Part shown: one piece after another, positions 1 through 52,313 of the stretch
Layout: every line of letters starts with the position of its first letter
Numbering within the stretch: the first letter of the stretch is position 1
Assembly: GCA_017508065.1 (NCBI GenBank)
Contig: JAFVZR010000112.1
Coordinates: 1-52,313 of the forward strand
DNA: 52,313 nucleotides
From: Candidatus Methanomethylophilaceae archaeon
GTDB taxonomy: Archaea > Thermoplasmatota > Thermoplasmata > Methanomassiliicoccales > Methanomethylophilaceae
Reading direction: 5' to 3'
Notes under the pieces: model-generated
The model's database searches: none
The model's input: the letters and a program-made list of their open reading frames with translations, nothing else
What the model was told of the DNA's origin: nothing
Position numbers and translations under genes: made by a program

Positions 1-2
1 CG

Positions 3-1343
3 GTCAAGACGAGGCACAACGAGGTCGCGCCCAACCAGTTCGAGCTTGCCCCTGTCTATGAGGAGATGAACCTGGCCGTCGATCACAACCTGATGGTCAT
101 GGCCCTCATGAAGAGGATCGCCAAGAAACATGGGTTTAAGGTACTGTTCCACGAGAAGCCGTTCAAGGGTGTGAACGGATCCGGAAAGCACTGCAACTGG
201 TCCATCGGTACCGATACCGGTGTCAACGTGTTCTCTCCCGGAAAGACCGATGAGGAGAACCTCAGATTCTATGCCTTCGTCGTTTCCACACTCCGTGCCG
301 TCTACAAGCATGGCGGTGTCCTGAAGGCATCCGTGATGAGTGCCAGCAACGAGCACAGGCTCGGAGCCAACGAGGCGCCTCCCGCAATCATCTCCTCCTA
401 CATCGGCGATCAGATCGCTGATGCGCTCGACGAGATAGGAAGCGGAGAGATCGCCAAGATGCCTTCAAAGCGCGGTCGTAGGGTCGGCATCCCACAGATT
501 CCTGAACTCATGTTCGACAACACCGACAGGAACAGGACGTCCCCATTCGCATTCACCGGAAACAGGTTCGAGTTCCGTGCGACCGGTTCATCCGCCAACT
601 GTGCACTCCCGATGATTGCATTGAACTCTGCCATGGCAGAGCAGTTGATGGAGTTCAAATCACGCGTCGACGCCTATGTTTCCGAGGGAAAGGACACTGA
701 AAGCGCGATCCTTGCCGTGATCAAGGAATTCTACACCGATTGTAAGTGTGTATGCTTCGACGGAAACGGTTACTCCGATGAGTGGAAGTGTGAAGCGGAG
801 GCTCGCGGACTCGACTGTGAGACATCGCCTCCTAAGATCTTCGATGAGTATCTCACCGATGCCACAAAGGAGATGTTCAGCGTCACCAAGGTCATGTCCG
901 CTTCCGAATTGGAGGCAAGGGCGGAGATCTATTGGGAATCATATTGCATGAAGCTCGACATCGAGGCACGTACCCTCGCTGACCTGGCAGGAAACCACAT
1001 CCTGCCCGTGGCCATGGACTACCAGTCCAAGCTTGCATTCGGCGTATCCAAGATGAAGGAGATTCTCGGCGAGGCCGATTTCAAGAAGGCCACCACCGCA
1101 CAGATAGAGTATATCATGGAGCTCGCGGACCTCATTTCCAAGATTAAGGGCGAGTCCAAGGAACTCATCGCGATCTGCGACAGGATCTCCGAGTACGAGC
1201 CCCGTGAGCGTGCGATCGCATTCCATGACGAGGTCGTGCCCTATCTCGAGTCCATAAGGGAGTCCAGTGATGCATTGGAGCTCATCGTGGACGATCAGGC
1301 ATGGCCTTTGCCGAAATACCGTGAGATGCTGTTCGTGCGTTGA
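3..1343 (+). CDS. Glutamine synthetase, type III-like (C-terminal part; the 5' end lies outside the window)
   Basis: The frame is open from the window edge. The translation VKTRHNEVAPNQFELAP... and NEHRLGANEAPPAIIS match conserved GS active-site motifs. A roughly 300-aa C-terminal extension follows, as in GSIII enzymes. The stop is at 1341-1343. Confidence 0.8.
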   Translation, partial: VKTRHNEVAPNQFELAPVYEEMNLAVDHNLMVMALMKRIAKKHGFKVLFHEKPFKGVNGSGKHCNWSIGTDTGVNVFSPGKTDEENLRFYAFVVSTLRAVYKHGGVLKASVMSASNEHRLGANEAPPAIISSYIGDQIADALDEIGSGEIAKMPSKRGRRVGIPQIPELMFDNTDRNRTSPFAFTGNRFEFRATGSSANCALPMIALNSAMAEQLMEFKSRVDAYVSEGKDTESAILAVIKEFYTDCKCVCFDGNGYSDEWKCEAEARGLDCETSPPKIFDEYLTDATKEMFSVTKVMSASELEARAEIYWESYCMKLDIEARTLADLAGNHILPVAMDYQSKLAFGVSKMKEILGEADFKKATTAQIEYIMELADLISKIKGESKELIAICDRISEYEPRERAIAFHDEVVPYLESIRESSDALELIVDDQAWPLPKYREMLFVR

Positions 1344-1349
1344 GTACGA

Positions 1350-2204
1350 TCAGCATCCCATCTTTTTCCCATAGATGTTGAATCCGTAACTGACTGCTAT
1401 GCCTGCTATGGCTGCGACGACAGCGGATACGATATCTCCTATGTTTGGATCCATCATGACGAGTTCTTGGACGATAATCAGGAGGGAACCCACTGTCAGA
1501 CCCATCACGACGAAGTATGTCTGTGATCTGTGGTTCTTCAGGCAATAATCCATGATCTTTGCGAATCCGAGTATTCCGATCACAAGACCGATGCCGAGCG
1601 GGATGATGAAGTAGAAGTCCAGATGTGCTATGGAACTGATGGTGACATCGAACAGACCCAGTGCGATCAATAGAGATGCGCCGCTGATTCCCGGGACGAT
1701 TTTGGATATCGCAAGGAGGATTCCACAGATGCAGAACATCACCATGTTGCCTATCGTGTGTTCGTCGGGTTGTACGCCTCCATTGGATGTATCGACGAAC
1801 ATCAGGGCGACTATGACACCAAGACCCAGCAGGAACGGCAGGATCTGTAGCGCTCCGATCCTGTCCCCTTTTACATGTCCACTCAACGAATATATCTCTG
1901 GCACTTGTGCAAGTATGAGTCCGAAGAAGAATGCTATGCATATGGCCTTGAACGCATTCAGTGTATAGTCAAGAACGACCGTACAGGCCAACATCCCTAC
2001 CGCAAGGCCCGCACCAAGGGTGAACAGGAATCTGAAATCGGAGAACAGCCTATGGCGGAGGTCACTCAGATCCTCTATCAATCTTTCATAGACGCCGCAC
2101 AGGATCGCGATCAATCCGCCGCTGACACCCGGTAGTACGGAAGCGAAACCCACTACGATGCCTACAAGAACGTTTCTGGAGTCCTTCCTCAACACATCCT
2201 TCAT
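1350..2204 (-). CDS. DUF368-family polytopic membrane protein (polyprenyl-phosphate transporter-like)
   Basis: The 284-aa ORF is hydrophobic throughout. It carries the duplicated motifs 'LPGVSGG' and 'VPGISGAS' that are characteristic of DUF368. Confidence 0.7.
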   Translation of the reverse strand: MKDVLRKDSRNVLVGIVVGFASVLPGVSGGLIAILCGVYERLIEDLSDLRHRLFSDFRFLFTLGAGLAVGMLACTVVLDYTLNAFKAICIAFFFGLILAQVPEIYSLSGHVKGDRIGALQILPFLLGLGVIVALMFVDTSNGGVQPDEHTIGNMVMFCICGILLAISKIVPGISGASLLIALGLFDVTISSIAHLDFYFIIPLGIGLVIGILGFAKIMDYCLKNHRSQTYFVVMGLTVGSLLIIVQELVMMDPNIGDIVSAVVAAIAGIAVSYGFNIYGKKMGC

Positions 2205-2227
2205 CGAACCTTCTAAGCCCTTCCAGT

Positions 2228-2743
2228 TTATAAGGCTGGGTGAAGCTCCTTCTTGCGTACCTCGCTGCGCACAACGTACCCATGAGCCTCATAGAATGAT
2301 CTGGCACTATCATTGTGCCAGCCTACGTTGAGGGTCAGGCTGAGGAGTCCCTTCTCACGACACCACGATTCAGCATAGCGAAGCAGGGCGGACCCGATTC
2401 CCTTCCTCCTCAGTTCGGGTTCGACGAATATCCCCAGGATGTATCCCGTCTCCTCACAGGTGAATTGGTCGGCGGATATGCCCAACCACAATGATCCAGC
2501 GTATCTACCGTCCTCCATCTTGAGGACGAACGTCTCATCACACATCCTTCCTTCAAGAATCGATGAGTTGGCTATGTTGAGTATCGTGTCCATCCAAAGA
2601 TCGGACAGACCCCTTTCGATCCCATTGACGGATTGTTCAACGCTGTGTCTGGTGCAAGAGATGATGTACTCCATGTCCTCTTCCTGGGCCCTGGTCAACA
2701 TCAGCCCGTGCGGGAGTTCGCATGCAATTTCCGTCGTGCTCAC
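2228..2743 (-). CDS. GNAT-family N-acetyltransferase
   Basis: The segment 'FVEPELRRKGIGSALLRYAESW' matches the acetyl-CoA-binding motif A (R-x-x-G-x-G/A). The 171-aa size is typical for the family. Confidence 0.8.
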   Translation of the reverse strand: MSTTEIACELPHGLMLTRAQEEDMEYIISCTRHSVEQSVNGIERGLSDLWMDTILNIANSSILEGRMCDETFVLKMEDGRYAGSLWLGISADQFTCEETGYILGIFVEPELRRKGIGSALLRYAESWCREKGLLSLTLNVGWHNDSARSFYEAHGYVVRSEVRKKELHPAL

Positions 2744-2799
2744 GCTTCTCTATTATGCAACGCGACTATAAAGTGGATAAGGCGGTTTTGTAGTAATCG

Positions 2800-2806
2800 T
2801 TATATA
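2800..2806 (+). promoter_or_regulatory. Candidate archaeal TATA box for the thermosome gene
   Basis: TTATATA lies about 58 nt upstream of the ATG at 2864. A GGAGG Shine-Dalgarno motif at 2851-2855 sits in between. Confidence 0.35.
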
Positions 2807-2863
2807 GAAGTACTAACTTCAAGGCAATTAGTATAATCCAAACTATACTTGGAGGAATTTAAA

Positions 2864-4501
2864 ATGGGAATGGGTAACGCACCTATAGTGATCCTCAAGG
2901 AAGGAACCAAGAGGGACAAAGGAAAGGACGCTCAGTTCAACAACATTTCAGCAGCAAGGACAATCTCCGACGCAGTCAGGAGCAGCCTTGGACCCAGAGG
3001 AATGGACAAGATGCTCGTCGACTCCATGGGAGACGTCATCATCACCAACGACGGTGTCACCATCCTCAAGGAGATCGATGTCCAGCACCCCGCAGCAAAG
3101 ATGCTCGTCGAGGTCGCCAAGACTCAGGACACCGAGGTCGGAGACGGAACCACCACCTCCGTCATCCTCGCAGGCGAGCTCCTCAAGAAGTCCCTCGACA
3201 TGGTCGACTCCAACGTTCACCCCACTGTCATCGCAAGTGGATACAGGCTTGCAAACGCAAAGGCACAGCAGATCCTCGAGGACATCGCAGAGCCCGTCTC
3301 CATCGACAACGACGCACTCCTCATGGACATCGCAGGAACCGCAATGAACTCCAAGCAGATCAACAACTCCAAGGAGTTCTTCAGCAGACTCGTCGTCGAC
3401 GCAGTCAAGACCGTTGCAAAGGAGGAGAACGGAAAGTACACCGTCGACCTCAACAACATCCAGACCGTCAAGAAGACCGGAGCATCCATGGATGAGACCG
3501 AGCTCGTCAAGGGACTCATCATCGACAAGGAACCCGTCCACAGCGCAATGCCCAAGGTCATCAAGGACGCAAAGATCGCACTGATTGACGCACCCTTCGA
3601 GATCAAGAAGACCGAGATCGATGCAAAGATCGAGATCAACGACCCCACCCAGCTCAACGCATTCCTCGAGGAGGAAGAGAATATGCTGAGGAAGATGGTC
3701 GAGAACGTCAAGAAGACCGGAGCAAACGTTGTCTTCTGCCAGAAGGGAATCGACGACCTCGCACAGCACTTCCTCGCAAAGGAGGGAATCTACGCAGCAC
3801 GCCGTGTCAAGAAGTCCGACATGGAGAAGCTCGCAGCATCCACCGGTGGAAACATCATCAACAAGATCGCAGAGCTCGAGGCAGAGGACCTTGGAACTGC
3901 AGGACTCATCGAGGTCAAGAAGGTTCAGGGTAACGACATGACCTTCGTCACCAACCTCAAGGCAGCAAAGTCCGTCTCTCTCCTGATCAGGGGAGGAACC
4001 GGTCACGTCCTCGACGAGATCGAGAGATCTCTCATCGATGCATGGTCCGTCGTCCGCGTCGCAATCGAGGACGGAAAGATCGTCACCGGCGGTGGATCCA
4101 CTGCTGTCGAGATCGCAATGCAGCTCAGGGACTACTCCGCATCCGTCGGAGGCAGAGAGCAGATCGCAATCGACGCTTTCGCATCCGCAATGGAGTCCAT
4201 CCCCACCACTCTCGCAGAGAACGCAGGTCTCGACCCCATCGATGTTCTCATCGAGATGAGGAAGCAGCACAAGGCTGGAAAGAACAAGTTCGCAGGACTC
4301 AACCCCTTCACCGGAAAGGTCGAGGACATGTTCGGCCTCAAGGTCGTTGAGCCCTACAGGATCGGAAAGCAGGCAATCAACTCCGCAACTGACGCAGCAG
4401 TCATGATCCTCAGGATCGACGACGTCATCGCAGCACGCGGTATGCCCATGCCCGCTGGACCTCCTGGCGGAACCCCCATGCCCGGTGTGGCAGAAGAGTA
4501 A
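2864..4501 (+). CDS. ths: Thermosome subunit (group II chaperonin)
   Basis: The motifs 'LGPRGMDKML', 'ITNDGVTIL', 'VGDGTTT' and 'VTGGG' are present, and the length is about 545 aa. The track start at 2849 is a TTG, whereas the ATG at 2864 follows GGAGG. Confidence 0.95.
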   Translation: MGMGNAPIVILKEGTKRDKGKDAQFNNISAARTISDAVRSSLGPRGMDKMLVDSMGDVIITNDGVTILKEIDVQHPAAKMLVEVAKTQDTEVGDGTTTSVILAGELLKKSLDMVDSNVHPTVIASGYRLANAKAQQILEDIAEPVSIDNDALLMDIAGTAMNSKQINNSKEFFSRLVVDAVKTVAKEENGKYTVDLNNIQTVKKTGASMDETELVKGLIIDKEPVHSAMPKVIKDAKIALIDAPFEIKKTEIDAKIEINDPTQLNAFLEEEENMLRKMVENVKKTGANVVFCQKGIDDLAQHFLAKEGIYAARRVKKSDMEKLAASTGGNIINKIAELEAEDLGTAGLIEVKKVQGNDMTFVTNLKAAKSVSLLIRGGTGHVLDEIERSLIDAWSVVRVAIEDGKIVTGGGSTAVEIAMQLRDYSASVGGREQIAIDAFASAMESIPTTLAENAGLDPIDVLIEMRKQHKAGKNKFAGLNPFTGKVEDMFGLKVVEPYRIGKQAINSATDAAVMILRIDDVIAARGMPMPAGPPGGTPMPGVAEE

Positions 4502-4515
4502 AACAACAACTAAAC

Positions 4516-4534
4516 GGGGGGTAAAACCCCCTTT
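4516..4534 (+). terminator. GC hairpin plus T-tract after the thermosome gene
   Basis: The sequence GGGGGG-TAAAA-CCCCC followed by TTT lies 15 nt after the stop codon. Confidence 0.5.
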
Positions 4535-4537
4535 CAA

Positions 4538-4544
4538 TTTATAC
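4538..4544 (+). promoter_or_regulatory. Candidate TATA box for grpE-dnaK-dnaJ
   Basis: TTTATAC lies about 25-31 nt upstream of the grpE ATG at 4569. This implies a leaderless or very short-leader transcript. Confidence 0.35.
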
Positions 4545-4568
4545 AAAATTTGACAGAAGGCGATTCGG

Positions 4569-5099
4569 ATGACTGATAAGTCTAGAAAAAAGGAAGATGT
4601 CCCCAAGACCGAAGAGGTCGTGGAGGAAGTCCAGGTGGATCCTTTGGCAGAGGCCAACGCCAAGGCCGAGGAGTATCTCGACATGGCTAGAAGGGTTCAG
4701 GCGGATTTCGACAACTTCCGCAAGAGGGCACAGAAGGAGAAGGAGGAATACAGGACGTTCGCAACTGCGGACCTCATGGGCGACCTTCTCTCCATCGTCG
4801 ATGATTTCGACAGAGCACTCGAGCATGCGGATCCCGAATCCGATATCGCCATCGGTGTCAACGGAATCAGGAAGAACCTGATGAAGGTCCTTGAATCCAA
4901 GGGTCTCAAGGAGATCGACGCATCCGGAAAATTCGACCCTAACTATCACGAAGCGCTCTGCACCGTCGAGGCAGAGACTGAGGGCGATGTCGCAGAGGTG
5001 TTCCAGAAAGGATACTGCATCGGTAACCGTGTCCTCAGGTACACCAAGGTGAAGGTCACCAAGAAGAAAGAAAACACTAACACAGGAGTAGGTGAGTAA
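4569..5099 (+). CDS. grpE: Nucleotide exchange factor GrpE
   Basis: The motif '[16 protein letters not shown]' and the C-terminal '[16 protein letters not shown]' are GrpE signatures. The gene is immediately followed by dnaK. Confidence 0.9.
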
Positions 5100-5101
5100 G
5101 A

Positions 5102-6982
5102 ATGTCTAGAATCATTGGAATCGATTTGGGTACAAGCAATTCCGCAGCATCCGTTATGGAAGGCGGAAAGGCGACCATGGTCCCCAGCGAAGAGGGAACC
5201 AGCATTGGCGGAAAGTCCTTCCCGTCATATGTCGCATTCACACAGGATGGTCAGCTTCTCGTAGGAGAGCCCGCTAGGAGGCAGGCAGTCACCAACCCTA
5301 ACGGAACCATCAAGAACGTGAAGAGGAAGATGGGAACCTCTGAGAAGGTATCCGCACTCGGAAAGGAGTACACTCCTCAGCAGATCTCCGCATTCATCCT
5401 TCAGAAGATCAAGAGGGACGCAGAGAGCTACCTCGGTGGAGAGACCATCGATAAGGCAGTCATTACCGTTCCCGCATACTTCGACGACAACCAGAGGCAG
5501 GCAACCAAGGATGCTGGTGCAATCGCAGGTCTCGAGGTCGTTCGTATCATCAACGAGCCTACCGCGGCAGCACTCGCATACGGTATCGACAAGGGTAACG
5601 TCTCCCAGAAGATCCTCGTCTTCGATCTCGGAGGAGGAACCCTCGATGTCACCATCATGGACTTCAGCGACGGAGTCTTCGAGGTTCTCTCCACTTCCGG
5701 AGACACCAAGCTCGGTGGATCCGATATGGATGAGGCACTCACCAACTACATCATCTCCGAGTTCAAGAAGGAGACCGGAATCGACCTCGCACAGGACAAC
5801 ATGGCGTTCTGGAGGGTCAGAGAGGCATGTGAGAAGGCAAAGATCGAGCTCTCCACCACCATGCAGACCGAGATCAACCTGCCCTACATCACCTCCGACG
5901 CAACCGGTCCCAAGCACCTGATGAAGACCCTCACCCGCGCAAAGCTCGAGGAGCTCGTCGAGCCCATCGTCTCCCGCTGCAGGACCTCCATCGTCCAGGC
6001 AATGAACGATGCAGGACTCTCCAACGACAACATCGACAAGATCATCATGGTCGGTGGACCCACCAGGATGCCCATCGTCCAGAACTTCGTCGAGAACATC
6101 GTCGGACCCAAGATCCAGCGCGGAATCGACCCCATGGAGTGCGTTTCCATGGGTGCAGCAATCCAGGGAGCCGTCCTCTCCGGAGATGTCAAGGACGTCC
6201 TTCTGTTGGATGTCACTCCTCTGTCCCTTGGTATCGAGACCCTCGGTGGAATCGCAACCAAGCTCATCGACAGGAACACTACCATCCCCACCAGGAAGTC
6301 CCAGGTGTTCTCCACCGCAGTGGACAACCAGCCCTCTGTCGAGATCCACGTCGTTCAGGGAGAGAGGGAGATGGCAGCAGACAACACCTCCTTGGGAAGA
6401 TTCTCCCTTGATGGTATTCCTCCCGCACGTCGTGGAGTGCCTCAGATCGAGGTCACATTCGACATCGATGCGAACGGTATCATCAACGTCACCGCAAAGG
6501 ACAAGGGAACCGGAAAGGAGCAGAAGATCACCATCGCATCCTCCAATAAGCTCAGCAAGGAGGAGATCGACAACATGGTCAAGCAGGCAGAGCAGTTCGC
6601 TGAGGCCGACAAGAAGAAGCGTGAGGAGATCGAGGTCCTCAACCAGGCCGAGTCCACCATCTACACCGTCAGGAAGTCCCTTGACGAACTCGGTGAGAAG
6701 GTCAGCAACGAGGAGAGGGCTTCCATCGAGGCAGCGATCTCCGATCTCGAGGCTGCACAGGCAACCAAGGATGTCGAGCAGGTCAAGCAGAAGATGGACG
6801 CCCTCTACAAGGCAATGGAGCCCATCTCTCAGAAGATCTACGAGCAAGCCGCGAAGGACCAGCAGGCCCAGGGCGGTTGCGATTGCGGATCCGGCTGCGG
6901 AACCGGTCAGAAGAGCCAGGAGTCCAAGGCAAACGACGGCGACTTCGTAGATGCCGACTACAAGATCGTGGATGACGAGTAA
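5102..6982 (+). CDS. dnaK: Hsp70 chaperone DnaK
   Basis: The motifs '[10 protein letters not shown]', '[10 protein letters not shown]', 'DLGGGTLDV' and 'VGGPTRMP' are present, and the protein is 626 aa. Confidence 0.97.
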
Positions 6983-6984
6983 TC

Positions 6985-8139
6985 ATGCCTAGAGACTACT
7001 ACGAAGTGCTGGGCGTCTCCAAGGACGCAGATGCGGATGCGATCAAACGCGCATACCGCAAACTTGCCCGTGAACATCACCCCGATGTTTCGAAGGACCC
7101 TAAGGACGTCGCAGAGGAGAAGTTCAAGGAGATCTCCGAGGCTTACGAGGTCCTTTCGGATGCCGATAAGCGCAGGATGTATGACCAGTACGGTCACGAG
7201 GGACTCAACGGACAGTTCGGTTCCGGTGGGTTCAGCATGAACGACTTCACGCACTTCGAGGACATCAGTGACCTCTTCGGCGGAGGACTCTTCGACATGT
7301 TCTTCGGCGGAGGAGGAAGGAATCAGTCCCGCGGAGGCCCCTCCCAGGGAGATTCCATCATGTACAACGTCGAAGTGGAACTGGTGGATGTTCTCAACGG
7401 CAAGGAGCTTGAACTCGAAGTCCCCCATTCCGTGACATGCGAACCTTGTCACGGAACCGGTGGCCGCGACGGCAACGTCAAACAGTGTCAGAAGTGTGGA
7501 GGTCGCGGACAGGTACAGATGGTCCGCAACTCCCCCTTCGGACAGATGGTCCAGGTCGCTGAGTGTCCTTCTTGTAACGGTAGGGGAAAGACCTATGACG
7601 AGAAGTGCCCCCACTGTCGTGGAAACGGTGCGGTACAGAAGAAGTCGAAGATCAAGGTCAAGATTCCTAAAGGAATCTCCGACGGTTCTCGTATGAGGAT
7701 TCCTGGTGCAGGTGATGCGGGACAGAACGGTGGTCCGCCAGGGGATCTCATCGTTGCGATCCATGTACGTCCCAACGATGTGTTCGAGCGCGACGGAATC
7801 AACCTCTGGACCGGTGTGACTACCACATACCCCAAGCTCGTACTCGGTGGCACCGCTGTCGTGAAGACGCTTGGTGGAAAGAGTGTGGAACTCAACATCC
7901 CGTCCGGAACTCAGGTAGGTTCCGTACTCAGGATTCCAGGGGAGGGTCTTCCAAGGAGCTCCTCATCCACATCACGCGGAGATATGTTCGTCCGTGTGAG
8001 GATCGAGGTCCCCAAGAAGGTATCCGATGAGGAGCGCGAACTCCTAATGAAGTTGGATGGTTCCGCTTCCACTGGCAAGAAAGGAAAGAAGAAATCCATT
8101 CTTGACAAGATTACTGACACTGTTACCGGATCCAAATAA
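6985..8139 (+). CDS. dnaJ: Co-chaperone DnaJ (type I)
   Basis: There is a J-domain with 'HHPD'. A G/F-rich linker follows. Four CxxCxGxG zinc motifs are present ([32 protein letters not shown]). Confidence 0.95.
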
Positions 8140-8211
8140 ACCTCTTCCCACAAACTTCATTTTTCTCAAGTCTGGGTCATTTATATATGGCACAAACGAC
8201 ATCCGTTGTCG

Positions 8212-9648
8212 ATGAGCGAGAGAGAGCCAGACTACGCAAGCACTGTGTACGACTGTCCTGTCTGTGGCGGTGATGCATCCATAGAATTCGAGAATGGGGC
8301 AACCATCGTCTGTGACAAATGCGGAAAGACCAAGATCATTCTCAGTTTCAAGTCGAATGGGGACATGGTAACCGTTTCAGAGAACAATGGACAATACTAT
8401 GAGGTGGAACCCGACGTACGTGCAGCACTAGCAAAGGTCGAGGCTGCCAAAGTTTCCAAACCGGAGGGTATCCAGAAGAGTCTTGCCATCATTGCAGCCA
8501 ACAACGATCTCGCTACAGCATACAACAATACCGGAAGGGAAGGTCTCGCAGAGAACCTTGCATCCGAATCTCTCAAATCCATCGGTATTCTCTTCGAAGG
8601 TGGAGAGGAGGTCGTAGAGGAATATTGTGATCAGGCTTCCCTTTGTGCAGCATTCGCATCGGCTCGTTCCGATTATGATCTGGCACAGAGGATCTATGAC
8701 AGTGCGCTCATCGATATGGACGGAATCAAGAATGTCAGTGTCGCATCTCTCAAGGTGAAGCGCGGTCTTCTTTGGACCAAGAAGGACAATGCAGCTGCTG
8801 AGACTCATCTCAAGGATGCATTGGAAATCATCGGTGATGGAGATACCAAGGAGTATCCCGACCCCTACATTCGCGTCATCGCATACGACGCGCTCCGTGG
8901 TATCAGCGGAAAGAGGATGGATTCCGTTGCCGAGGAAGATTACCTCATCAAGTCGATCGAAGAGAGGAAGAGACTTCTCGACCAAGACCCAGATGCTCCC
9001 GAGTATAGGGTCGTTGAACTCGTCGATGCCATGGGGTACTATGCGGAGAAGCTATCTAGAGGCGGTGATGACAACATGGCTGAGGATCTTCTCAAAGAGG
9101 CCGAGAACATCGCGAGGAAGTACAACCGTGCCGAGGCGGAAGCCTACGCTGTGATGAGCACCATCCGTTACCAACAGAACATGAAGCGCCCGCTTCCAGA
9201 CAATTTCTCCGAGATCATGACCAAGATCATCGATACCTTCGTCGCATCTCCTGCGAAGGACAAGCGTCTCAAGGAATCTCTGGCACAGGCATACATGTTC
9301 AGATCCATGGTCATCGACCCAGAGGACTATGAGGCACTCGTCTCCGATATCGGTAGTGCATATGACCTGCTTCTCGATCTCGCGTACCGTGGGGACGTCA
9401 ACGAGATGTTCCTGATGTCCGCTGCACGTTCCTACCTCATTCTCCTGAACATGAAGAATCCTGAGAAGGCGAAGGCCGTTCGTCAGGAACTCAATGAGAT
9501 CGGAATATCACAGAAGCACCTGGACACATCCGCAAGGAGTACCATAGGAAACAGTGGAAAGCGCACAAAGGTCGATTACAAGGAGAAGGTCGACAAGCCC
9601 CTTCCTGGAAGAAGGTTGAAGAGACAGCCAATCAAGAAGAAGGGATGA
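8212..9648 (+). CDS. Hypothetical protein with an N-terminal zinc ribbon and a long TPR-like helical repeat region
   Basis: The N-terminus carries 'CPVCGG...CDKCGK'. The remaining ~400 aa are helix-rich with repeated A/Y/L patterns such as 'DYDLAQRIYDSAL', and the tail is basic. The track start at 8206 is a TTG, and the first ATG is at 8212. Confidence 0.6.
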   Translation: MSEREPDYASTVYDCPVCGGDASIEFENGATIVCDKCGKTKIILSFKSNGDMVTVSENNGQYYEVEPDVRAALAKVEAAKVSKPEGIQKSLAIIAANNDLATAYNNTGREGLAENLASESLKSIGILFEGGEEVVEEYCDQASLCAAFASARSDYDLAQRIYDSALIDMDGIKNVSVASLKVKRGLLWTKKDNAAAETHLKDALEIIGDGDTKEYPDPYIRVIAYDALRGISGKRMDSVAEEDYLIKSIEERKRLLDQDPDAPEYRVVELVDAMGYYAEKLSRGGDDNMAEDLLKEAENIARKYNRAEAEAYAVMSTIRYQQNMKRPLPDNFSEIMTKIIDTFVASPAKDKRLKESLAQAYMFRSMVIDPEDYEALVSDIGSAYDLLLDLAYRGDVNEMFLMSAARSYLILLNMKNPEKAKAVRQELNEIGISQKHLDTSARSTIGNSGKRTKVDYKEKVDKPLPGRRLKRQPIKKKG

Positions 9649-9687
9649 TTCGAACAGCCTCTCGGCCGTCATTCGATGAAATGAGAA

Positions 9688-9773
9688 TGGCGCCGAGAGA
9701 GAGATTCGAACTCCCGAGGGCAAGGCCCAGCGGTTTTCGAGACCGCCGCCATACCGGGCTTGGCTATCTCGGC
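9688..9773 (-). tRNA. tRNA-Ser (anticodon CGA), long variable arm, CCA encoded
   Basis: The reverse complement reads GCCGAGA-TA-...-GCGGT-CTCGAAA-ACCGC-(variable arm GGGC/GCCC)-GGGAG-TTCGAAT-CTCTC-TCTCGGC-G-CCA. Confidence 0.9.
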
Positions 9774-9931
9774 TTAATTGGATGATTGTCTGCTACTATT
9801 TCAATTCAATGATGGCAGTCATCCGCTAGGTCTATTTTTCTCCATCTTTTTCTCTCATTCAACGGTGGTTTTTTCATTGTCAGACATCGATTGAGCAACA
9901 ACCCTATATTCTATCGAAACATTATTGTTCT

Positions 9932-10591
9932 ATGACCCAGCCGTCGCCCGAAGAATATGACCAGATAATCGATTGTACCATTCCGAAATACAGACAGTTG
10001 ATCGATGAATGTCTCGATGTCGTCTCACACTCCGATGTGGATGTGAGGGATTGGGTCGATGTAGGGGCCGGTACCGGAAACATGGTCATGGTCGCCAGGG
10101 AGGTTTTCCCCGATACCAAGTATGTCCTCTTGGATCTTTCCAAGGATATGCTGGCACTTGCTAAGTTCAAGCTCGGTGACGCCAATATGAGATACGTCTG
10201 GGGCAGTTCGGACAACATGGGTATTATGGATTCCAGCGCGGATGTCGTCACCTGTATCCAGTCCAACCACTACTATGATGACGCGGGTCACGCTGATGTT
10301 CTGTCCGAGTGTTACAGGGTCCTTCGTCCCGGAGGAATCCTGATCACCACCGAGAATGTCGGTGCGAGGACCGAATACGGACGTAAGATCCAGAGAGCCA
10401 GATTGAGAGACTTCCTTCTCGCCAACGGACGCAACGAGGCGGATGCGGAGATGTTCCTTGACAGATATGGTGTCGAATACAAACCACGTTCCGTCGATGA
10501 GCATATCAGGCTCCTCGAAGAGGCAGGATTCCACGATGTGGAGGTCTTCTGGATGTCCTCCTCGCAGATCGGACTCAGTGCAACAAGGTGA
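9932..10591 (+). CDS. Class I SAM-dependent methyltransferase
   Basis: SAM-binding motif I 'VDVGAGTGN', followed by 'LLDLS' and 'LRPGGILI', fits the class I fold. Confidence 0.8.
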   Translation: MTQPSPEEYDQIIDCTIPKYRQLIDECLDVVSHSDVDVRDWVDVGAGTGNMVMVAREVFPDTKYVLLDLSKDMLALAKFKLGDANMRYVWGSSDNMGIMDSSADVVTCIQSNHYYDDAGHADVLSECYRVLRPGGILITTENVGARTEYGRKIQRARLRDFLLANGRNEADAEMFLDRYGVEYKPRSVDEHIRLLEEAGFHDVEVFWMSSSQIGLSATR

Positions 10592-10732
10592 ATGGTCGGA
10601 GAATTCCGACCCATTTCCATTCCTTCGGCAATAGCCACATATGTACATTCTTCCCCATTTTAGGGGGTACATTTAAGTTAGGTATCTCCATCCAAAGATG
10701 CACACCTCTCAAGGTGTGTAGTGGGATAGTCC

Positions 10733-12286
10733 ATGGCAGTTACAGTAAAGAGAGCCCTCATCAGTGTGTCTGATAAGACCGGTATCGTAGATTTTGCTAA
10801 AGATTTGACCGCACTCGGTGTCGAGATCATCTCCACCGGCGGAACCTACAAACTTCTGAAAGAGAATGATGTTCCCGTCATCGAGGTCTCGGATGTTACT
10901 GGATTCCCCGAGATGTTGGACGGTCGTGTCAAGACCCTCCACCCCATGATCCACGGTGGACTTCTCGCAAGGAGGGATCTCCCTGAGCACATGAGTGCCA
11001 TTGCGGAGAAAGGAATCGGACCCATCGACATGGTCGTAGTCAACCTCTATCCCTTCAAGCAGACCGTACTCAAGGACGAGAACGATCTTGAGAACATCGT
11101 CGAGAACATCGATATCGGTGGCCCCAGCATGATTCGTGCAGCCGCCAAGAACTACAGGTCCGTCGCAGTCATCACCGCACCCGAGCAGTACGCACCTGTT
11201 CTCGAACAGATGCGTGACGGTGGTCTTCAGGAGCCGCTTCTCGCAAGGCTCATGGCAGAGGCATTCGTCGCGACTGCCAATTACGACAACATGATTGCAC
11301 TCCAGATGAACGGAAGGTTCTGTGAAGGCGGATTCCCCGCATCCTTCCCTGTTCCTACCGAGAAGGTTATGGATCTCAGGTACGGAGAGAATCCCAACCA
11401 GAAGGCCGCATTCTATGCAGATCCTTTCACCAAGGGCCCCACCGTCGCCAAGATGCAGCAGCTTCATGGTAAGGAGCTCTCCTACAACAACATCCTCGAC
11501 ATGGACAAGGCACTCGACATCTGTATGGACTTCGAGAAGCCCACCGCTGTCGTCATGAAGCACACCAACCCTTGCGGATTGGCAAGTGCGGACACCATCC
11601 ACGAGGCATTCGTTACCGCTTACAACGTCGACCCCCTCTCCGCATTCGGTTGTGTCATCTGTCTCAACCGTGTCTGTGAGGCGGACGTCGCCAACGAGGT
11701 CGCACAGCACTTCGTCGAGGTCGTCGTCGCACCCGACTTCACCCCCGAGGCCGTCGAGATCATGACCAAGAAGAAGAACATCCGTCTCATGAAGACCGGA
11801 TGTCCCATCGGACCCTCCGAGCGTGTCAGGGAGTACAAGATGAAGAAGGTCCAGGGAGGACTTCTCGTACAGACCGATGAGGATGTCGTCGTCGACAGGA
11901 ACAAGCTCCAGGTCATCACCAAGAGGGCACCCACCGAGGAAGAGATCGATGCAATGCTCTTCGCATGGAAGCTTGCAAAGCACGTTACTTCCAACTGTGT
12001 CGTCTACGTCAAGGGCGAGCGCGCAGTCGGTATCGGTGCAGGACAGATGAGCCGTGTCGATTCTGCGAAGATCGCGACCATGAAGGCCAACGAACCTACT
12101 CAGGGCTGTGTCATGGCATCCGATGCGTTCTTCCCCTTCAGGGACGGAGTCGACGAGGCCGCAAAGGCAGGTGTCACCGCAATCATCCAGCCCGGAGGAT
12201 CCATCAGGGATCAGGAGGTCATCGATGCTGCCAATGAGCATAACATCGCGATGGTCTTCACCGGCTGCCGTGTCTTCAGGCACTGA
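10733..12286 (+). CDS. purH: Bifunctional AICAR transformylase / IMP cyclohydrolase
   Basis: The N-terminal MGS-like domain shows 'KRALISVSDKTG' and 'STGGT'. The motifs 'KTLHPMIHGG' and, at the C-terminus, 'AIIQPGGSIRD' and 'FTGCRVFRH' are also present. Confidence 0.95.
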   Translation: MAVTVKRALISVSDKTGIVDFAKDLTALGVEIISTGGTYKLLKENDVPVIEVSDVTGFPEMLDGRVKTLHPMIHGGLLARRDLPEHMSAIAEKGIGPIDMVVVNLYPFKQTVLKDENDLENIVENIDIGGPSMIRAAAKNYRSVAVITAPEQYAPVLEQMRDGGLQEPLLARLMAEAFVATANYDNMIALQMNGRFCEGGFPASFPVPTEKVMDLRYGENPNQKAAFYADPFTKGPTVAKMQQLHGKELSYNNILDMDKALDICMDFEKPTAVVMKHTNPCGLASADTIHEAFVTAYNVDPLSAFGCVICLNRVCEADVANEVAQHFVEVVVAPDFTPEAVEIMTKKKNIRLMKTGCPIGPSERVREYKMKKVQGGLLVQTDEDVVVDRNKLQVITKRAPTEEEIDAMLFAWKLAKHVTSNCVVYVKGERAVGIGAGQMSRVDSAKIATMKANEPTQGCVMASDAFFPFRDGVDEAAKAGVTAIIQPGGSIRDQEVIDAANEHNIAMVFTGCRVFRH

Positions 12287-12296
12287 GAAACAATTC

Positions 12297-12319
12297 GCCC
12301 CCGAAAGGGGGCTTTTCTT
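12297..12319. terminator. Hairpin between convergent purH and the HIT gene
   Basis: The sequence is GCCCCC-GAAA-GGGGGC followed by TTTTCTT. Confidence 0.5.
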
Positions 12320-12324
12320 ATCCT

Positions 12325-12813
12325 TCACTCGGAGGTGCTATGTTCACCGATGAGATACTTTACCGATTGGAACTTCCGTTCATCATATACGTATTGTCCA
12401 CGAGGTTTGACGAAGTTCCCGCTACCGCGTTTCTCATAGCTGTAGCGAGGGATCAGTTGGATGTGGTAGTGGTTGTTGGGGCCGTCGCACATGGTGCACA
12501 TGTAGACGCGTTCGCAACCATAGGTATCACGGATGATATTCATCAATCTCTTCGCAAAACGTATCATCTTCTCGTTGAGGCTGTCCGGGGCTTCGCTCAT
12601 ATCGTGATAGTGTTCGACCGATGATATGCATGCGTGACCTTCAGCCCTGGGGTTCCCAACGAAGAAGCATTCGATGTCCTCATCCTTGTAGAATACCTTG
12701 TCTGAGTCATCACCAAAAAGAGCACCGTTGTTCTCACGATTGAAACATGTGGGGCATATGCCCATATCCGTGAGTTCCGCCGGGGACAGTTTCAGAAGTT
12801 CCTTCACATCCAT
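12325..12813 (-). CDS. HIT-superfamily nucleotide hydrolase/transferase (HxHxQ variant)
   Basis: The N-terminal 'CPTC', the central 'GHACISSVEH' and the triad region 'NNHYHIQLIP' fit the HIT fold. The third His of the triad is replaced by Gln. Confidence 0.65.
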   Translation of the reverse strand: MDVKELLKLSPAELTDMGICPTCFNRENNGALFGDDSDKVFYKDEDIECFFVGNPRAEGHACISSVEHYHDMSEAPDSLNEKMIRFAKRLMNIIRDTYGCERVYMCTMCDGPNNHYHIQLIPRYSYEKRGSGNFVKPRGQYVYDERKFQSVKYLIGEHSTSE

Positions 12814-12853
12814 GATACGAAAGTGTGAAAGTGGGGCGAAGCCCCGTTATGTT

Positions 12854-13051
12854 TCAGATCTCGTCCTCAAGGTCGACGGGGATGATCGGTCCGCCCTCGG
12901 CCTTTCTCTTCATGTGTCCACCGGGTCCGCCCCTCTCAATTCTCGCCTTCTCGATGCATTCGGGATCGTCACAGACGAATGCAGCGAAGACAAAGTTGGT
13001 GGAGGTCTTTCCGCAGAATTGACACTCGTAATCGTCGAAGTTAATTGCCAT
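12854..13051 (-). CDS. Small hypothetical protein with a Cys4 zinc-ribbon-like motif and an acidic tail
   Basis: The 65-aa ORF contains 'CQFCGK...CDDPEC'. A hairpin (GGGGC-GAA-GCCCC at 12833-12845) lies downstream. I do not recognise a family. Confidence 0.45.
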   Translation of the reverse strand: MAINFDDYECQFCGKTSTNFVFAAFVCDDPECIEKARIERGGPGGHMKRKAEGGPIIPVDLEDEI

Positions 13052-13128
13052 ATTCCGTAATATTCATCCTAGCGTAAAACCTCTTGTCCCCGACAATCTA
13101 TATCTAGTCTGTACTGAGATGTCTGTTT

Positions 13129-13470
13129 ATGGCAACAGTGGTCGTGAAAGCCAGATTTTGTGATAAGACACATAGGGTCACTGTCAAGATGCGTGATGAC
13201 GGGGACTTGGATCTTATTGTGGATTCCGACTGTGAACATGTTGCATTGTATGGGGAGAACATCGGGCCCGTGATCTCCATGGCCGATGTCACCGATAGGG
13301 AAGGCAGTAGGGTCTTCGATCCAAAGGTGCAGGAACCGCTAACCCTGACCTGTTTGGCTCCGATAGCGATATTGGATGCCGCATGGCTCGAGATGGGCAT
13401 GATGTCCAAGAACAGGGCATTGGAGATCAAGAAGGACGAGATATGTTTCGAGGAGGTATTGAATGACTGA
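13129..13470 (+). CDS. Hypothetical protein (113 aa)
   Basis: This is the first gene of three overlapping ORFs, and its codon usage resembles its neighbours. I do not recognise a family. Confidence 0.5.
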   Translation: MATVVVKARFCDKTHRVTVKMRDDGDLDLIVDSDCEHVALYGENIGPVISMADVTDREGSRVFDPKVQEPLTLTCLAPIAILDAAWLEMGMMSKNRALEIKKDEICFEEVLND

Positions 13471-13645
13471 GGAAAGAGTACAATGCTTGTGGCATGCCGC
13501 GGACGGTCGTTGCGCCAGTTGTAAATCCAAGCGTATCAGATTGGATGTTCTCAAGATCCCTGATTATGAGATGTGCGTCAAGGAACGCGACTATCCCACA
13601 TGTGAGTTCTTCAAGGAGAAGCCCATCGTCCCGGGGAAGAAATGA
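13463..13645 (+). CDS. Small Cys-rich hypothetical protein (60 aa, 6 Cys)
   Basis: It overlaps the upstream ORF by 8 nt and the downstream ORF by 4 nt (ATGA). It contains the motifs 'CLWHAADGRCASC' and 'C...C'. Confidence 0.45.
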   Translation: MTEERVQCLWHAADGRCASCKSKRIRLDVLKIPDYEMCVKERDYPTCEFFKEKPIVPGKK

Positions 13646-14124
13646 CCGATGATATCATGGATTGGCTCGCTGAGCTCGAGTCGGATTTGAGGCAGAAGAA
13701 GGACCGTACGGAATCGTTGGACGATCTCTTTCAGATATCCTTCACGGGTTCTCTGGAGGAGTTGGAGAAGGTCTCTTGGTGTCTCGCGAAGATGGCTCAG
13801 AACAAATCTCAGGACATGAGGGTGTACACCATCCTGATGTCCATGTACGACGTCTCTAACGATGATGTGGTGGAGAACGTGGCCTGGGGTTTGGGTGAGT
13901 TGGCTGGAGTAGGTATCGGGTCCTATGAGGCTCTGAGCGTGCTTAAATCGCTCTTGGATTCCTCTGTGTCCACAGTACGTTCATCTGCTGCCTGGGCGGT
14001 TGGAAGGTATCAGCACCGTCTCCATCTGACAGATCCGGACGCCATATCAAAATTACAATCCTTGTTGGAGGACCCGTCGGAACTGGTAAGGAAATCCGCA
14101 AGATTCGCTATCGATGATGAGTAA
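13642..14124 (+). CDS. HEAT-repeat (PBS-lyase-like) protein
   Basis: The repeats 'VENVAWGLGELAG', 'VRSSAAWAVGRY' and 'VRKSARFAIDD' match the HEAT_PBS pattern. Confidence 0.65.
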   Translation: MTDDIMDWLAELESDLRQKKDRTESLDDLFQISFTGSLEELEKVSWCLAKMAQNKSQDMRVYTILMSMYDVSNDDVVENVAWGLGELAGVGIGSYEALSVLKSLLDSSVSTVRSSAAWAVGRYQHRLHLTDPDAISKLQSLLEDPSELVRKSARFAIDDE

Positions 14125-14178
14125 GTCTAACACGATTTTGAATAGAGTGTTCTAGAAACTCAGTGAGTTGAAGAATAG

Positions 14179-14254
14179 TGGTGGGCCCCCCCAGATTTGA
14201 ACTGGAGTCACATGCACCCCAAGCATGAAGGATACCAAGCTACCCCAAGGGCCC
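14179..14254 (-). tRNA. tRNA-Pro (anticodon GGG), CCA encoded
   Basis: The reverse complement reads GGGCCCT-TG-GGGT...-CATGC-TTGGGGT-GCATG-...-TCCAG-TTCAAAT-CTGGG-GGGGCCC-A-CCA. Confidence 0.9.
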
Positions 14255-14293
14255 TTAAGTTGGCGAATATGTTTTTAGGATAAATAGTTTAGT

Positions 14294-14311
14294 GATGGGC
14301 ATACGCCCATC
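14294..14311 (-). terminator. Hairpin downstream of rpoN
   Basis: GATGGGC-ATAC-GCCCATC lies 5 nt after the rpoN stop. On the minus strand it is followed by the T-rich sequence ACTATTTAT. Confidence 0.4.
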
Positions 14312-14315
14312 TTGA

Positions 14316-14507
14316 TCATCCGAGGGGCGAAATGTCCTCGATGAGGTTTGCGTGGGAAACAATCATCCTGCGACAGCAGTATCTCTCGAGACCGAGGTCG
14401 TCGAGCACTTTCTGGGGATCTTCTCCCATATCGACACGTTTCTTGTATTCAGGGTATGCCGATCCGACAACCTTTCCACATGTGAAACATCTGACAGGTA
14501 TGATCAT
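14316..14507 (-). CDS. rpoN: DNA-directed RNA polymerase subunit N (Rpo10)
   Basis: The sequence '[14 protein letters not shown]...YCCRRM' is the classic RpoN/Rpb10 zinc motif, and the protein is 63 aa. Confidence 0.93.
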
Positions 14508-14517
14508 TTAGTTCACC

Positions 14518-14916
14518 TCACCTGTAGGACTTCTGCTTCTTGGCGCGAGCTCCAGGTCCAAGAGGGTTCTTGGGGAGCTTCCTGCGGTCATCGTTGATGA
14601 TGAGAGTCCTGTCGTAGGCCCTGAACATGCGCTCGAGCTCCTCGTCCTTGTAGAACTCTACAAGTCCGCGGGCGATTGCAGTCCTGATAGCTGCTGCCTG
14701 ACCCATGACTCCTCCACCGTTGACGTTGACGGAGATGTCGACCTTTCCGGCCTTGTCAGATGCGAGCTCCAGAGGCTCCATGATCTTGAGCTTTGCAAGC
14801 TCGGGGGTGTAGATCTCGACGGGGATCTTGTTGATAGTGACCTTTCCGGTACCCTCTTTGACGACTGCCCTTGCGATTGCAGCCTTCCTCTTACCGCTTG
14901 TGTTTACGCACTCCAT
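14518..14916 (-). CDS. rps9: 30S ribosomal protein uS9
   Basis: The N-terminal 'TSGKRKAAIARA' and the C-terminal 'ARAKKQKSYR' are uS9 signatures. The track start at 14928 is a TTG, and the ATG at 14916 lies 6 nt after the L13 stop. Confidence 0.9.
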   Translation of the reverse strand: MECVNTSGKRKAAIARAVVKEGTGKVTINKIPVEIYTPELAKLKIMEPLELASDKAGKVDISVNVNGGGVMGQAAAIRTAIARGLVEFYKDEELERMFRAYDRTLIINDDRRKLPKNPLGPGARAKKQKSYR

Positions 14917-14921
14917 GGAAA

Positions 14922-15350
14922 TCACCAAATCTTAGAACCCAGGAACTTTGCGACTGCGCCCAGGGTTGTGTACTTGCCAGTGATCTTCTTCATTGCCTGC
15001 TCCTCGACAGTGATGTCGAATCCCTCAGTGAACTGCTTGGGGGTTCCGACGTATGCGTGGAGTCTCCTGAATGCATTCCTTCCGGAGGTGGTGGTCCAAG
15101 GAATCATTCCCCTAACGGACCTCTTGAAGAGGAGGTCTGCCCTGCGGGGGTAGAATGGACCCTTCCTGGATTTGCACTCTCCACGGTCGAATCTGGCCTT
15201 GTAGTCTGCAAATACCATCTCTTTCTCTCCGGTGACGATGATGCTCTCACAGTTGAGGACAACAACATCCTCTCCAGCCATGATCTTCTGTGCAACGACA
15301 GTGCCGAGCCTTCCGAGAACGGCGTTCTTTCCATCAATAACTGTAACCAT
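14922..15350 (-). CDS. rpl13: 50S ribosomal protein uL13
   Basis: The segment 'VIDGKNAVLGRLGTVVAQKIMAGEDVVVLNCE' is typical of archaeal L13. The track start at 15359 is a GTG, and an ATG lies at 15350. Confidence 0.9.
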   Translation of the reverse strand: MVTVIDGKNAVLGRLGTVVAQKIMAGEDVVVLNCESIIVTGEKEMVFADYKARFDRGECKSRKGPFYPRRADLLFKRSVRGMIPWTTTSGRNAFRRLHAYVGTPKQFTEGFDITVEEQAMKKITGKYTTLGAVAKFLGSKIW

Positions 15351-15355
15351 CCGAA

Positions 15356-15718
15356 TCACCTCATGATCCTGACCTTGGAACCCTTGGGGTTCTCGGCCAT
15401 CAGGTCCTTAATCGAGACTGCCTTTCCTCCGGCTGCCTTGATTCCCTCTGCAGCTGCCTCAGAGAAGCTGTATGCTGCAACGGTGACCTTCTTTGCGATG
15501 CTTCCGGCTGCGAGCACTTTTCCGGGAATGACGATGACGTCTCCATCCTGTGCGTATCTCTCGAGTTTGCTGAGGTTAGTCTCGGCCCAGTTTCTCCTGG
15601 GCTTCTCAAGACGCTCAGCAATGTCTCGCCAGATTGCAGCTCCTGTGTCCCTCTCTGCTGCCTTGAGATCGTTGATCAAGGCGATGAGGGCCAAGTCTGT
15701 CTTACGAATTGCCTTCAT
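15356..15718 (-). CDS. rpl18e: 50S ribosomal protein eL18 (L18e)
   Basis: The protein starts 'MKAIRKTD...' and continues through 'RRNWAETNLSKLERYAQDGDVIVIPGKVL'. It occupies the first position of the L18e-L13-S9-RpoN operon. The track's 37-codon N-terminal extension was rejected. Confidence 0.85.
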   Translation of the reverse strand: MKAIRKTDLALIALINDLKAAERDTGAAIWRDIAERLEKPRRNWAETNLSKLERYAQDGDVIVIPGKVLAAGSIAKKVTVAAYSFSEAAAEGIKAAGGKAVSIKDLMAENPKGSKVRIMR

Positions 15719-15877
15719 ATTTCTGACTCTCCCGACATTGGGTAAAAGTTGCAATGAGCATTTAGTAGATAAAGCTATGCCACCCTTTATAGGTATATTA
15801 TAAGGAACAGTGTCAAAAGTAATGGCCAAACGTCATATAATAGTGTCACTTAACGAGTCATGTACGGAGTGTATCTT

Positions 15878-16912
15878 ATGATCAGATTCGGACCTGCTGG
15901 TATACCATTGTCTTGTAAAGGACGTACTTTGAAGGACGGGATTGAGGACGTCCACAACATGAGCCTCACTGCTATGGAGGTTCAGCTCGTGCGTGTCAAC
16001 ACCTTCAAGGACTATCCGGAGGAGGACGCCATCGGTCAGACGATCAGGACCATCCAGGATGGTCTGGTTCTTGAGATCATCAGGGACGACTGTGTCATCT
16101 CCGATCCAGACGAGCCGATCGAAGAGGATGATGAGCTCGTTTATCTCAACACCGGAATCGTAGACAATTTCGCAGAGCTTGGTATGCTCGGCGATCTGGC
16201 TAAGAGGCTCGATGTCAGTCTTTCACTTCACACTCCGAACTACATCGATCTCGGAACCAACAGCGATCTCACCCCCGTCTGTCTGAATTACCTCAGGTAT
16301 GCAGGCCAGATTGTAAACGAACTAAACGGTGATGTCGTCGTCACCAGCCTCGGACTCTATGATGGAACATGTTCTTCCGATGAAATCGATGATAATATCG
16401 TGGAGAACCTTGGGGATCTTGTGGATTGGTGGCAGGGAGCAGGTCTCAAACCCAAGATCGGTATCGAGATCACCGGACAGCAGGATGTCTACGGAACTCT
16501 CGATCAGGTTCTCGACCTCTGTGATCTCTTCGGTGATGCTGTCGTGCCCGTTCTCGATTTCCCCCACTATCACTCTCGCGGTTGCGGTTGTCTTGTCGAG
16601 CCCGCTGATTATGTCAATGTAATCGACCAGGTCCTCCCCTATTGTGATGGAAAGTTCTATGCACGTTTCGCGGGTGTCGAGCATGACGGAGAGGGTAATG
16701 AACTCAGGCTCACCCCCATCAAGAAGGGTGACCTCGTATTCGAGAAGCTCGGTGATGCACTTGCAGATATGTGTCCCGATGGAACGATCATTTCCTCTTC
16801 ACCTCTCCTTGAGCACGATGCGATGTACATGAGGATCATCTACGAAAGGATGGTCAATAAGAGGATCGCGAAGGCACTCAGGGCCTCCAAGAAGGCAGCT
16901 GTAGAGGAATGA
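15878..16912 (+). CDS. Xylose-isomerase-like TIM-barrel protein (endonuclease IV / sugar-phosphate isomerase superfamily) with an acidic insertion
   Basis: The N-terminus 'IRFGPAGIPLSCKGRTLKDGIEDVHNMSLTAMEVQLVRV' resembles archaeal EndoIV-like TIM-barrel proteins. An alternative ATG lies at 15860. Confidence 0.55.
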   Translation: MIRFGPAGIPLSCKGRTLKDGIEDVHNMSLTAMEVQLVRVNTFKDYPEEDAIGQTIRTIQDGLVLEIIRDDCVISDPDEPIEEDDELVYLNTGIVDNFAELGMLGDLAKRLDVSLSLHTPNYIDLGTNSDLTPVCLNYLRYAGQIVNELNGDVVVTSLGLYDGTCSSDEIDDNIVENLGDLVDWWQGAGLKPKIGIEITGQQDVYGTLDQVLDLCDLFGDAVVPVLDFPHYHSRGCGCLVEPADYVNVIDQVLPYCDGKFYARFAGVEHDGEGNELRLTPIKKGDLVFEKLGDALADMCPDGTIISSSPLLEHDAMYMRIIYERMVNKRIAKALRASKKAAVEE

Positions 16913-16913
16913 G

Positions 16914-17462
16914 ATGGAGAATCGCTATAAGGACACTCTGGACGCGTTGGTCCGTTGCATCCACGAATCTGCCGAATCTATAGATCCAGCATCTCTCAGT
17001 AATCTAGTGGAGCTGATTCTTTCCAAGAAGACCATATTCATCTATGGATCAGGAAGGTCCGGGCTGGTTGGGCAGTACTTCGCGGTCAGATTGGTGCAGC
17101 TGGGTCTTGATGTACATTTCGTCGGTGACATGACCACTCCGATCATTGGGTCCGACGATCTGACCATATTGATCTCCAATACCGGGGAAACGATGTCCGC
17201 CGTACAGACTGCCAACATCGCAAGGCGCATCGGTTCTCATGTCGTCTGTATAACCGCATCCAAGTTCAGTAAGCTGGCTCATGCGTCAAATTCTATGATA
17301 TTGCTTCATACTCCGAAGACCACTGATGGTAACCTCTTGCCTCTCGGTACACTTTTCGAGGATTCTGTCATCCTGATGTTCGATTCCCTGATTCCCGAAT
17401 TGATGAAGAAATTGGGACAGTCTGAAGCGGACATGCGTAAGAAACACGCGATCTGGGTCTGA
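16914..17462 (+). CDS. hxlB: 6-phospho-3-hexuloisomerase (SIS domain)
   Basis: The SIS/PHI pattern is 'IFIYGSGRSGLVGQYFAVRLVQLG...ILISNTGET...ARRIGSHVVCITA'. The gene starts 1 nt after the preceding stop. Confidence 0.8.
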   Translation: MENRYKDTLDALVRCIHESAESIDPASLSNLVELILSKKTIFIYGSGRSGLVGQYFAVRLVQLGLDVHFVGDMTTPIIGSDDLTILISNTGETMSAVQTANIARRIGSHVVCITASKFSKLAHASNSMILLHTPKTTDGNLLPLGTLFEDSVILMFDSLIPELMKKLGQSEADMRKKHAIWV

Positions 17463-17966
17463 TTATTCCATTACGATCATCTGTATCTGTTGCGGCCCAT
17501 CGATGGTGGAATCGAATACCTTCAACTGACGTAGTACTGGGTCTATCACCATAGCAAAACCGATGTGTCCCCCGAACAATCCGTTCTGGGTCTTTATGTC
17601 CGTATCCGACATGAAACATCCGCAACCCAGGTGTGAGTGGTACCATCCGATTATACGGTCACCATTCTTCAACTCATCTATCTCATCGATGAGCTGGGTC
17701 ATATCTGATTGATCGAATCTTACGCTGGTCTCGTCCGCTTCTAATTCGGATGATATCACACCTGTCGCGATAGCATATTCGCCATCATCGTCCTTGTAGA
17801 CCTTTCCGACGATGAGTCCCATGATCTCGGAATCGCGCAACAAACCCTCATCACCGTGGTCCGTTATGACGTCTATGAGGTCGTCACGGATGAAGAACGG
17901 AACTCCACGTACGGAGCGCTTTTTCACTTCTGGCTTATATTCATCCACACTTACAATCCGAGTCAT
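17463..17966 (-). CDS. JAMM/MPN+ metalloisopeptidase (Rpn11-like deubiquitinase / Ubl-processing protease)
   Basis: The full MPN+ motif is present, with 'EIMGLIVG' supplying the Glu and 'GWYHSHLGCGCFMSDTD' supplying HxH-x7-S-xxD. The ATG at 17966 overlaps the E2 stop as ATGA. The track's 56-codon N-terminal extension was rejected. Confidence 0.9.
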   Translation of the reverse strand: MTRIVSVDEYKPEVKKRSVRGVPFFIRDDLIDVITDHGDEGLLRDSEIMGLIVGKVYKDDDGEYAIATGVISSELEADETSVRFDQSDMTQLIDEIDELKNGDRIIGWYHSHLGCGCFMSDTDIKTQNGLFGGHIGFAMVIDPVLRQLKVFDSTIDGPQQIQMIVME

Positions 17967-18445
17967 TGTGTGCCACCGTAATGGATCTCTGCATCGAATT
18001 TGGGCGAATCGTCCGAAAAGTACTTCGCTGCGTCCATACACGATTCCGTACCGAACGGGCTCATTGGGTTGGGGTTGGAGACAAGGATCTCCACGCCTCT
18101 GAGGAACGTGAGCAACGGTGTTCCAAAGTCCCAAGTGTCCAACATCTTGGTGCAGACGTATCCTCCGTCCTCAGGGTCCATGATGTTAGGGTGGAATATC
18201 TTGGATTTCCATCTGACCTCTGGTTTCTGCATACCATACTCTTCAGTGAGTATGATATAGAATTCGTGTTCGGTAGTGGCCTTTCCGGGAGCTTCGTATC
18301 CTACGACCTTGCTCATGTGCATATCTATACGAATGGGGAATTCCGCTCTTTCGGAATCGAATTTAAAATCCGAACCGAGGTACTTTCCGCAATCCCTCAA
18401 TTCCGTTGCGATACGTCTTTTCAGAACTTGTGGTGGGAGCCCCAT
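17963..18445 (-). CDS. Ubiquitin-conjugating enzyme (E2, UBC fold) with canonical HPN...Cys active site
   Basis: 'KPEVRWKSKIFHPNIMDPEDGGYVCTKMLDTWDFGTPLLTFLRGVEILVSNPNPMSPF' parallels UbcH5 '[57 protein letters not shown]'. The catalytic Cys codon is at 18154-18152. The track start at 18451 is a TTG, and an ATG lies at 18445. Confidence 0.85.
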   Translation of the reverse strand: MGLPPQVLKRRIATELRDCGKYLGSDFKFDSERAEFPIRIDMHMSKVVGYEAPGKATTEHEFYIILTEEYGMQKPEVRWKSKIFHPNIMDPEDGGYVCTKMLDTWDFGTPLLTFLRGVEILVSNPNPMSPFGTESCMDAAKYFSDDSPKFDAEIHYGGTQ

Positions 18446-18687
18446 CGACAACCGCCTTCCGGATCTGGAATCATTTCAAGAACATCATCGTTCAGAAGTC
18501 CTGCATCCGGAACCTTAGTTTTTCCGGACAACAGTTTCTTGCCTTTCTTGAGGACATATGCGCCCGCATCCAGATTCCAGTACTCTCCTGCACTGACGAT
18601 AAGATCGTTCACGGTCTCGTCAGGTTCCGCTTCCATCCTAAGACTTGTTCCGTTGGCAAGATTCTTTATTGTGAGCCTAATGGTCAT
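18421..18687 (-). CDS. Ubiquitin-like beta-grasp protein precursor (88 aa; GG followed by a 9-aa tail, CRWGSHHKF)
   Basis: 'LRMEAEPDETVNDL' parallels ubiquitin 'TLEVEPSDTIENV', and 'KKGKKLLSGKTKV' parallels 'FAGKQLEDGRTLS'. A di-Gly sits at residues 78-79. The ATG at 18687 shares 1 nt with the E1 stop (TAATG). The track's 22-codon extension was rejected. Confidence 0.75.
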   Translation of the reverse strand: MTIRLTIKNLANGTSLRMEAEPDETVNDLIVSAGEYWNLDAGAYVLKKGKKLLSGKTKVPDAGLLNDDVLEMIPDPEGGCRWGSHHKF

Positions 18688-19457
18688 TACGATTCCCTCC
18701 CATGGTTCGGACAGGTCGGATCGATGTCCGCCTCTACAGTGAACATATCGCATAACGTTCCGTCATAATAAGTAACGTTCGTTATGCACAGTTCCGGATG
18801 TCCAGATATTATCTTCATGGTTTCACGGACCTGCATGGCGGCCACGATGGCAGTGGTGGTCACATCGGATGCGAGGTGTGGTGTGAATGATGAATTACCC
18901 GTGCATGTGTGTCTGGTTTCCATGGTCTTCACATGCGTACGGTTGGACACGCATTGTAGGCATGGTCTTCCGGGGAGGATGACGTGGACCTTCCCTCTCA
19001 TGCCATCGGTAGCTCCATCGATGTATGGGATACCATAATAGCAAGTGGTGGCGTTAAGGTCCATCCTTGCAAGTATGTTGTCCAAACAACCCAATGCGAT
19101 GTCGAATCCCTCTATATCGACGTCCTGTATCCTGCCAACGATCGGCACAATCTCTACATCCGGGGCTAGAAGGGATGCACGTTCGGCTACGATCTCGGAT
19201 TTCATACCCTTCTTCACATCTGAGTCGGTGAAGAACATGCATCTGTTGAGATTGGACAGTACGATATCATCCATGTCCACAACGGTGATCCTCTTGAATC
19301 CTGCAAGTACGAGGTTCTTGACGACCTCGTTCCCAAGTGCTCCGGCACCTGCGACGAGGACATTGGATGAACGTATCGCATCCTGGTCCACCCATGTGAT
19401 GCGCCTTTGGCGATCATATCTGTCCTTGTCCTCAAAACCCGCGGATACGGTGTCCAT
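18687..19457 (-). CDS. ThiF/MoeB/E1-like Ubl-activating adenylyltransferase (256 aa)
   Basis: The motifs 'RYDRQ', the Rossmann loop 'VLVAGAGALGNEVVKNL' and 'VDMDDIVLSNLNRC' are present. Zn-type pairs 'CLQC' and 'CPNH' occur, and 'HTCTG' is a candidate cross-over-loop Cys. Confidence 0.9.
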   Translation of the reverse strand: MDTVSAGFEDKDRYDRQRRITWVDQDAIRSSNVLVAGAGALGNEVVKNLVLAGFKRITVVDMDDIVLSNLNRCMFFTDSDVKKGMKSEIVAERASLLAPDVEIVPIVGRIQDVDIEGFDIALGCLDNILARMDLNATTCYYGIPYIDGATDGMRGKVHVILPGRPCLQCVSNRTHVKTMETRHTCTGNSSFTPHLASDVTTTAIVAAMQVRETMKIISGHPELCITNVTYYDGTLCDMFTVEADIDPTCPNHGRES

Positions 19458-19506
19458 GGAGCATAATATCGTTAAGGACTAATAATCGCATGGTCATAGC
19501 CGTGGT

Positions 19507-19701
19507 ATGGCGCTGAAGTTGCCCGACCATTCACACTGTGTACATTGCGGAGATCCGATCCCTTTTGGTGAACAGTATTGTGATGAAAAGTGTCAGGATT
19601 CATTCACCAAGGAGTCCAAGAGGACTCGTATCAAGGATTTCGCATTCTATTCCACCGTGGCCTTGGCGTTGGTGGTCATTGTTTATGCCTATATCCTTTG
19701 A
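19507..19701 (+). CDS. DUF2116-like zinc-ribbon protein with a C-terminal TM helix
   Basis: 'CVHCGDPIPFGEQYCDEKCQ' is followed by a basic linker and the hydrophobic 'FAFYSTVALALVVIVYAYIL'. Confidence 0.6.
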   Translation: MALKLPDHSHCVHCGDPIPFGEQYCDEKCQDSFTKESKRTRIKDFAFYSTVALALVVIVYAYIL

Positions 19702-20479
19702 TCGCATCGACCATCCTTTTCGTATCGTGGACACGGACGATGTCCGCACCTTTGGATATCGCATCGAGGTTAGCCAATATGGTAGATTCGTCACGGTCAG
19801 TGTCTGGGTACAGGTAGGACAACACTCTCTTCCTGGACACTGCGATCAATAAGGGATTGCCGATCTTCAGGGATCCCAATTCGTCCAGGATCCTCACATT
19901 CTGTTCCATCGTCTTTCCGAATCCAACTCCCGGGTCCAGGATCATATCCTTCCTTTTGATGCCGTATGATTCGCCGATACTGATCTTCTCTTCAAAGAAA
20001 GAAATTATCTGCGGCATCGGGTCCCCGACCATATCGTTCTGGTGCACGACCCCCACATCCGTAGGGCAATGCATCAGGATTATGGGTACATCGAATTCGG
20101 AAGCGCATTCGAACATCCTTTCATCACGGAAAGAGTTCACATCGTTCAGAATGTCCGCACCTGCGGATACCGCCTCATAGGCCACAGCCGATTTTCTGGT
20201 GTCCACGGAGATTGTGATGTCAGATACCTCACGGATCCCGCGGATGACTGGCAACAATCTGTCCATCTCCTCCTTTTCGGAGACTGGTAGAAAACCGGGT
20301 CTGGTGGATTCTGCACCAATATCGATGATGCTTGCGCCGTCATCGATCATCCTCATCGCATGGGCTACCGCATCGGTAACGTTCCGATGCGATCCCCCAT
20401 CAGAGAAGGAATCCGGGGTGATGTTCAGTATACCCATCACCGCCGGGCTTCCGATATGTTTCTTTCCGATGTCCAACAT
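19676..20479 (-). CDS. folP: Dihydropteroate synthase (pterin-binding domain)
   Basis: The motifs 'MGILNITPDSFSDGG', 'IIDIGAESTRPG', 'ISVDT', 'DPGVGFGK' and 'VSRKR' are present. Confidence 0.9.
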   Translation of the reverse strand: MLDIGKKHIGSPAVMGILNITPDSFSDGGSHRNVTDAVAHAMRMIDDGASIIDIGAESTRPGFLPVSEKEEMDRLLPVIRGIREVSDITISVDTRKSAVAYEAVSAGADILNDVNSFRDERMFECASEFDVPIILMHCPTDVGVVHQNDMVGDPMPQIISFFEEKISIGESYGIKRKDMILDPGVGFGKTMEQNVRILDELGSLKIGNPLLIAVSRKRVLSYLYPDTDRDESTILANLDAISKGADIVRVHDTKRMVDAIKGYRHKQ

Positions 20480-21579
20480 CAGAGGAGTTCATCCACGAGT
20501 TCGGTGAGGTCGACAACCTTCTTGTCCTTACGGTCTCCAAGACCGAGGATGAGGTTGTTGACACAGAACGGACAGGTGGTGATGATGTAGTCTGCGAACT
20601 CCGCCTCGTCGACCCTGGTGCGGGCGATCCTTCCGGATTCCTCGGGGAATGCAGACCTTACACCTCCGCCGCCTCCACAGCAGTGGCTGAGGTTACGGGT
20701 GAACTCCATCTCCTTGAACTGGAGCTCGGGGATCTTGGCGATGACCGCCCTGGGCGCATCGTAGACACCGCAGTGCCTTCCGAGGTGACAGGGGTCGTGG
20801 TATGTTGCGACACCGGTCATGGGCCTGAGTTTCAGTTCCTGCTCTGCGAGGAACTCGGTGATGTGGAGGACCTTGAAGGGAAGCTCTCCCAGGTGCTTGG
20901 GGTACTCCTTCTTGAACATCCTGTAACATCCTGCGCAGGAGAGGACGAGGGTCTCGATTCCGAGTGATTTGATGTTGTCGACGTTCTTCCTCATCATTCC
21001 GACGATGTCCTCCTCGGGCCATCCGATCCTCTGCATGACGGATCCGCAGCAGATCTCGTCCACGGTGGTGAAGTCCACGTTGAGCTTCTTGAGGATGGAG
21101 ATGGTGGCAGCGGAGGTCTTGGTGCTCCTGTATGTCGCGGTACATCCTGCGAAGTATCCGACCTTCGCGGGCTTGGGCTCGATACCAAGAGTCTCAATGA
21201 CGGATTTCTCCTCTCCGAATGGGTTGTTGTACTTCAGTACGTTCTCGCAGATCGCCTTGTGTTTAGGGAGGATGTGACCGTTCTTGACGAGATCCGCACG
21301 ACAAAGCTCGACGATGTCGACGATCTTGACCTTGGAGGGGCAGCGCCTCTCACAGTCGGCACAGGTAGTACATGTGTACATGTTCTCGACGACGGACTCG
21401 TCTGCGGGGATCTCTCCGTTCAACAGTCCGTAGGTGAGGACGATACGTCCTCTGGAAAGTGCGGAATCCCATCCGATAGCTTTGAAGGAGGGACACACGC
21501 TCTTACAGAATCCGCACATTGTACAGATGTTGACCGCATTCCTGACGGTCTCGAGGTTAACGACTTCGAATTCTTCCAT
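20479..21579 (-). CDS. HdrD/GlcF/GlpC-family Fe-S oxidoreductase (two ferredoxin-type clusters plus two CCG domains)
   Basis: The ferredoxin-type motifs are 'CTMCGFCKSVCP' and 'CTTCADCERRCP'. The CCG motifs are 'EICCGS' and 'SHCCGGGGG', followed by 'TTCPFC'. Confidence 0.8.
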   Translation of the reverse strand: MEEFEVVNLETVRNAVNICTMCGFCKSVCPSFKAIGWDSALSRGRIVLTYGLLNGEIPADESVVENMYTCTTCADCERRCPSKVKIVDIVELCRADLVKNGHILPKHKAICENVLKYNNPFGEEKSVIETLGIEPKPAKVGYFAGCTATYRSTKTSAATISILKKLNVDFTTVDEICCGSVMQRIGWPEEDIVGMMRKNVDNIKSLGIETLVLSCAGCYRMFKKEYPKHLGELPFKVLHITEFLAEQELKLRPMTGVATYHDPCHLGRHCGVYDAPRAVIAKIPELQFKEMEFTRNLSHCCGGGGGVRSAFPEESGRIARTRVDEAEFADYIITTCPFCVNNLILGLGDRKDKKVVDLTELVDELL

Positions 21580-22821
21580 TTATTCCACCCTGGGTATTGT
21601 GACGCTTCCGTCCGTTAGGATGATTATCCTCGCATCAGGGTTCTCGGAGAGACCCTTCTTCACCGCATCCGCCACGGACGGGAACGGGGTGATGTTCGCG
21701 GACGATATGATCTCGGGGTCGAGGTCGGTCACCGCCCAAATGTCTGCCCAGACCGCAATCTCTGCCATCTTGGCAGCCTTGTGGTATCCGAGCTTGTACT
21801 CTGCTTTGATGTTCTCGAGGACCTGCTTGGGATCCTTGGAGGATGACAGCTGGTTGAGGAAGGTGGCGTGTCCGATTCCTTCCCTGCACTTGGAGACCAT
21901 GAGGATCTTTCCTCCCTCCTTCAGTGCCCACTTTCCGTTATCGAGTGCCTTCTGAGACTGGTAGAGGTCCACATCCATCGGGTACGGAGCGACGGAGATG
22001 ACCATGTCTGCCTTCTCGGGGATAGGTACGATGAAGACTTCCTCTGCCCACTTCACAGCCTGTGCGAAGGCCAGGTTGAGGTCTCCAGCCGCGGTCCTGT
22101 AGACGTTCTGGTGTCTGTCCAATACCATCTGGATGGAGAAGATCTTCTTTCCCTTGATGACCTCGAGTGCATCCATCATGTCCTCGTGAACGGGGTTGCC
22201 TTCAAGAACGAGGGACTGTGCCTCCTTGTTCATGGCGAGCTTGTGGTTGGTCTCGACGGTCTTGAAGGATGCGACTCCGGGGAGGAAGGACTTCCTTCCG
22301 CCGGTGTATCCTGCGAAGTAGTGGGGCTCGACACTGGTGATTATGACCAGTCTGTCCGCGTCCACTGCGACCTTGTTGACCTCCATGGGCGTTCCGTTCT
22401 TGGAGTCTCCCAAGTAGACGCACTCGGATTTCTTTGCATCGTGAACGACGATACGGTCCTTGAGGTTCTCATAGTGTGCACCGAATACGAAGTTATACTC
22501 CTCCTCGGTCATGTCCCTGTGGGTTCCGGTGGCGATGAGGTATCTCGCCTTCCTCAGGTCCATCCTTGTGGAGAGCGCATCCAATACCTTTGCCGTAGGG
22601 GTGGGGCGAGTTCCATCGTTGACGATGAAGACTATGTCTTCACCTCCCTCGAGGAAACTCTCGAGCGAATCGTATCCAATCGGTGAATCGATGGATGCCT
22701 TGATCGTGTCCTCAGCGTTTCCGCATACTACTTCCATGGGGGCGTAGATTCCGACGAGGTTCTTCTCGGGAATCTCGACCGGCTGGACACCGTCCTTTCC
22801 GTACCTTATGTCCACCTGCAT
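21580..22821 (-). CDS. larA: LarA-family (DUF2088) nickel-pincer-dependent 2-hydroxyacid racemase/epimerase-like protein
   Basis: The protein starts 'MQVDIRYGKDGVQPVEIPEKNL...' and shows 'IVNDGTRPTP', 'ATGTHR', 'EPHYFAGYTGGRKS' and 'GYHKAAKM'. The track's 92-codon N-terminal extension was rejected. Confidence 0.8.
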   Translation of the reverse strand: MQVDIRYGKDGVQPVEIPEKNLVGIYAPMEVVCGNAEDTIKASIDSPIGYDSLESFLEGGEDIVFIVNDGTRPTPTAKVLDALSTRMDLRKARYLIATGTHRDMTEEEYNFVFGAHYENLKDRIVVHDAKKSECVYLGDSKNGTPMEVNKVAVDADRLVIITSVEPHYFAGYTGGRKSFLPGVASFKTVETNHKLAMNKEAQSLVLEGNPVHEDMMDALEVIKGKKIFSIQMVLDRHQNVYRTAAGDLNLAFAQAVKWAEEVFIVPIPEKADMVISVAPYPMDVDLYQSQKALDNGKWALKEGGKILMVSKCREGIGHATFLNQLSSSKDPKQVLENIKAEYKLGYHKAAKMAEIAVWADIWAVTDLDPEIISSANITPFPSVADAVKKGLSENPDARIIILTDGSVTIPRVE

Positions 22822-22924
22822 TTCTATCGGACGGGCATATCCTCCAGTGATATTATATTTTATTCGTGCTGGCGCGCGATTAAAGACCCCAACTGTTTTA
22901 TCGGTGCCGTAAGATGGAGAGTCG

Positions 22925-23860
22925 ATGGCCAAATTCGGAGAAACGGACGAGAGGGAGATGATCTCCATGATACGCGGTTGCATCCGTGCCGCACCATGTG
23001 CCACAGATGATGATGCAGCTGTAATGCCCATCGGTAGGGACGATCTCGTCGTATGTACCGATTCAGTGACCTTCGAAAGACATATGCCAGAAGGCATGAC
23101 TTACGAACAATTCGGTTGGATGGCCGCAGCAGTGAACATGAGCGATCTGGCTGCAATGGGCGCCACACCCATCGGAGTGGTATCCGCGTTGTTGCTCCCG
23201 AAGGACATGGAGACGTCCCAGGTCTGTGAGATCATGACCGGTGTGGACGAGTGTGCGGAGTTCTGTAACTGTCACATCGTCGGAGGGGACACGAAACCTG
23301 GAAACGGTGTGGCATCCGTCACGGCATTCGGTGTCATGGAAGGCAGGAAGCCAATGACCAGGAAAGGTGCCAGAGTGGGGGACGTCATCGCTGTGACAGG
23401 AGAGTTGGGTGCAGCTGCCGCCGGATTCCTGGCGCTTGCTAACAAGTTCGATATGCCAGATGCGGTGTCCGCGCTCTGCGCCCCCATACCCAGGGTGGAG
23501 GAGGGCATAGCATTGTCCTCATCCGGTCTGGTCTCGTCCTGCATCGACCTCTCCGATGGATTGGCCACCGCATTGAACACCATCTGTTCGATGAACGGTT
23601 GCGGAGCCATTGTCGAGTGGGATCTCCTTCCGAAGAGCCAGTATGTGGATGAGGTCTGTAGCAGATTGGGCGTTCCGGACAGGGAGCTCACCATCGGTTG
23701 GGGCGGGGAGTACGAGCTGTTGTTCACATTCGACCGCAATGATGCTGAGGTCCTCTATGAGCTGGGTGTCGAGTTCAGCATGATCGGTCTGATCACGGAG
23801 AACGATGTGGTCCTCCATAGGGACGAGAAGTACGAGGCGTTGGGATATGGGTGCTATTAG
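22925..23860 (+). CDS. thiL: Thiamine-monophosphate kinase (AIR-synthase-related)
   Basis: The motifs 'DDAAV', 'VCTDSVTFERH', 'GWMAAAVNMSDLAAMGA' and 'HIVGGDT' are present. Confidence 0.85.
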   Translation: MAKFGETDEREMISMIRGCIRAAPCATDDDAAVMPIGRDDLVVCTDSVTFERHMPEGMTYEQFGWMAAAVNMSDLAAMGATPIGVVSALLLPKDMETSQVCEIMTGVDECAEFCNCHIVGGDTKPGNGVASVTAFGVMEGRKPMTRKGARVGDVIAVTGELGAAAAGFLALANKFDMPDAVSALCAPIPRVEEGIALSSSGLVSSCIDLSDGLATALNTICSMNGCGAIVEWDLLPKSQYVDEVCSRLGVPDRELTIGWGGEYELLFTFDRNDAEVLYELGVEFSMIGLITENDVVLHRDEKYEALGYGCY

Positions 23861-24863
23861 TCCTGTCACGATTGAGGCGAAATACTATCGCAAGGATGGA
23901 GAGAACTTCATTTGCGAGTTATGTCCCAGAGGATGTGTCCTCACAGAGGGACAGACCGGATTCTGCGGTGCACGTCGTGTACAGAATGGCATTCTGGTCG
24001 CCAACACGTACGGAAGGGTCTCCTGCATCGCCATCGATCCGATGGAGAAGAAACCACTATACAACTATCTCCCGAGGGCGAGAGTGTTCTCCATAGGCAG
24101 CATCGGATGCAACATGTCCTGCAGACACTGTCAGAACTATGCAATATCACAGTCGAATTCGGGAGGCAAGAGGACCACGTACAAGTCCCCAGAGGACATA
24201 CTCTCGATGTGTTCAAAGGAGGGAACGGCCTCGATGGCGTTCACATACAACGAACCGGGCCTTTGGTTCGAGTACATAATGGACATCACTGCACGCGCAC
24301 CGGATCTGAGGTACGTGATGGTCTCAAACGGTCTGCTCAATGAGGCACCTTTGAAGGAACTGTGCAACGTCATAGATGCATTCAACATCGACCTCAAGGG
24401 ATTCAATGAGGACTTCTACATGAACATCTGTGGAGCCCATCTCGATGACGTCCTGAGGTCACTGAAGATCATTTACGATTCCGGTGCACATCTGGAATTG
24501 ACATATCTTGTGATCCCGGAGTACAATGACGATATGGAAGAGATCGCCAGGATGTCGAAATGGGTAATCGAGAACCTTTCCAGTGATGTGCCTCTGCACT
24601 TCACCAGATTCCATCCGGACAATCAGATGGTCGATGTTCCATGGACTCCCTTGGATACACTCGTAAACGCAAGGGCGGTTGCCATGTCCGCAGGTTTGAA
24701 CTATGTGTACATCGGCAACGTGATGTCCGATGGCGGAAGCGATACCATCTGTCCTGAATGCGGTTCGGTCGTCATCGAGAGGATCGGATACATGGTGGAC
24801 ATAATCGGTCTTGATGGTGACAGGTGCTCCAACTGCGGTAGGCGGATCCATATCACAAGGTGA
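23847..24863 (+). CDS. AmmeMemoRadiSam-system radical SAM enzyme (PflA-like activase family)
   Basis: The N-terminus carries 'CELCPRGCVLTEGQTGFCGARR'. The radical SAM motif is 'GCNMSCRHCQN', and the C-terminus carries 'CPECG...CSNCG'. The ATG at 23847 overlaps the end of thiL by 14 nt. Confidence 0.8.
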   Translation: MGAISPVTIEAKYYRKDGENFICELCPRGCVLTEGQTGFCGARRVQNGILVANTYGRVSCIAIDPMEKKPLYNYLPRARVFSIGSIGCNMSCRHCQNYAISQSNSGGKRTTYKSPEDILSMCSKEGTASMAFTYNEPGLWFEYIMDITARAPDLRYVMVSNGLLNEAPLKELCNVIDAFNIDLKGFNEDFYMNICGAHLDDVLRSLKIIYDSGAHLELTYLVIPEYNDDMEEIARMSKWVIENLSSDVPLHFTRFHPDNQMVDVPWTPLDTLVNARAVAMSAGLNYVYIGNVMSDGGSDTICPECGSVVIERIGYMVDIIGLDGDRCSNCGRRIHITR

Positions 24864-25707
24864 ACAGAGGGAAACCCACCGTCACCATGATGATGAACGC
24901 GATGGTGATGGGGATCAGGAACGGGATGATCGCGGTCACCCAAATCTCGGTCCTTCCTCCATCCTCCAATCTTTTCCAAATCTCATCATCCTCTATCGCG
25001 GAGGTGGTGATGGCGGATTCTCCGTCCACGATATCCTCCATGGACCACACCTTCGACACCTTCGCCTTCTCGATGGGCATCATTGTCCCTATGATCATCT
25101 GAGGCATCACCGTGTTTCCAGCGATCAGGTTGCGGATAAAGTTGAAGACGCCGTACAGGAGGCTCAATACCAGTGCCATGGTCAACACCGCGAAAGCCGG
25201 TGTGAACACCTGCGACTCTATTCCCGAAGGGACATCGATGATGGGCATACCGAGGATCTCCGGATAAGTGGGGAAAACGGAAGCGATGGCGATGATAGAT
25301 TTCGCATCCGCGCCGCCTCTGACGAGACCAGTGTAATATAGCACATTCATTGCGGCATAGGTTATCGGGATGGAGATGAACGTCCTTCCCACGTCCCCGC
25401 CGATCATTACGAACGGGACGATCGCCAAGATCGCTATCGCGATGTAGATTGTCATGTCCATCATGATGGGGGGCTCCCTGTCGTAGAGGCAGTCGAATGC
25501 GATAAGTGCCACACAGATGGGCATGAGGAGACCTACAGGGCCCAGGCCCGAGTCTATGACCTTGGCGATGGACAGGATGATGCCCACGACGAACATGATC
25601 GCCCAGTGCCAGTCCGGAATCTCACGATATTTCCAATCGAACACGCTGGCAGACAGAAGGGTTGCGAGAATCAGAAACACTACCAGGACGGTGATCGATT
25701 GTTCCAT
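24853..25707 (-). CDS. A24-family aspartic peptidase (prepilin/preflagellin signal peptidase, FlaK/PibD-like)
   Basis: The protein is polytopic. 'SVFDWKYREIPD' supplies the first catalytic Asp and 'GGADAK' the second (GxGD-type). Confidence 0.8.
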   Translation of the reverse strand: MEQSITVLVVFLILATLLSASVFDWKYREIPDWHWAIMFVVGIILSIAKVIDSGLGPVGLLMPICVALIAFDCLYDREPPIMMDMTIYIAIAILAIVPFVMIGGDVGRTFISIPITYAAMNVLYYTGLVRGGADAKSIIAIASVFPTYPEILGMPIIDVPSGIESQVFTPAFAVLTMALVLSLLYGVFNFIRNLIAGNTVMPQMIIGTMMPIEKAKVSKVWSMEDIVDGESAITTSAIEDDEIWKRLEDGGRTEIWVTAIIPFLIPITIAFIIMVTVGFPLFTL

Positions 25708-25717
25708 ATGTCCATAA

Positions 25718-25729
25718 TTCGAATATTGT
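25718..25729. repeat. Copy 1 of the exact 12-nt direct repeat TTCGAATATTGT, a candidate operator
   Basis: It lies between a minus-strand TATA-like ATATAAAA (25729-25736) and the peptidase ATG at 25707. Confidence 0.4.
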
Positions 25730-25861
25730 TTTATATGTTTGTCCCCTATTGGACATTGAACTATAATTTTCTTCGAAATTCGTGGAAATTACGCGATAAT
25801 ATCTTGAAAACAGTAGGTAATTTTACGAAATACACAATATCGTTACGTTTTTCACAATACA

Positions 25862-25868
25862 TTATATA
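25862..25868 (+). promoter_or_regulatory. Candidate TATA box for the Lrp-dapA operon
   Basis: TTATATA lies 53 nt upstream of the ATG at 25921, and a GGAGGGG Shine-Dalgarno motif is at 25909-25915. Confidence 0.4.
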
Positions 25869-25872
25869 GGTT

Positions 25873-25884
25873 TTCGAATATTGT
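25873..25884. repeat. Copy 2 of the 12-nt direct repeat TTCGAATATTGT
   Basis: It lies immediately downstream of the lrp TATA box. The inverse half-sites ACAATAT (25834-25840) and ACAATAC (25853-25859) are nearby. Confidence 0.4.
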
Positions 25885-25920
25885 AGTCGTAAGAATAAGA
25901 AATAATATGGAGGGGCATAG

Positions 25921-26343
25921 ATGATCGACAATCTTGATAAGCGCATTATCACGATCCTCAAGAAGGATTCGAGATGTCCGTTCGTGGAGATCGCGGACAA
26001 ACTGGGAGTATCCGAGGGTACCATTAGGAGCAGAGTTCACAGGATGGTGGACGATGGGGTCATCTGCGGATTCACGATCAAGACCAGTTCCAAGAACGTA
26101 AAGGCACTGGTGGAGGTCAGGATCGATGTCAACACCGACACCGAGGAGATCGCGAATGAGCTTTCCAGTTACGAAGGGATCATCGAGGTCTTCGAAGTCA
26201 CCGGTGACCAGGATGTTCTGGCAATCATCGATGTGGAGTCCTCGCAGCACCTCAATGAGATTATCGAGAAGATCAGGCGTAATGACAACATCCTCAGTAC
26301 TCGTACTCGTCTGATCCTTAAAGAACACTTTGGAGAGAATTGA
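25921..26343 (+). CDS. Lrp/AsnC-family transcriptional regulator
   Basis: The HTH region is 'LDKRIITILKKDSRCPFVEIADKLGVSEGTIRSRVHRM', and a C-terminal RAM/ACT-like domain follows. Confidence 0.9.
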   Translation: MIDNLDKRIITILKKDSRCPFVEIADKLGVSEGTIRSRVHRMVDDGVICGFTIKTSSKNVKALVEVRIDVNTDTEEIANELSSYEGIIEVFEVTGDQDVLAIIDVESSQHLNEIIEKIRRNDNILSTRTRLILKEHFGEN

Positions 26344-26344
26344 A

Positions 26345-27217
26345 ATGTTCAAGGGAACAGCAACTGCAATCATCACCCCTTTCAAGGATGATGGTTCTAT
26401 CGATGAGGCCAGTCTCAGAAGATTGGTCGATTTCCAGGAAGAGAATGGTGTGACCACGATCGTTCCTGTTGGTTCTACTGGTGAGTCCGCAACTCTGAGT
26501 CATGAGGAGCACATCAGGGTCATCGAGATCGTGGTAGATCAGGCTAAGAAGGCGAAGATCCTCGCCGGTGCTGGAAGTAACTGTACCGCAGAGGCGATCA
26601 AGCTCAGTAAGGCATCCGCAGATCTTGGTGTCGATGGAATCCTGTCAATCTCTCCATATTACATCAAGCCTACACAGGAAGGAATCTATCAGCACTACAA
26701 GGCGATCAGCGAGGCCATCGACGTCCCATTGATCCCCTACAACGTTCCCGGAAGGACCGGAAGCAACATGACCGCTGAGACCACCCTGAGGCTTGCCAAG
26801 CTCCCCAACATCATCGGAATCAAGGAGGCTAGCGGAAACATGTCCCAGGTACAGAAGATCCTGGCTGACAAGCCCAAGAACTTCGAGGTCCTCTGCGGTG
26901 ACGACGGACTCGCGTTCCCTATGATCGCACTCGGTGCGAGCGGAGTCATCTCCGTTGCAGGAAACTGCTGTCCCAGATCCATGTCCCAGATGGTCAACCT
27001 CTGTCTCAAGGAGAAGTTCATCGATGCATCCGCCCTCCACTACAAGATGATGCCTCTGTTCACTCATCTCTTCATCGAATCCAACCCGATCCCGATCAAG
27101 TACGTGATGAAGAGGCTCGGTTATGGAAACGGAAAGCCCAGGCTTCCGCTCACTCCTCTTTCGGCCGAGAACAGGATGATTCTCGACAGGGACATATCCG
27201 ATCTGGGTCTGATCTGA
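26345..27217 (+). CDS. dapA: 4-hydroxy-tetrahydrodipicolinate synthase
   Basis: The motifs 'GTATAIITPF', 'GSTGESATLS', 'PYYIKP' and 'YNVPGRTG' are present. The ATG at 26345 follows GGAGAG, whereas the track start at 26330 is a TTG. Confidence 0.93.
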   Translation: MFKGTATAIITPFKDDGSIDEASLRRLVDFQEENGVTTIVPVGSTGESATLSHEEHIRVIEIVVDQAKKAKILAGAGSNCTAEAIKLSKASADLGVDGILSISPYYIKPTQEGIYQHYKAISEAIDVPLIPYNVPGRTGSNMTAETTLRLAKLPNIIGIKEASGNMSQVQKILADKPKNFEVLCGDDGLAFPMIALGASGVISVAGNCCPRSMSQMVNLCLKEKFIDASALHYKMMPLFTHLFIESNPIPIKYVMKRLGYGNGKPRLPLTPLSAENRMILDRDISDLGLI

Positions 27218-27229
27218 GGAGGGTGGCCG

Positions 27230-28009
27230 ATGGTCAATGTGGTCGTTGCTGGTGCAACGGGTAAGTTGGGAACGATGGTGTGCGATCTGATCGTGGCCTC
27301 CGATGATCTCAAACTCGTCGGAGCCATAGTATCAGCCGAAGGCGGCAATGCAGGTAAGGAGATCTATCCAGGAGTCAAAGCCGTGGCCCCCTCGGAACTC
27401 GACACCATAATGGAAGGCGTGGATGTGTACGTCGACCTCACGACTCCTGATGCTGCCTCCCGCATCATCGACAGGATCCCGGGGTACGGTGCCGCCGTGG
27501 TGCTCGGGACCACTGCTGTCGATACGGCTACATTGGAAAGAATGAAGACCCAGATCTCAAAGAATTCCACATCTGGGTTGATCGCATCCAATTTCTCTCT
27601 TGGTGTGAACGCATTCTACAAGGTATGCGAACTGATGGCCAGGATGTTGTCCGACTACGATATCGAACTCATCGAGACCCATCACAACAAGAAGAAGGAT
27701 GCCCCCTCCGGTACGGCAATCGAGTTGCTGGAAAGGTTGCAGAACGCGACCGGCATCGAGGAGGTCGTGAGGGGTAGGGACGGTGTAACGGGTCCCAGGA
27801 ACAGGGAGATCGGCGTCCATGCAGTGAGAGCTGGGGACATCGTTGGGGATCACACCGTCATTTTTGCAGGTAACATGGAGCGTATTGAGCTGAAGCACAG
27901 TGCGCTATCCAGGGAAGTATTCGCAATCGGATGTGTCAGAGCGATCAGGTGGATCGCAGGCAGGTCAGATGGCATCATACATTCCATGGAGGAGGTGTTA
28001 GAAGTATGA
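27230..28009 (+). CDS. dapB: 4-hydroxy-tetrahydrodipicolinate reductase
   Basis: The motifs 'VVVAGATGKLG' and 'ELIETHHNKKKDAPSGTA' are present. Confidence 0.92.
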   Translation: MVNVVVAGATGKLGTMVCDLIVASDDLKLVGAIVSAEGGNAGKEIYPGVKAVAPSELDTIMEGVDVYVDLTTPDAASRIIDRIPGYGAAVVLGTTAVDTATLERMKTQISKNSTSGLIASNFSLGVNAFYKVCELMARMLSDYDIELIETHHNKKKDAPSGTAIELLERLQNATGIEEVVRGRDGVTGPRNREIGVHAVRAGDIVGDHTVIFAGNMERIELKHSALSREVFAIGCVRAIRWIAGRSDGIIHSMEEVLEV

Positions 28010-29364
28010 TTACAGTTTTGAAGTTCGGTGGTACCAGTGTAGGTTCCACCGAGGCGCTCAAAAGGGTAGCTAACATCATCATTGCGGAGAAGGACGACAA
28101 GGTCGCAGTCGTCTCTGCAATGTCTGGTATCACTAACTTCCTTGTGAGTGCGTTGGAGGATAAGAACGTAGATCTTGAGGACGTGTTCTTCAAGTTCGAG
28201 GAAAGGCACATGAATGTCGCCAAGGAACTCTTCGATGAGGAGCATCTCGCTCTCTTCACCAAGGAGTTCAACGAAAGGTTGGATGAGTTCAAAACACTCG
28301 TCGCGGACAAGGAGAATTGGAGCGACCCGTTCTTCAAGGACAACGTCTCCTCCCAGGGAGAGAGGTTCTCCAGTCTTATGCTGGCACATCTCATATCATC
28401 GATGGGTCACAAGTCCGTTGCACTTACCGCGGAGACCGCGGGGGTCTATGCTGTGGGAAATCCTCTGTCCGGTTCGTGTGACCTGAAGAAGACTTCCATC
28501 GGAATGGGAATGAATGTCAAACCTATCCTGGAGAACGATATCATCCCCATCATCACAGGATTCTACGGAATCAACGAGGACGGAAAGCCATTGACCTTTG
28601 GAAGGGGAGGTTCGGACTACGCCGCTTCCGCAATCGGAAACGCACTCGACGCGGACGTGATCGAGATCTGGACCGATGTCGACGGATTCATGAGTGCAGA
28701 TCCCAGGCTCGTCCCCGATGCTGTCGTCATCGAGGAGATGAACTACAGCGAAGCGGGTGAGCTCGCATACTTCGGTGCGAAGGTCCTTCACCCAAGGACC
28801 ATCGAGCCTGCAAGGATGAAGCACATCCCCGTGAAGATCAAGAACTCGTACAGGCCCGAGAATCCCGGAACCTTGATTCACAATTTCAGGAAGAAGCGCG
28901 ATGAGCTTCTGAAGAGCGTTGCCATGAAGGCAGACCTTTCCATCATCACGATCAGGTCGGGGGAGATCGCATACCGCCCCAAACTCATGGCGAAGGCCAT
29001 GGAGAAGATCGGTGAGGTGGATACAGTCTACGGACTTTCCACATCTTTGTCCACCATGGCATTCCTCGTACACAACAACGATGTCCCTTTGGCACTCAGT
29101 GGACTGAGGGGAATCGACTTCGAAGACCTTGAGGGAATCGACATCAAGAGCGGAGTGACATTAATCTGCGCGGTGGGTGACGACCTCCTCGACAGGAACG
29201 GCTTCTCCGGGGAGGTCTTCGGTGCCATCAAAGATATTGGTGCCAACATAGAGATGATATCTGAAGGAGCCTCAGATGTATCTCTGAACTTCGTGGTCCC
29301 CACGGAGTCAGCTGCGGATGTAATCAAGGTCCTGCACAGCAGGTTCATATCTGGTGGTCAGTGA
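28006..29364 (+). CDS. lysC: Aspartate kinase
   Basis: The motifs 'VLKFGGTSVGS', 'VVSAMSGITN' and 'GRGGSDYAAS' are present, with C-terminal ACT domains. The start overlaps the dapB stop as ATGA. The track's N-terminal extension was rejected. Confidence 0.92.
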   Translation: MITVLKFGGTSVGSTEALKRVANIIIAEKDDKVAVVSAMSGITNFLVSALEDKNVDLEDVFFKFEERHMNVAKELFDEEHLALFTKEFNERLDEFKTLVADKENWSDPFFKDNVSSQGERFSSLMLAHLISSMGHKSVALTAETAGVYAVGNPLSGSCDLKKTSIGMGMNVKPILENDIIPIITGFYGINEDGKPLTFGRGGSDYAASAIGNALDADVIEIWTDVDGFMSADPRLVPDAVVIEEMNYSEAGELAYFGAKVLHPRTIEPARMKHIPVKIKNSYRPENPGTLIHNFRKKRDELLKSVAMKADLSIITIRSGEIAYRPKLMAKAMEKIGEVDTVYGLSTSLSTMAFLVHNNDVPLALSGLRGIDFEDLEGIDIKSGVTLICAVGDDLLDRNGFSGEVFGAIKDIGANIEMISEGASDVSLNFVVPTESAADVIKVLHSRFISGGQ

Positions 29365-30623
29365 TGAGGGACTACGAGAACAACAAGGGTACGATGATGA
29401 TCGACGGAGTCTCATCCGTAGATATCGCCAACAAGTTCGGTACGCCCGTGTATGTGACCGACGAACAGATCGTCAGGGAGAACTATCGCAACATCTACAA
29501 CGCATTCGCACAGTACATGCCGACCGAGGTCCACTATGCATGTAAGGCCAACACCAATCTGGCCATCCTCAGCATCCTGAACCAGGAGGGAAGTCACATC
29601 GATGCGGTGTCCATCGGAGAGGTTCTCACCTGTCTCAAAGCAGGATTCCCTGCTGAGAGGATCATGTACACCGGTGTGAACGTTTCCGACGAGGAACTGG
29701 CCCAGGTCGTTCAGACTGGATGTAGAATCAACCTCGATTCCAGATCCGAATTGGAGAGGCTTGCCAAGATCACCACCGATATTCCAATATCCTTCAGGAT
29801 CACGCCCGGTGTGGCCTCCGGTCACAGCGAGAAGGTCATGACCGGTGGAAAGGGTTCCAAGTTCGGAATCCCAATGAACCAGGTCATTGACACATATGCA
29901 AGGGCGAAGGACCTTGGATTCGATGTCAAGGGTATCCATGCACACACCGGTTCCGGAGGAATGACGACCGATCCGTTCACCGATGTGGTCGATGTCCTCT
30001 GTGAGATGGTCAACAGGATCGAGGAGGAGGTCAACATAAAGTTGGAGTTCCTCGACTTCGGCGGAGGAATAGGGGTGCCCTACAGGCCTCACGATCCTGA
30101 AGCGGACCTCAATGAACTCGCGATCCTGATCACTGACACGATCCAGGAGGAAACGGACATCAAGACCGTCGCATTGGAACCCGGAAGGTTCATCGTTTGC
30201 GATTCCACCGTCCTTCTTACCAAGTGTGTGGACATCAAGGAAGCCGGAATGAAGAAGTTCGTTGGTGTCGATGCAGGATTCAACACTCTCATCAGGCCTG
30301 CCTTGTACGATTCGTACCATTATGTCGCTGTTGCCAACAAGTTCAACAAGGCAGGTGTGGCGAAGTACGAGGTCGTCGGCCCGATTTGCAAGTCCGGAGA
30401 CTATATCGCACACGATCGCGCACTTCCGGAGATGGAGGAGGGCGATATCGTCGCTGTCTATTGCGGCGGAGCATACGGGTTCTCCATGTCCAGCAATTAT
30501 AACTCTCGTCCTAGGTGTGCAGAGGTCCTCGTCAACAACGGGGAGGCCGAACTCATCAGGGAAAGGGAGGATTTCGAGGACCTTTGGAGACACCAGATTG
30601 TCCCTGCAAGGCTTTCCAAGTGA
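29364..30623 (+). CDS. lysA: Diaminopimelate decarboxylase
   Basis: The motifs 'GTPVYVTDE', 'HYACKAN' (PLP Lys), 'HAHTGSG', 'EPGRFIV' and 'GAYGFSMSSNYN' are present. A GTG at 29361 is an alternative start. Confidence 0.93.
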   Translation: MRDYENNKGTMMIDGVSSVDIANKFGTPVYVTDEQIVRENYRNIYNAFAQYMPTEVHYACKANTNLAILSILNQEGSHIDAVSIGEVLTCLKAGFPAERIMYTGVNVSDEELAQVVQTGCRINLDSRSELERLAKITTDIPISFRITPGVASGHSEKVMTGGKGSKFGIPMNQVIDTYARAKDLGFDVKGIHAHTGSGGMTTDPFTDVVDVLCEMVNRIEEEVNIKLEFLDFGGGIGVPYRPHDPEADLNELAILITDTIQEETDIKTVALEPGRFIVCDSTVLLTKCVDIKEAGMKKFVGVDAGFNTLIRPALYDSYHYVAVANKFNKAGVAKYEVVGPICKSGDYIAHDRALPEMEEGDIVAVYCGGAYGFSMSSNYNSRPRCAEVLVNNGEAELIREREDFEDLWRHQIVPARLSK

Positions 30624-30637
30624 TCAGTCTACAAAAC

Positions 30638-30690
30638 GATGTGGTTCGCCACATCCTTACCTCGGGTAAATCCGAGGATTTTTTATTTCT
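30638..30690 (+). terminator. Tandem hairpins plus a T-tract ending the lysine operon
   Basis: GATGTGG-TTCG-CCACATC is followed by CCTCGG-GTAAAT-CCGAGG and then ATTTTTTATTTCT. Confidence 0.55.
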
Positions 30691-30702
30691 TGCACCTTAT
30701 TT

Positions 30703-31110
30703 ATGTTCGCGATGAGATCGTTCAACTACGTTCCAATATTCCCCATGATCTGGGCAGTATATTGTGCATTCAATATCATCACCAATTATCGTTATTACAT
30801 GGCAACACAGGAGGGACGCGTCCTTCTGTTCCTGTTCGCAATAATGATGGTCCTGTGTGCATTCCTGACATTGTATCTCATCAGACCAAAGTTCTTGGTA
30901 AAGTTCATTCAAAAGATCTCTCCCGGGCGCCATTGTCCGCATTGTTATGGTAGGATGGAGAAAGGTTCTCACTTCTGTGCCAAGTGCGGTATGATCATTG
31001 ATGACTCCACCGAGTGCACTGCAATGGTGAAATGCGGTCGTTGCGGGGAGAAGGTCGCCGATACGAGTCAGGAATTCTGCCCTCGTTGTGGTAACTTGTT
31101 AAAAAAGTGA
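30703..31110 (+). CDS. Membrane protein with C-terminal double zinc ribbons
   Basis: There are two or three N-terminal TM helices. The C-terminus carries 'CPHCYG...CAKCG' and 'CGRCG...CPRCG'. Confidence 0.6.
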   Translation: MFAMRSFNYVPIFPMIWAVYCAFNIITNYRYYMATQEGRVLLFLFAIMMVLCAFLTLYLIRPKFLVKFIQKISPGRHCPHCYGRMEKGSHFCAKCGMIIDDSTECTAMVKCGRCGEKVADTSQEFCPRCGNLLKK

Positions 31111-31115
31111 AATTA

Positions 31116-31129
31116 GGGGCAAATGCCCC
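31116..31129. terminator. Hairpin between convergent genes (the zinc-ribbon gene and pgk)
   Basis: GGGGC-AAAT-GCCCC is flanked by A/T-rich runs on both strands. Confidence 0.45.
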
Positions 31130-31138
31130 ATTTATTGT

Positions 31139-32362
31139 TCAGAGGTTCTTGAAGGAGTATCTCAGAGCGTCGATGACGGGAAGAGGCTCTCCGAGCAAGA
31201 ATGTCTCGAGTGCCCCTCCTCCGGTACTGACGTAGGAGAATCTGTCGGTGAAGTCGAACCTGTCTGCTGCTCCGACGGTGTGACCTCCTCCGATGACGGA
31301 CTGTCCCTCGGACTCGATCATCGCACTCATGATCTCATAGGTTCCCTCACCGAATCCATCCTTCTCGTACATTCCTGCGGGTCCGGACATGAAACAGGTC
31401 TTGGATGCCAACAGGATCTTACGGAACTTCTCGATTGATTCGTCACCGATATCGAGTGCAGGCTCTGCGCTCGGAAGGTCTCCGATAAGTACGGAGACGC
31501 GCTTTCCGTCACGCTCGACCGCAACATCCGTTGGAAGGATGATGCGCTCGCTGTACTTCGACATGATGTCCTTTGCGGCCTGAAGGTTCTCGGGCGTGAG
31601 TTCCTCCTGAAGGACCTTGAGCGAAGCCTCTCCGATGTCGACTCCTCTGGCATAGAGGAATGCGTTTCCTGCGAGACCGACCAGGATGACCTTGTCCGCC
31701 ATTCCGCTTCCAAGGACATGATCGATCATATCTGAAGCATCGCCGAACTTCGCTCCACCGAGGATGAACACGGATGGGCGACGGGGGTCGTCGAAAATGG
31801 CATTGAGTGCGAACAATTCCTTTGCCATGAGCCTTCCGGATGCGGAAGGTACTCTTGGTGCGAATCCGACCAGTGAACACTGGGAACGGTGTGCTGCTCC
31901 GAATGCGTCACAGACATAGATGTCGATCAGAGGTGCGAGCTTGTCCACCATCTCCGCCTTGGAGTGACCGATCATGTCGAGTTTAGCAGTTTCCTCATCG
32001 ATGGCCCTGACGTTTCCGAGAAGGAGGACCTCCCCTGCGGAAAGTGCCTTGATGGCGTTCTGTGCATCTTCTCCCATCACGTCGTCGACGTACTTCACGG
32101 GGCTGTTGAGGTGCCTTGCGAGCCTCTCAGCGTGCTGATCGAGGGGGGTGAAGTCCCATTTGCCCTTCCTGCTCTGGTGGGCGAGGATGACGAGTTTGGC
32201 CCCCTTTCCCATGAGTTCCCTGACGGTGGGGATGACCCTTCTGATCCTGGAATCGTTGATGATCTTCAGAGTGGCCTTGTCCATAGGACAGTTGATGTCC
32301 ACCCTGAGAAGAACGGTCTTGTTCTTGAAGTTGAAGTCCTCTAACGTGTGGAAGTCCTTCAT
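31139..32362 (-). CDS. pgk: Phosphoglycerate kinase (archaeal)
   Basis: The protein starts 'MKDFHTLEDFNFKNKTVLLRVDINCPMD' and shows 'ILAHQSRKG' and 'STGGGA'. The track's 30-codon extension would overlap gap and was rejected. Confidence 0.92.
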   Translation of the reverse strand: MKDFHTLEDFNFKNKTVLLRVDINCPMDKATLKIINDSRIRRVIPTVRELMGKGAKLVILAHQSRKGKWDFTPLDQHAERLARHLNSPVKYVDDVMGEDAQNAIKALSAGEVLLLGNVRAIDEETAKLDMIGHSKAEMVDKLAPLIDIYVCDAFGAAHRSQCSLVGFAPRVPSASGRLMAKELFALNAIFDDPRRPSVFILGGAKFGDASDMIDHVLGSGMADKVILVGLAGNAFLYARGVDIGEASLKVLQEELTPENLQAAKDIMSKYSERIILPTDVAVERDGKRVSVLIGDLPSAEPALDIGDESIEKFRKILLASKTCFMSGPAGMYEKDGFGEGTYEIMSAMIESEGQSVIGGGHTVGAADRFDFTDRFSYVSTGGGALETFLLGEPLPVIDALRYSFKNL

Positions 32363-32373
32363 GGAAACCCCTC

Positions 32374-33381
32374 TCAGAGTCCCATGGACCTGTCGGTCTT
32401 CTCCATGGATTTTGCGGGGTCGGCCTCGAGCTTGCACATGGATCTGATACAATCGATGTTCTCGGGGATGACGTCGCTCTCCTGGTTGACTGCCTGGTAG
32501 AAGTACAGGGTGTTTCCGACGACCTTGATTCCCTCTTCCCAGACGACAATCTCGAACATGTCTCCGCGGCTGCGTCCGAGCTCGCGTGCAAGGTCCATGA
32601 TCTGTGCGGTGGACTTCACGCCGTCCTTGTTCTTGACCATCATGACACGGGGGCAGTTCCTGATGACCTCCTTGATCTCTTCGGTGGTAGCCTCCTTTTC
32701 GAGCTCTACGACGATGGTGTGGACGTGCATAAGGGTGGTAGGGACCTTCACCGCCATGGTGCTGATGTTGAGCCAGGGCATGATGCTCTGTACATCGGGT
32801 CCGTGGTGGGTCGGGAGTTTGACGACAGGTTCGATGGCGTTGATGGGGCCGTTCTTGCTGTCGTTGGGGTCGGCACTCCTCCTGATGAGGGTGACGAATG
32901 CATTCTTGATCTTGAAGTTCTCATCGATCTTGTAGAGTGTCCTGAGCAGACCGGTCGTATTACAGGAAACGACACGGGAGAACTGTGCACCCCAGGATTC
33001 CTTGTAGTTCGCGGTCGCGTTGAAGGAGATTCCAGTGAGTCCGTGGTCCTCTCCTCCCTGCCAGATGGCTTTCTTTCCGGCGGCTGCGTATTTCGCCTTG
33101 TATTCCTCTGCGAGTTTTCCGGGGGTACAGTCGACGATGATGTCCGCGGCTTCGATCATGTCCTCAACGGTACCTGCGACGGGCACGCCTGCTGCCTCGA
33201 ATGCCTCCAGGCTCTCCTTGGGAACGTACACGGGGTAGCCCTTCTTGACTGCGTCCTTAGCCTCGTAGGTCGGACGAGTCTTGGTGATTCCAACGATCTC
33301 CATATCGTCCTGCTGGTTGACTGCGGTTGCGACCCTTTTACCGATTGTTCCGTATCCGTTGATTCCTACCTTGACCTTCAT
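32374..33381 (-). CDS. gap: Glyceraldehyde-3-phosphate dehydrogenase, archaeal type II
   Basis: The motifs 'MKVKVGINGYGTIGKRVA', 'VSCNTTGL' (catalytic Cys) and 'PTTLMHVH' are present. Confidence 0.92.
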   Translation of the reverse strand: MKVKVGINGYGTIGKRVATAVNQQDDMEIVGITKTRPTYEAKDAVKKGYPVYVPKESLEAFEAAGVPVAGTVEDMIEAADIIVDCTPGKLAEEYKAKYAAAGKKAIWQGGEDHGLTGISFNATANYKESWGAQFSRVVSCNTTGLLRTLYKIDENFKIKNAFVTLIRRSADPNDSKNGPINAIEPVVKLPTHHGPDVQSIMPWLNISTMAVKVPTTLMHVHTIVVELEKEATTEEIKEVIRNCPRVMMVKNKDGVKSTAQIMDLARELGRSRGDMFEIVVWEEGIKVVGNTLYFYQAVNQESDVIPENIDCIRSMCKLEADPAKSMEKTDRSMGL

Positions 33382-33588
33382 CAGGCTCACCTTTATAGAA
33401 GAAGGATGGGAGGACACTATAATTAATGTTGTCCTGGCGGGATTTCCCGTATCTGAAAAATAGAGGGGGTGTTCGCCGTTAACTGGTCAGTTCGAATTTC
33501 AGATTGTTCTGTTATTCAATCCAATCGCACGCCAAACGTCGGCACGCTATTATATTCGGGCTGTGTTGTAAAAGGCCGAGGCAAGAAA

Positions 33589-35259
33589 ATGAAAGGCTCA
33601 AAAGCACTGCTCAACATGTTGGCGGACAGGGGGGTCGAGAAGATCTTCGGCTACCCTGGAGGACAGGTCATCCCGATCTTCGACGAGATTCTCGATTCGT
33701 CGGTCGAGAACGTTCTCGTACGTCATGAACAGTGTGCAGCGCACATGGCTGATGGTTTCTCAAGAGCCAGCGGTAGGACAGGAGTCTGTCTCGCTACCAG
33801 CGGCCCCGGTGCCACCAATCTCGTTACCGGTGTCGCGACCGCGTATGCGGACTCCGTGCCGATGATGGTCCTCACCGGACAGGTCGCTTCCAGCGTCCTG
33901 GGTATGGGAGCGTTCCAGGAAGTAGATGCATTCAGCCTCATGATGCCAGTCACCAAGTACAACTACAGGGTATTGGAACTGTCCCAGCTCCCTAAAGCGA
34001 TGGATGTGGGATGGAAACTTGCCAGGGCAGGACGTCCCGGACCTGTCCATGTGGACCTCCCAATCGATTCCATCAATTCGGACATCGACGAAGGACTCCT
34101 CACCTGTAATTTCAATGTACCCAATGCCGGCAGCGATCTTTCCAATATCCCTGCAGCTACCGAACTCATCCGTGCTGCCAGGTCCCCTGTGATCCTTGCG
34201 GGAGGCGGAGTCATCAGCTCCGATACGAGCGATGATGTGGTCAAATTCGCGGAGATGATCGGTGCACCCGTCATCACACCTATGATGGGAGTCGGTTGCA
34301 TCCCGTATGATCACCCATTATCCCTCGGACCTCTGGGTATGCACGGAAGGATGTCCGCACTGGATGCCATAAAGAGCGCCGATCTCCTCATCGTGCTCGG
34401 TGCCAGGTTCTCCGACAGGACATACAGTAAACGCACATCCATCAATCCTGGTTGTAAGATCATCCATGTCGATATAGACAGTACAGAGTTCGACAAGCGT
34501 GTTCCGGCGACGCTCAACATCCGTGCGGACCTCAGGGACGCGATCGGAGAGATGATGCGCCATCTGGGTCCTTTCGTTCCAAAGGACGAGTGGGCCGTTC
34601 AGGTGGCAGGATTCAAGGCCAAGTGTGCAGGATGCAACATCGAACTCCCAAACGATCCGATCGCACCTCAGAGGGTCATGCACGAGATCAACAAGGTCCT
34701 CGACGACAACACCATCATCACCACCGATGTGGGACAGAACCAGATGTGGGCGATGCATCATCTCAGAATCAATAGGCCCAGGCAGTTCATCTCCTCCGGA
34801 AGTCTCGGAACCATGGGATTCGGATTGCCCTCCGCACTCGGTGCAAAGGTTGCATGTCCCGAGAAGAAGGTCATGACCATCACCGGTGACGGAGGTCTGC
34901 TCATGGTCATCCAGGAACTCGCTACCGCTGTGGCCGAGGACATCCCTGTCGTCATCTGTCTCCTCAACAACGGATGGCTGGGTATGGTCAAACAGTGGCA
35001 GAAGCTCTTCTGGGACAAGAGGTATTCCTCGACCAGGCTCTACGATTCCAATCCCGACTTCGTCAAGTTGGCGGAGGCGTTCGGTGCGAAAGGTATCAGG
35101 GTGGAGAGGCCGGGGGAGATCGCCGATGCATTGAGACAAGCTTTCGCATCCGATAGGCCCTGTCTTGTGGACATCATCTGCGATCCCGAGGAGGACATGC
35201 TCCCGATGATTCCCAACAATCCCGCACAGCAGATCGTCAGGGGACGTTGCCAGTATTGA
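33589..35259 (+). CDS. ilvB: Acetolactate synthase large (catalytic) subunit, ThDP-dependent
   Basis: The motifs 'GVEKIFGYPGG', 'HEQCAAHMADGFSRASG' and 'GSLGTMGFGLPSALGAK...GDGG' (ThDP motif) are present. The start is taken at MKGSKALL, and the track extension was rejected. Confidence 0.9.
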   Translation: MKGSKALLNMLADRGVEKIFGYPGGQVIPIFDEILDSSVENVLVRHEQCAAHMADGFSRASGRTGVCLATSGPGATNLVTGVATAYADSVPMMVLTGQVASSVLGMGAFQEVDAFSLMMPVTKYNYRVLELSQLPKAMDVGWKLARAGRPGPVHVDLPIDSINSDIDEGLLTCNFNVPNAGSDLSNIPAATELIRAARSPVILAGGGVISSDTSDDVVKFAEMIGAPVITPMMGVGCIPYDHPLSLGPLGMHGRMSALDAIKSADLLIVLGARFSDRTYSKRTSINPGCKIIHVDIDSTEFDKRVPATLNIRADLRDAIGEMMRHLGPFVPKDEWAVQVAGFKAKCAGCNIELPNDPIAPQRVMHEINKVLDDNTIITTDVGQNQMWAMHHLRINRPRQFISSGSLGTMGFGLPSALGAKVACPEKKVMTITGDGGLLMVIQELATAVAEDIPVVICLLNNGWLGMVKQWQKLFWDKRYSSTRLYDSNPDFVKLAEAFGAKGIRVERPGEIADALRQAFASDRPCLVDIICDPEEDMLPMIPNNPAQQIVRGRCQY

Positions 35260-35375
35260 ACTGGCACGTAAACCGTTTTCAAACCATTCTTTGATTTTTT
35301 CCTCTTATGTCGTGCGTGCACGCGATACCTATAAAGGTAAGCTAAAGATAACACGGTCAAAGGAAAGGTGCAACA

Positions 35376-36374
35376 ATGGCATCCATGAAGATTTATCACG
35401 ATTCGGATGTGGACATCAATGTCCTCAAGGGCAAGAAGATCGCAGTCCTCGGATATGGGGCACAGGGAAGGGCACAGGCCCTTTGTTTCAACGATTCTGG
35501 ACTCGACGTCACCGTTGGAGCCAGGAAGGACGGAAAGTCCTGGAACAAGGTCAAAGAGGACGGACTCAAGGTCGCAGAGATCCCTGATGCGGTCAAAGAC
35601 GCGGATGTCGTCATGATGCTCCTCCCCGATGAGGTCCAGCCCGACATTTACAAGGACATGGTCGCACCCAACCTCAAGAAGGGCGCAGCACTCGAGTTCG
35701 CACACGGATTCGCAATCACCTTCAACCTCATCCAGCCTCCAGAGGACGTCGATGTCATCATGATGGCACCCAAGGCTCCCGGAGACATGGAGAGGCTCGT
35801 TTTCCTTGAGGGATTCGGAGTTCCCGCACTCGTCTGTGTCCACCAGGACTACACTGGAAACGCGAAGAACATCGCACTCGCACTTGCAAAGGGACTTGGT
35901 TCCACCAGGGCAGGAGTCTTCGAGACTACCTTCGATTTCGAGACCAAGACCGACCTCTTCGGAGAGCAGGCCGTCCTTTGCGGAGGACTCACCGCAATGA
36001 TCAAGGCAGGTTTCCAGACCCTTGTCGATGCAGGTTACCCTCCTCAGATGGCATACTTCGAGGTCCTTCACGAGACCAAGCTCATCACCGACCTCATCAA
36101 CGTCGGAGGATTCGAGAAGATGTGGTACGTGGTCTCCAACACCGCAGAGTATGGTGGACTCACCAGAAGGGACCGTGTCATCACCTCCGAGTCCATGGCA
36201 GGAATGAAGTCCATTCTTGACGACATCGAGACCGGAAAGTTCAAGGACGAGTGGAGAGCGGACTGGAACAACGGTCTGAAAGACCTCAAGGCACTGGAGA
36301 AGAAGGATTCTGAACTTCAGATTGAGGTAGTCGGAAAGGAGATCAGGGCTCTCTTCGAGAGGAAGAAACAGTAA
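35376..36374 (+). CDS. ilvC: Ketol-acid reductoisomerase (class I)
   Basis: The motifs 'KKIAVLGYGAQGRAQA', 'MMAPKAPG' and 'DLFGEQAVLCGG' are present. Confidence 0.95.
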   Translation: MASMKIYHDSDVDINVLKGKKIAVLGYGAQGRAQALCFNDSGLDVTVGARKDGKSWNKVKEDGLKVAEIPDAVKDADVVMMLLPDEVQPDIYKDMVAPNLKKGAALEFAHGFAITFNLIQPPEDVDVIMMAPKAPGDMERLVFLEGFGVPALVCVHQDYTGNAKNIALALAKGLGSTRAGVFETTFDFETKTDLFGEQAVLCGGLTAMIKAGFQTLVDAGYPPQMAYFEVLHETKLITDLINVGGFEKMWYVVSNTAEYGGLTRRDRVITSESMAGMKSILDDIETGKFKDEWRADWNNGLKDLKALEKKDSELQIEVVGKEIRALFERKKQ

Positions 36375-36394
36375 ACAAGACAGAAGGTGTCGGA

Positions 36395-36775
36395 ATGAGC
36401 AAGATAACTATCAGAACCTGGAATGGTGGAGAGTTCCTCGCGGAGCTCGACAACAATCTCATGTCCGACACCATCTGGCTCTCTTTACCGAAGAAGTATT
36501 TCATCAACATGCTCGGTTCGATGATATACTTCGAGTGCCCTCTGGATTGCCCTATCGAGGGCGAGGAGGTCACACAGCTCGAGAAGGGGGACATAGCCTA
36601 TTGGCCCAAAGCGAACGCGCTCTGCATCTTCTTTGGACCCACCCCTCTCAGCAAGGATGACGGAAGGCCCGTCTCCCCATACCCTGTCATCAGATTGGGG
36701 CGTCTTCTGGGAGACTACTCTGCACTAGAGGATGCCGGGGATCGCCAGTCGATCAGGATCGAAAGGGCATTCTGA
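36395..36775 (+). CDS. Cyclophilin-like superfamily protein (TM1367-like)
   Basis: The ~125-aa size and the motifs 'GDIAYWPKANALCIFFGPTP' and 'PVIRLGRL' match the cyclophilin-like small-protein family. Confidence 0.6.
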   Translation: MSKITIRTWNGGEFLAELDNNLMSDTIWLSLPKKYFINMLGSMIYFECPLDCPIEGEEVTQLEKGDIAYWPKANALCIFFGPTPLSKDDGRPVSPYPVIRLGRLLGDYSALEDAGDRQSIRIERAF

Positions 36776-36776
36776 G

Positions 36777-37871
36777 TCAGACCACTGTGTACGAGTGGTC
36801 ATAATCCGTGAGGAGACGGTATCCGTCCTCTGTGATCAGGACCGTATCCTCTATCCTTATTCCACCGACGCCTGGGATGTATACCCCCGGTTCTGCAGAT
36901 ACGACGTTTCCTGCGCGCAACTTCTGCTGGGATTTTGGAGACACGTATATCGCTTCATGGATGTTCATTCCGATTCCATGTCCGAAGGAATGGATGAAGC
37001 GGCCCTTGAATTCGGATTCCTCTATCACCTTTCTTGCGGCAAGGTCTGGTGCCGAAGCATCCGCCCCATCCTTCATCTCGGAGAGACCTGCCAACTGTGC
37101 CAGTCTTACGACCTCGTATGCTCTTTTGAGTACGGGGTCAGGTTCGCCTAGGAATATGGTCCTAGTAAGGTCGGAACAATACCTTTCATACTTGGAACCG
37201 AAATCGAACAATGCGGCATCACCTTTTTTCAACGCATAATCCGCAGGACTGTAATGCGGTTCGGACGAGTGTGCACCGAACGCGGCTATGGTGTCGAACG
37301 CCAATCCTGTTCCGCCAAGACGGAGCATACGTATGCCCATCTCGGATGCGACATCCCTCTCCGTTGCCCCCTCGTGGATCATGTCCGGAAGTTCGTTGGC
37401 TACGGTCGATGAGATCCTACAGGCCTTCTCGATGAGTTCGATCTCCTTCTCATCCTTTATCGCGATGGTGTCCGCAATGATCTTCGTGGCATCGACTATG
37501 GACACATCGGGTTCCAGGAACGACTTCATCCATTCGACGGATCCATACGCGGTCGATGAGAAGTTCACACCGATCTTCCTGCATCCTTTCAGAACATCCT
37601 GCATCTGTTGTTTGCGTTCGGAGTCCGTGTTGTACACATGGACCTCCCCACTGGACGATCTGGCGGTCTCCTCCTCGAGGATGGATACGAAGGTGTGCAA
37701 TGAGCCGTCCGAAGTGACGACAGCGCGTGCACCTTCAAAAGTACCGGATGTACTGCCGGTAAGATACCAATATGTGGTATCGAGGAAAGGTTCACTCGCA
37801 TTCATGACGACAACGGCATCTACGCCATCGGCGAAGTTCTGCGCAAGTCTTTCGGCGCGGGAGCTCATCAT
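36777..37871 (-). CDS. M24-family Xaa-Pro aminopeptidase/dipeptidase
   Basis: The metal-ligand motifs 'FDFGSKYERYCSDLTRT', 'HSFGHGIGMNIHE' and 'AEPGVY...GIRIEDT' are present. Confidence 0.88.
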   Translation of the reverse strand: MMSSRAERLAQNFADGVDAVVVMNASEPFLDTTYWYLTGSTSGTFEGARAVVTSDGSLHTFVSILEEETARSSSGEVHVYNTDSERKQQMQDVLKGCRKIGVNFSSTAYGSVEWMKSFLEPDVSIVDATKIIADTIAIKDEKEIELIEKACRISSTVANELPDMIHEGATERDVASEMGIRMLRLGGTGLAFDTIAAFGAHSSEPHYSPADYALKKGDAALFDFGSKYERYCSDLTRTIFLGEPDPVLKRAYEVVRLAQLAGLSEMKDGADASAPDLAARKVIEESEFKGRFIHSFGHGIGMNIHEAIYVSPKSQQKLRAGNVVSAEPGVYIPGVGGIRIEDTVLITEDGYRLLTDYDHSYTVV

Positions 37872-37914
37872 GATACGGTGAACACAGACCTCGAATTTAG
37901 TGTTTACAACCTAC

Positions 37915-38721
37915 TCATATTCCGATCCATTCCTTTCTGACGATCCTCTTCAGTGCGGAGATCGCGGAAAGGGATGCGAGATAGGAGGTCTTGGGGTTAT
38001 CGGGGGAAGGAACGTTGTAGGTGTGACAGTTCATCTCTCCGAATGCTCCCTTGATGATGAGTTCGTGGGAGTTGCTCTTGGCATTGGGGTCCACGACGAT
38101 TGTGACCTTGGTCTTGTCGAATCCCACTCCGAGGAGACTGACGGTAGCTGCGACGTTGATGTTCTTGGGGAACTTCTGGACCGCCTCCCTTGCGGTTCCG
38201 GAGAAGATGACGGTGGGCTCCTTGAGGGAGTCCACATCGATTCCCTGTTCCTCGATGAATTTGACCTTGCTGAGGGACTTGGGTCCTTTCTTGGTGATGA
38301 GTTCCACCTCATAGAGCTCGTCGACACTTGCCGCCCTGAGTCCGTCGGTACCTGCGAGTGCACCGGAGGGGATGAAGACCCTGGCATCGGTCTGTCTGGC
38401 CTTCTCGAAGACCATCTCTCTGTATTCGTCATCGACGAATGCACCGACGGAGAGGACCATGACGTCGACTCCGCGGCTGACGGTCTTGTATGCGATGTCG
38501 GTGGCAGCACTCTGTGATGCAGCCTCGATGACGAGGTCACAGTGATACAGTTCGTCCTCGACCGAGTCCACGACGATTGCCTTGTTGAGTTTGGATGCAA
38601 GTTCCTCCGCAAGAGGCTTGACGACATCTATGAGATATATCCTCTTGACGTCATCCATGGCGTCTGCGGCCATGGCCAGTTGTGTACCGATGGATCCGCA
38701 ACCTACGATAGTTATGCGCAT
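37915..38721 (-). CDS. nadX: L-aspartate dehydrogenase
   Basis: The motifs 'MRITIVGCGSIGTQLA', 'SVGAF' and 'IPSGALAGTDGLRAA' are present. The 455-aa track ORF extends antisense through the archease gene, so I trimmed it to the ATG at 38721. Confidence 0.8.
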   Translation of the reverse strand: MRITIVGCGSIGTQLAMAADAMDDVKRIYLIDVVKPLAEELASKLNKAIVVDSVEDELYHCDLVIEAASQSAATDIAYKTVSRGVDVMVLSVGAFVDDEYREMVFEKARQTDARVFIPSGALAGTDGLRAASVDELYEVELITKKGPKSLSKVKFIEEQGIDVDSLKEPTVIFSGTAREAVQKFPKNINVAATVSLLGVGFDKTKVTIVVDPNAKSNSHELIIKGAFGEMNCHTYNVPSPDNPKTSYLASLSAISALKRIVRKEWIGI

Positions 38722-38838
38722 ATCCTCGATAACCGCGTTTTCATTAATTATTGCTTTGCCAAACGGCTTCTCAACGTTGCCCATACGTAATGCGGAGATC
38801 CTGCCAAATCCTATATGGGTCATTGCATATCCATGCCC

Positions 38839-39243
38839 ATGCGCTATGAGTTGCTCGAGCACACGGCGGACGTGATGGTCCGGTGCAGGGGAAAGACTCT
38901 TGAGGAATGTTTCGAGAATGCAGCGTACGCTCTCTCTGATCAGACCGTGGACCCCGAGTCCGTGGATAGGAAGGTAGAGGTCCCGATAGAGGTGTCGGGG
39001 GAGGATGATGAGACCAGATTGTACAATTTCCTTTCGGAGGTCCTCTTCATCGAGGAAGCCGAGGTCTTCGCATTCTCTGATTTCAAGGTGAGCATCGATG
39101 GTGAGAAAGTTTCTGCAATCGGATGGGGTGAGCCGTTGGACCTTGGAAAACATCACCCTAAGACGGAGGTCAAGGCCATAACCTATCACATGATGCACGT
39201 CGACCCATCTGTACCAGAATTGGTGGTAGTGTTCGACGTATAG
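38839..39243 (+). CDS. Archease (RtcB/tRNA-ligase cofactor)
   Basis: The N-terminus is 'MRYELLEHTADVMVRCRGKTLEECFENAAYAL' and the C-terminus carries 'VKAITYHMMHV'. ATGs at 38833 and 38815 are alternative starts. Confidence 0.88.
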   Translation: MRYELLEHTADVMVRCRGKTLEECFENAAYALSDQTVDPESVDRKVEVPIEVSGEDDETRLYNFLSEVLFIEEAEVFAFSDFKVSIDGEKVSAIGWGEPLDLGKHHPKTEVKAITYHMMHVDPSVPELVVVFDV

Positions 39244-39294
39244 GTCAACTGCCAAATATGGCCTAGTCATATCCACATCCATAGAGGTGCATAC

Positions 39295-40116
39295 ATGCTG
39301 AAACTTGGTTGGTTCTCAACAGGAAGAGGTCCCGGTTCGAGGAATCTCCTTCGTACGGTCATGGAAGAGAAGGAGAAGGGACTCGACATCGATATCGCAT
39401 TCGTGTTCTGTAACTGGGACAATGATGAGGAATCCAATCCGAAGAAAGAACAGCGTGAGATCTTCTTCGACATGGTGAAAGGATACGGTATCCCATTGAT
39501 CACAAAGTCCTGGAAGAAGTTCAGACCCGACCTCTGGGACTCCGATCAGAAAGCTTGGAGGGACGAGTATGGGAAGGAATTGAGGAGGCTCACCTCCGAG
39601 TATGACATGGACCTCGGAATCCTCGCAGGGTACATGTTGTGGATGGATGACGAGACCTGCGAACAATACGATATGCTCAACCTCCATCCTGCCCTTCCCG
39701 ACGGCCCCAAGGGTACGTGGCAGGAAGTCATCTGGCAACTCATCAGGGAGGATGCCGATGAACAGGGCGCCATGCTTCACATCTGTACCCCTGAGTGGGA
39801 CCGTGGTGCGCCCCTCACATACTGTAAGTTCTCGATCCGCGGGGACGGTTATGACGACCTCTGGAACGATATGAAGAGGAAGATCTCCGAGTCCAGTCTT
39901 GAGGACGTTATCGCCAAGGAGGGTGCCAACGAACCACTCTTCAAGAAGATAAGGGAGGATGGTGCCAAACGCGAACTCCCTCTGATCGTTGAGACCATCA
40001 GGAAGTTCGCCGAAGGTACTGTCTGCATCAGGGATAAGCAGTTGGTCGTTGATGGAAATAAATTGGAGTCCGCGTTCGACATATCGGAGAACGTTGACGG
40101 TTCACTTGGTGTTTAA
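39295..40116 (+). CDS. purN: Formyltransferase-domain protein (PurN-like GAR transformylase) with a C-terminal extension
   Basis: 'LGWFSTGRGPGSRNL' lies at the N-terminus. 'LGILAGYMLWM' and 'LNLHPALPDGPKG' represent the catalytic N/H motif region. Confidence 0.7.
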   Translation: MLKLGWFSTGRGPGSRNLLRTVMEEKEKGLDIDIAFVFCNWDNDEESNPKKEQREIFFDMVKGYGIPLITKSWKKFRPDLWDSDQKAWRDEYGKELRRLTSEYDMDLGILAGYMLWMDDETCEQYDMLNLHPALPDGPKGTWQEVIWQLIREDADEQGAMLHICTPEWDRGAPLTYCKFSIRGDGYDDLWNDMKRKISESSLEDVIAKEGANEPLFKKIREDGAKRELPLIVETIRKFAEGTVCIRDKQLVVDGNKLESAFDISENVDGSLGV

Positions 40117-40118
40117 GG

Positions 40119-41219
40119 ATGGAATACGACCATATGGCAGAGCTCGGTTTCGCCGAGGAGACCCAATTCATATGCTCGGATCACGTGTTCCTCACACGTT
40201 CGAATCATGTGAGGGATCTTTGTGCCAGATATGTGAAGAATGGTGGAAGGCTATACGATGTGCTTTCCAGGTACGATTCTTTGACGATATATGCACTTGG
40301 CAGAGAATCCGCGAACGCTGGATCTGTTAACAGACTCGTCATCCCGTTCCTCAAGGCAGGGGGGATCACAGACGAGGCCGCGTACAACTTCTGCAGTACC
40401 ACGTCCGTGCTCATGCCGGACGCAGACAGGGTCCTCAGGTACATAGCCAGTCAGATGCCTGCGTTCATTTCGTCCGAATCATACGAACACCATCTCATGA
40501 GTCTTGGGGAGAGCATGGACTTCCCCCTGTCGAACATAAGTTGCAACCTGTTCTCCTTCGATTCGATAAAGCTCAGCAGGCCCGATGCGAAGGCTATCAG
40601 AGGTATCGCATCCACCATCATCAACGCTAGGCTCACCGACGAGATGTATTCAGTGACCCAGAGCCCCTATCTCAACAAGTTCGATTCCAAATTGGTGGAC
40701 ATGGTCGATGACGAGTACATCAAGAAGACCGCCAAGATGGAATTCAACGATCAACTCAGGAAGGACATAAGGATCGCCGGAAACGAGAAGGCGTATGCCA
40801 TCCTGGAACTATGTAGGAAGAAGGAGATCGAGATGGGTGCGACGATCGTCGTCGGTTCCGATGAGTCCGATTACCCAGCTCTGGATCTCGTGCGTGACAG
40901 CGATGGTCTCGCATTGGCATTCAACGGTACGGAGTATGCTGTCAGAGGTTCCAACGTCGCTATCATCGATGAGAACCCGATCACCGTCGCGGTGCTTTCC
41001 ATGGAGTTCTACAATGGTGGCATAGAGTCCGTCTACAACATGATCGATCATTGGACCATCGAGGAGCTTAGGGATCATCCATGTGCTGACAGGAATCTGA
41101 TGAACATGTTCTTGGCACAGTTCCCGGAGAGGCTTCCAGAGGTCTATAAGGTCGACGATGACAATCTCAAGGATGTCACGGTGAAGAGCGCAGCCTTCAG
41201 AAAACGCATACTTGTTTGA
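40119..41219 (+). CDS. Hypothetical protein, possibly a degenerate HAD-like fold
   Basis: The 366-aa ORF starts 2 nt after the purN-like gene. 'VVGSDESDYPALDLV...GLALAFNGTEYAV' resembles HAD motif III. No clear DxD nucleophile motif is visible. Confidence 0.5.
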   Translation: MEYDHMAELGFAEETQFICSDHVFLTRSNHVRDLCARYVKNGGRLYDVLSRYDSLTIYALGRESANAGSVNRLVIPFLKAGGITDEAAYNFCSTTSVLMPDADRVLRYIASQMPAFISSESYEHHLMSLGESMDFPLSNISCNLFSFDSIKLSRPDAKAIRGIASTIINARLTDEMYSVTQSPYLNKFDSKLVDMVDDEYIKKTAKMEFNDQLRKDIRIAGNEKAYAILELCRKKEIEMGATIVVGSDESDYPALDLVRDSDGLALAFNGTEYAVRGSNVAIIDENPITVAVLSMEFYNGGIESVYNMIDHWTIEELRDHPCADRNLMNMFLAQFPERLPEVYKVDDDNLKDVTVKSAAFRKRILV

Positions 41220-41238
41220 TAGTTGTGTAAAATGTGAG

Positions 41239-41311
41239 TGCTCATGCCGGGATTCGAACCCGGGTGTCGGCCTCGAAAGGGCCGAATGATTGGCCGCTAC
41301 ACTACATGAGC
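41239..41311 (-). tRNA. tRNA-Glu (anticodon TTC), CCA not encoded
   Basis: The reverse complement reads GCTCATG-TA-GTGTAGCGGCCAATCAT-T-CGGCC-CTTTCGA-GGCCG-ACAC-CCGGG-TTCGAAT-CCCGG-CATGAGC-A. Confidence 0.9.
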
Positions 41312-41540
41312 AGTAAGACTGCGTAGTAATAACTCTTTAAAAATACTTTCGTCAGGAACGCGTCCAATTTCCCAGATTTTATCGACATTTTGTCATGGAT
41401 TCCGTCTTTCGGTGGCATTCTGGCTATGAGGGGGCATCATCGCTCCGGAAATATGGCCGGTCCATATGCGCCCCCATATATTATCGGGCGCGAGTTTATT
41501 ATATAGGGAGGCAATCGTCCGAGATACTAGGAGTGCTATT

Positions 41541-41870
41541 ATGACAGACAATGAGCCTATGGAGAGTACGGAAGAGGACGTAACCCGTGTACGTCTGCCG
41601 AACATCAAAGAGAACGAGATGTTCGGAATCGCAGATCAGCTTCTCGGAGCATCTAAGATCAGGGTCATGTGCGAGGACGGTCAGTCCCGTATGGGAAGGA
41701 TCCCCGGCAAGATCAAGAAGAGGATGTGGATCAGAGAGGGCGACCTGCTCATCATTTCGATTTGGGATTTCCAGCCTGACAAGTGTGACGTCAGGTTCAG
41801 ATACACCAAGACTCAGGCATCCAACCTCAGTAAGAGGAACAAGATCCCCAAGAATCTGGATATCTTCTGA
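41541..41870 (+). CDS. eif1a: Translation initiation factor aIF-1A
   Basis: The S1-like OB pattern is 'MFGIADQLLGASKIRVMCEDGQSRMGRIPGKIKKRMWIREGDLLIIS'. The ATG at 41541 is preceded by AGGAGTG. The track extension was rejected. Confidence 0.92.
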   Translation: MTDNEPMESTEEDVTRVRLPNIKENEMFGIADQLLGASKIRVMCEDGQSRMGRIPGKIKKRMWIREGDLLIISIWDFQPDKCDVRFRYTKTQASNLSKRNKIPKNLDIF

Positions 41871-41906
41871 TAAGTTCGAGGCGGGCGCTTGGTATCCTAC
41901 GACGAG

Positions 41907-42692
41907 ATGTTCGCACATGTCGAGAGACATGTGGATGCACTGAAGACGAACAAGACTGGTGATGAACGTCAGACCGATGCGGAGGTCTTCGATAGACAGA
42001 CGCTGATGCTCATCTATGATTTCATGACCAGTGGGCTGATCGACACCATCCATTACCCGGTTTCCACCGGTAAGGAGGGAAATGTGTTCTACGCTACCGA
42101 CGAGGATGGCGAACCGATTGCCCTGAAAATCTTCAGAACGAGCACGTCCACTTTCAAAAGAGTCTCCAAATACATCGAAGGCGACCCCCGTTTCAAGGGA
42201 CTTACTGGAAACCGCAGGAAGATCATCTATGCGTGGACCAATAAGGAGTACAGGAACCTTCAGAGGTATTACGAGGCGGAACTCCCCGTTCCCGAACCCA
42301 TCGCATTCAGGAAGAACTGTCTGCTGATGGAGTACATAGGGGATGAGGACGGCCCCGCTCCGCAACTCAAGGATGTGGTACTGGAGGATCCGACCGATAC
42401 GTACGATGAGGTCATATCTTTCATCATCGACGGTTTCAAGGATGCGCATCTGGTCCATGGGGATCTGAGCGAGTACAATATCCTGTACTGGGATGGCGAA
42501 CCCATCGTCATCGATTGCGGTCAGGCGATGACTGCGGACCATTTCAACGCCAAGGAGTATCTGCTCAGGGATATCAACAACATCAACAGGTTCTTCAAGA
42601 ACCGTGGGGCCGATATCATCGACCCTCAGAAGATCCTTGAAGAAGCCTATTCAGAAGACGACGATAACGACGAAGAGGAGGAAGAGGAATGA
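41907..42692 (+). CDS. rio1: RIO-type serine/threonine kinase Rio1
   Basis: The motifs 'STGKEGNVFYA', 'ALKIFR', 'LVHGDLSEYNIL' and 'VIDCGQA' are present, and the tail is acidic. The track start at 41889 is a TTG. Confidence 0.9.
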   Translation: MFAHVERHVDALKTNKTGDERQTDAEVFDRQTLMLIYDFMTSGLIDTIHYPVSTGKEGNVFYATDEDGEPIALKIFRTSTSTFKRVSKYIEGDPRFKGLTGNRRKIIYAWTNKEYRNLQRYYEAELPVPEPIAFRKNCLLMEYIGDEDGPAPQLKDVVLEDPTDTYDEVISFIIDGFKDAHLVHGDLSEYNILYWDGEPIVIDCGQAMTADHFNAKEYLLRDINNINRFFKNRGADIIDPQKILEEAYSEDDDNDEEEEEE

Positions 42693-43237
42693 GGTCAATC
42701 AGGATACCCCAGGACAGGATCGGTGCGATCATCGGTCCCAAGGGTTCGACCAAAAGGATGATCCAGAAGATCTCTGGGATCACCATCGATATCGATAACG
42801 AGGAAGGAGAGGTCTTCATCCATGACGAGAAGGAGACTGCTGACCCTCTCATGGCATTGAAGATCATGGATGTGATCAAGGCCATCGGAAGGGGTTTTGC
42901 ACCTGATAAGGCACAGAGACTCTTCCAAGATGACGAGTATCTCGAGATTGTGGATCTCAAGGAATTCGTCGGAAGCAGAAAGAATCAGCTTACCAGGATA
43001 AGGGGTAGACTCATCGGACAGAATGGAAAGACCCGTAGGATCATCGAGGACCTCACTGGTTGTGAGATGGTCATCTACGGTGATACCGTGTCCCTTATCG
43101 GAACCTCCATCAGCCTCCCCGTAGCGAAGCATGCCATCGAGCTCATCCTCAACGGAAGCGAGCACGCAACCGTGTACCATTACCTTGAGAGTGAAAGACC
43201 CAGACTCAGAATCGCTGAGATGGGATTCGACCTTTGA
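42689..43237 (+). CDS. KH-domain RNA-binding protein (Dim2/Pno1-like)
   Basis: There are two KH motifs, 'IGAIIGPKGSTKRMI' and 'GRLIGQNGKTRRIIE'. The start overlaps rio1 as ATGA. The aIF1A-Rio1-KH neighbourhood is conserved in archaea. Confidence 0.88.
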   Translation: MRSIRIPQDRIGAIIGPKGSTKRMIQKISGITIDIDNEEGEVFIHDEKETADPLMALKIMDVIKAIGRGFAPDKAQRLFQDDEYLEIVDLKEFVGSRKNQLTRIRGRLIGQNGKTRRIIEDLTGCEMVIYGDTVSLIGTSISLPVAKHAIELILNGSEHATVYHYLESERPRLRIAEMGFDL

Positions 43238-43246
43238 GTGATTTCC

Positions 43247-44476
43247 ATGGAACAGTGGATCTCTGAAAACATCGACAAGATGGAGGCCGTTGCACGCGAG
43301 GGTATCTGTGACAGATGCCTCGGAAGGATGTTCGGAAAACTTTCCACAGGGATGACGAACGATATCCGTGGATCGATGATCCGTGATGCCCTCAAAGAGA
43401 ACGGTGCGGATGTTCCAGCACCCGACGAATGTCCCCTCTGCGATGATGTGTTCGATTCCTTGGACATATTCGCCGAAGCGGTCGCGGAGAAGGTCGTGGA
43501 CGTCGAATCGGATAACTTCCTGGTAGGATGCAGGGTAGATCCAGCAATGCTGAAGATGGAGAAGGATATCATCGAGCGTCACAACCTCGATAGGTTCGAG
43601 TCCATCAAGACCGAGCTCAACAGGGAGATCGGAAAGGTGGCGTTGCCCATGATCCACAGGCCTGTGGAGTTCAAGAACCCGCAGTGCGTAGCATGCGTGG
43701 ACGTGAGGTTCGCGGACGTGACTCTGGACCTCTCCCCTGTATTCATCAAAGGAAGATATACCAAGCTCAGCAGGGAGATCCCTCAGACCATCTGGCCATG
43801 CAGGATGTGTCATGGAAAGGGCTGTCCCAGATGCAACGGTACCGGAAAGATGTACCAGACATCCGTTCAGGAGATCATAGGCGACATAGCATTGGAGATG
43901 TGCCAGGGTAACGAACACTTCTTCCACGGCATGGGTCGTGAGGACATAGATGCACTCTGTCTCGGAGAGGGACGTCCTTTCGTCCTGGAGATCAGTCAGC
44001 CGAAGAGGAGGGACATCGATCTCGACGAGTTGGAGATGTTGGCCAACCAGTCGGATCTGGCACACTATCATGGGCTTCAGTTCACGGAGCGTGCGGAGGT
44101 TCAGCGTACAAAGACCGCTACACCTTCTAAGACATATCGCGTAACTGTAAAAGCTGACAGTAAGGTTAATAAAGAAAGAGTGGTTGAGGTGGCCTTATCG
44201 TTCAAGAACGTGCACCTCAATCAGAGGACTCCGAAAAGGGTCGAGCACAGGCGTGCAGACCTGGTCAGGGACCGGGAGATTCTGTGGGTTGAGGCTGAAG
44301 TCACAGGTGAAGACACCTTCAATCTGACGCTCGAAACGGAATCCGGTACCTATGTTAAGGAATTCGTATCAGGCGATGACGGCAGGTGTACACCAAGCTT
44401 CTCAGAGGCACTGGGAGTCCAGTGCTATGTGCAGACACTTGACGTCATAGCGATCAACAACGAGGGAATGAAATGA
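43247..44476 (+). CDS. pus10: tRNA pseudouridine(54/55) synthase Pus10
   Basis: The N-terminal zinc module is 'CDRCLGRMF...CPLCDD', and a second module is 'CRMCHGKGCPRCNGTG'. The catalytic region carries 'GREDIDA'. A GTG at 43238 is an alternative start. Confidence 0.88.
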   Translation: MEQWISENIDKMEAVAREGICDRCLGRMFGKLSTGMTNDIRGSMIRDALKENGADVPAPDECPLCDDVFDSLDIFAEAVAEKVVDVESDNFLVGCRVDPAMLKMEKDIIERHNLDRFESIKTELNREIGKVALPMIHRPVEFKNPQCVACVDVRFADVTLDLSPVFIKGRYTKLSREIPQTIWPCRMCHGKGCPRCNGTGKMYQTSVQEIIGDIALEMCQGNEHFFHGMGREDIDALCLGEGRPFVLEISQPKRRDIDLDELEMLANQSDLAHYHGLQFTERAEVQRTKTATPSKTYRVTVKADSKVNKERVVEVALSFKNVHLNQRTPKRVEHRRADLVRDREILWVEAEVTGEDTFNLTLETESGTYVKEFVSGDDGRCTPSFSEALGVQCYVQTLDVIAINNEGMK

Positions 44477-44766
44477 AAGCATCCAAAGGAACAAGGACCA
44501 AGACCCGCACACTCCTGCAGAAAAAGCCCAGGGCACGCGGACTCTCGCCCATCACCAGAGGCTTCCAGTGCTTCGAGGATGGAGAGAAGGTCAACATCAT
44601 CATCGACCCCAGCGTGCACAAGGGTATGCCCTTCTCCAGGTTCCACGGCCTTACCGGCGTGGTCATCGGACAGAGGGGAGCTGCATTTGAGGTCAGCGTT
44701 AAAGACGGAAACAAGACTAAGATCGTGGTCGCTCGCCCCGAGCACCTCGTGAAGAGCAAGAGCTGA
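44473..44766 (+). CDS. rpl21e: 50S ribosomal protein eL21 (L21e)
   Basis: The motifs 'SKGTRTKTR' and 'HKGMPFSRFHGLTGVVIGQRG' are present. The start overlaps pus10 as ATGA. Confidence 0.92.
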   Translation: MKASKGTRTKTRTLLQKKPRARGLSPITRGFQCFEDGEKVNIIIDPSVHKGMPFSRFHGLTGVVIGQRGAAFEVSVKDGNKTKIVVARPEHLVKSKS

Positions 44767-44782
44767 ATTGGAGGGAAATCGA

Positions 44783-45133
44783 ATGTCTGAGGAAAAATAC
44801 ATCAGTTTGGCAGAGATCAAGGACATTCTCACTGCAGAGAGTGAGAAGAGGGCAGAGAACGGTATTGAATTCAACGCAGTCCAGAAATCGGCACTGATGC
44901 ACGCTCAGACACTCGTGGTCCTCGATGCTGATCAGACCGAGGAGCTCGTCTCCGAGGTCATTCAGCTCGACTTCTTCCAGTCAAAGTCCGTTCCCGAGTA
45001 CGTTGCATACAGGGTTGCGGACTGTCTTCCCAAGTATCCTGAAGAGGTTCGTGCCATTTTCTCCAAGGAGAGAATTCCCCTGGAGAATGAGGACATTAAC
45101 AGCATTATTGATATAGTGGCGAAGTACCTTTAA
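44783..45133 (+). CDS. rpoF: DNA-directed RNA polymerase subunit F (Rpo4)
   Basis: The ~116-aa protein occupies the conserved position between L21e and the DUF655 gene. The motifs 'ISLAEIKDIL' and 'VRAIFSKER' are present. The ATG at 44783 follows GGAGGG. Confidence 0.75.
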   Translation: MSEEKYISLAEIKDILTAESEKRAENGIEFNAVQKSALMHAQTLVVLDADQTEELVSEVIQLDFFQSKSVPEYVAYRVADCLPKYPEEVRAIFSKERIPLENEDINSIIDIVAKYL

Positions 45134-45158
45134 GGTCGACGCAGCTAGAAGGGATACT

Positions 45159-45710
45159 ATGGAAGAGTACGCTTACGTTTTAGATTATCTGCCGCAGGGC
45201 AGACCTGACGCAAATCACTCAAGAAGAGAGCCTGTGTGCTACGCCGTCGGTGAGAGCGAGTTCAAGCTTTTCGAGTTGGTTCCTAAGACAGGGGCCAACC
45301 TCATGAGCGGAGACCGCATCTACATCGGAAAGGATTCTTCGAAGAGGGCCGAGATCGACCATGTCAAGAGGCGTGTCAACTCCATCGATGACATGACCAG
45401 TTTCGCCGCAGGCGAACTTGAGCCTGTCGTGGAGTCCATCGTCAAGAACAACCAGGACAGATTCATTAGGTTCTTCAACACTGCTCAGCCCATCTCACTC
45501 AAGAAGCATATGCTCGAGGAGCTTCCCGGACTCGGAAAGAAGGGTGCAGAGGCAATCCTCGGAGAGCGTGCCAAGGAGACCTTCAAGGATTTCGAGGATC
45601 TCAACGCAAGGGTCCCTCAGCTCAAGGGTGCTGAGAAGCTTGTGACCGAGCGCATCATACTCGAGATCAAGGATCAGGAGAGGAGACGTTACCTCTTCGT
45701 CCTTAAATGA
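45159..45710 (+). CDS. DUF655-family protein (OB plus helix-hairpin-helix, predicted RNA-binding)
   Basis: The N-terminus is 'EEYAYVLDYLPQGRP' and the HhH region is 'LEELPGLGKKGAEAIL'. The L21e-RpoF-DUF655-KsgA context is conserved. Confidence 0.8.
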   Translation: MEEYAYVLDYLPQGRPDANHSRREPVCYAVGESEFKLFELVPKTGANLMSGDRIYIGKDSSKRAEIDHVKRRVNSIDDMTSFAAGELEPVVESIVKNNQDRFIRFFNTAQPISLKKHMLEELPGLGKKGAEAILGERAKETFKDFEDLNARVPQLKGAEKLVTERIILEIKDQERRRYLFVLK

Positions 45711-45717
45711 GTGTGAA

Positions 45718-46515
45718 ATGGACGGAAAAGAGACCAACAGACTGATTGCGGAGACAGGAATCGTCCCTCGCAAGTCCAGAGGTCAGAACTTTCTAACCGA
45801 TGATCGCGTGGCTCAACGCCACGTCGGTTATGCGGAAGTTTCTAAAGGAGACAGGGTCCTCGAAGTCGGACCCGGTCTCGGAATTCTTACATCGAAACTC
45901 ATCGAACTCTCCGATGATGTCACTTGTATCGAGTTGGACGAGGTCCTTCAGGAATATATCGAGAACACGTATGGTGACAGACTTACATTGATCAAGGGCG
46001 ATGCGATGAAAGTGGATTTCCCACCGTTCGATAAATTCGTCAGCAACCTTCCATATAGTATCTCCACACCAATAATTTTCAAGCTTCTGGAACACGATTT
46101 CAAGAAGGCGGTGGTCATGGTGCAGAAGGAGTTCGCAGAGAGGATGGTCGCGGACGTCGGTACCGTCGACTATTCCAGACTGACTGTCAACCTCTTCTAC
46201 AAAGCGGATTGTCGTATGTTGGAACCGGTTCCCGCATCACGTTTCAAACCCAAGCCGAAGGTCGATTCCGCACTTGTGGAGATCGTCCCTCGCGAGGCTC
46301 CATTCAAAGTACTCGATGAGAAGACCTTCTTCAAGGTCACCGAGGTCACATTCAACCATAGGAGGAAGAAGATCGGTACTGCGCTGAAGAATGCGCGTAT
46401 GATCCCGAAGGATGCCGTCGTTCCGTATATGGATGACCGTGTCGAGAAGTTGACTCCTGCGCAGATCGGTGAATTGGCCGACGCTGTCTACCTGTTGTCC
46501 AAGAGGGACGATTAA
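45718..46515 (+). CDS. rsmA: 16S rRNA (adenine1518/1519-N6)-dimethyltransferase
   Basis: The motifs 'KSRGQNFL', 'VLEVGPGLGILT' and 'FVSNLPYSISTPI' are present. Confidence 0.93.
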   Translation: MDGKETNRLIAETGIVPRKSRGQNFLTDDRVAQRHVGYAEVSKGDRVLEVGPGLGILTSKLIELSDDVTCIELDEVLQEYIENTYGDRLTLIKGDAMKVDFPPFDKFVSNLPYSISTPIIFKLLEHDFKKAVVMVQKEFAERMVADVGTVDYSRLTVNLFYKADCRMLEPVPASRFKPKPKVDSALVEIVPREAPFKVLDEKTFFKVTEVTFNHRRKKIGTALKNARMIPKDAVVPYMDDRVEKLTPAQIGELADAVYLLSKRDD

Positions 46516-46576
46516 TCCGATTTCCCATATCAATAGTACCCTTTATAGCGTGCGCGCGAGATATACCTCCGATTGT

Positions 46577-47764
46577 ATGCAGATCGGAATCGTTGGAAAG
46601 CCAAACGTAGGGAAGTCGACCTTCTTCGGTGCAGCCACAATGGCGCCTGTGGAGATCGCGAACTATCCTTTCACTACCATCGCAGCCAACAAGGGTGTGG
46701 GATACGTAAGGTCGAAGTGTCCCTGTAAGGAACTGGGTGTCACATGCACCCCTCATAACTCCGGTTGTGTCGACGGAGTGAGGATGATACCTGTAGAACT
46801 CCTCGATGTCGCAGGACTCGTTCCGGACGCATGGCAGGGTAAGGGTCTTGGAAATCAGTTCCTTGACGACCTTAGGCAGGCAGACGCATTGATCAACGTC
46901 ATAGATGTCAGCGGTTCCACCGATATCGAGGGAGTTCCCGGTAAGCCCGGGGAGCACGATCCGATCGAGGATGTCGTCTTCCTTAGGCGTGAGATCGAGC
47001 TTTGGATCAGAGAGATCATCAACAACGGTTTCGGAAAGATCGCAAGGACTGCAAAGATGACTGGTGCAAAGCCCGAAGTGATCCTCCATGAACGCCTTGC
47101 AGGGCTGAACATCACCGAAGCGCAGATAAAGACCGCCGTGAGGGCAGTCAACCCTCCTGAGGACCCAACCAAGTGGGATGAGGACATCATCCTCGCTCTC
47201 GCACAGAAGATCAGGGAGATCGGAAAACCCATGATCATCGCGATGAACAAGGCGGACATCGCACCCGAGGGTAATGTGGATAAGGTCCGTGCCATATCCG
47301 ATATGGCAGTCGTCACGATGGCAGAGACCGAATTGGCATTGAAGAAGGCCAATGATGGCGGGCTGGTGAAATACACTCCTGGTGACAAATCCTTCACCAT
47401 TCCTGAGGGGACCAAGCTCAATGACGGTCAGAAACGTGCATTGGAGTACATGGCCGCAAATATGGAGAAGAATGGCGGCACAGGTGTCCAGGAGTGCCTC
47501 GAACAGGCAGCGTTCGGACTCTTGGACCTCATTACCGTCTATCCTGTGGAGGATGAGAACAAGTATACCGACCACTTCGGACGCGTCCTGCCAGATGCAT
47601 TCCTCGTTCCTCGTGGATCCACCGCAAAGGACCTCGCATACAAGGTCCACACGGAATTGGGGGATAAGTTCATCCGTGCCGTCAACGCGAAGACCAAGCG
47701 TACCGTTGGCTCCGATTACATCCTTCAGGACGGGGATGTGATCCGTATCATCGCAGACAGGTGA
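46577..47764 (+). CDS. YchF/OLA1-like (Obg-family) GTPase with a C-terminal TGS domain
   Basis: The G1 motif is 'GIVGKPNVGKST', with 'YPFTT', 'DVAGLV' and 'NKAD' also present. The C-terminal 'LQDGDVIRI' marks the TGS domain. The track extension, which overlaps rsmA, was rejected. Confidence 0.88.
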   Translation: MQIGIVGKPNVGKSTFFGAATMAPVEIANYPFTTIAANKGVGYVRSKCPCKELGVTCTPHNSGCVDGVRMIPVELLDVAGLVPDAWQGKGLGNQFLDDLRQADALINVIDVSGSTDIEGVPGKPGEHDPIEDVVFLRREIELWIREIINNGFGKIARTAKMTGAKPEVILHERLAGLNITEAQIKTAVRAVNPPEDPTKWDEDIILALAQKIREIGKPMIIAMNKADIAPEGNVDKVRAISDMAVVTMAETELALKKANDGGLVKYTPGDKSFTIPEGTKLNDGQKRALEYMAANMEKNGGTGVQECLEQAAFGLLDLITVYPVEDENKYTDHFGRVLPDAFLVPRGSTAKDLAYKVHTELGDKFIRAVNAKTKRTVGSDYILQDGDVIRIIADR

Positions 47765-47768
47765 TGTG

Positions 47769-50174
47769 ATGACGGGATGGGATGTGAGGATTCTGAGTTC
47801 GTCGTATTCCTCGAGGAATGACGAGGCAGTCATCGAACTGTACGGGAAGACCAGGGATAGGCAATCCGTGGTGATCCTTGCTCATGGATTCCATCCCTAT
47901 TTCTTCATAGTGGATCCGATGCCGGATATGGCAGAACAGTTCCGCAAGGATCCCGACGTCGTGGAGGCGGAGGAGAAACCGCTCCTTGTGAAGGGAAGTA
48001 TCCACAATACCCTGAAGGTATCGATCAAGTATCCTTGGAAGATGGGCGATTACACGAATCGTCTGAAATCCAGATTCAGGCTTCTCGGTACGGACATATC
48101 CTTCCAGGACAGGTTCATGTACGACCACGATCTGGGCGCTTGTATCCATGTCGAAGGTAAGACGATCGATTGTGACGATTATGTCACGGACCTCGTGATC
48201 GAGATGGAGTCCGCGGTCACCATCGATTCGTTCGACCCCGGACTGAAGATCCTGAGTTTCGATATCGAGAACAGCGTCAGGCACGATTTCCTTTATACGA
48301 TCTGTACCGTCATCAAGGATGGTAGTGGGGATATCCACAATTGCGAATGTGCTACGGGTTCCGAGACGGAGATCATCGAGAGGTTCACATCCGTGATCCT
48401 TCGTGAGGATCCGGACGTCATAACCGGTTACAACATCGACAATTACGATATCAAGAAGATCGTAGAACGTGCGAAACTGAACAGGATCAGTGCATCACTG
48501 ACTTGGGGCAGGGATAAAGGTACGCCCCGTATCGTATCCGAACGTTTCTGGAGGGTCAAGGGAAGATTGGTCGTGGATGCCTGGTGGGCCGCCAGGAGGG
48601 AACTGAGGCCGAAGCAGGAGACATTGAACGCAGTGGCGTTCCAGGTGCTCGGTGAGGAGAAGTTGGACGTCGATCCACGTTATATGGACGAGGAATGGGC
48701 CAACAACCAGGACAAGGTCATCGAATACTGTTTCAAGGATGCCGAATTGGCATTGAAGATTCTTCTTGCGGTCGGAACGGTCAGGAAGGGAATGGATCTT
48801 GCGACCGTATCCAAATTACCGGTCGAGGACGTCCTGACATCCGGTACGTCCACCCTTGTGGATTCATTGTTGATCCGTGTAGCCGATCGCGAGTCCATTG
48901 GGGTGCCCCCTAACGGAAAGATGGTCCGTACCGAACAGATCGAAGGCGGATACGTACACGATATGAACGCAGGTCTCTACCATTGGGTATCTGTCCTGGA
49001 TTTCAAATCGATGTACCCCTCATTGATCATCTCGAAGAACATCTGTTTCATCACTCTGAACGACAATGGTGAGATCGAAGCACCTAACGGTGTCCGTTAT
49101 CTTTCCAAGGACAAGCGCGAGGGTCTGTTACCCCGTATACTTGAACAGTTGATGGACGAGAGGGACAGTATCAAGAAGCGTATGAAGTCCGCATCTACTC
49201 CTGAGGAGCATGATTACTATGACGGTCTTCAGGCTGCGGTCAAGGTCATCATGAACACGTTCTACGGTGTGTTCGCATCATCGTTCTACAGATTCACCGA
49301 TAAACAGATCGGTTCGTCCATCACCGCGTTCGCAAGACACACTGTCAAATCCATCATATCAGAATTGGAATCCGATGGATGTCAGGTCATATATTCCGAT
49401 ACGGATTCGATCTTCGTCGTATCCCCGAACAAGGATCTCGATGGGACCGTGACCTTTGGAACCGGTCTCGCCGAGAAGTACTCCCGCGACGGAGGCACCT
49501 TGGAATTCGAGAAGGTCCTGGAACCTCTGTTCAGTCACGGTAAGAAGAAGAGGTACGTCGGTCGTGTCGTTTGGCCTGTTGCACAGGATGACCTTCTGAT
49601 CAGAGGTTACGAGACTAGACGTTCGGACTCGTTCGATCTTCAGAGCGATATGTTGACCAAACTGTTCGGTTACATCCTGGACGAGGATAACGATGCCGCG
49701 TTGAGGATGGTCCGCGAGACCGTTCAGAACGTCCTTCACGGAAGGGTGCCGATAGGCTCGTTGGTGATTTCCCGCGGTTGTAAGGAATTCGATGCATACG
49801 AGAATCCCGACAGGCAGGCGAATGTACAGGCGGCAAAGAAGCTCATGGCCATGGGCTACGAGTTCATACCCGGAATGAAGGTCTCATGGGTAGTCACGGA
49901 TTCCAAGAAGACCCCTCAGGTGGTGGAACCGTATGTGAGCGGAAAACCATTCGTCGGAGAGCCGGATTATAGGTACTATGCGGAAAGGATCGCACAGACC
50001 GCTTCCAGGATAACCGATGTGTTCGGATGGAACGAGAAGGATCTGATGGTCGGTTCCCAACAGGCCACGCTCTTCGGAGGGGATTTCGAATCACGCTCGT
50101 CATCCCCATCGGGTGATGCGCCCAAGTCAGGTAAGTCCAAGCCAAGGATGACAAAGCTGTCGGATTTCTTCTGA
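47769..50174 (+). CDS. polB: Family B DNA polymerase
   Basis: Exo I is 'FDIE', with 'YNIDNYD' also present. Pol motif A is 'LDFKSMYPSLI', motif B is 'KVIMNTFYG' and motif C is 'IYSDTDS'. No intein-sized insertion is present. Confidence 0.93.
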   Translation: MTGWDVRILSSSYSSRNDEAVIELYGKTRDRQSVVILAHGFHPYFFIVDPMPDMAEQFRKDPDVVEAEEKPLLVKGSIHNTLKVSIKYPWKMGDYTNRLKSRFRLLGTDISFQDRFMYDHDLGACIHVEGKTIDCDDYVTDLVIEMESAVTIDSFDPGLKILSFDIENSVRHDFLYTICTVIKDGSGDIHNCECATGSETEIIERFTSVILREDPDVITGYNIDNYDIKKIVERAKLNRISASLTWGRDKGTPRIVSERFWRVKGRLVVDAWWAARRELRPKQETLNAVAFQVLGEEKLDVDPRYMDEEWANNQDKVIEYCFKDAELALKILLAVGTVRKGMDLATVSKLPVEDVLTSGTSTLVDSLLIRVADRESIGVPPNGKMVRTEQIEGGYVHDMNAGLYHWVSVLDFKSMYPSLIISKNICFITLNDNGEIEAPNGVRYLSKDKREGLLPRILEQLMDERDSIKKRMKSASTPEEHDYYDGLQAAVKVIMNTFYGVFASSFYRFTDKQIGSSITAFARHTVKSIISELESDGCQVIYSDTDSIFVVSPNKDLDGTVTFGTGLAEKYSRDGGTLEFEKVLEPLFSHGKKKRYVGRVVWPVAQDDLLIRGYETRRSDSFDLQSDMLTKLFGYILDEDNDAALRMVRETVQNVLHGRVPIGSLVISRGCKEFDAYENPDRQANVQAAKKLMAMGYEFIPGMKVSWVVTDSKKTPQVVEPYVSGKPFVGEPDYRYYAERIAQTASRITDVFGWNEKDLMVGSQQATLFGGDFESRSSSPSGDAPKSGKSKPRMTKLSDFF

Positions 50175-51143
50175 TCAGTTTTTCAAGAAATCGAGTCCGT
50201 TCTCGCGGACCATCTTTTCATAGAATTTGGCGATGGCCTCGGAATGACTCAGTCCAAGTTCCTTCAGGACATTTTCCGCATCATAGACTAGGATCGGGTC
50301 CATACGCACATCGACAGCCGCATCGCGCAGGAGATTGGCATTTCTGAGCCCCATGCTCTCATAGATGCCGGCAATGTATCTGTTATATCTCTTCCCCTGA
50401 GATTTCGCAGCGTTGCGTATGAGGTCGGTGGTACCCGATCCGTATTGTGATGCCTTCTTGGTACGGTGCGCAAGTATCGGGAATCCAAGGTTCGTGGCCA
50501 CTTCCTTCAACACTGCCTTCCTGTCCTCAAGCGTCTTCGGTCTAAGGATCTCTGGATCGATCATCTTCACGCATCTGATGACTTCCTCGTCCAGGAACGG
50601 ATAGACCAATCTCTTTCCGAAGTTCTTGGCGATGGACAATTCGCATGGTACCGAGACCTTCATCAATCTCTCGATGCCCCAGTTCAGAACCGCCTCGTAT
50701 TCGGAATCATCATCGTTCACGGATCTGGCGCATCCTCCGAAATATTCGTCGGATCCCTGTCCGGTGAGTATGATGGACTCGTCGGCACGTCTGCATACTG
50801 TGAACAGTTGGAGTTCATAGGATATGGTGAACGGATCGCTCACGCCGGTGGCACCAATGAGTTCGCGTATGGTATCCTCGATGTTGTCCTCACCGATCCT
50901 ACAATGCACCCATGGGAGTCCGAGCTTATCCGCAAGTTCCTTGCCCGCCTGTACATCGAAGGCATCATCAACGCCACATGTGTAACATGTGACCGACCTT
51001 GCATACTTGGCCGCTACGGCAGCCACGATCCCCGAATCCATGCCTCCGGAGAATGCCACGCCAACACTCTTCCCTTCGACATTCTTTTTGATGAAATTCT
51101 CGAGAGCGTGACCGAGCTCCTCATAGCTGGGTGCCATGGACAT
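50175..51143 (-). CDS. Asparagine-synthase-related PP-loop ATPase (no glutaminase domain) with a RelB/DinJ-like C-terminal tail
   Basis: The PP-loop is 'VGVAFSGGMDSG'. 'ILTGQGSDEYFGG' and 'YPFLDEEV' are AsnB C-domain motifs. The last ~45 aa align to a ribbon-helix-helix pattern (see findings). Confidence 0.7.
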   Translation of the reverse strand: MSMAPSYEELGHALENFIKKNVEGKSVGVAFSGGMDSGIVAAVAAKYARSVTCYTCGVDDAFDVQAGKELADKLGLPWVHCRIGEDNIEDTIRELIGATGVSDPFTISYELQLFTVCRRADESIILTGQGSDEYFGGCARSVNDDDSEYEAVLNWGIERLMKVSVPCELSIAKNFGKRLVYPFLDEEVIRCVKMIDPEILRPKTLEDRKAVLKEVATNLGFPILAHRTKKASQYGSGTTDLIRNAAKSQGKRYNRYIAGIYESMGLRNANLLRDAAVDVRMDPILVYDAENVLKELGLSHSEAIAKFYEKMVRENGLDFLKN

Positions 51144-51289
51144 ACATCCCTTTCTGGATTATCAATCTCTCTACAACCATCCATTTCGTGTTAGGTCAGC
51201 TTTATATAGGAATCCAGTCTAACACATTCTTACGGAACAAAAGTTCCGTCGGAAATGTACCGAAAGGCGAATCCGTATAGGTGATTTAT

Positions 51290-51913
51290 ATGTCCGATGA
51301 GACACAGCAGCAGCCCCGCATCAGGGGAAAGAGCATGTATTCGTACATTGCTGACGCATGGAAGGTACCCTCTACCAACTACCTGAAAGACCTCAACAAG
51401 CAGAGGAGGATCGACTGGAGGAGAGAGGAGAACTTCATCCGCATTGAGAGGCCTACCAGGCTCGACAGGGCTAGAAACGCTGGTTACAAAGCCAAGCAGG
51501 GATACGTCCTCGTCAGGGGAAGGGTCAGAAAGGGATCCTTCCAGAAGAGGCAGATCAAGGCAGGAAGGAGAGCAAAGAGAAAGGGAATCCTCGCTATCAC
51601 TGTCGGCAAGAGCCTTCAGAGAATGGCTGAGGAGAGGGCTCAGAAGAGATACCCCAACCTTGAGGTCCTCAACTCCTACTGGGTAGGAAAGGATGGACAG
51701 AACGAGTGGTTCGAGATCATCATGGTCGATCCCCACCACCCCGTCATCAAGGCAGATCCCAAGATCAACTGGATCTGTGACAACGCCCACAGCGGCCGTG
51801 TCTACCGCGGAAAGACCTCCGCAGGAAAGAAGGGACGCGGTCTCGACAAGAAGGGTAAGGGTGTTGTTAAGAACAGGCCTTCCATCAGAGCAAACGGAAG
51901 AAGGGCTAAGTAA
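51290..51913 (+). CDS. rpl15e: 50S ribosomal protein eL15 (L15e)
   Basis: The motifs '[11 protein letters not shown]', '[32 protein letters not shown]' and 'GRRAKRKG' are present. The start is uncertain among the ATG at 51290, the ATG at 51335 and the GTG at 51281. Confidence 0.9.
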
Positions 51914-51942
51914 GCCTGAAAACCAGCTCTTTAAACCTTTTT

Positions 51943-51960
51943 GCGGCCTTTATTGGCCGC
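51943..51960 (+). terminator. Hairpin after rpl15e
   Basis: GCGGCC-TTTATT-GGCCGC lies 30 nt after the stop and is followed by ACATTTCTG. Confidence 0.4.
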
Positions 51961-52034
51961 ACATTTCTGAATCCATAATATCGATATAACGAGCGACGTC
52001 GTCACACATCAACGACGTACTGTTCGCTGGCACA

Positions 52035-52313
52035 TCAGAACGTCGAGGTCTTGACGCGCATCAGCATATCATCGACTTCGGCATCGGTCATGCCGATAGT
52101 GGGTGTGAACGTAGGGAGACGACCTATCAACGCGGATGCGTCGAACTGTGAGATCGACATACCCATCACATGACCCAGTATCTCCTTGTTATGAAGTAGT
52201 TCCTCATCCTCAGGGCCGATGACCCTCAATGCCGGGTCATATAGATTGAGGGTCTCGTCGTCGGAATCCACCCAAACACGGCAACCGCGTTTCATCATCA
52301 TCCATGCGGACAA
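52035..52313 (-). CDS. Partial CDS (C-terminal 92 codons; the N-terminus lies outside the window), possibly a ThiI-like PP-loop protein
   Basis: The ORF is open to the window edge. 'SAWMMMKRGCRVWV' resembles the segment following the PP-loop in ThiI-type tRNA sulfurtransferases. This is a weak assignment. Confidence 0.35.
   Translation of the reverse strand: MSAWMMMKRGCRVWVDSDDETLNLYDPALRVIGPEDEELLHNKEILGHVMGMSISQFDASALIGRLPTFTPTIGMTDAEVDDMLMRVKTSTF

Follow-up and report, generated by a model that had tools for sequence, protein, structure and literature searches.

The locus analyzed here raises the question of whether a methanogenic archaeon can encode a complete protein conjugation pathway of the eukaryotic, E2-dependent type. 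In archaea, E2-dependent ubiquitylation is discussed nearly always together with Asgard and TACK archaea and eukaryogenesis, and the ubiquitin-like modifier (Ubl) systems of euryarchaea, the SAMPs, are taught as being E2-free. To our knowledge, in vitro work on the uncultured Caldiarchaeum is the only demonstration of eukaryote-style, E2-dependent ubiquitylation for archaea. The whole stretch of DNA analyzed, hereafter the window, spans 52,313 nucleotides, and its host is a Methanomassiliicoccales archaeon, a gut/rumen-type methanogen; the initial annotation was therefore right in calling it a methanogen-related euryarchaeon. That annotation listed four minus-strand ORFs running from position 19457 to 17463, and all of them were found:

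18687..19457, minus strand: E1-like Ubl-activating enzyme, 256 aa, with a single MoeB-sized ThiF adenylation domain
18421..18687, minus strand: pro-ubiquitin-like modifier (Ubl), 88 aa, starting with MTIRL
17963..18445, minus strand: UBC-fold E2 conjugating enzyme, 160 aa, starting with MGLPP
17463..17966, minus strand: MPN+/JAMM metalloprotease of the Rpn11/CSN5 type, 167 aa

The overlaps at the three junctions read exactly as had been claimed, i.e., TAATG (1 nt) between E1 and Ubl, 25 nt between Ubl and E2, and ATGA (4 nt) between E2 and JAMM. On other contigs carrying an identical E2, independent gene callers gave matching ORFs of 256, 88, 160, and 167 aa. This confirmed that the four-gene E1/Ubl/E2/JAMM cassette is genuine, well above chance expectation. 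Base composition is uniform, and the GC content of the cassette is that of the flanks.

The signals around the start codons were analyzed in the window and in the orthologous loci. Two elements were located in the window:

19479..19487, minus strand: candidate archaeal TATA-like element GATTATTAG, centered about 26 nt upstream of the E1 ATG
18695..18701, minus strand: Shine-Dalgarno-like GGGAGGG for the Ubl cistron, inside the last codons of E1

No Shine-Dalgarno motif precedes E1 in the window. The regions upstream of E1 in 60 orthologous loci contained 67% A+T at positions -36 to -19, with a TATA-like hexamer in 35 of them. Shine-Dalgarno-like motifs also precede E2 (GGAAGGCGG, which corresponds to the P-E-G-G codons of the Ubl) and JAMM (GGTGG). 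At positions -18 to -4, such motifs were found for 61/69 Ubl, 41/78 E2, and 39/60 JAMM starts, and for E1 in none of the 60 loci, suggesting that the first cistron is leaderless. Since these motifs are confined to the internal cistrons, the pattern fits one polycistronic, translationally coupled mRNA, and we infer from the sequence that the cassette is organized as a single transcript.

The E2 has no counterpart in the SAMP systems, and the initial annotation had assigned the UBC fold to positions 17963-18445. The Pfam profile, the PDB sequence search, and the structural model agreed on this assignment. The protein matched PF00179 (UQ_con) with an E value of 2.3e-10, its 40.7 bits exceeding the gathering score of 27, and the same family was found in 24/24 first-round homologues. 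When phmmer was run against the PDB, Ubc13/UBE2N was the best of 249 E2 matches (1.6e-9), and those listed were all canonical E2s. The AF2 model (pLDDT 86) was matched by Foldseek with probability 1.0 to UBE2N, RAD6, UbcH5, and UbcH7 over 143-155 columns; the TM scores against solved E2s were only 0.5-0.65, and the identity to eukaryotic E2s only 20-27%. The alignment with the HPN...C...W...PNP motifs of Ubc13 gave the following residues, and revealed that 3 residues are inserted between HPN and Cys:

E2 key residues, minus strand: H85-P86-N87; Cys98 (codon 18154-18152, the position that had been given for the E2 Cys); W105; P125-N126-x3-P130

H85, P86, N87, C98, W105, P125, and N126 showed no variation among 25 sequences and a conservation of at least 95% when 80 orthologues were compared, as expected from the claim that the HPN and Cys residues are retained. 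Moreover, dN/dS against the closest orthologue was 0.068 for E1, 0.021 for Ubl, 0.014 for E2, and 0.078 for JAMM, and thus the strongest purifying selection among the four genes acts on the E2.

The analysis of the second gene product defined a modifier domain followed by a short tail:

Ubl residues 1-79, minus strand: beta-grasp domain ending in IPDPEGG, with G78-G79 at codons 18456-18451
18450-18424, minus strand: Ubl C-terminal tail CRWGSHHKF, 9 residues, with predicted removal before activation

At the sequence level the family membership is weak: the only Pfam match was TUG-UBL1, at 19.5 bits and below its gathering score of 23.3, and identity to ubiquitin is about 11-20%. Nonetheless, when a HMMER profile of the Ubl family was searched against the PDB, ubiquitin chains were the only matches, with 4e-10 for poly-ubiquitin and weak E values of about 0.1-0.8 for single domains; the profile aligned the very ubiquitin segment, EVEPSDTIENV, to which the Ubl had been likened. 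The AF2 model (pLDDT 84) was closest in Foldseek to SUMO1, Hub1, ubiquitin, NEDD8, and ISG15, with target-normalized TM scores of 0.83-0.90 and rmsd of 1.1-1.5 Å, and no MoaD or ThiS was observed among the top 50 matches. The GG near the C-terminus proved to be a family trait, as P74-D-P-E-G-G79 is at least 95% conserved in 70 orthologues, but the 9-aa tail is not. It is a read-through into the start region of the E2, and in most orthologues one residue follows GG. Since 1-10 further residues are always present, a processing protease is obligatory, and its match by a JAMM protease within the operon supports a conjugation pathway.

For this protease, a complete MPN+ center had been claimed, and the profile, the structural relatives, and the conservation of the motif all bore this out:

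JAMM key residues, minus strand: E47 (17828-17826); H110-S-H112 (17639-17631); S120; D123 (17600-17598)

The Pfam JAB family was matched at 5e-13, and among 61 orthologues the conservation of the motif residues is 95% or higher. The best PDB match was Rpn11 (7e-10), together with the Caldiarchaeum Rpn11-like protein (6fju/6fjv, 4-6e-9) and CSN5. The enzyme is thus of the Rpn11 type by its PDB matches, in agreement with the published tree placement of the M. luminyensis JAMM, flagged as an Rpn11 orthologue in 2015 (PMC4453063). The NCBIfam desampylase model, desamp_Halo, gave just 32 bits, with a cut-off of 130.

The E1 belongs to Pfam ThiF (3.7e-49), and the following candidate sites were recognized, each at least 95% conserved in 64 orthologues:

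E1 key residues, minus strand: nucleotide loop G37-AGALGNE44; D126 and R131
E1 candidate Zn site, minus strand: C166-x-x-C169 with C249/H252
E1 candidate thioester site, minus strand: invariant crossover-loop Cys185, codon 18905-18903

In the PDB, the active adenylation domain of Uba1 was the best match (3e-27), with UBA3 and SAE2 next. The about 90-aa Cys domain of UBA3 is replaced by a 28-aa loop; neither the inserted helices of the catalytic-Cys domain nor a second, inactive adenylation domain was found in the protein. Alignments with MoeB and UBA3 placed nothing of the 256-aa sequence beyond the C-terminal Zn motif, and therefore the UFD is absent. In canonical cascades, the UFD of E1 recruits E2s; without it and the Cys domain, any transfer from E1 to E2 would have to rely on a contact of the Bil kind that does not involve a UFD. 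The designation of the cassette as a eukaryote-type ubiquitylation module stands for the folds and families of E2, Ubl, and JAMM, and needs refinement for the E1, which is minimal and MoeB-sized. One MAG (L001) showed a split E1 gene call.

An E1 of this kind could also belong to a SAMP/MoaD/ThiS-type system that works as a sulfur carrier or has a dual function. In that case the MoeB-like E1 would thiocarboxylate the Ubl to serve molybdopterin, thiamine, or tRNA thiolation, and only an accessory or non-catalytic part would be left for the E2-like protein. E. coli MoeB (249 aa) aligned with the E1 over its full length (7e-22), ThiF and MoeB were its top NCBIfam matches, and archaeal SAMPs perform both sulfur transfer and conjugation (PMC5654768, supplement). 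Yet we consider this reading very unlikely. The scores were far under the equivalog cut-offs, with 111 vs 275 for ThiF (TIGR02356), 98 vs 266 for MoeB (NF004281), and 83 vs 450 bits for SAMPActivE1UbaA; the Ubl model resembles ubiquitin, SUMO, and NEDD8 and not MoaD or ThiS; the E2 keeps its HPN and Cys under the constraint described above; the Ubl precursor requires the JAMM protease; and no moaE, thiG, ncs6, rhodanese, or other sulfur-acceptor gene was found in the neighborhoods examined. With these scores and neighbors, a MoeB/ThiF sulfur-carrier adenylyltransferase was rejected as an identity for the E1. Sampylation by SAMP/UbaA/JAMM1 was also rejected, given the presence of an E2 and the UbaA and desamp_Halo scores. 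Like SAMP/UbaA/HvJAMM1 of Haloferax and Urm1/ELSA of Sulfolobus, the cassette is archaeal and combines a JAMM deconjugase with a MoeB-sized E1 that carries a crossover-loop Cys and with a beta-grasp modifier that ends in GG. However, an E2 is missing from those systems; their modifiers, of the MoaD/ThiS/Urm1 kind, also act as sulfur carriers, and their JAMMs fall into archaeal groups 1 and 2, whereas here a constrained E2, a ubiquitin-like modifier, and an Rpn11-like JAMM were found.

Relatives of the E2 were detected in 295 species-level genomes, and the neighborhoods of the 80 best species-level loci, nearly all from Thermoplasmatota, were examined. The housekeeping setting proposed in the initial annotation was recovered as one syntenic block: in most of the 80 loci the four genes are kept, outside MoaD/ThiS pathways, in the order E1-Ubl-E2-JAMM followed by a convergent SIS gene and beside the L18e-L13-S9-RpoN ribosomal genes. 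LarA, CCG/Fer4, and folP are further neighbors of the cassette. The chromosomal position is unchanged even where the E2s share only 42-50% identity. No defense genes or mobile elements were found near the cassette in these neighborhoods, and no relatives were found in plasmids or phages. Natural Ubl-E2 and E2-JAB fusions exist among the relatives, indicating functional coupling of the cassette proteins. The cassette is conserved across the order Methanomassiliicoccales as a syntenic part of the core genome.

This distribution bears on whether the genes were recently gained, with a eukaryote or an Asgard/TACK archaeon as the donor, or are a decaying relic, in either case lacking an integrated function. 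The E2, the JAMM, and the E1 adenylation domain do score best against eukaryotic PDB proteins, and the split E1 call could be taken as a sign of decay. Nevertheless, the low identity of the E2 to eukaryotic E2s, overlapping genes with Shine-Dalgarno motifs, which are a prokaryotic organization, the shared chromosomal site of strongly diverged E2s, the spread of the relatives, strong purifying selection, and a GC content matching the flanks make such an origin highly improbable.

A module with this gene content could also serve antiviral defense of the Bil/Bub/6E type, tagging structural proteins of a phage or virus upon infection, as BilABCD does. The likeness to BilABCD (PMC10557695) is considerable: both comprise Ubl, E2, JAB, and E1 activities with no E3, both E1s lack the UFD and have a Zn site near the C-terminus, and the Bil Ubls too carry a short tail, from which the Bil DUBs remove up to 9 residues past the conserved Gly. 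Weak matches of the E1 to the PADLOC Cap2 'E1-E2' models point the same way, but these models covered only the generic Rossmann segment (mostly residues ~25-110, up to ~170) with at most 43 bits; PADLOC gave no match for the E2 or Ubl and just 14.5 bits for the JAB. No Bil structure was observed among the top PDB matches of the E2 or E1. The gene order also differs, with Ubl-E2-DUB-E1 in Bil and E1-Ubl-E2-DUB here; BilD is a multidomain protein (IAD+AAD+CYS) of about 500 aa, in contrast to the 256-aa single-domain E1; and BilB, a divergent E2 of the CEHH type, lacks HPN, unlike the canonical HPN UBC protein of the cassette. Bil operons are patchy and located in defense islands, whereas this locus is fixed in an order-wide housekeeping synteny, with uniform base composition and no plasmid or phage relatives. 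We therefore regard a defense role as unlikely. Type II CBASS (Cap2/Cap3) was rejected, as E1 and E2 are separate genes and no CD-NTase was present among the neighbors.

Taken together, these data make it probable that the cassette is a chromosomal, vertically inherited operon for a complete but E3-less pathway that conjugates and deconjugates a Ubl in the eukaryotic, E2-dependent manner. The closest precedents for such a pathway are Clusters I/II of Caldiarchaeum and Asgard archaea, with Ub, E2, E1, the srfp RING E3, and an adjacent Rpn11-like JAMM (PMC5654768; Nunoura et al. 2011, PMC3082918). In both cases, the modifier is synthesized as a precursor whose GG is followed by a short tail, the E2 belongs to the canonical UBC proteins with HPN/Cys and a PNxxS/P loop, the protease is of the Rpn11/CSN5 and not the JAMM1 type, and the operon genes overlap. 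The Caldiarchaeum pro-Ub tail cut by its Rpn11 also has 9 residues and starts with Cys (GGCGEPIRRAA; PMC5654768). On the other hand, the Cluster I/II E1 has Cys-domain insertions, a second adenylation domain, and a UFD, contrasting with the 256-aa single domain found here; CsUb is >30% identical to ubiquitin, well above the value for the cassette Ubl; and the order there is Ubl-E2-E1-RING with a divergent Rpn11, and here E1-Ubl-E2-JAMM with the JAMM inside the operon. The hosts are TACK/Asgard archaea in one case and methanogenic Thermoplasmatota ('euryarchaeal') in the other. The cassette also differs in having no RING E3 in or near it: a permissive RING regular expression found none in the 52-kb window and about 90 loci, and no RING Pfam family occurred among the called neighbors of the cassette loci. 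As described in Supplementary Note 4 of Hennell James et al. 2017 (PMC5654768), the E1s of Cluster III lack the UFD and resemble those of bacterial E1/E2/JAB operons. By that description, the cassette E1 fits the definition, being without a UFD and clustered with Ubl, E2, and JAB; the E2s of the cluster are described as grouping with divergent bacterial E2-like proteins, unlike the cassette E2, which passes Pfam UQ_con and best matches eukaryotic E2s.

Protein conjugation and deconjugation with the Ubl, E3-less or with an E3 in trans, is the most likely function, and its steps can be proposed by analogy. The Rpn11-like JAMM would cut the 88-aa precursor after Gly79, freeing the IPDPEGG C-terminus. 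The E1, probably a homodimer, would bind the Ubl and adenylate Gly79 with ATP/Mg, and the Ubl would then form a thioester on Cys185. Trans-thioesterification would transfer it to Cys98 of the E2, where the HPN motif may aid aminolysis, and from there it would pass to lysines of target proteins, directly or via an E3 encoded elsewhere. The same JAMM would undo the modification. Each of these chemical steps is inferred from homology to reconstituted systems, namely that of Bil and that of Caldiarchaeum, whose E1/E2 cascade is functional in vitro (PMC5654768). As for the physiological role, proteostasis or regulatory tagging, possibly linked to the proteasome, appears most likely, rather than defense.

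The cassette is not wholly new, since NCBI, JGI, and UniRef already carry automatic annotations such as "ubiquitin-conjugating enzyme E2", UBC, and "ubiquitin family protein", and the M. luminyensis JAMM was noted in 2015. In the literature consulted we found no description of it, and it appears never to have been studied. Gut and rumen species belong to the order, as does, to judge from the M. luminyensis JAMM paper and locus L071, the cultured genus Methanomassiliicoccus. An active cassette would widen the phylogenetic base on which the ubiquitin system rests and would make mesophilic proteins and culturable hosts available for determining substrates and physiology. Its natural minimal architecture, with a MoeB-like E1, no UFD, and no E3, could then be used to probe the evolution of E1-to-E2 transfer.

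A more specific proposal, which we put forward only tentatively and hold to be possible rather than probable, is that of a minimal two-enzyme cascade, in which a homodimeric MoeB-like E1 with no Cys domain or UFD would pass the modifier straight to a canonical HPN E2, which would act on substrates with no E3, the whole being inherited vertically since the Methanomassiliicoccales ancestor and built on an older E2-JAMM core of the Thermoplasmatota. If true, an intermediate stage between the E1/Ubl pairs of sulfur carriers and the E1-E2-E3 cascade of eukaryotes would still be alive in this cassette, and E2 ubiquitylation with an Rpn11-type protease would not be specific to Asgard/TACK archaea; the E2 system would predate the split from the 'euryarchaeal' lineages or reflect an ancient exchange. 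As the host group contains cultured, mesophilic, human-associated methanogens, this could then become the first archaeal E2 system with substrates that can be mapped in vivo. In some distant Thermoplasmatota, the locus is reduced to E2 and JAMM or to Ubl, E2, and JAMM, and the E1 is not always encoded in cis.

The analysis confirmed that the cassette between 19457 and 17463 is real and supported that it is, as the initial annotation had proposed, an operon-encoded, E2-dependent, ubiquitin-like conjugation system. Four consecutive open reading frames were found on the minus strand, and these and their junctions were exactly as described in that annotation:

19457-18687, minus strand, E1 (ThiF-type Ubl-activating enzyme), 256 aa
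18687-18421, minus strand, Ubl (ubiquitin-like modifier), 88 aa, start MTIRL
18445-17963, minus strand, E2 (UBC-fold conjugating enzyme), 160 aa, start MGLPP
17966-17463, minus strand, JAMM (MPN+ protease), 167 aa

Successive genes overlap by 1 nt (TAATG), 25 nt, and 4 nt (ATGA). Products of 256, 88, 160, and 167 aa were also called independently on other metagenome contigs with an identical E2, and the exact E2 sequence of the window was found in 134 blocks of a public collection. The GC content of the cassette is about 0.50, equal to that of its flanks. In the window, the Shine-Dalgarno (SD)-like motifs GGGAGGG, GGAAGGCGG, and GGTGG are placed 4-15 nt 5' of the Ubl, E2, and JAMM starts, respectively, and the E1 start is preceded not by such a motif, but by GATTATTAG, centered at -26. 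Across loci, an SD-like motif was detected 5' of the start in 61 of 69 Ubl, 41 of 78 E2, 39 of 60 JAMM, and 0 of 60 E1 genes, and the region upstream of E1 was 67% A+T, with a TATA-like hexamer in 35 of 60 cases. From these signals, we infer a single putative promoter, a probably leaderless E1 cistron, and SD-led downstream cistrons that would be translationally coupled. In the window (18445-18421) and in the E2 upstream regions across loci, the codons for the Ubl C-terminal P-E-G-G (CCG GAA/GAG GGC GG) are also the SD-like motif of the overlapping E2 cistron; therefore, the Ubl C-terminus and the E2 translation signal constrain each other. The JAMM stop codon directly adjoins that of the plus-strand SIS (PHI-like) gene (16914-17462) at 17462/17463, with no nucleotide between them; the two convergent transcripts must therefore overlap or end inside one another.

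The E2 scored 40.7 bits against Pfam UQ_con, above the gathering score of 27, and a phmmer search of the PDB generated 249 matches at E <=1, the best 60 of which were all canonical E2s, with Ubc13/UBE2N at the top (1.6e-9). The HPN, Cys, Trp, and PNP of this protein aligned with those of the cassette E2, with three extra residues between HPN and Cys. When the AlphaFold2 model (pLDDT 86) was searched with Foldseek, only canonical E2s were retrieved, at probability 1.0 over 143-155 columns and with moderate TM scores of 0.5-0.65; no Bil or Cap2 structure was among the structure matches listed. Residues at least 95% conserved among 60-80 orthologues were I83-F-H-P-N-I-M89, P91, D93-G-G95, V97-C98, L102, W105, P125-N126, P130, and C136. 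Thus, the UBC fold was recovered by Pfam, phmmer, and structural comparison, and both HPN and C98 were conserved at that level, the two points on which the initial annotation had considered its E2 assignment vulnerable. In comparison with the nearest orthologue (locus L088), dN/dS was lowest for E2 (0.014), followed by Ubl (0.021), E1 (0.068), and JAMM (0.078).

For the Ubl, Pfam gave only a sub-threshold match to TUG-UBL1. The AlphaFold2 model, built with 25 homologues (pLDDT 84), was closest to SUMO1, Hub1, ubiquitin, NEDD8, and ISG15 (target-normalised TM 0.83-0.90, rmsd 1.1-1.5 Å), and neither MoaD nor ThiS was among its best 50 structural matches. When the family profile was compared with the PDB, ubiquitin alone was matched, and the segment RMEVEPDEKVEDI aligned with TLEVEPSDTIENV, bearing out the comparison with ubiquitin that had previously been made by eye. 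The P74-D-P-E-G-G79 stretch was at least 95% conserved in 60-80 orthologues. All orthologues extend beyond IPDPEGG, usually by a single residue (C, R, I, N, or L) and in the subclade of the window by 9-10 (CRWGS...), and this longer tail coincides with the overlap with E2. It thus results from the loss of a stop codon, with the frame running into the E2 start. The tail was rejected as a conserved pro-peptide because most orthologues end in GG plus one residue. Since GG is never the C-terminus of the primary translation product, a processing protease is obligatory, and the cassette encodes one. The pro-ubiquitin of Caldiarchaeum has nine residues past GG (GGCGEPIRRAA), removed by its Rpn11 (PMC5654768), and the Ubls of the bacterial ubiquitination-like antiviral Bil operons have up to nine residues past the conserved Gly, removed by BilC (PMC10557695).

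The E1 matched Pfam ThiF (3.7e-49) and fell well under every NCBIfam equivalog cut-off (ThiF, 111 vs 275 bits; MoeB, 98 vs 266; UbaA, 83 vs 450). Among solved structures, its adenylation domain was closest to eukaryotic Uba1 (3e-27), followed by UBA3, SAE2, and UBA7, and the end-to-end alignment was with E. coli MoeB (7e-22). A search with the C-terminal half alone aligned C166-x-x-C169 and C249 with the zinc motifs of UBA3, and the catalytic-Cys domain of the latter, of about 90 residues, corresponded to a 28-residue crossover loop. This replacement and the end-to-end alignment indicate that the enzyme has a predicted MoeB-like architecture, with no Cys domain, second adenylation domain, or UFD. 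In 60-80 orthologues, G37-AGALGNE44, D61/D63, S68-N-L, R72, K86, D126-N127, R131, C166, C169, C185-T-G, C249, N251, and H252 were at least 95% conserved; Cys185 is 16 residues past the CxxC motif, and we take it to be comparable to ThiF C184, MoeB C187, and the catalytic Cys of UBA3. The MoeB-like E1 would also suit a sulfur-carrier or SAMP-like function, a reading we consider very unlikely, as the modifier has a ubiquitin-type fold and a precursor that needs processing, E2 is the most constrained of the four genes, and sulfur-pathway genes are absent from the neighborhood. In one related locus (L001:6986-7762, from MAG GCA_051887655.1), the E1 was called as two pieces of 165 and 80 aa, either an assembly-error frameshift or genuine pseudogenisation in that genome.

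The JAMM protein matched Pfam JAB (5e-13), and its best solved relatives were Rpn11 (7e-10), the Caldiarchaeum Rpn11-like protein (6fju/6fjv, 4-6e-9), and CSN5; against the haloarchaeal desampylase model, it scored 32 bits, with a cut-off of 130. Residues E47, G107-W-Y-H-S-H112, S120, and D123 were at least 95% conserved in 60-80 orthologues. The likely best explanation for the four proteins is a cascade in which JAMM would trim the Ubl precursor after G79, and the MoeB-like E1, presumably a homodimer, would adenylate this residue. The modifier would then move to the invariant crossover-loop Cys185, undergo trans-thioesterification to Cys98 of E2, and be placed by HPN-assisted aminolysis on substrate lysines, a modification that JAMM could undo. 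As the E1 has no UFD to recruit E2, a Bil-like, UFD-independent E1-E2 contact must be assumed; this UFD-less E1 and the lack of an E3 are the weak points of the proposed cascade.

Next, the distribution of the cassette was analyzed. The E2 family contained 24 proteins at first and 804 later, and, where the source was named, this was Methanomassiliicoccales, Methanomethylophilaceae, or Thermoplasmata. When one genome was taken for each GTDB species, an E2 relative turned up in 295 genomes, and the best 80 of these were nearly all from Methanomassiliicoccales or other Thermoplasmatota. Upon tblastn with the five window proteins, the order E1-Ubl-E2-JAMM, followed by the convergent SIS gene, was kept in the majority of the 80 loci, even where E2 identity was as low as 42-50%, and the sulfur-pathway neighbors envisaged by the initial annotation as a contrary finding were absent. 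The wider block runs CCG/Fer4, folP, DUF2116, cassette, SIS, AP_endonuc_2, L18e-L13-S9-RpoN; AP_endonuc_2 was present at 62 loci, L18e at 55, and DUF2116/folP at roughly 40. The locus is thus a core-genome synteny block and not an island. With this synteny, the orthologue conservation, and the low dN/dS, every observation that the initial annotation had named as contrary to its reading was looked for and none was made. Recent horizontal transfer or a decaying relic is extremely unlikely, given the deep syntenic conservation, the prokaryotic operon organisation, and the low dN/dS. Bil-like antiviral defence is unlikely: the gene content of the cassette is that of BilABCD, but gene order, E1 architecture, and E2 type differ, and the context is fixed and housekeeping. 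PADLOC was negative for E2 and Ubl and matched only a generic ThiF segment of E1, and defence-system membership was rejected on this basis; a mobile-element origin was also rejected, since no match to E2 was obtained by tblastn among 72,556 plasmids and 50,697 phages and composition is uniform. The SIS-AP_endonuc_2 pair keeps its convergent orientation relative to the cassette in the majority of the 80 loci, even in lineages with an E2 only about 44% identical. Three loci titled as bacterial (L019, Eggerthellaceae; L021, Anaerovoracaceae; L022, Bacteroides salyersiae), from a single project, had the full archaeal cassette with archaeal L18e and folP/CCG neighbors; these contigs very probably belong to a co-occurring Methanomethylophilaceae genome and were mis-binned.

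Among known systems, the cassette would work most like the Caldiarchaeum/Asgard eukaryote-type operon, although the defining multidomain, UFD-bearing E1 and small RING E3 are missing. It fits the definition of Cluster III, the archaeal gene clusters having an E1 without UFD, with an E2 more canonical-looking than those described for that group (Hennell James et al., PMC5654768). It is distinct from SAMP systems. Its distinguishing features are a minimal MoeB-type E1, the lack of an E3, and conservation in the core genome throughout an order of methanogenic Thermoplasmatota. The proteins are already known at annotation level: some orthologues are named 'ubiquitin-conjugating enzyme E2' or 'ubiquitin family protein' by NCBI, 'ubiquitin-protein ligase' or 'E2 C' by JGI, and 'UBC core domain-containing protein' in UniRef. 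No paper describing the cassette was found in the freely accessible full-text literature on ubiquitin or E2-like proteins in Methanomassiliicoccales, Methanomethylophilaceae, Thermoplasmatota, or Sysuiplasma. The only relevant publication found for this lineage was on the M. luminyensis Rpn11-like protein: Fort et al. 2015 (PMC4453063) recognized only two Rpn11 orthologues in archaea, this protein (WP_019177758) and that of Caldiarchaeum, grouped both with eukaryotic Rpn11/Rpn8 and apart from groups 1 and 2 of the archaeal JAMM proteins, and did not mention E1, E2, or Ubl neighbors. Grau-Bove et al. found euryarchaeal ubiquitin components in one Marine Group II single-cell genome only. The main value of the cassette is that mesophilic proteins and cultured hosts (named cultured strains being probable carriers) could make archaeal E2-dependent ubiquitylation testable in vivo.

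A permissive RING regular expression gave zero matches in six-frame translations of the window and about 90 loci, and none of the called neighbor genes belonged to a RING Pfam family. In one Methanomassiliicoccales lineage (L085-L087, ~5267-6472, plus strand), JAMM and SIS are separated by an additional co-directional gene, whose 360-401 aa product had no Pfam match. It was rejected as an E3 on account of its signal peptide, many N-x-S/T sequons, and C-terminal TM helix, and its sequence looks like that of a TM-anchored surface glycoprotein. Another small gene is divergent from E1:

19507-19701, plus strand, DUF2116 protein, 64 aa, Pfam 'probable treble clef' (3.8e-17)

The zinc motif of this protein, C-x2-C...C-x3-C, is N-terminal, and a TM helix lies at its C-terminus; its gene lies 49 nt from the E1 start, and the two genes are adjacent in about 42 of 80 loci but not in other lineages. 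As the RING domain is itself a binuclear treble clef, a role as membrane-anchored adaptor or E3-like protein is conceivable, though unsupported.

Natural fusions in relatives support a functional coupling of the cassette activities. In P0162 (L094:259-1008), Ubl(...IPDPTGG) and E2 form one polypeptide, and a JAB gene comes after it. E2 is fused to JAB in P0151, which also carries a C-terminal zinc ribbon, and in P0169, which carries a PQQ-like beta-propeller. The proteins of another family (P0176, P0179, P0182, and P0186; ~225-232 aa) have an N-terminal domain of ~78 aa, possibly beta-grasp-like as judged by eye and without Pfam support, fused to a UBC-like domain with HPN kept and S, E, N, or R at the catalytic Cys position; they are thus inactive, UEV-like E2s joined to what may be a Ubl. 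Loci L070, L072, L074, and L075 contained Ubl-E2-JAMM without an adjoining E1. In more distant Thermoplasmatota (L060:5992-8376, L076:4801-6507, L080:4786-7442, and L082), no Ubl or E1 was detected within 6 kb of E2. Downstream of this E2 come one or two JAMM proteins that contain long acidic linkers and have transmembrane helices at the C-terminus; in one such protein, of 510 aa, there are two complete MPN+ domains.

Follow-up and report, generated by a model that had tools for sequence, protein, structure and literature searches.

We asked whether an open reading frame in a 52,313-nucleotide stretch of DNA from a Candidatus Methanomethylophilaceae archaeon (contig JAFVZR010000112.1; hereafter the window) encodes a real ubiquitin-conjugating enzyme (E2), with which partners it works and whether it is likely to modify lysines. 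A preliminary description had read it as a canonical E2 with a bearing on the origin of the eukaryotic ubiquitin system. The answer that we favor, and consider likely, is that Thermoplasmata have inherited vertically, on the chromosome, a four-gene system for modification by a ubiquitin-like protein (Ubl), in which this protein acts as the conjugating enzyme. The features of the locus are collected in Table 1.

Table 1. Genes and sequence features of the E2 locus; positions are those of the window.
Feature	Position	Strand	Basis
E1-like activating enzyme, 256 aa, one ThiF/MoeB adenylation domain	18687..19457	(-)	Pfam ThiF E=3.7e-49, residues 15-250
Ubl modifier precursor, 88 aa	18421..18687	(-)	AF2 beta-grasp, Foldseek, invariant IPDPEGG
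Ubl, mature part, 79 aa, ending ...EMIPDPEGG	18451..18687		
Ubl, tail, 9 aa, CRWGSHHKF, followed by stop codon	18424..18450		
E2 ubiquitin-conjugating enzyme, 160 aa	17963..18445	(-)	Pfam UQ_con, motifs, AF2 fold, homologue conservation
E2, HPN motif (H85-P86-N87)	18185..18193		
E2, catalytic Cys (C98)	18152..18154		
E2, segment HPNIMDPEDGGYVC	18152..18193		
E2, loop NPNPMSP	18056..18076		
Rpn11-like JAMM/MPN+ metalloprotease, 167 aa (MTRIVSV...)	17463..17966	(-)	Pfam JAB E=5.6e-13
DUF2116 protein	19507..19701		

The E2 translation starts with MGLPPQVLKRRIATELRD at an ATG codon; a TTG codon lies in frame at position 18451. Its match to the Pfam family UQ_con (PF00179; E=2.3e-10, 40.6 bits, cutoff 27) covers profile positions 47-134 of 140 only. 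The same family scored above threshold in 76 of 76 homologues (best E=2.2e-16), to which only weak UEV matches in six were added; none of the 76 matched a Prok-E2 family, and no PADLOC defence model matched the E2. In a phmmer search of the PDB, the HPN and Cys lined up with those of human UBE2N and of yeast Ubc13 (E about 1e-9), and comparison of the family profile with UBE2D2 (hhalign) gave a probability of 97.6% and E=2.9e-12. Sequence methods aligned the C-terminal two thirds of the protein and left the N-terminal third unaligned; identity to eukaryotic E2s was 19-28%. The core had been said to follow human UbcH5 position by position. The motifs do correspond, but the 84 residues compared with UBE2D2 are 26% identical and are interrupted by one 3-residue and one 4-residue gap, and the L..W match is shifted by one residue relative to UbcH5, the invariant W105 standing in the Trp column of the alignment. 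A C-terminal 'HYGGTQ', considered as a second GG signal, was dropped, not being conserved among homologues.

The AF2 model (pLDDT 87.9, pTM 0.80) predicts that the E2 adopts the UBC fold: the best 50 Foldseek matches in the PDB were all eukaryotic E2s, at probability 1.0 over 140-155 columns and with moderate TM scores (0.5-0.68). Helices were predicted at residues 5-23, 111-123 and 134-144, without a fourth, and DSSP called three strands only. An alignment that included five human E2s as well as that of Caldiarchaeum placed the HPN, Cys, Trp and PNP loop in register, H85-P86-N87 and C98 coinciding with the corresponding residues of UBE2N, Ubc13, UBE2D2, UBE2L3, UBE2I, UBE2B and the Caldiarchaeum enzyme. 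The other key residues are W105, N124-P125-N126-P127-M128-S129-P130 and, in helix 1, R11 and E15. Among the 76 homologues, down to 38% identity, H85, P86, N87, C98, W105, P125, R11 and E15 were invariant. These results indicate that positions 17963-18445 encode a real UBC-type E2 with a eukaryote-type active site. The preliminary description was thus right to separate it from the degenerate E2-like proteins of bacterial defence systems. E2 orthologues already carry that name in RefSeq and figure in one published tree; the family had been annotated before.

The best sequence and structure matches were eukaryotic class I E2s (UBE2N/Ubc13, Rad6/UBE2A/B and UbcH5/UBE2D), which have in common with the archaeal protein the HPN Asn, the Cys, the Trp, a PNP loop with Ser ('NPNSP' in Rad6) and the R...E of helix 1. 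They differ from it in possessing a loop-7 SPA motif, Asp rather than Lys at the position of Asp87, GGxF and a helix 4, which is not predicted in the archaeal model, and in lacking its two insertions. One of these lengthens the distance from His to Cys to 13 residues, as against 10 in solved E2s (+3), and the other (+4) follows loop 8. The N-terminal sheet is divergent, with EHxF where eukaryotic E2s have GGxF. In the region of the Pro-rich motif YPxxPP (between strands 3 and 4) the window reads Y70-G-M-Q-K-P75 and the clade consensus YPxEKP; Y70 and P75 are invariant and the remaining prolines vary. A second invariant Cys, the clade-specific Cys136, lies in a 'DSCM' insertion next to loop 8.

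Two surfaces bear on how such an E2 would meet its partners. Helix 1 had been likened to the E1/E3-binding helix of eukaryotic E2s, and the likeness is supported by the AF2 helix at 5-23, by full-length Foldseek alignments and by R11/E15 falling on UBE2D2 R5/E9 (MAFFT). In eukaryotes and in Caldiarchaeum, the ubiquitin-fold domain of E1 recruits E2 helix 1. This locus retains the helix without its customary partners: its E1 has no ubiquitin-fold domain, and no RING was found in the window or at 83 related loci. Loop 7 does not carry the SPA motif that contacts RING and HECT domains; it reads W105-D-F-G-T, with no Pro, in the window, and the clade consensus is W-x-F-x-S.

The presence of HPN had also been taken to argue for genuine lysine-directed conjugation. 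HPN alone is no proof of this: the sequence of UbcH7 contains it, as we confirmed, and UbcH7 is reportedly unable to discharge to lysine. What does speak for lysine is Ser129 of NPNPMSP, which aligns with UBE2D2 D117 and UBE2B S120, so that the loop-8 position is occupied as in Rad6/UBE2B. An Asp or Ser at this position (that of UbcH5 D117) is associated with lysine aminolysis (PMC9527308). Against this, the position of UbcH5 Asp87 is occupied by Lys100. Because of Lys100 and the SPA-less, non-canonical loop 7, the E2 could be restricted to transthiolation or to acceptors other than lysine. The Ubl would then go to a HECT/RBR-like partner encoded elsewhere, one of whose cysteines would accept it, or to a non-lysine nucleophile in the manner of UbcH7 or UBE2J2; the invariant Cys136 beside loop 8 could then serve as a relay or regulatory thiol. 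We consider such an enzyme unlikely. HPN is invariant, a Ser in the Asp/Ser position is typical of lysine-directed E2s, and the conserved neighbors of the operon include no candidate for such a partner. We therefore retain an E2 that discharges directly to amino groups as the preferred reading.

The E2 gene is the third of four in the order E1, Ubl, E2, JAMM. The E1 stop and Ubl start overlap as TAATG, the Ubl and E2 genes overlap by 25 nt, and the E2 stop and JAMM start overlap as ATGA; the four-gene operon is translationally coupled. Some relatives contain Ubl-E2 fusions, which retain GG at the junction, and E2-JAMM fusions also occur; because of these fusions, Ubl, E2 and JAMM can be regarded as functionally linked. 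No Pfam family scored above threshold for the Ubl. Its AF2 model (pLDDT 82.4) has a beta-grasp fold with a disordered tail (residues 80-88), and its Foldseek matches, with TM 0.75-0.88 and rmsd 1.2-1.5 A, include SUMO, ubiquitin, NEDD8, ISG15 and the ubiquitin of Caldiarchaeum (6fno/6fnn). The C-terminal IPDPEGG was invariant in related loci, and the tail beyond it varied in length (0 residues in 32 loci, 1 in 30 and 2-10 in 13). The best PDB matches of the JAMM protein were Rpn11 (7e-10), the Caldiarchaeum Rpn11 homologue (6fju/6fjv, 4e-9) and CSN5. The Glu of EIMG and GWYHSH-x7-S-x2-D were invariant among 73 orthologues and the metal site is complete. Its predicted tasks are removal of the Ubl tail and deconjugation.

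The E1 most closely resembled the active adenylation domain of Uba1 (3e-27), followed by Uba3 (3e-22) and MoeB (7e-22), and aligned end to end with a 249-aa MoeB; it has neither a Cys-domain insertion nor a C-terminal ubiquitin-fold domain. Invariant features among 50 orthologues were GxGxxG, C166-x2-C169 ... C249-x2-H252, which is probably a Zn site, and C185-T-G in the crossover loop, whose Cys185 is a candidate thioester Cys. The MoeB-like size and end-to-end alignment would also fit a pair that acts mainly in sulfur transfer (MoaD/ThiS with MoeB/ThiF, compare SAMP/UbaA), the E2 being accessory or non-catalytic, and there is a precedent in archaeal SAMPs, which double as sulfur carriers and protein modifiers (PMC5654768). 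Yet the Ubl model matched ubiquitin, SUMO and NEDD8 with no MoaD or ThiS among the best 50, and the E1 fell under every NCBIfam equivalog cutoff, those for ThiF, MoeB and UbaA included, and has no rhodanese domain. The E2 active-site residues are invariant throughout the clade, and the conserved genes of the operon include none for cofactor biosynthesis. A sulfur-carrier role as the main function is accordingly very improbable, and we continue to read the operon as a protein modification system.

The distribution of the operon bears on its inheritance. Among the best 80 species genomes, Ubl, E2 and JAMM were adjacent in every related locus with its flanks included, and all carriers were Thermoplasmata after correction of three misbinned contigs. 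The apparent bacterial carriers, in bins of Eggerthellaceae, Anaerovoracaceae and Bacteroides salyersiae, proved to be misbinned archaeal contigs and so do not count as evidence of lateral spread. The E1 gene lies directly upstream in most related loci and is not adjacent in about a fifth. The carriers belong to Methanomethylophilaceae, Methanomassiliicoccaceae and other Thermoplasmata; many are host-associated, and sediment and marine MAGs are included. The neighborhood is identical across families, with folP/DUF2116 upstream and, downstream, the same hxlB-like gene, an AP-endonuclease-2-like gene and the L18e-L13-S9-RpoN genes. On metagenome contigs, the same operon surrounds the exact protein named Methanomassiliicoccus luminyensis E2; M. 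luminyensis is a cultured species. A scan of IMG/VR contigs for virus-borne E2 relatives gave 28 pattern matches, none of them confirmed. This distribution favors a chromosomal, vertically inherited housekeeping operon of Thermoplasmata over a defence island.

This setting also bears on how the resemblance to bacterial defence operons should be taken. CBASS Cap2 and Bil/6E systems likewise belong to E1/E2/JAB gene sets, whose products attach a Ubl or the C-terminus of a target, and the content of the present operon (E1, Ubl, E2 and JAB) recalls anti-virus modules such as Bil, CBASS-Cap2 or 6A/6E. Cap2 E1-E2 models gave weak matches to the Rossmann part of the E1 (PADLOC E about 1e-11), which scored 33 bits against NCBIfam 6A-MBL cap2_3, for which the cutoff is 320. 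These E1 matches are to the generic Rossmann fold; in PADLOC neither the E2 nor the Ubl had a match, and that of the JAB was marginal. The Ledvina preprint describes the E2 domain of Cap2 as having no HPN, no downstream Trp, no Pro-rich motif and no helices 3-4, whereas the Thermoplasmata E2 has HPN, Trp and helix 3, and its E1 and E2 are encoded by separate genes rather than as an E1-E2 fusion. The core, syntenic context contrasts with the variable defence islands of Cap2 and Bil/6E, and no relatives were found among the IMG/VR viral contigs. A defence function is consequently most improbable, and the chromosomal modification system remains our reading.

The preference for eukaryotic structures among the PDB and Foldseek matches (E2s, E1s and Rpn11), together with the many host-associated carriers, could point to recent acquisition of the E2 or of the whole operon from a eukaryote, such as an animal host or gut protists. 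The low identity to eukaryotic E2s argues against this, as do the prokaryotic organization into overlapping genes and the spread with conserved synteny across Thermoplasmata families, sediment and marine MAGs included. In a rough NJ tree, which is indicative only (no support values, unlabelled representatives), the E2 clade stood apart from the cluster of human E2s, and in an ML tree from the literature the E2 of Thermoplasmatota branches deep within the archaeal clade. The nearest out-group E2s had the gene neighborhoods Ub/E2/JAB or JAB/ThiF/E2. We therefore give recent transfer from a eukaryote hardly any credence and keep to vertical inheritance.

A regular expression for the RING cross-brace, run on the six reading frames of the window and on 83 related loci (+/-6 kb), gave no match, and the genes conserved beside the operon in related loci included no candidate partner. 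The only Zn protein nearby, DUF2116, was rejected as an E3-like protein, having a single Zn ribbon (C-x2-C...C-x3-C) and a TM helix; in related loci its gene keeps company with folP and not with the operon. In this respect the operon differs from the E1/E2/RING-E3 operons of Caldiarchaeum and Asgard archaea, which have a small RING-finger E3 (Nunoura 2011; Hennell James 2017, PMC5654768; Fuchs 2018, PMC6043591). The latter likewise encode a ubiquitin-fold modifier with GG and a propeptide, of nine residues in each case. They also share a UQ_con E2 with HPN, Cys, Trp, a PNxxS/P loop and an insertion between HPN and Cys, and an adjoining stand-alone Rpn11-like JAMM, with the genes in an operon. 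In Caldiarchaeum, the Rpn11 homologue first cuts off the nine residues that follow GG, after which ubiquitin is conjugated by E1 and E2 (PMC5654768; PMC6043591). Unlike its Caldiarchaeum/Asgard counterpart, the 256-aa Thermoplasmata E1 has neither a Cys domain nor a ubiquitin-fold domain. Loop 7 of the E2 reads W-[S/D]-F-x-[S/T] instead of WSP[A/S], and the 'DSCM' insertion with Cys136 is confined to the Thermoplasmata E2. The host lineage also differs, being Thermoplasmata (Euryarchaeota sensu lato) with at least one named carrier species in culture.

In gene content, the operon agrees with the E3-less 'JAMM-3' (Fuchs 2018) and archaeal 'Cluster III' (Hennell James 2017) operons, which also consist of Ubl, an E1 without ubiquitin-fold domain, E2 and JAB; these groups follow the bacterial Ubl-E2-E1-JAB operons of Iyer, Burroughs and Aravind. 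As in the 'JAMM-3' group, the JAMM protein is nearer to Rpn11/CSN5 than to the desampylases JAMM-1 and JAMM-2. Set against the E3-less prokaryotic operons, the Thermoplasmata E2 fits the eukaryote-type UQ_con alone and no Prok-E2 family. Methanomassiliicoccales are not named in the available text on Clusters I-III and the JAMM-3 groups. Compared with eukaryotic class I E2s, the enzyme is distinguished by its partners, a MoeB-like E1 and no E3.

The likeliest role of the four proteins is therefore a minimal E1-E2 cascade without E3, in which the JAMM protein both matures and removes the Ubl. The Rpn11-like JAMM would cut the short C-terminal tail off the Ubl precursor, exposing Gly-Gly. The MoeB-sized E1, probably as a homodimer, would then adenylate the Ubl and hold it as a thioester on Cys185, from which transthiolation would carry it to Cys98 of the E2. 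The E2 would discharge the Ubl onto substrate amino groups, most likely lysines, Asn87 stabilizing the oxyanion and Ser129 occupying the Asp/Ser position, either without the help of a RING E3 of its own or with that of a specificity factor encoded elsewhere. Finally, the same JAMM would reverse the modification. We infer each of these chemical steps, the independence from an E3 and the use of lysine as acceptor from the gene order, predicted folds, motif register and conservation described above.

The preliminary description saw in the conservation of the E2 a bearing on the origin of the eukaryotic ubiquitin system. Such a bearing does exist but had been recognized before: Caldiarchaeum and Asgard archaea were known to have canonical E2s, and a Thermoplasmatota E2 clade appears in a published tree. 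That canonical E2s are older than eukaryotes was already established, a picture that the Thermoplasmata operon leaves unchanged. What the operon adds is a version of the system that is conserved and passed on vertically, joins a canonical E2 active site to the absence of an E3 at the locus, and is present throughout Methanomassiliicoccales and related Thermoplasmata, animal-gut methanogens included. It places a canonical HPN-type E2, a Ubl and an Rpn11-like protease alongside a MoeB-like E1 without ubiquitin-fold domain and no E3. We put forward only tentatively, as a possibility that we hold to be less than probable, that an intermediate stage in the evolution of the ubiquitin system survives in it. 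In that case the active site of eukaryote-type E2s would be older than RING ligases and the elaboration of E1, and this outside Asgard/TACK, and Cys136 and the altered loop 7 would be adaptations to an E3-independent choice of substrates made directly by the E2.

To our knowledge, the uncultured Caldiarchaeum is the only archaeon whose E2-dependent ubiquitylation has been reconstituted, and discussion has centered on Asgard archaea. On the intermediate-stage reading, the operon would be the first archaeal E2-dependent ubiquitylation system open to in vivo study. Since the exact E2 named for the cultured M. luminyensis occurs in the same operon, these questions are testable in a living archaeon: whether a canonical E2 is able to function with a MoeB-like E1 and no E3, which proteins are its targets and whether their modification feeds the proteasome. 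The invariant ...PDPE-GG C-terminus means that Glu-C should leave a Lys-GG remnant on modified proteins, so that standard diGly proteomics should be applicable.

The preliminary description placed a canonical ubiquitin-conjugating enzyme at 17963-18445. These coordinates correspond exactly to a single minus-strand open reading frame (ATG at 18445, stop codon at 17963-17965) encoding a 160-aa protein, hereafter E2, which starts MGLPPQVLKRRIATELRD. All of the motifs quoted in that description were found in it: SKIFHPNIMDPEDGGYVC, which contains H85-P86-N87 and C98 (nt 18152-18193), MLDTW, which includes W105, and LVSNPNPMSP, whose NPNPMSP portion occupies nt 18056-18076. Pfam UQ_con matched E2 at 40.6 bits (curated cutoff 27; E=2.3e-10), and no other Pfam family did so at E<0.1. 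A phmmer search against all PDB sequences returned 249 chains at E<=1, of which the best 60 are eukaryotic E2s; in the top matches, human UBE2N and yeast Ubc13 (E about 1e-9), the HPN, Cys, Trp and PNP loop were aligned. BLASTP against UBE2D2 gave 26% identity across 84 residues, with gaps of 3 and 4 residues, and hhalign of a 76-sequence family profile against this protein recovered the same core (probability 97.6%, E=2.9e-12). The 76 homologues, with identities as low as 38%, share invariant R11, E15, H60, Y70, P75, W79, I83, F84, H85, P86, N87, I88, G94, G95, C98, W105, F114, P125 and C136. A MAFFT L-INS-i alignment was made of E2, five human E2s (two confirmed identical to PDB chains) and the Caldiarchaeum E2 as printed in PMC5654768; across all of these the HPN, catalytic Cys, Trp and PNP loop share columns. 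An AlphaFold2 model built from the family alignment (pLDDT 87.9, pTM 0.80) gave 237 Foldseek matches in the PDB at E<=0.001, the best 50 of which are eukaryotic E2s, among them UBE2N, Rad6, UbcH5c, UbcH7 and Ubc9 (140-155 aligned columns, probability 1.0, TM 0.5-0.68). Thus phmmer, hhalign and MAFFT agree in placing HPN and Cys in register with the UBC active site, and the predicted fold best resembles that of a UBC domain.

The alternative that E2 belongs to the E2-like family of bacterial defence systems was rejected, as the Cap2 E2 domain has neither HPN, Trp, Pro-rich motif nor helices 3-4. PADLOC gave no match to E2 or Ubl, and with the UQ_con match, the motif register and the UBC fold this supports a canonical rather than a degenerate enzyme. 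E2 nevertheless departs from the textbook form. Only its C-terminal two thirds align by sequence methods, the sheet region has diverged, invariant EHxF replacing the GGxF of eukaryotic E2s, and no fourth helix is predicted in the model. The HPN-to-Cys stretch is longer by three residues (by two in the Caldiarchaeum E2), and loop 7 has W-[S/D]-F-x-[S/T] in place of W-S-P-A. The positions of UbcH5 Asp87 and Asp117 are occupied by Lys100 and by Ser129, the latter as in Rad6 (NPNSP). A four-residue insertion (T-[D/E]-S-C-M), spanning T133-E-S-C-M137, bears the second invariant cysteine, Cys136 (codon 18036-18038), and is absent from eukaryotic E2s and the Caldiarchaeum E2. It is clade-specific and directly follows loop 8 (NPNPxSP), which in canonical E2s borders on the active site. 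Cys136 could serve as a relay, a regulatory thiol or a disulfide partner of Cys98.

The HPN asparagine had also been taken to argue for genuine lysine-directed conjugation. However, UbcH7, whose sequence contains HPN, is reported not to react with lysine, so the motif favours lysine-directed transfer in a supportive way and is no proof of it. According to a review of non-lysine ubiquitylation (PMC9527308), E2s that target lysine have both the HPN Asn and an Asp/Ser further downstream; both are present here, the second as Ser129. Given loop 7, Lys100 and Cys136, E2 could also be a variant limited to transthiolation or directed at non-lysine acceptors. The proposal of an E1/E3-binding helix 1 likewise held in part: R11 and E15 are invariant and fall on UBE2D2 R5 and E9, although the E1 has no C-terminal ubiquitin-fold domain (UFD) and a search of the window and 83 related loci found no RING (E3 ligase domain) pattern.

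E2 lies third in an operon on the minus strand, together with genes for an activating enzyme (E1), a ubiquitin-like modifier precursor (Ubl) and a JAMM protease.

Operon partners of E2 and other features of the window
Feature	Position (nt)	Strand	Remarks
E1	19457-18687	-	256 aa; Pfam ThiF over residues 15-250
Ubl	18687-18421	-	AlphaFold2 beta-grasp fold, pLDDT 82.4, tail disordered
JAMM protease	17966-17463	-	Pfam JAB match
DUF2116 protein	19507-19701	+	64 aa; single C-x2-C...C-x3-C zinc ribbon, C-terminal transmembrane helix
hxlB-like 6-phospho-3-hexuloisomerase	16914-17462	+	155.5 bits (cutoff 160); convergent with JAMM gene
AP_endonuc_2/xylose-isomerase-like TIM barrel	15860-16912	+	next after hxlB-like gene
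tRNA-Ser(cga)	9688-9773	-	
tRNA-Pro(ggg)	14179-14254	-	between HEAT-repeat-like ORF 13642-14124 and rpoN
tRNA-Glu(ttc)	41238-41311	-	

In the PDB the E1 is closest to the Uba1 active adenylation domain, Uba3 and MoeB; it scored under every cutoff of the NCBIfam equivalog models, and its invariant residues include C166xxC169...C249xxH252 and C185-T-G. The Ubl model matched ubiquitin, SUMO, NEDD8, ISG15 and Caldiarchaeum ubiquitin (TM up to 0.88). For the JAMM protein, whose E...HxH-x7-S-x2-D motif is complete, the closest PDB entries are Rpn11, the Caldiarchaeum Rpn11 homologue and CSN5. All junctions overlap: E1 ends and Ubl begins within TAATG, which is preceded by GGAGG, the Ubl tail extends 25 nt into the start of E2, and E2 ends and JAMM begins within ATGA. 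The nine-residue Ubl tail CRWGSHHKF (18424-18450, minus strand) thereby shares DNA with the first E2 codons in a different frame. Kindred tails occur in close relatives (CRWGSPGLC, CRWASPLRS, CRWDFPALC), and most lineages stop 0-1 residue past GG. In related loci the Ubl C-terminus I-P-D-P-E-G-G is invariant and is followed by no residue in 32 loci, one in 30 and 2-10 in 13. The tail looks like the by-product of a stop codon lost in this sublineage; it is as long as the nine-residue Caldiarchaeum propeptide.

The operon is flanked by housekeeping genes: a folP-like gene and the DUF2116 Zn-ribbon membrane protein on one side, and the hxlB-like SIS isomerase, the TIM barrel and an archaeal L18e-L13-S9-RpoN cluster on the other. 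The DUF2116 gene diverges from E1 and overlaps, at its 3' end, the folP-like gene of the opposite strand; since it still adjoins folP where folP lies elsewhere (locus L007), it probably does not belong to the operon. Adjacency of the hxlB-like and TIM-barrel genes to the operon is kept in Methanomethylophilaceae, Methanomassiliicoccaceae and other Thermoplasmata, and could reflect either simple synteny or a functional connection.

A protein search with E2 found 107 relatives, the named ones being Methanomethylophilaceae, Methanomassiliicoccaceae, Methanoplasma and Thermoplasmata MAGs, several already annotated 'ubiquitin-conjugating enzyme E2'. Scanning a single genome for each GTDB species confirmed at least 500 relatives; the best 80 are all Thermoplasmata, once three bacterial-labelled bins are counted as misbinned. 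These species-representative bins, Eggerthellaceae L013 (CAVJRF010000001.1), Anaerovoracaceae L015 (CAVFUJ010000010.1) and the Bacteroides salyersiae MAG L016 (CAVGUW010000012.1), carry the operon together with archaeal L18e/L13/S9/RpoN and are 84-92% identical in nucleotide sequence to Methanarcanum contigs, and were therefore rejected as bacterial carriers in favour of misbinned archaeal contigs. Among the best 80, Ubl, E2 and JAMM are adjacent in every locus with flanks included, and E1 lies immediately upstream in most; downstream follows the convergent hxlB-like gene, in distant Methanomassiliicoccaceae as well. The exact protein that NCBI/UniRef name as Methanomassiliicoccus luminyensis E2 lies inside the same ThiF-Ubl-UQ_con-JAB operon. 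On contigs with this M. luminyensis-type operon, the conserved block is flanked by genes for a DDE transposase and for a TnpB of the IS605 OrfB/Cas12f-like type (L087, 231-1211 and 7078-8223; L088, 7042-7665), a sign of local mobile-element activity with the operon intact. No relatives were found in IMG/VR. The nearest out-group E2s likewise adjoin ubiquitin, ThiF or JAB genes.

Among 1.8 billion representatives, a profile search revealed fusions in distant relatives, both Ubl-E2 and E2-JAMM (P0111, P0126), which speak for a functional connection of the three proteins. In the Ubl-E2 proteins P0118, P0173, P0164 and P0177 the GG is retained at the junction, which by sequence implies proteolytic release; P0132, P0137, P0139 and P0143 have lost both GG and the catalytic Cys, keep HPN, and may be UEV-like pseudo-enzymes.

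Taken together, the operon likely encodes a minimal ubiquitin-like conjugation cascade. JAMM would trim the Ubl tail, a step needed for the window Ubl and in roughly 60% of lineages; E1 would adenylate Ubl and carry it as a thioester on Cys185, from which it would pass to E2 Cys98; E2 would then modify substrate lysines by aminolysis without a dedicated E3, and JAMM would reverse the modification. In Caldiarchaeum, biochemistry has shown that the Rpn11 homologue cuts a nine-residue propeptide after GG and that E1 activates, and passes to E2, processed ubiquitin only (PMC5654768; PMC6043591). Every chemical step of the Thermoplasmata cascade is inferred by modelling on that biochemistry, E3 independence and lysine as acceptor being the weakest links. 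The system would work like the Caldiarchaeum/Asgard cascade, but two defining features of the latter, a UFD-bearing E1 and a RING E3 encoded near the operon, are absent here. By its gene content it also matches 'Cluster III', one of the archaeal groups of Hennell James et al.

Rpn11-like MPN proteins grouping with eukaryotic Rpn11/Rpn8 were reported, among archaea, from M. luminyensis and Caldiarchaeum only (Fort et al. 2015, PMC4453063), and Lu et al. (bioRxiv 2023; Cell Rep 2024) include a clade of Thermoplasmatota E2s as a deep branch of the archaeal E2/UEV clade. Grau-Bove et al. 2015 do not list the lineage of the window, and the literature searched yielded no paper on the operon, the invariant PDPEGG modifier or the fusions, nor experiments on the operon. 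RefSeq already names E2 orthologues as E2; this E2 type is thus known, and the window adds one more member. The initial observation is confirmed and the evidence supports its interpretation, subject to reservations about lysine specificity and the partner surfaces of helix 1. The main importance of the system is that it is apparently E3-less and conserved, and that its E2 is named in a cultured species, M. luminyensis.

Follow-up and report, generated by a model that had tools for sequence, protein, structure and literature searches.

A putative stop-loss origin for the C-terminal tail of an archaeal ubiquitin-like protein encoded across the start of its E2 gene

The window analyzed here, a stretch of 52,313 nucleotides from a Candidatus Methanomethylophilaceae archaeon, encodes a ubiquitin-like protein (Ubl) that continues for nine residues beyond its Gly-Gly pair, and the codons for these residues run into the start of the adjacent E2 gene in a different frame. 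This arrangement raises the question of whether the tail is a propeptide maintained by selection or an incidental product of the overlap, and how a modifier that carries such a tail could be activated. The initial annotation favored the former view, treating the precursor state as a designed feature and the overlap as a constraint on the evolution of both genes. Our best explanation, to which we assign a probability of about 0.75, is that the functional protein would be a 79-residue modifier with a passenger tail created by stop loss, that the co-encoded JAMM protease likely trims this tail, and that the position of the stop codon would be nearly neutral.

The cassette and the modifier that it encodes

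The locus is a conserved E1-Ubl-E2-Rpn11-like JAMM operon of the order Methanomassiliicoccales, family Methanomethylophilaceae, and consists of four overlapping genes that run in one direction on the minus strand. The features discussed below are as follows.

18687..19457, minus strand: E1-like activating enzyme, 256 aa, ThiF/MoeB-sized (Pfam ThiF, 3.7e-49); upstream of the Ubl gene in 30/30 loci
18421..18687, minus strand: Ubl precursor gene, 88 aa plus stop, by translation
18451..18456, minus strand: Gly78-Gly79 codons GGC GGT, the predicted mature C-terminus; IPDPEGG invariant in 30/30 orthologues
18424..18450, minus strand: post-GG tail CRWGSHHKF, 9 aa, codons TGT CGA TGG GGC TCC CAC CAC AAG TTC, followed by TGA at 18423-18421
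18445..18447, minus strand: CGA codon (Arg81), the stop-loss site of a former TGATG stop-start overlap; a TGA stop in the sister species
18421..18445, minus strand: two-frame stretch of 25 nt, read as Ubl tail and stop and as the first eight E2 codons and the first base of the ninth
17963..18445, minus strand: E2 conjugating enzyme, UBC fold, 160 aa, with HPN motif and Cys (Pfam UQ_con, 2.3e-10, above cut-off)
17463..17966, minus strand: Rpn11-like JAMM/MPN+ metalloprotease, 167 aa (Pfam JAB, 5e-13, above cut-off)
18451..18457, minus strand: AGGCGGT, a putative Shine-Dalgarno-like sequence 5 nt before the E2 ATG, pairing with the 16S 3' end at 6/7 positions

Reading of the minus strand and translation confirmed all of the coordinates given in the initial annotation for the Gly-Gly codons, the tail, the stop, the E2 ATG and the 25-nt overlap. 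At the E1/Ubl junction (TAATG), the TAA stop of E1 and the ATG of the Ubl share one nucleotide, and at the E2/JAMM junction (ATGA), the JAMM ATG overlaps the E2 stop. The gene order E1-Ubl-E2-JAMM was identical in all 30 of the related loci fetched. The Ubl was present in 54 of the 61 genomes sampled from the order Methanomassiliicoccales, and the E2 was found in 73 of the 301 genomes sampled from the phylum Thermoplasmatota; no gene for a RING-type E3 was found within the cassette. Divergently from the E1 gene, positions 19507-19701 of the window (plus strand) encode a 64-aa DUF2116 treble-clef zinc-ribbon protein (Pfam, 3.8e-17).

Two other classifications of the cassette were considered and rejected. 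For a defence system, PADLOC returned generic E1 and JAB matches only, with none for the Ubl or the E2, and the cassette occurs in 54/61 genomes of the order. For a SAMP-type system, a search of the genome found no member of the ThiS/MoaD family, and the JAMM scored far below the desampylase cut-off. In the literature, we found no description of this cassette in Methanomassiliicoccales or Thermoplasmata; the archaeal operons termed 'Cluster III' in PMC5654768, the species of which are named in a figure only, may include relatives.

We modeled the Ubl with AlphaFold2 on the basis of 30 orthologues (mean pLDDT 82.6) and obtained a beta-grasp with the order strand-strand-helix-strand-strand, for which a Foldseek search of the PDB retrieved ubiquitin, Hub1, SUMO, NEDD8 and ISG15 (target-normalised TM mostly 0.8-0.9, E about 1e-6). 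The family profile matched di-ubiquitin chains at about 1e-5 and single ubiquitin at 0.004-0.06, and the sole Pfam match was TUG-UBL1 (19.5 bits, under the cut-off of 23.3). In the alignment of the 30 orthologues, P74, D75, P76, E77, G78 and G79 are invariant and conservation ends at G79; tail residues 80-88 had pLDDT values below 50 in the model and are predicted to be disordered. Because IPDPEGG is invariant in these orthologues and was also found in 44 database relatives, the Gly-Gly end is no product of chance. The best explanation is that the functional modifier is a 79-residue beta-grasp protein ending in IPDPEGG, which is predicted to be attached covalently to lysines via the E1 and the E2.

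The initial annotation had set the tail against the conservation of the Gly-Gly pair, and the two indeed differ among orthologues: GG is invariant in 30/30, whereas the tail varies between 0 and 10 residues with no conservation of its sequence. At the 30 loci, tails of 0 aa (7 loci), 1 aa (13), 2 aa (2), 4 aa (1) and 9-10 aa (7) were observed, such that at least one residue follows GG in 23/30 orthologues; the seven loci of the 9-10-aa group are six from the genus of the window and one, L022, from another genus. The 44 database relatives were distributed similarly over 0 aa (10), 1 aa (18), 2 aa (5), 3 aa (1), 5 aa (2), 9-10 aa (6) and over 12 aa (2), and Cys was the commonest first tail residue among them. 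At one locus, L024, the junction reads GGA TAG CCATGG, with TAG directly after GG, and the same placement of TAG was seen in G041, G044, G048 and G052. Since Methanomassiliicoccales encode pyrrolysine with TAG, occasional read-through in these orthologues could yield a conditional tail.

The E2 matched PF00179 (UQ_con) at 40.7 bits (cut-off, 27), contains the sequence FHPNI...VC, and had Ubc13/UBE2N and Rad6 as its best PDB matches. Its ATG at 18445-18443 opens the reading MGLPPQVLK. In 30/30 loci the E2 begins with an ATG located 0-8 nt downstream of the Gly-Gly codons, and this ATG is followed by a conserved N-terminus, M-[GSP]-[LY]-P..VL..R[IL], that forms an N-terminal helix; in many loci the aligned ATG is the sole start candidate. 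Because the position of the ATG and the N-terminus after it are conserved in the 30 loci, the sequence comparison supports 18445 as the true E2 start, in agreement with the initial annotation, which had placed the post-GG tail across the E2 start and this start upstream of the Ubl stop. The 3' end of the 16S rRNA on contig C70 reads ...GGATCACCTCCT, and the Gly-Gly codons might conceivably serve as the E2 ribosome-binding site. Genome-wide, GGCGG was not enriched upstream of starts (30 vs 26), and neither was GAAGG.

Removal of the residues after Gly79

E1 enzymes adenylate a free C-terminal glycine carboxylate; therefore, any residues after Gly79 would have to be removed before activation. 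By analogy with characterized precursors, we infer that the full-length 88-aa Ubl would be inert with the E1 until trimmed. The last gene of the cassette encodes a candidate for this step. In the JAMM, the active-site motif E...HxH(x7)S(x2)D is complete, and E47, H110, H112, S120 and D123 are invariant in the 26 orthologues aligned, including those in which the Ubl ends at GG. Its profile matched eukaryotic Rpn11 (7e-25), CsRpn11 (4e-20) and CSN5 (2e-18) in the PDB, and the desampylase model gave 32 bits compared with a cut-off of 130. By these sequence comparisons, the operon JAMM is closer to Rpn11/CSN5 than to a SAMP-type JAMM1.

We further considered a model of the complex of the JAMM, the pro-Ubl and Zn. 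The score was 0.88, compared with 0.03 for the best control, and the mark applied to such scores is reached by 58 of 80 solved complexes and by 2 of 110 mismatched pairs; solved complexes similar to JAMM/pro-Ubl exist, and the pass may thus reflect likeness only and is no proof of binding or activity. Three runs shared at least 95% of the contacts, with a partner pLDDT of at least 85. In the model, Ubl residues 73-82 contact E47, H110, H112, S120 and D123, and GG is located at the Zn site.

Such processing has been described in other prokaryotes. The precursor CsUb-pre of Caldiarchaeum subterraneum (87 aa, with the 9-aa tail CGEPIRRAA) is refractory to E1 until CsRpn11 cuts it exactly after GG (PMC5654768), and this cleavage is specific to the Rpn11-type JAMM and is not performed by the SAMP-type JAMM (PMC6043591). 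In bacterial BilA, a conserved Gly is followed by up to nine non-conserved residues, which are removed by the JAB protease BilC (PMC10557695). On the strength of these two precedents, the intact catalytic residues and the complex model, we infer that the co-encoded Rpn11-like JAMM probably trims the tail after Gly79. Since the JAMM is equally conserved in tail-less species, its main role cannot lie in maturation and is most likely deconjugation, with tail maturation as a facultative extra.

Efficient cleavage of the tail in the window is not guaranteed, because bulky residues just after the cut site (C79E, G80W) blocked processing in Caldiarchaeum (PMC6043591), and the Ubl of the window has Arg at P2' and Trp at P3'. 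The tail might also be removed by a protease other than the operon JAMM, for which an unspecific carboxypeptidase or a second JAMM could be considered. The genome does contain a second JAMM gene, on contig C87 (L042:1447-2079, minus strand; Prok-JAB, 2.5e-7), with a short, HvJAMM1-like product that retains an intact HSHP...S..D motif (HxH...S..D), and the genome (94% complete) yielded no ThiS/MoaD-type SAMP that could be the substrate of this enzyme. However, the Caldiarchaeum JAMMs are strictly partner-specific, in that only the Rpn11-type enzyme cuts the ubiquitin precursor (PMC6043591). Moreover, translation of the operon JAMM is coupled to that of the Ubl and the E2, and the complex model supports binding. 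We consider it unlikely that another protease takes the place of the operon JAMM.

Origin of the tail and selection in the overlap

A comparison with the sister species points to the origin of the long tail. In a maximum likelihood tree of concatenated E1, E2 and JAMM sequences (midpoint-rooted), L004 was the sister of the locus in the window, with a support of 0.992. The Ubl/E2 junction reads GGA TGC TGA TGG in L004 and GGT TGT CGA TGG in the window. In the sister species, a stop codon directly follows GG-Cys and runs into the E2 ATG to give TGATG, and the T/C difference at window position 18447 alone sets a 1-aa or a 9-aa tail. Because the sister species has GG-Cys-TGA-TG where the window has GG-Cys-CGA-TG, the 9-aa tail is a stop-loss (TGA to CGA) read-through of the N-terminal codons of the E2 in the other frame.

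The frame of the long tail closes at the first out-of-frame TGA, within the E2 codons CTG-AAA. This TGA is made by the conserved E2 codon for Leu8 and that for the next residue (CTG-A..), and its position in conserved E2 codons fixes the tail at 9-10 residues. Both the sequence and the length of the tail are those to be expected by chance once the stop was lost. The E1+E2+JAMM tree requires at least three changes of the tail state within one genus and an independent long tail in L022, and a tail-less clade lies at its midpoint-rooted base. An assembly error as the source of CGA was rejected, since this codon is shared by six other species-level genomes. Ubl forms of 88-89 aa recur in independent assemblies; for example, P0006 was found on 72 contigs.

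We compared the codon differences in the overlap pairwise among the seven long-tailed loci. The E2 frame exhibited 73 synonymous and 30 non-synonymous differences and the tail frame 6 synonymous and 94 non-synonymous differences, counts that derive from non-independent species pairs. Four E2 codons in the overlap, for instance, distinguish the window from L002; all four differences are synonymous in the E2, and each alters a tail residue. Because of these opposite ratios, purifying selection in the overlap is apparent in the E2 frame only, and the tail is a passenger. The view that the overlap constrains both genes is not borne out by these counts.

One alternative is that the tail is a selected propeptide, a safety catch that would hold the Ubl inert until the JAMM licenses it, with two-frame coding constraining both genes. 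In its favor, one or more residues follow GG in 23/30 orthologues, and at least six species of the genus have retained the long form; moreover, Cys, which most often comes first in the tail, also opens the tail of the Caldiarchaeum precursor. However, 7/30 orthologues and 10/44 database relatives end exactly at GG, one base flips the tail length between sister species, the differences in the tail frame are overwhelmingly non-synonymous (94 vs 6), and the E2 ATG, together with the former stop-start context, leaves no choice for the first tail residues, CRW. We judge a selected propeptide to be decidedly improbable. The notion of the precursor state as a designed feature likewise fits poorly with the 7/30 orthologues that end at GG, the 13/30 that have one extra residue and the origin of the long tail in a TGA-to-CGA stop loss. 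A lineage-specific use of the long tail may nevertheless exist, because the long form has persisted in six or more species of this genus.

It could also be supposed that the long-tailed Ubl is unprocessed and inactive in conjugation in this lineage, and that the system is decaying or used non-covalently. The Arg and Trp near the scissile bond would be consistent with this idea, given that comparable bulky substitutions blocked CsRpn11. However, all four genes are intact in the long-tailed species, the catalytic residues and GG are invariant in them, and the E2 frame is under purifying selection, which makes a loss of conjugation very improbable. An E2 start elsewhere, namely at the in-frame TTG at 18451, two codons upstream of the ATG (31-nt overlap), or at a downstream codon (no overlap), is scarcely credible: several relatives have ATG, GTG or TTG at the upstream position, but TTG 18451 is not conserved among the loci, the upstream codon is missing from many of them, an ATG aligned with 18445 opens the conserved N-terminal helix in 30/30, and there are no in-frame starts between 18445 and the Ubl stop.

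These results are in line with a stop-loss passenger tail, for which we propose the following course. An older GG-Cys-TGA-TG junction, with the stop overlapping the E2 ATG, would have mutated from TGA to CGA, and ribosomes would since have run through the first E2 codons in the other frame to the first out-of-frame TGA. The resulting tail would be a disordered passenger, whose sequence is set by the N-terminus of the E2 and would have no specific role. As with the one-residue tails of most relatives, it would be cut after Gly79 before activation by the E1. The most likely cutter would be the co-encoded Rpn11-like JAMM, the conserved main job of which is probably deconjugation. With the JAMM removing anything encoded after GG, it would be nearly neutral where the stop codon lies, and its position would drift.

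The junction among relatives and in known systems

An exhaustive profile search revealed two predicted in-frame Ubl-E2 fusions, P0047 and P0076, among metagenomic relatives, at the following positions.

L048:259-1008: Ubl-E2 fusion P0047, 249 aa
L049:1742-2509, also L050:155-922: Ubl-E2 fusion P0076, 255 aa

A word-indexed database search for longer (fused) relatives found none, which is weak evidence. In P0047, residues 1-77 match Ubl residues 3-79, and those from 79 on match the E2 starting at its residue 2. The two parts are thus joined as GG-Ala-[E2 residue 2], and no Met lies close to the join; the gene is located two genes upstream of a JAB gene. In P0076, the alignment with the E2 begins at residue 88, and this fusion was found on two contigs from two runs, adjoining a ThiF gene. 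The predicted fusions are consistent with the removal of whatever follows GG.

Other relatives differed in their architecture. P0037 (289 aa) contains two tandem Ubl units, each with a PDP-x-G-like end, followed by a hydrophobic C-terminal region, and has the appearance of either a di-Ubl precursor or an anchored Ubl. In P0052, P0061 and P0077 (184-185 aa), a related Ubl domain that lacks the GG end is fused to a C-terminal domain of FHA-like appearance (...NGT.LNG...), so that the same beta-grasp would here serve in a form that cannot be conjugated.

The junction forms observed thus comprise GG-stop, GG-X-stop overlapping the E2 ATG, out-of-frame tails of 9-10 aa and in-frame Ubl-E2 fusions. 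We tentatively raise the idea, which we consider doubtful, that they belong to one evolutionary continuum made neutral by a GG-specific JAMM, in which cleavage of a fusion would free the modifier and its E2. If so, the fusions would correspond, in prokaryotes, to the ubiquitin-fusion genes of eukaryotes, and conjugation in the long-tail genus would depend wholly on JAMM activity.

Trimming of a post-GG tail is, as a phenomenon, already known from CsUb-pre/CsRpn11 and BilA/BilC, and the present case belongs to a different lineage and cassette. What is new is that the tail results from stop loss, is labile in evolution and is not itself maintained by selection. Losing the stop in a stop-start overlap can suffice to create such a tail, which does not have to be a propeptide by design, and the natural series of tails, from 0 aa to a whole E2, joins the two experimentally studied cases of JAMM-matured prokaryotic Ubls. 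For annotation, the end of the mature Ubl would be the GG and not the end of the ORF, and expression work would be affected in that the full-length protein is expected to be inert with the E1. The stakes of the tail finding alone are modest; the wider eukaryote-type Ubl/E2/Rpn11 cassette in gut methanogens is of more interest.

The window resembles the Caldiarchaeum system in several respects. Both encode an archaeal ubiquitin-fold modifier that is 87-88 aa long, has its GG near residue 78 and ends in a 9-residue tail that starts with Cys, and both have the gene for an Rpn11-type JAMM beside the cassette and a eukaryote-type UBC E2. However, the Caldiarchaeum E1 is larger, having been modeled with eukaryote-like domains that include a C-terminal Ubl domain, and that system has a small RING E3 and a divergent Rpn11 gene, whereas the E1 of the window is ThiF-sized, the cassette has no RING protein, and its four genes are co-directional and overlapping. 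In addition, the tail in the window is an out-of-frame read-through of the E2 and is evolutionarily labile, and trimming, which was shown by experiment in Caldiarchaeum, is predicted here.

Similarly, the bacterial Bil system (BilABCD) is an operon of E1, E2, JAB and Ubl genes with no E3, and in its Ubl 0-9 non-conserved residues come after a conserved Gly. Bil differs in being an anti-phage island system, in which the E1 has two domains and the E2 is divergent. The cassette of the window, in contrast, has a UQ_con E2, an Rpn11-like JAMM and a minimal E1, is near-universal in the order and lies next to housekeeping genes. The sampylation system of Haloferax (SAMP/UbaA/HvJAMM1) likewise combines an archaeal Ubl that ends in GG with a ThiF-type E1 and a JAMM protease, but it operates without an E2, and its modifiers are of the ThiS/MoaD type, a Pfam family that was not found in the genome of the window.

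Finally, the precursors of eukaryotic ubiquitin, SUMO and NEDD8 also carry residues or whole proteins after GG, which are removed there by a deubiquitinase, and the predicted in-frame Ubl-E2 fusions of the relatives recall the eukaryotic fusions of ubiquitin to ribosomal proteins. In eukaryotes, however, maturation is mostly carried out by cysteine proteases and Rpn11 is locked in the proteasome lid, whereas the candidate enzyme encoded in the window is a free JAMM.
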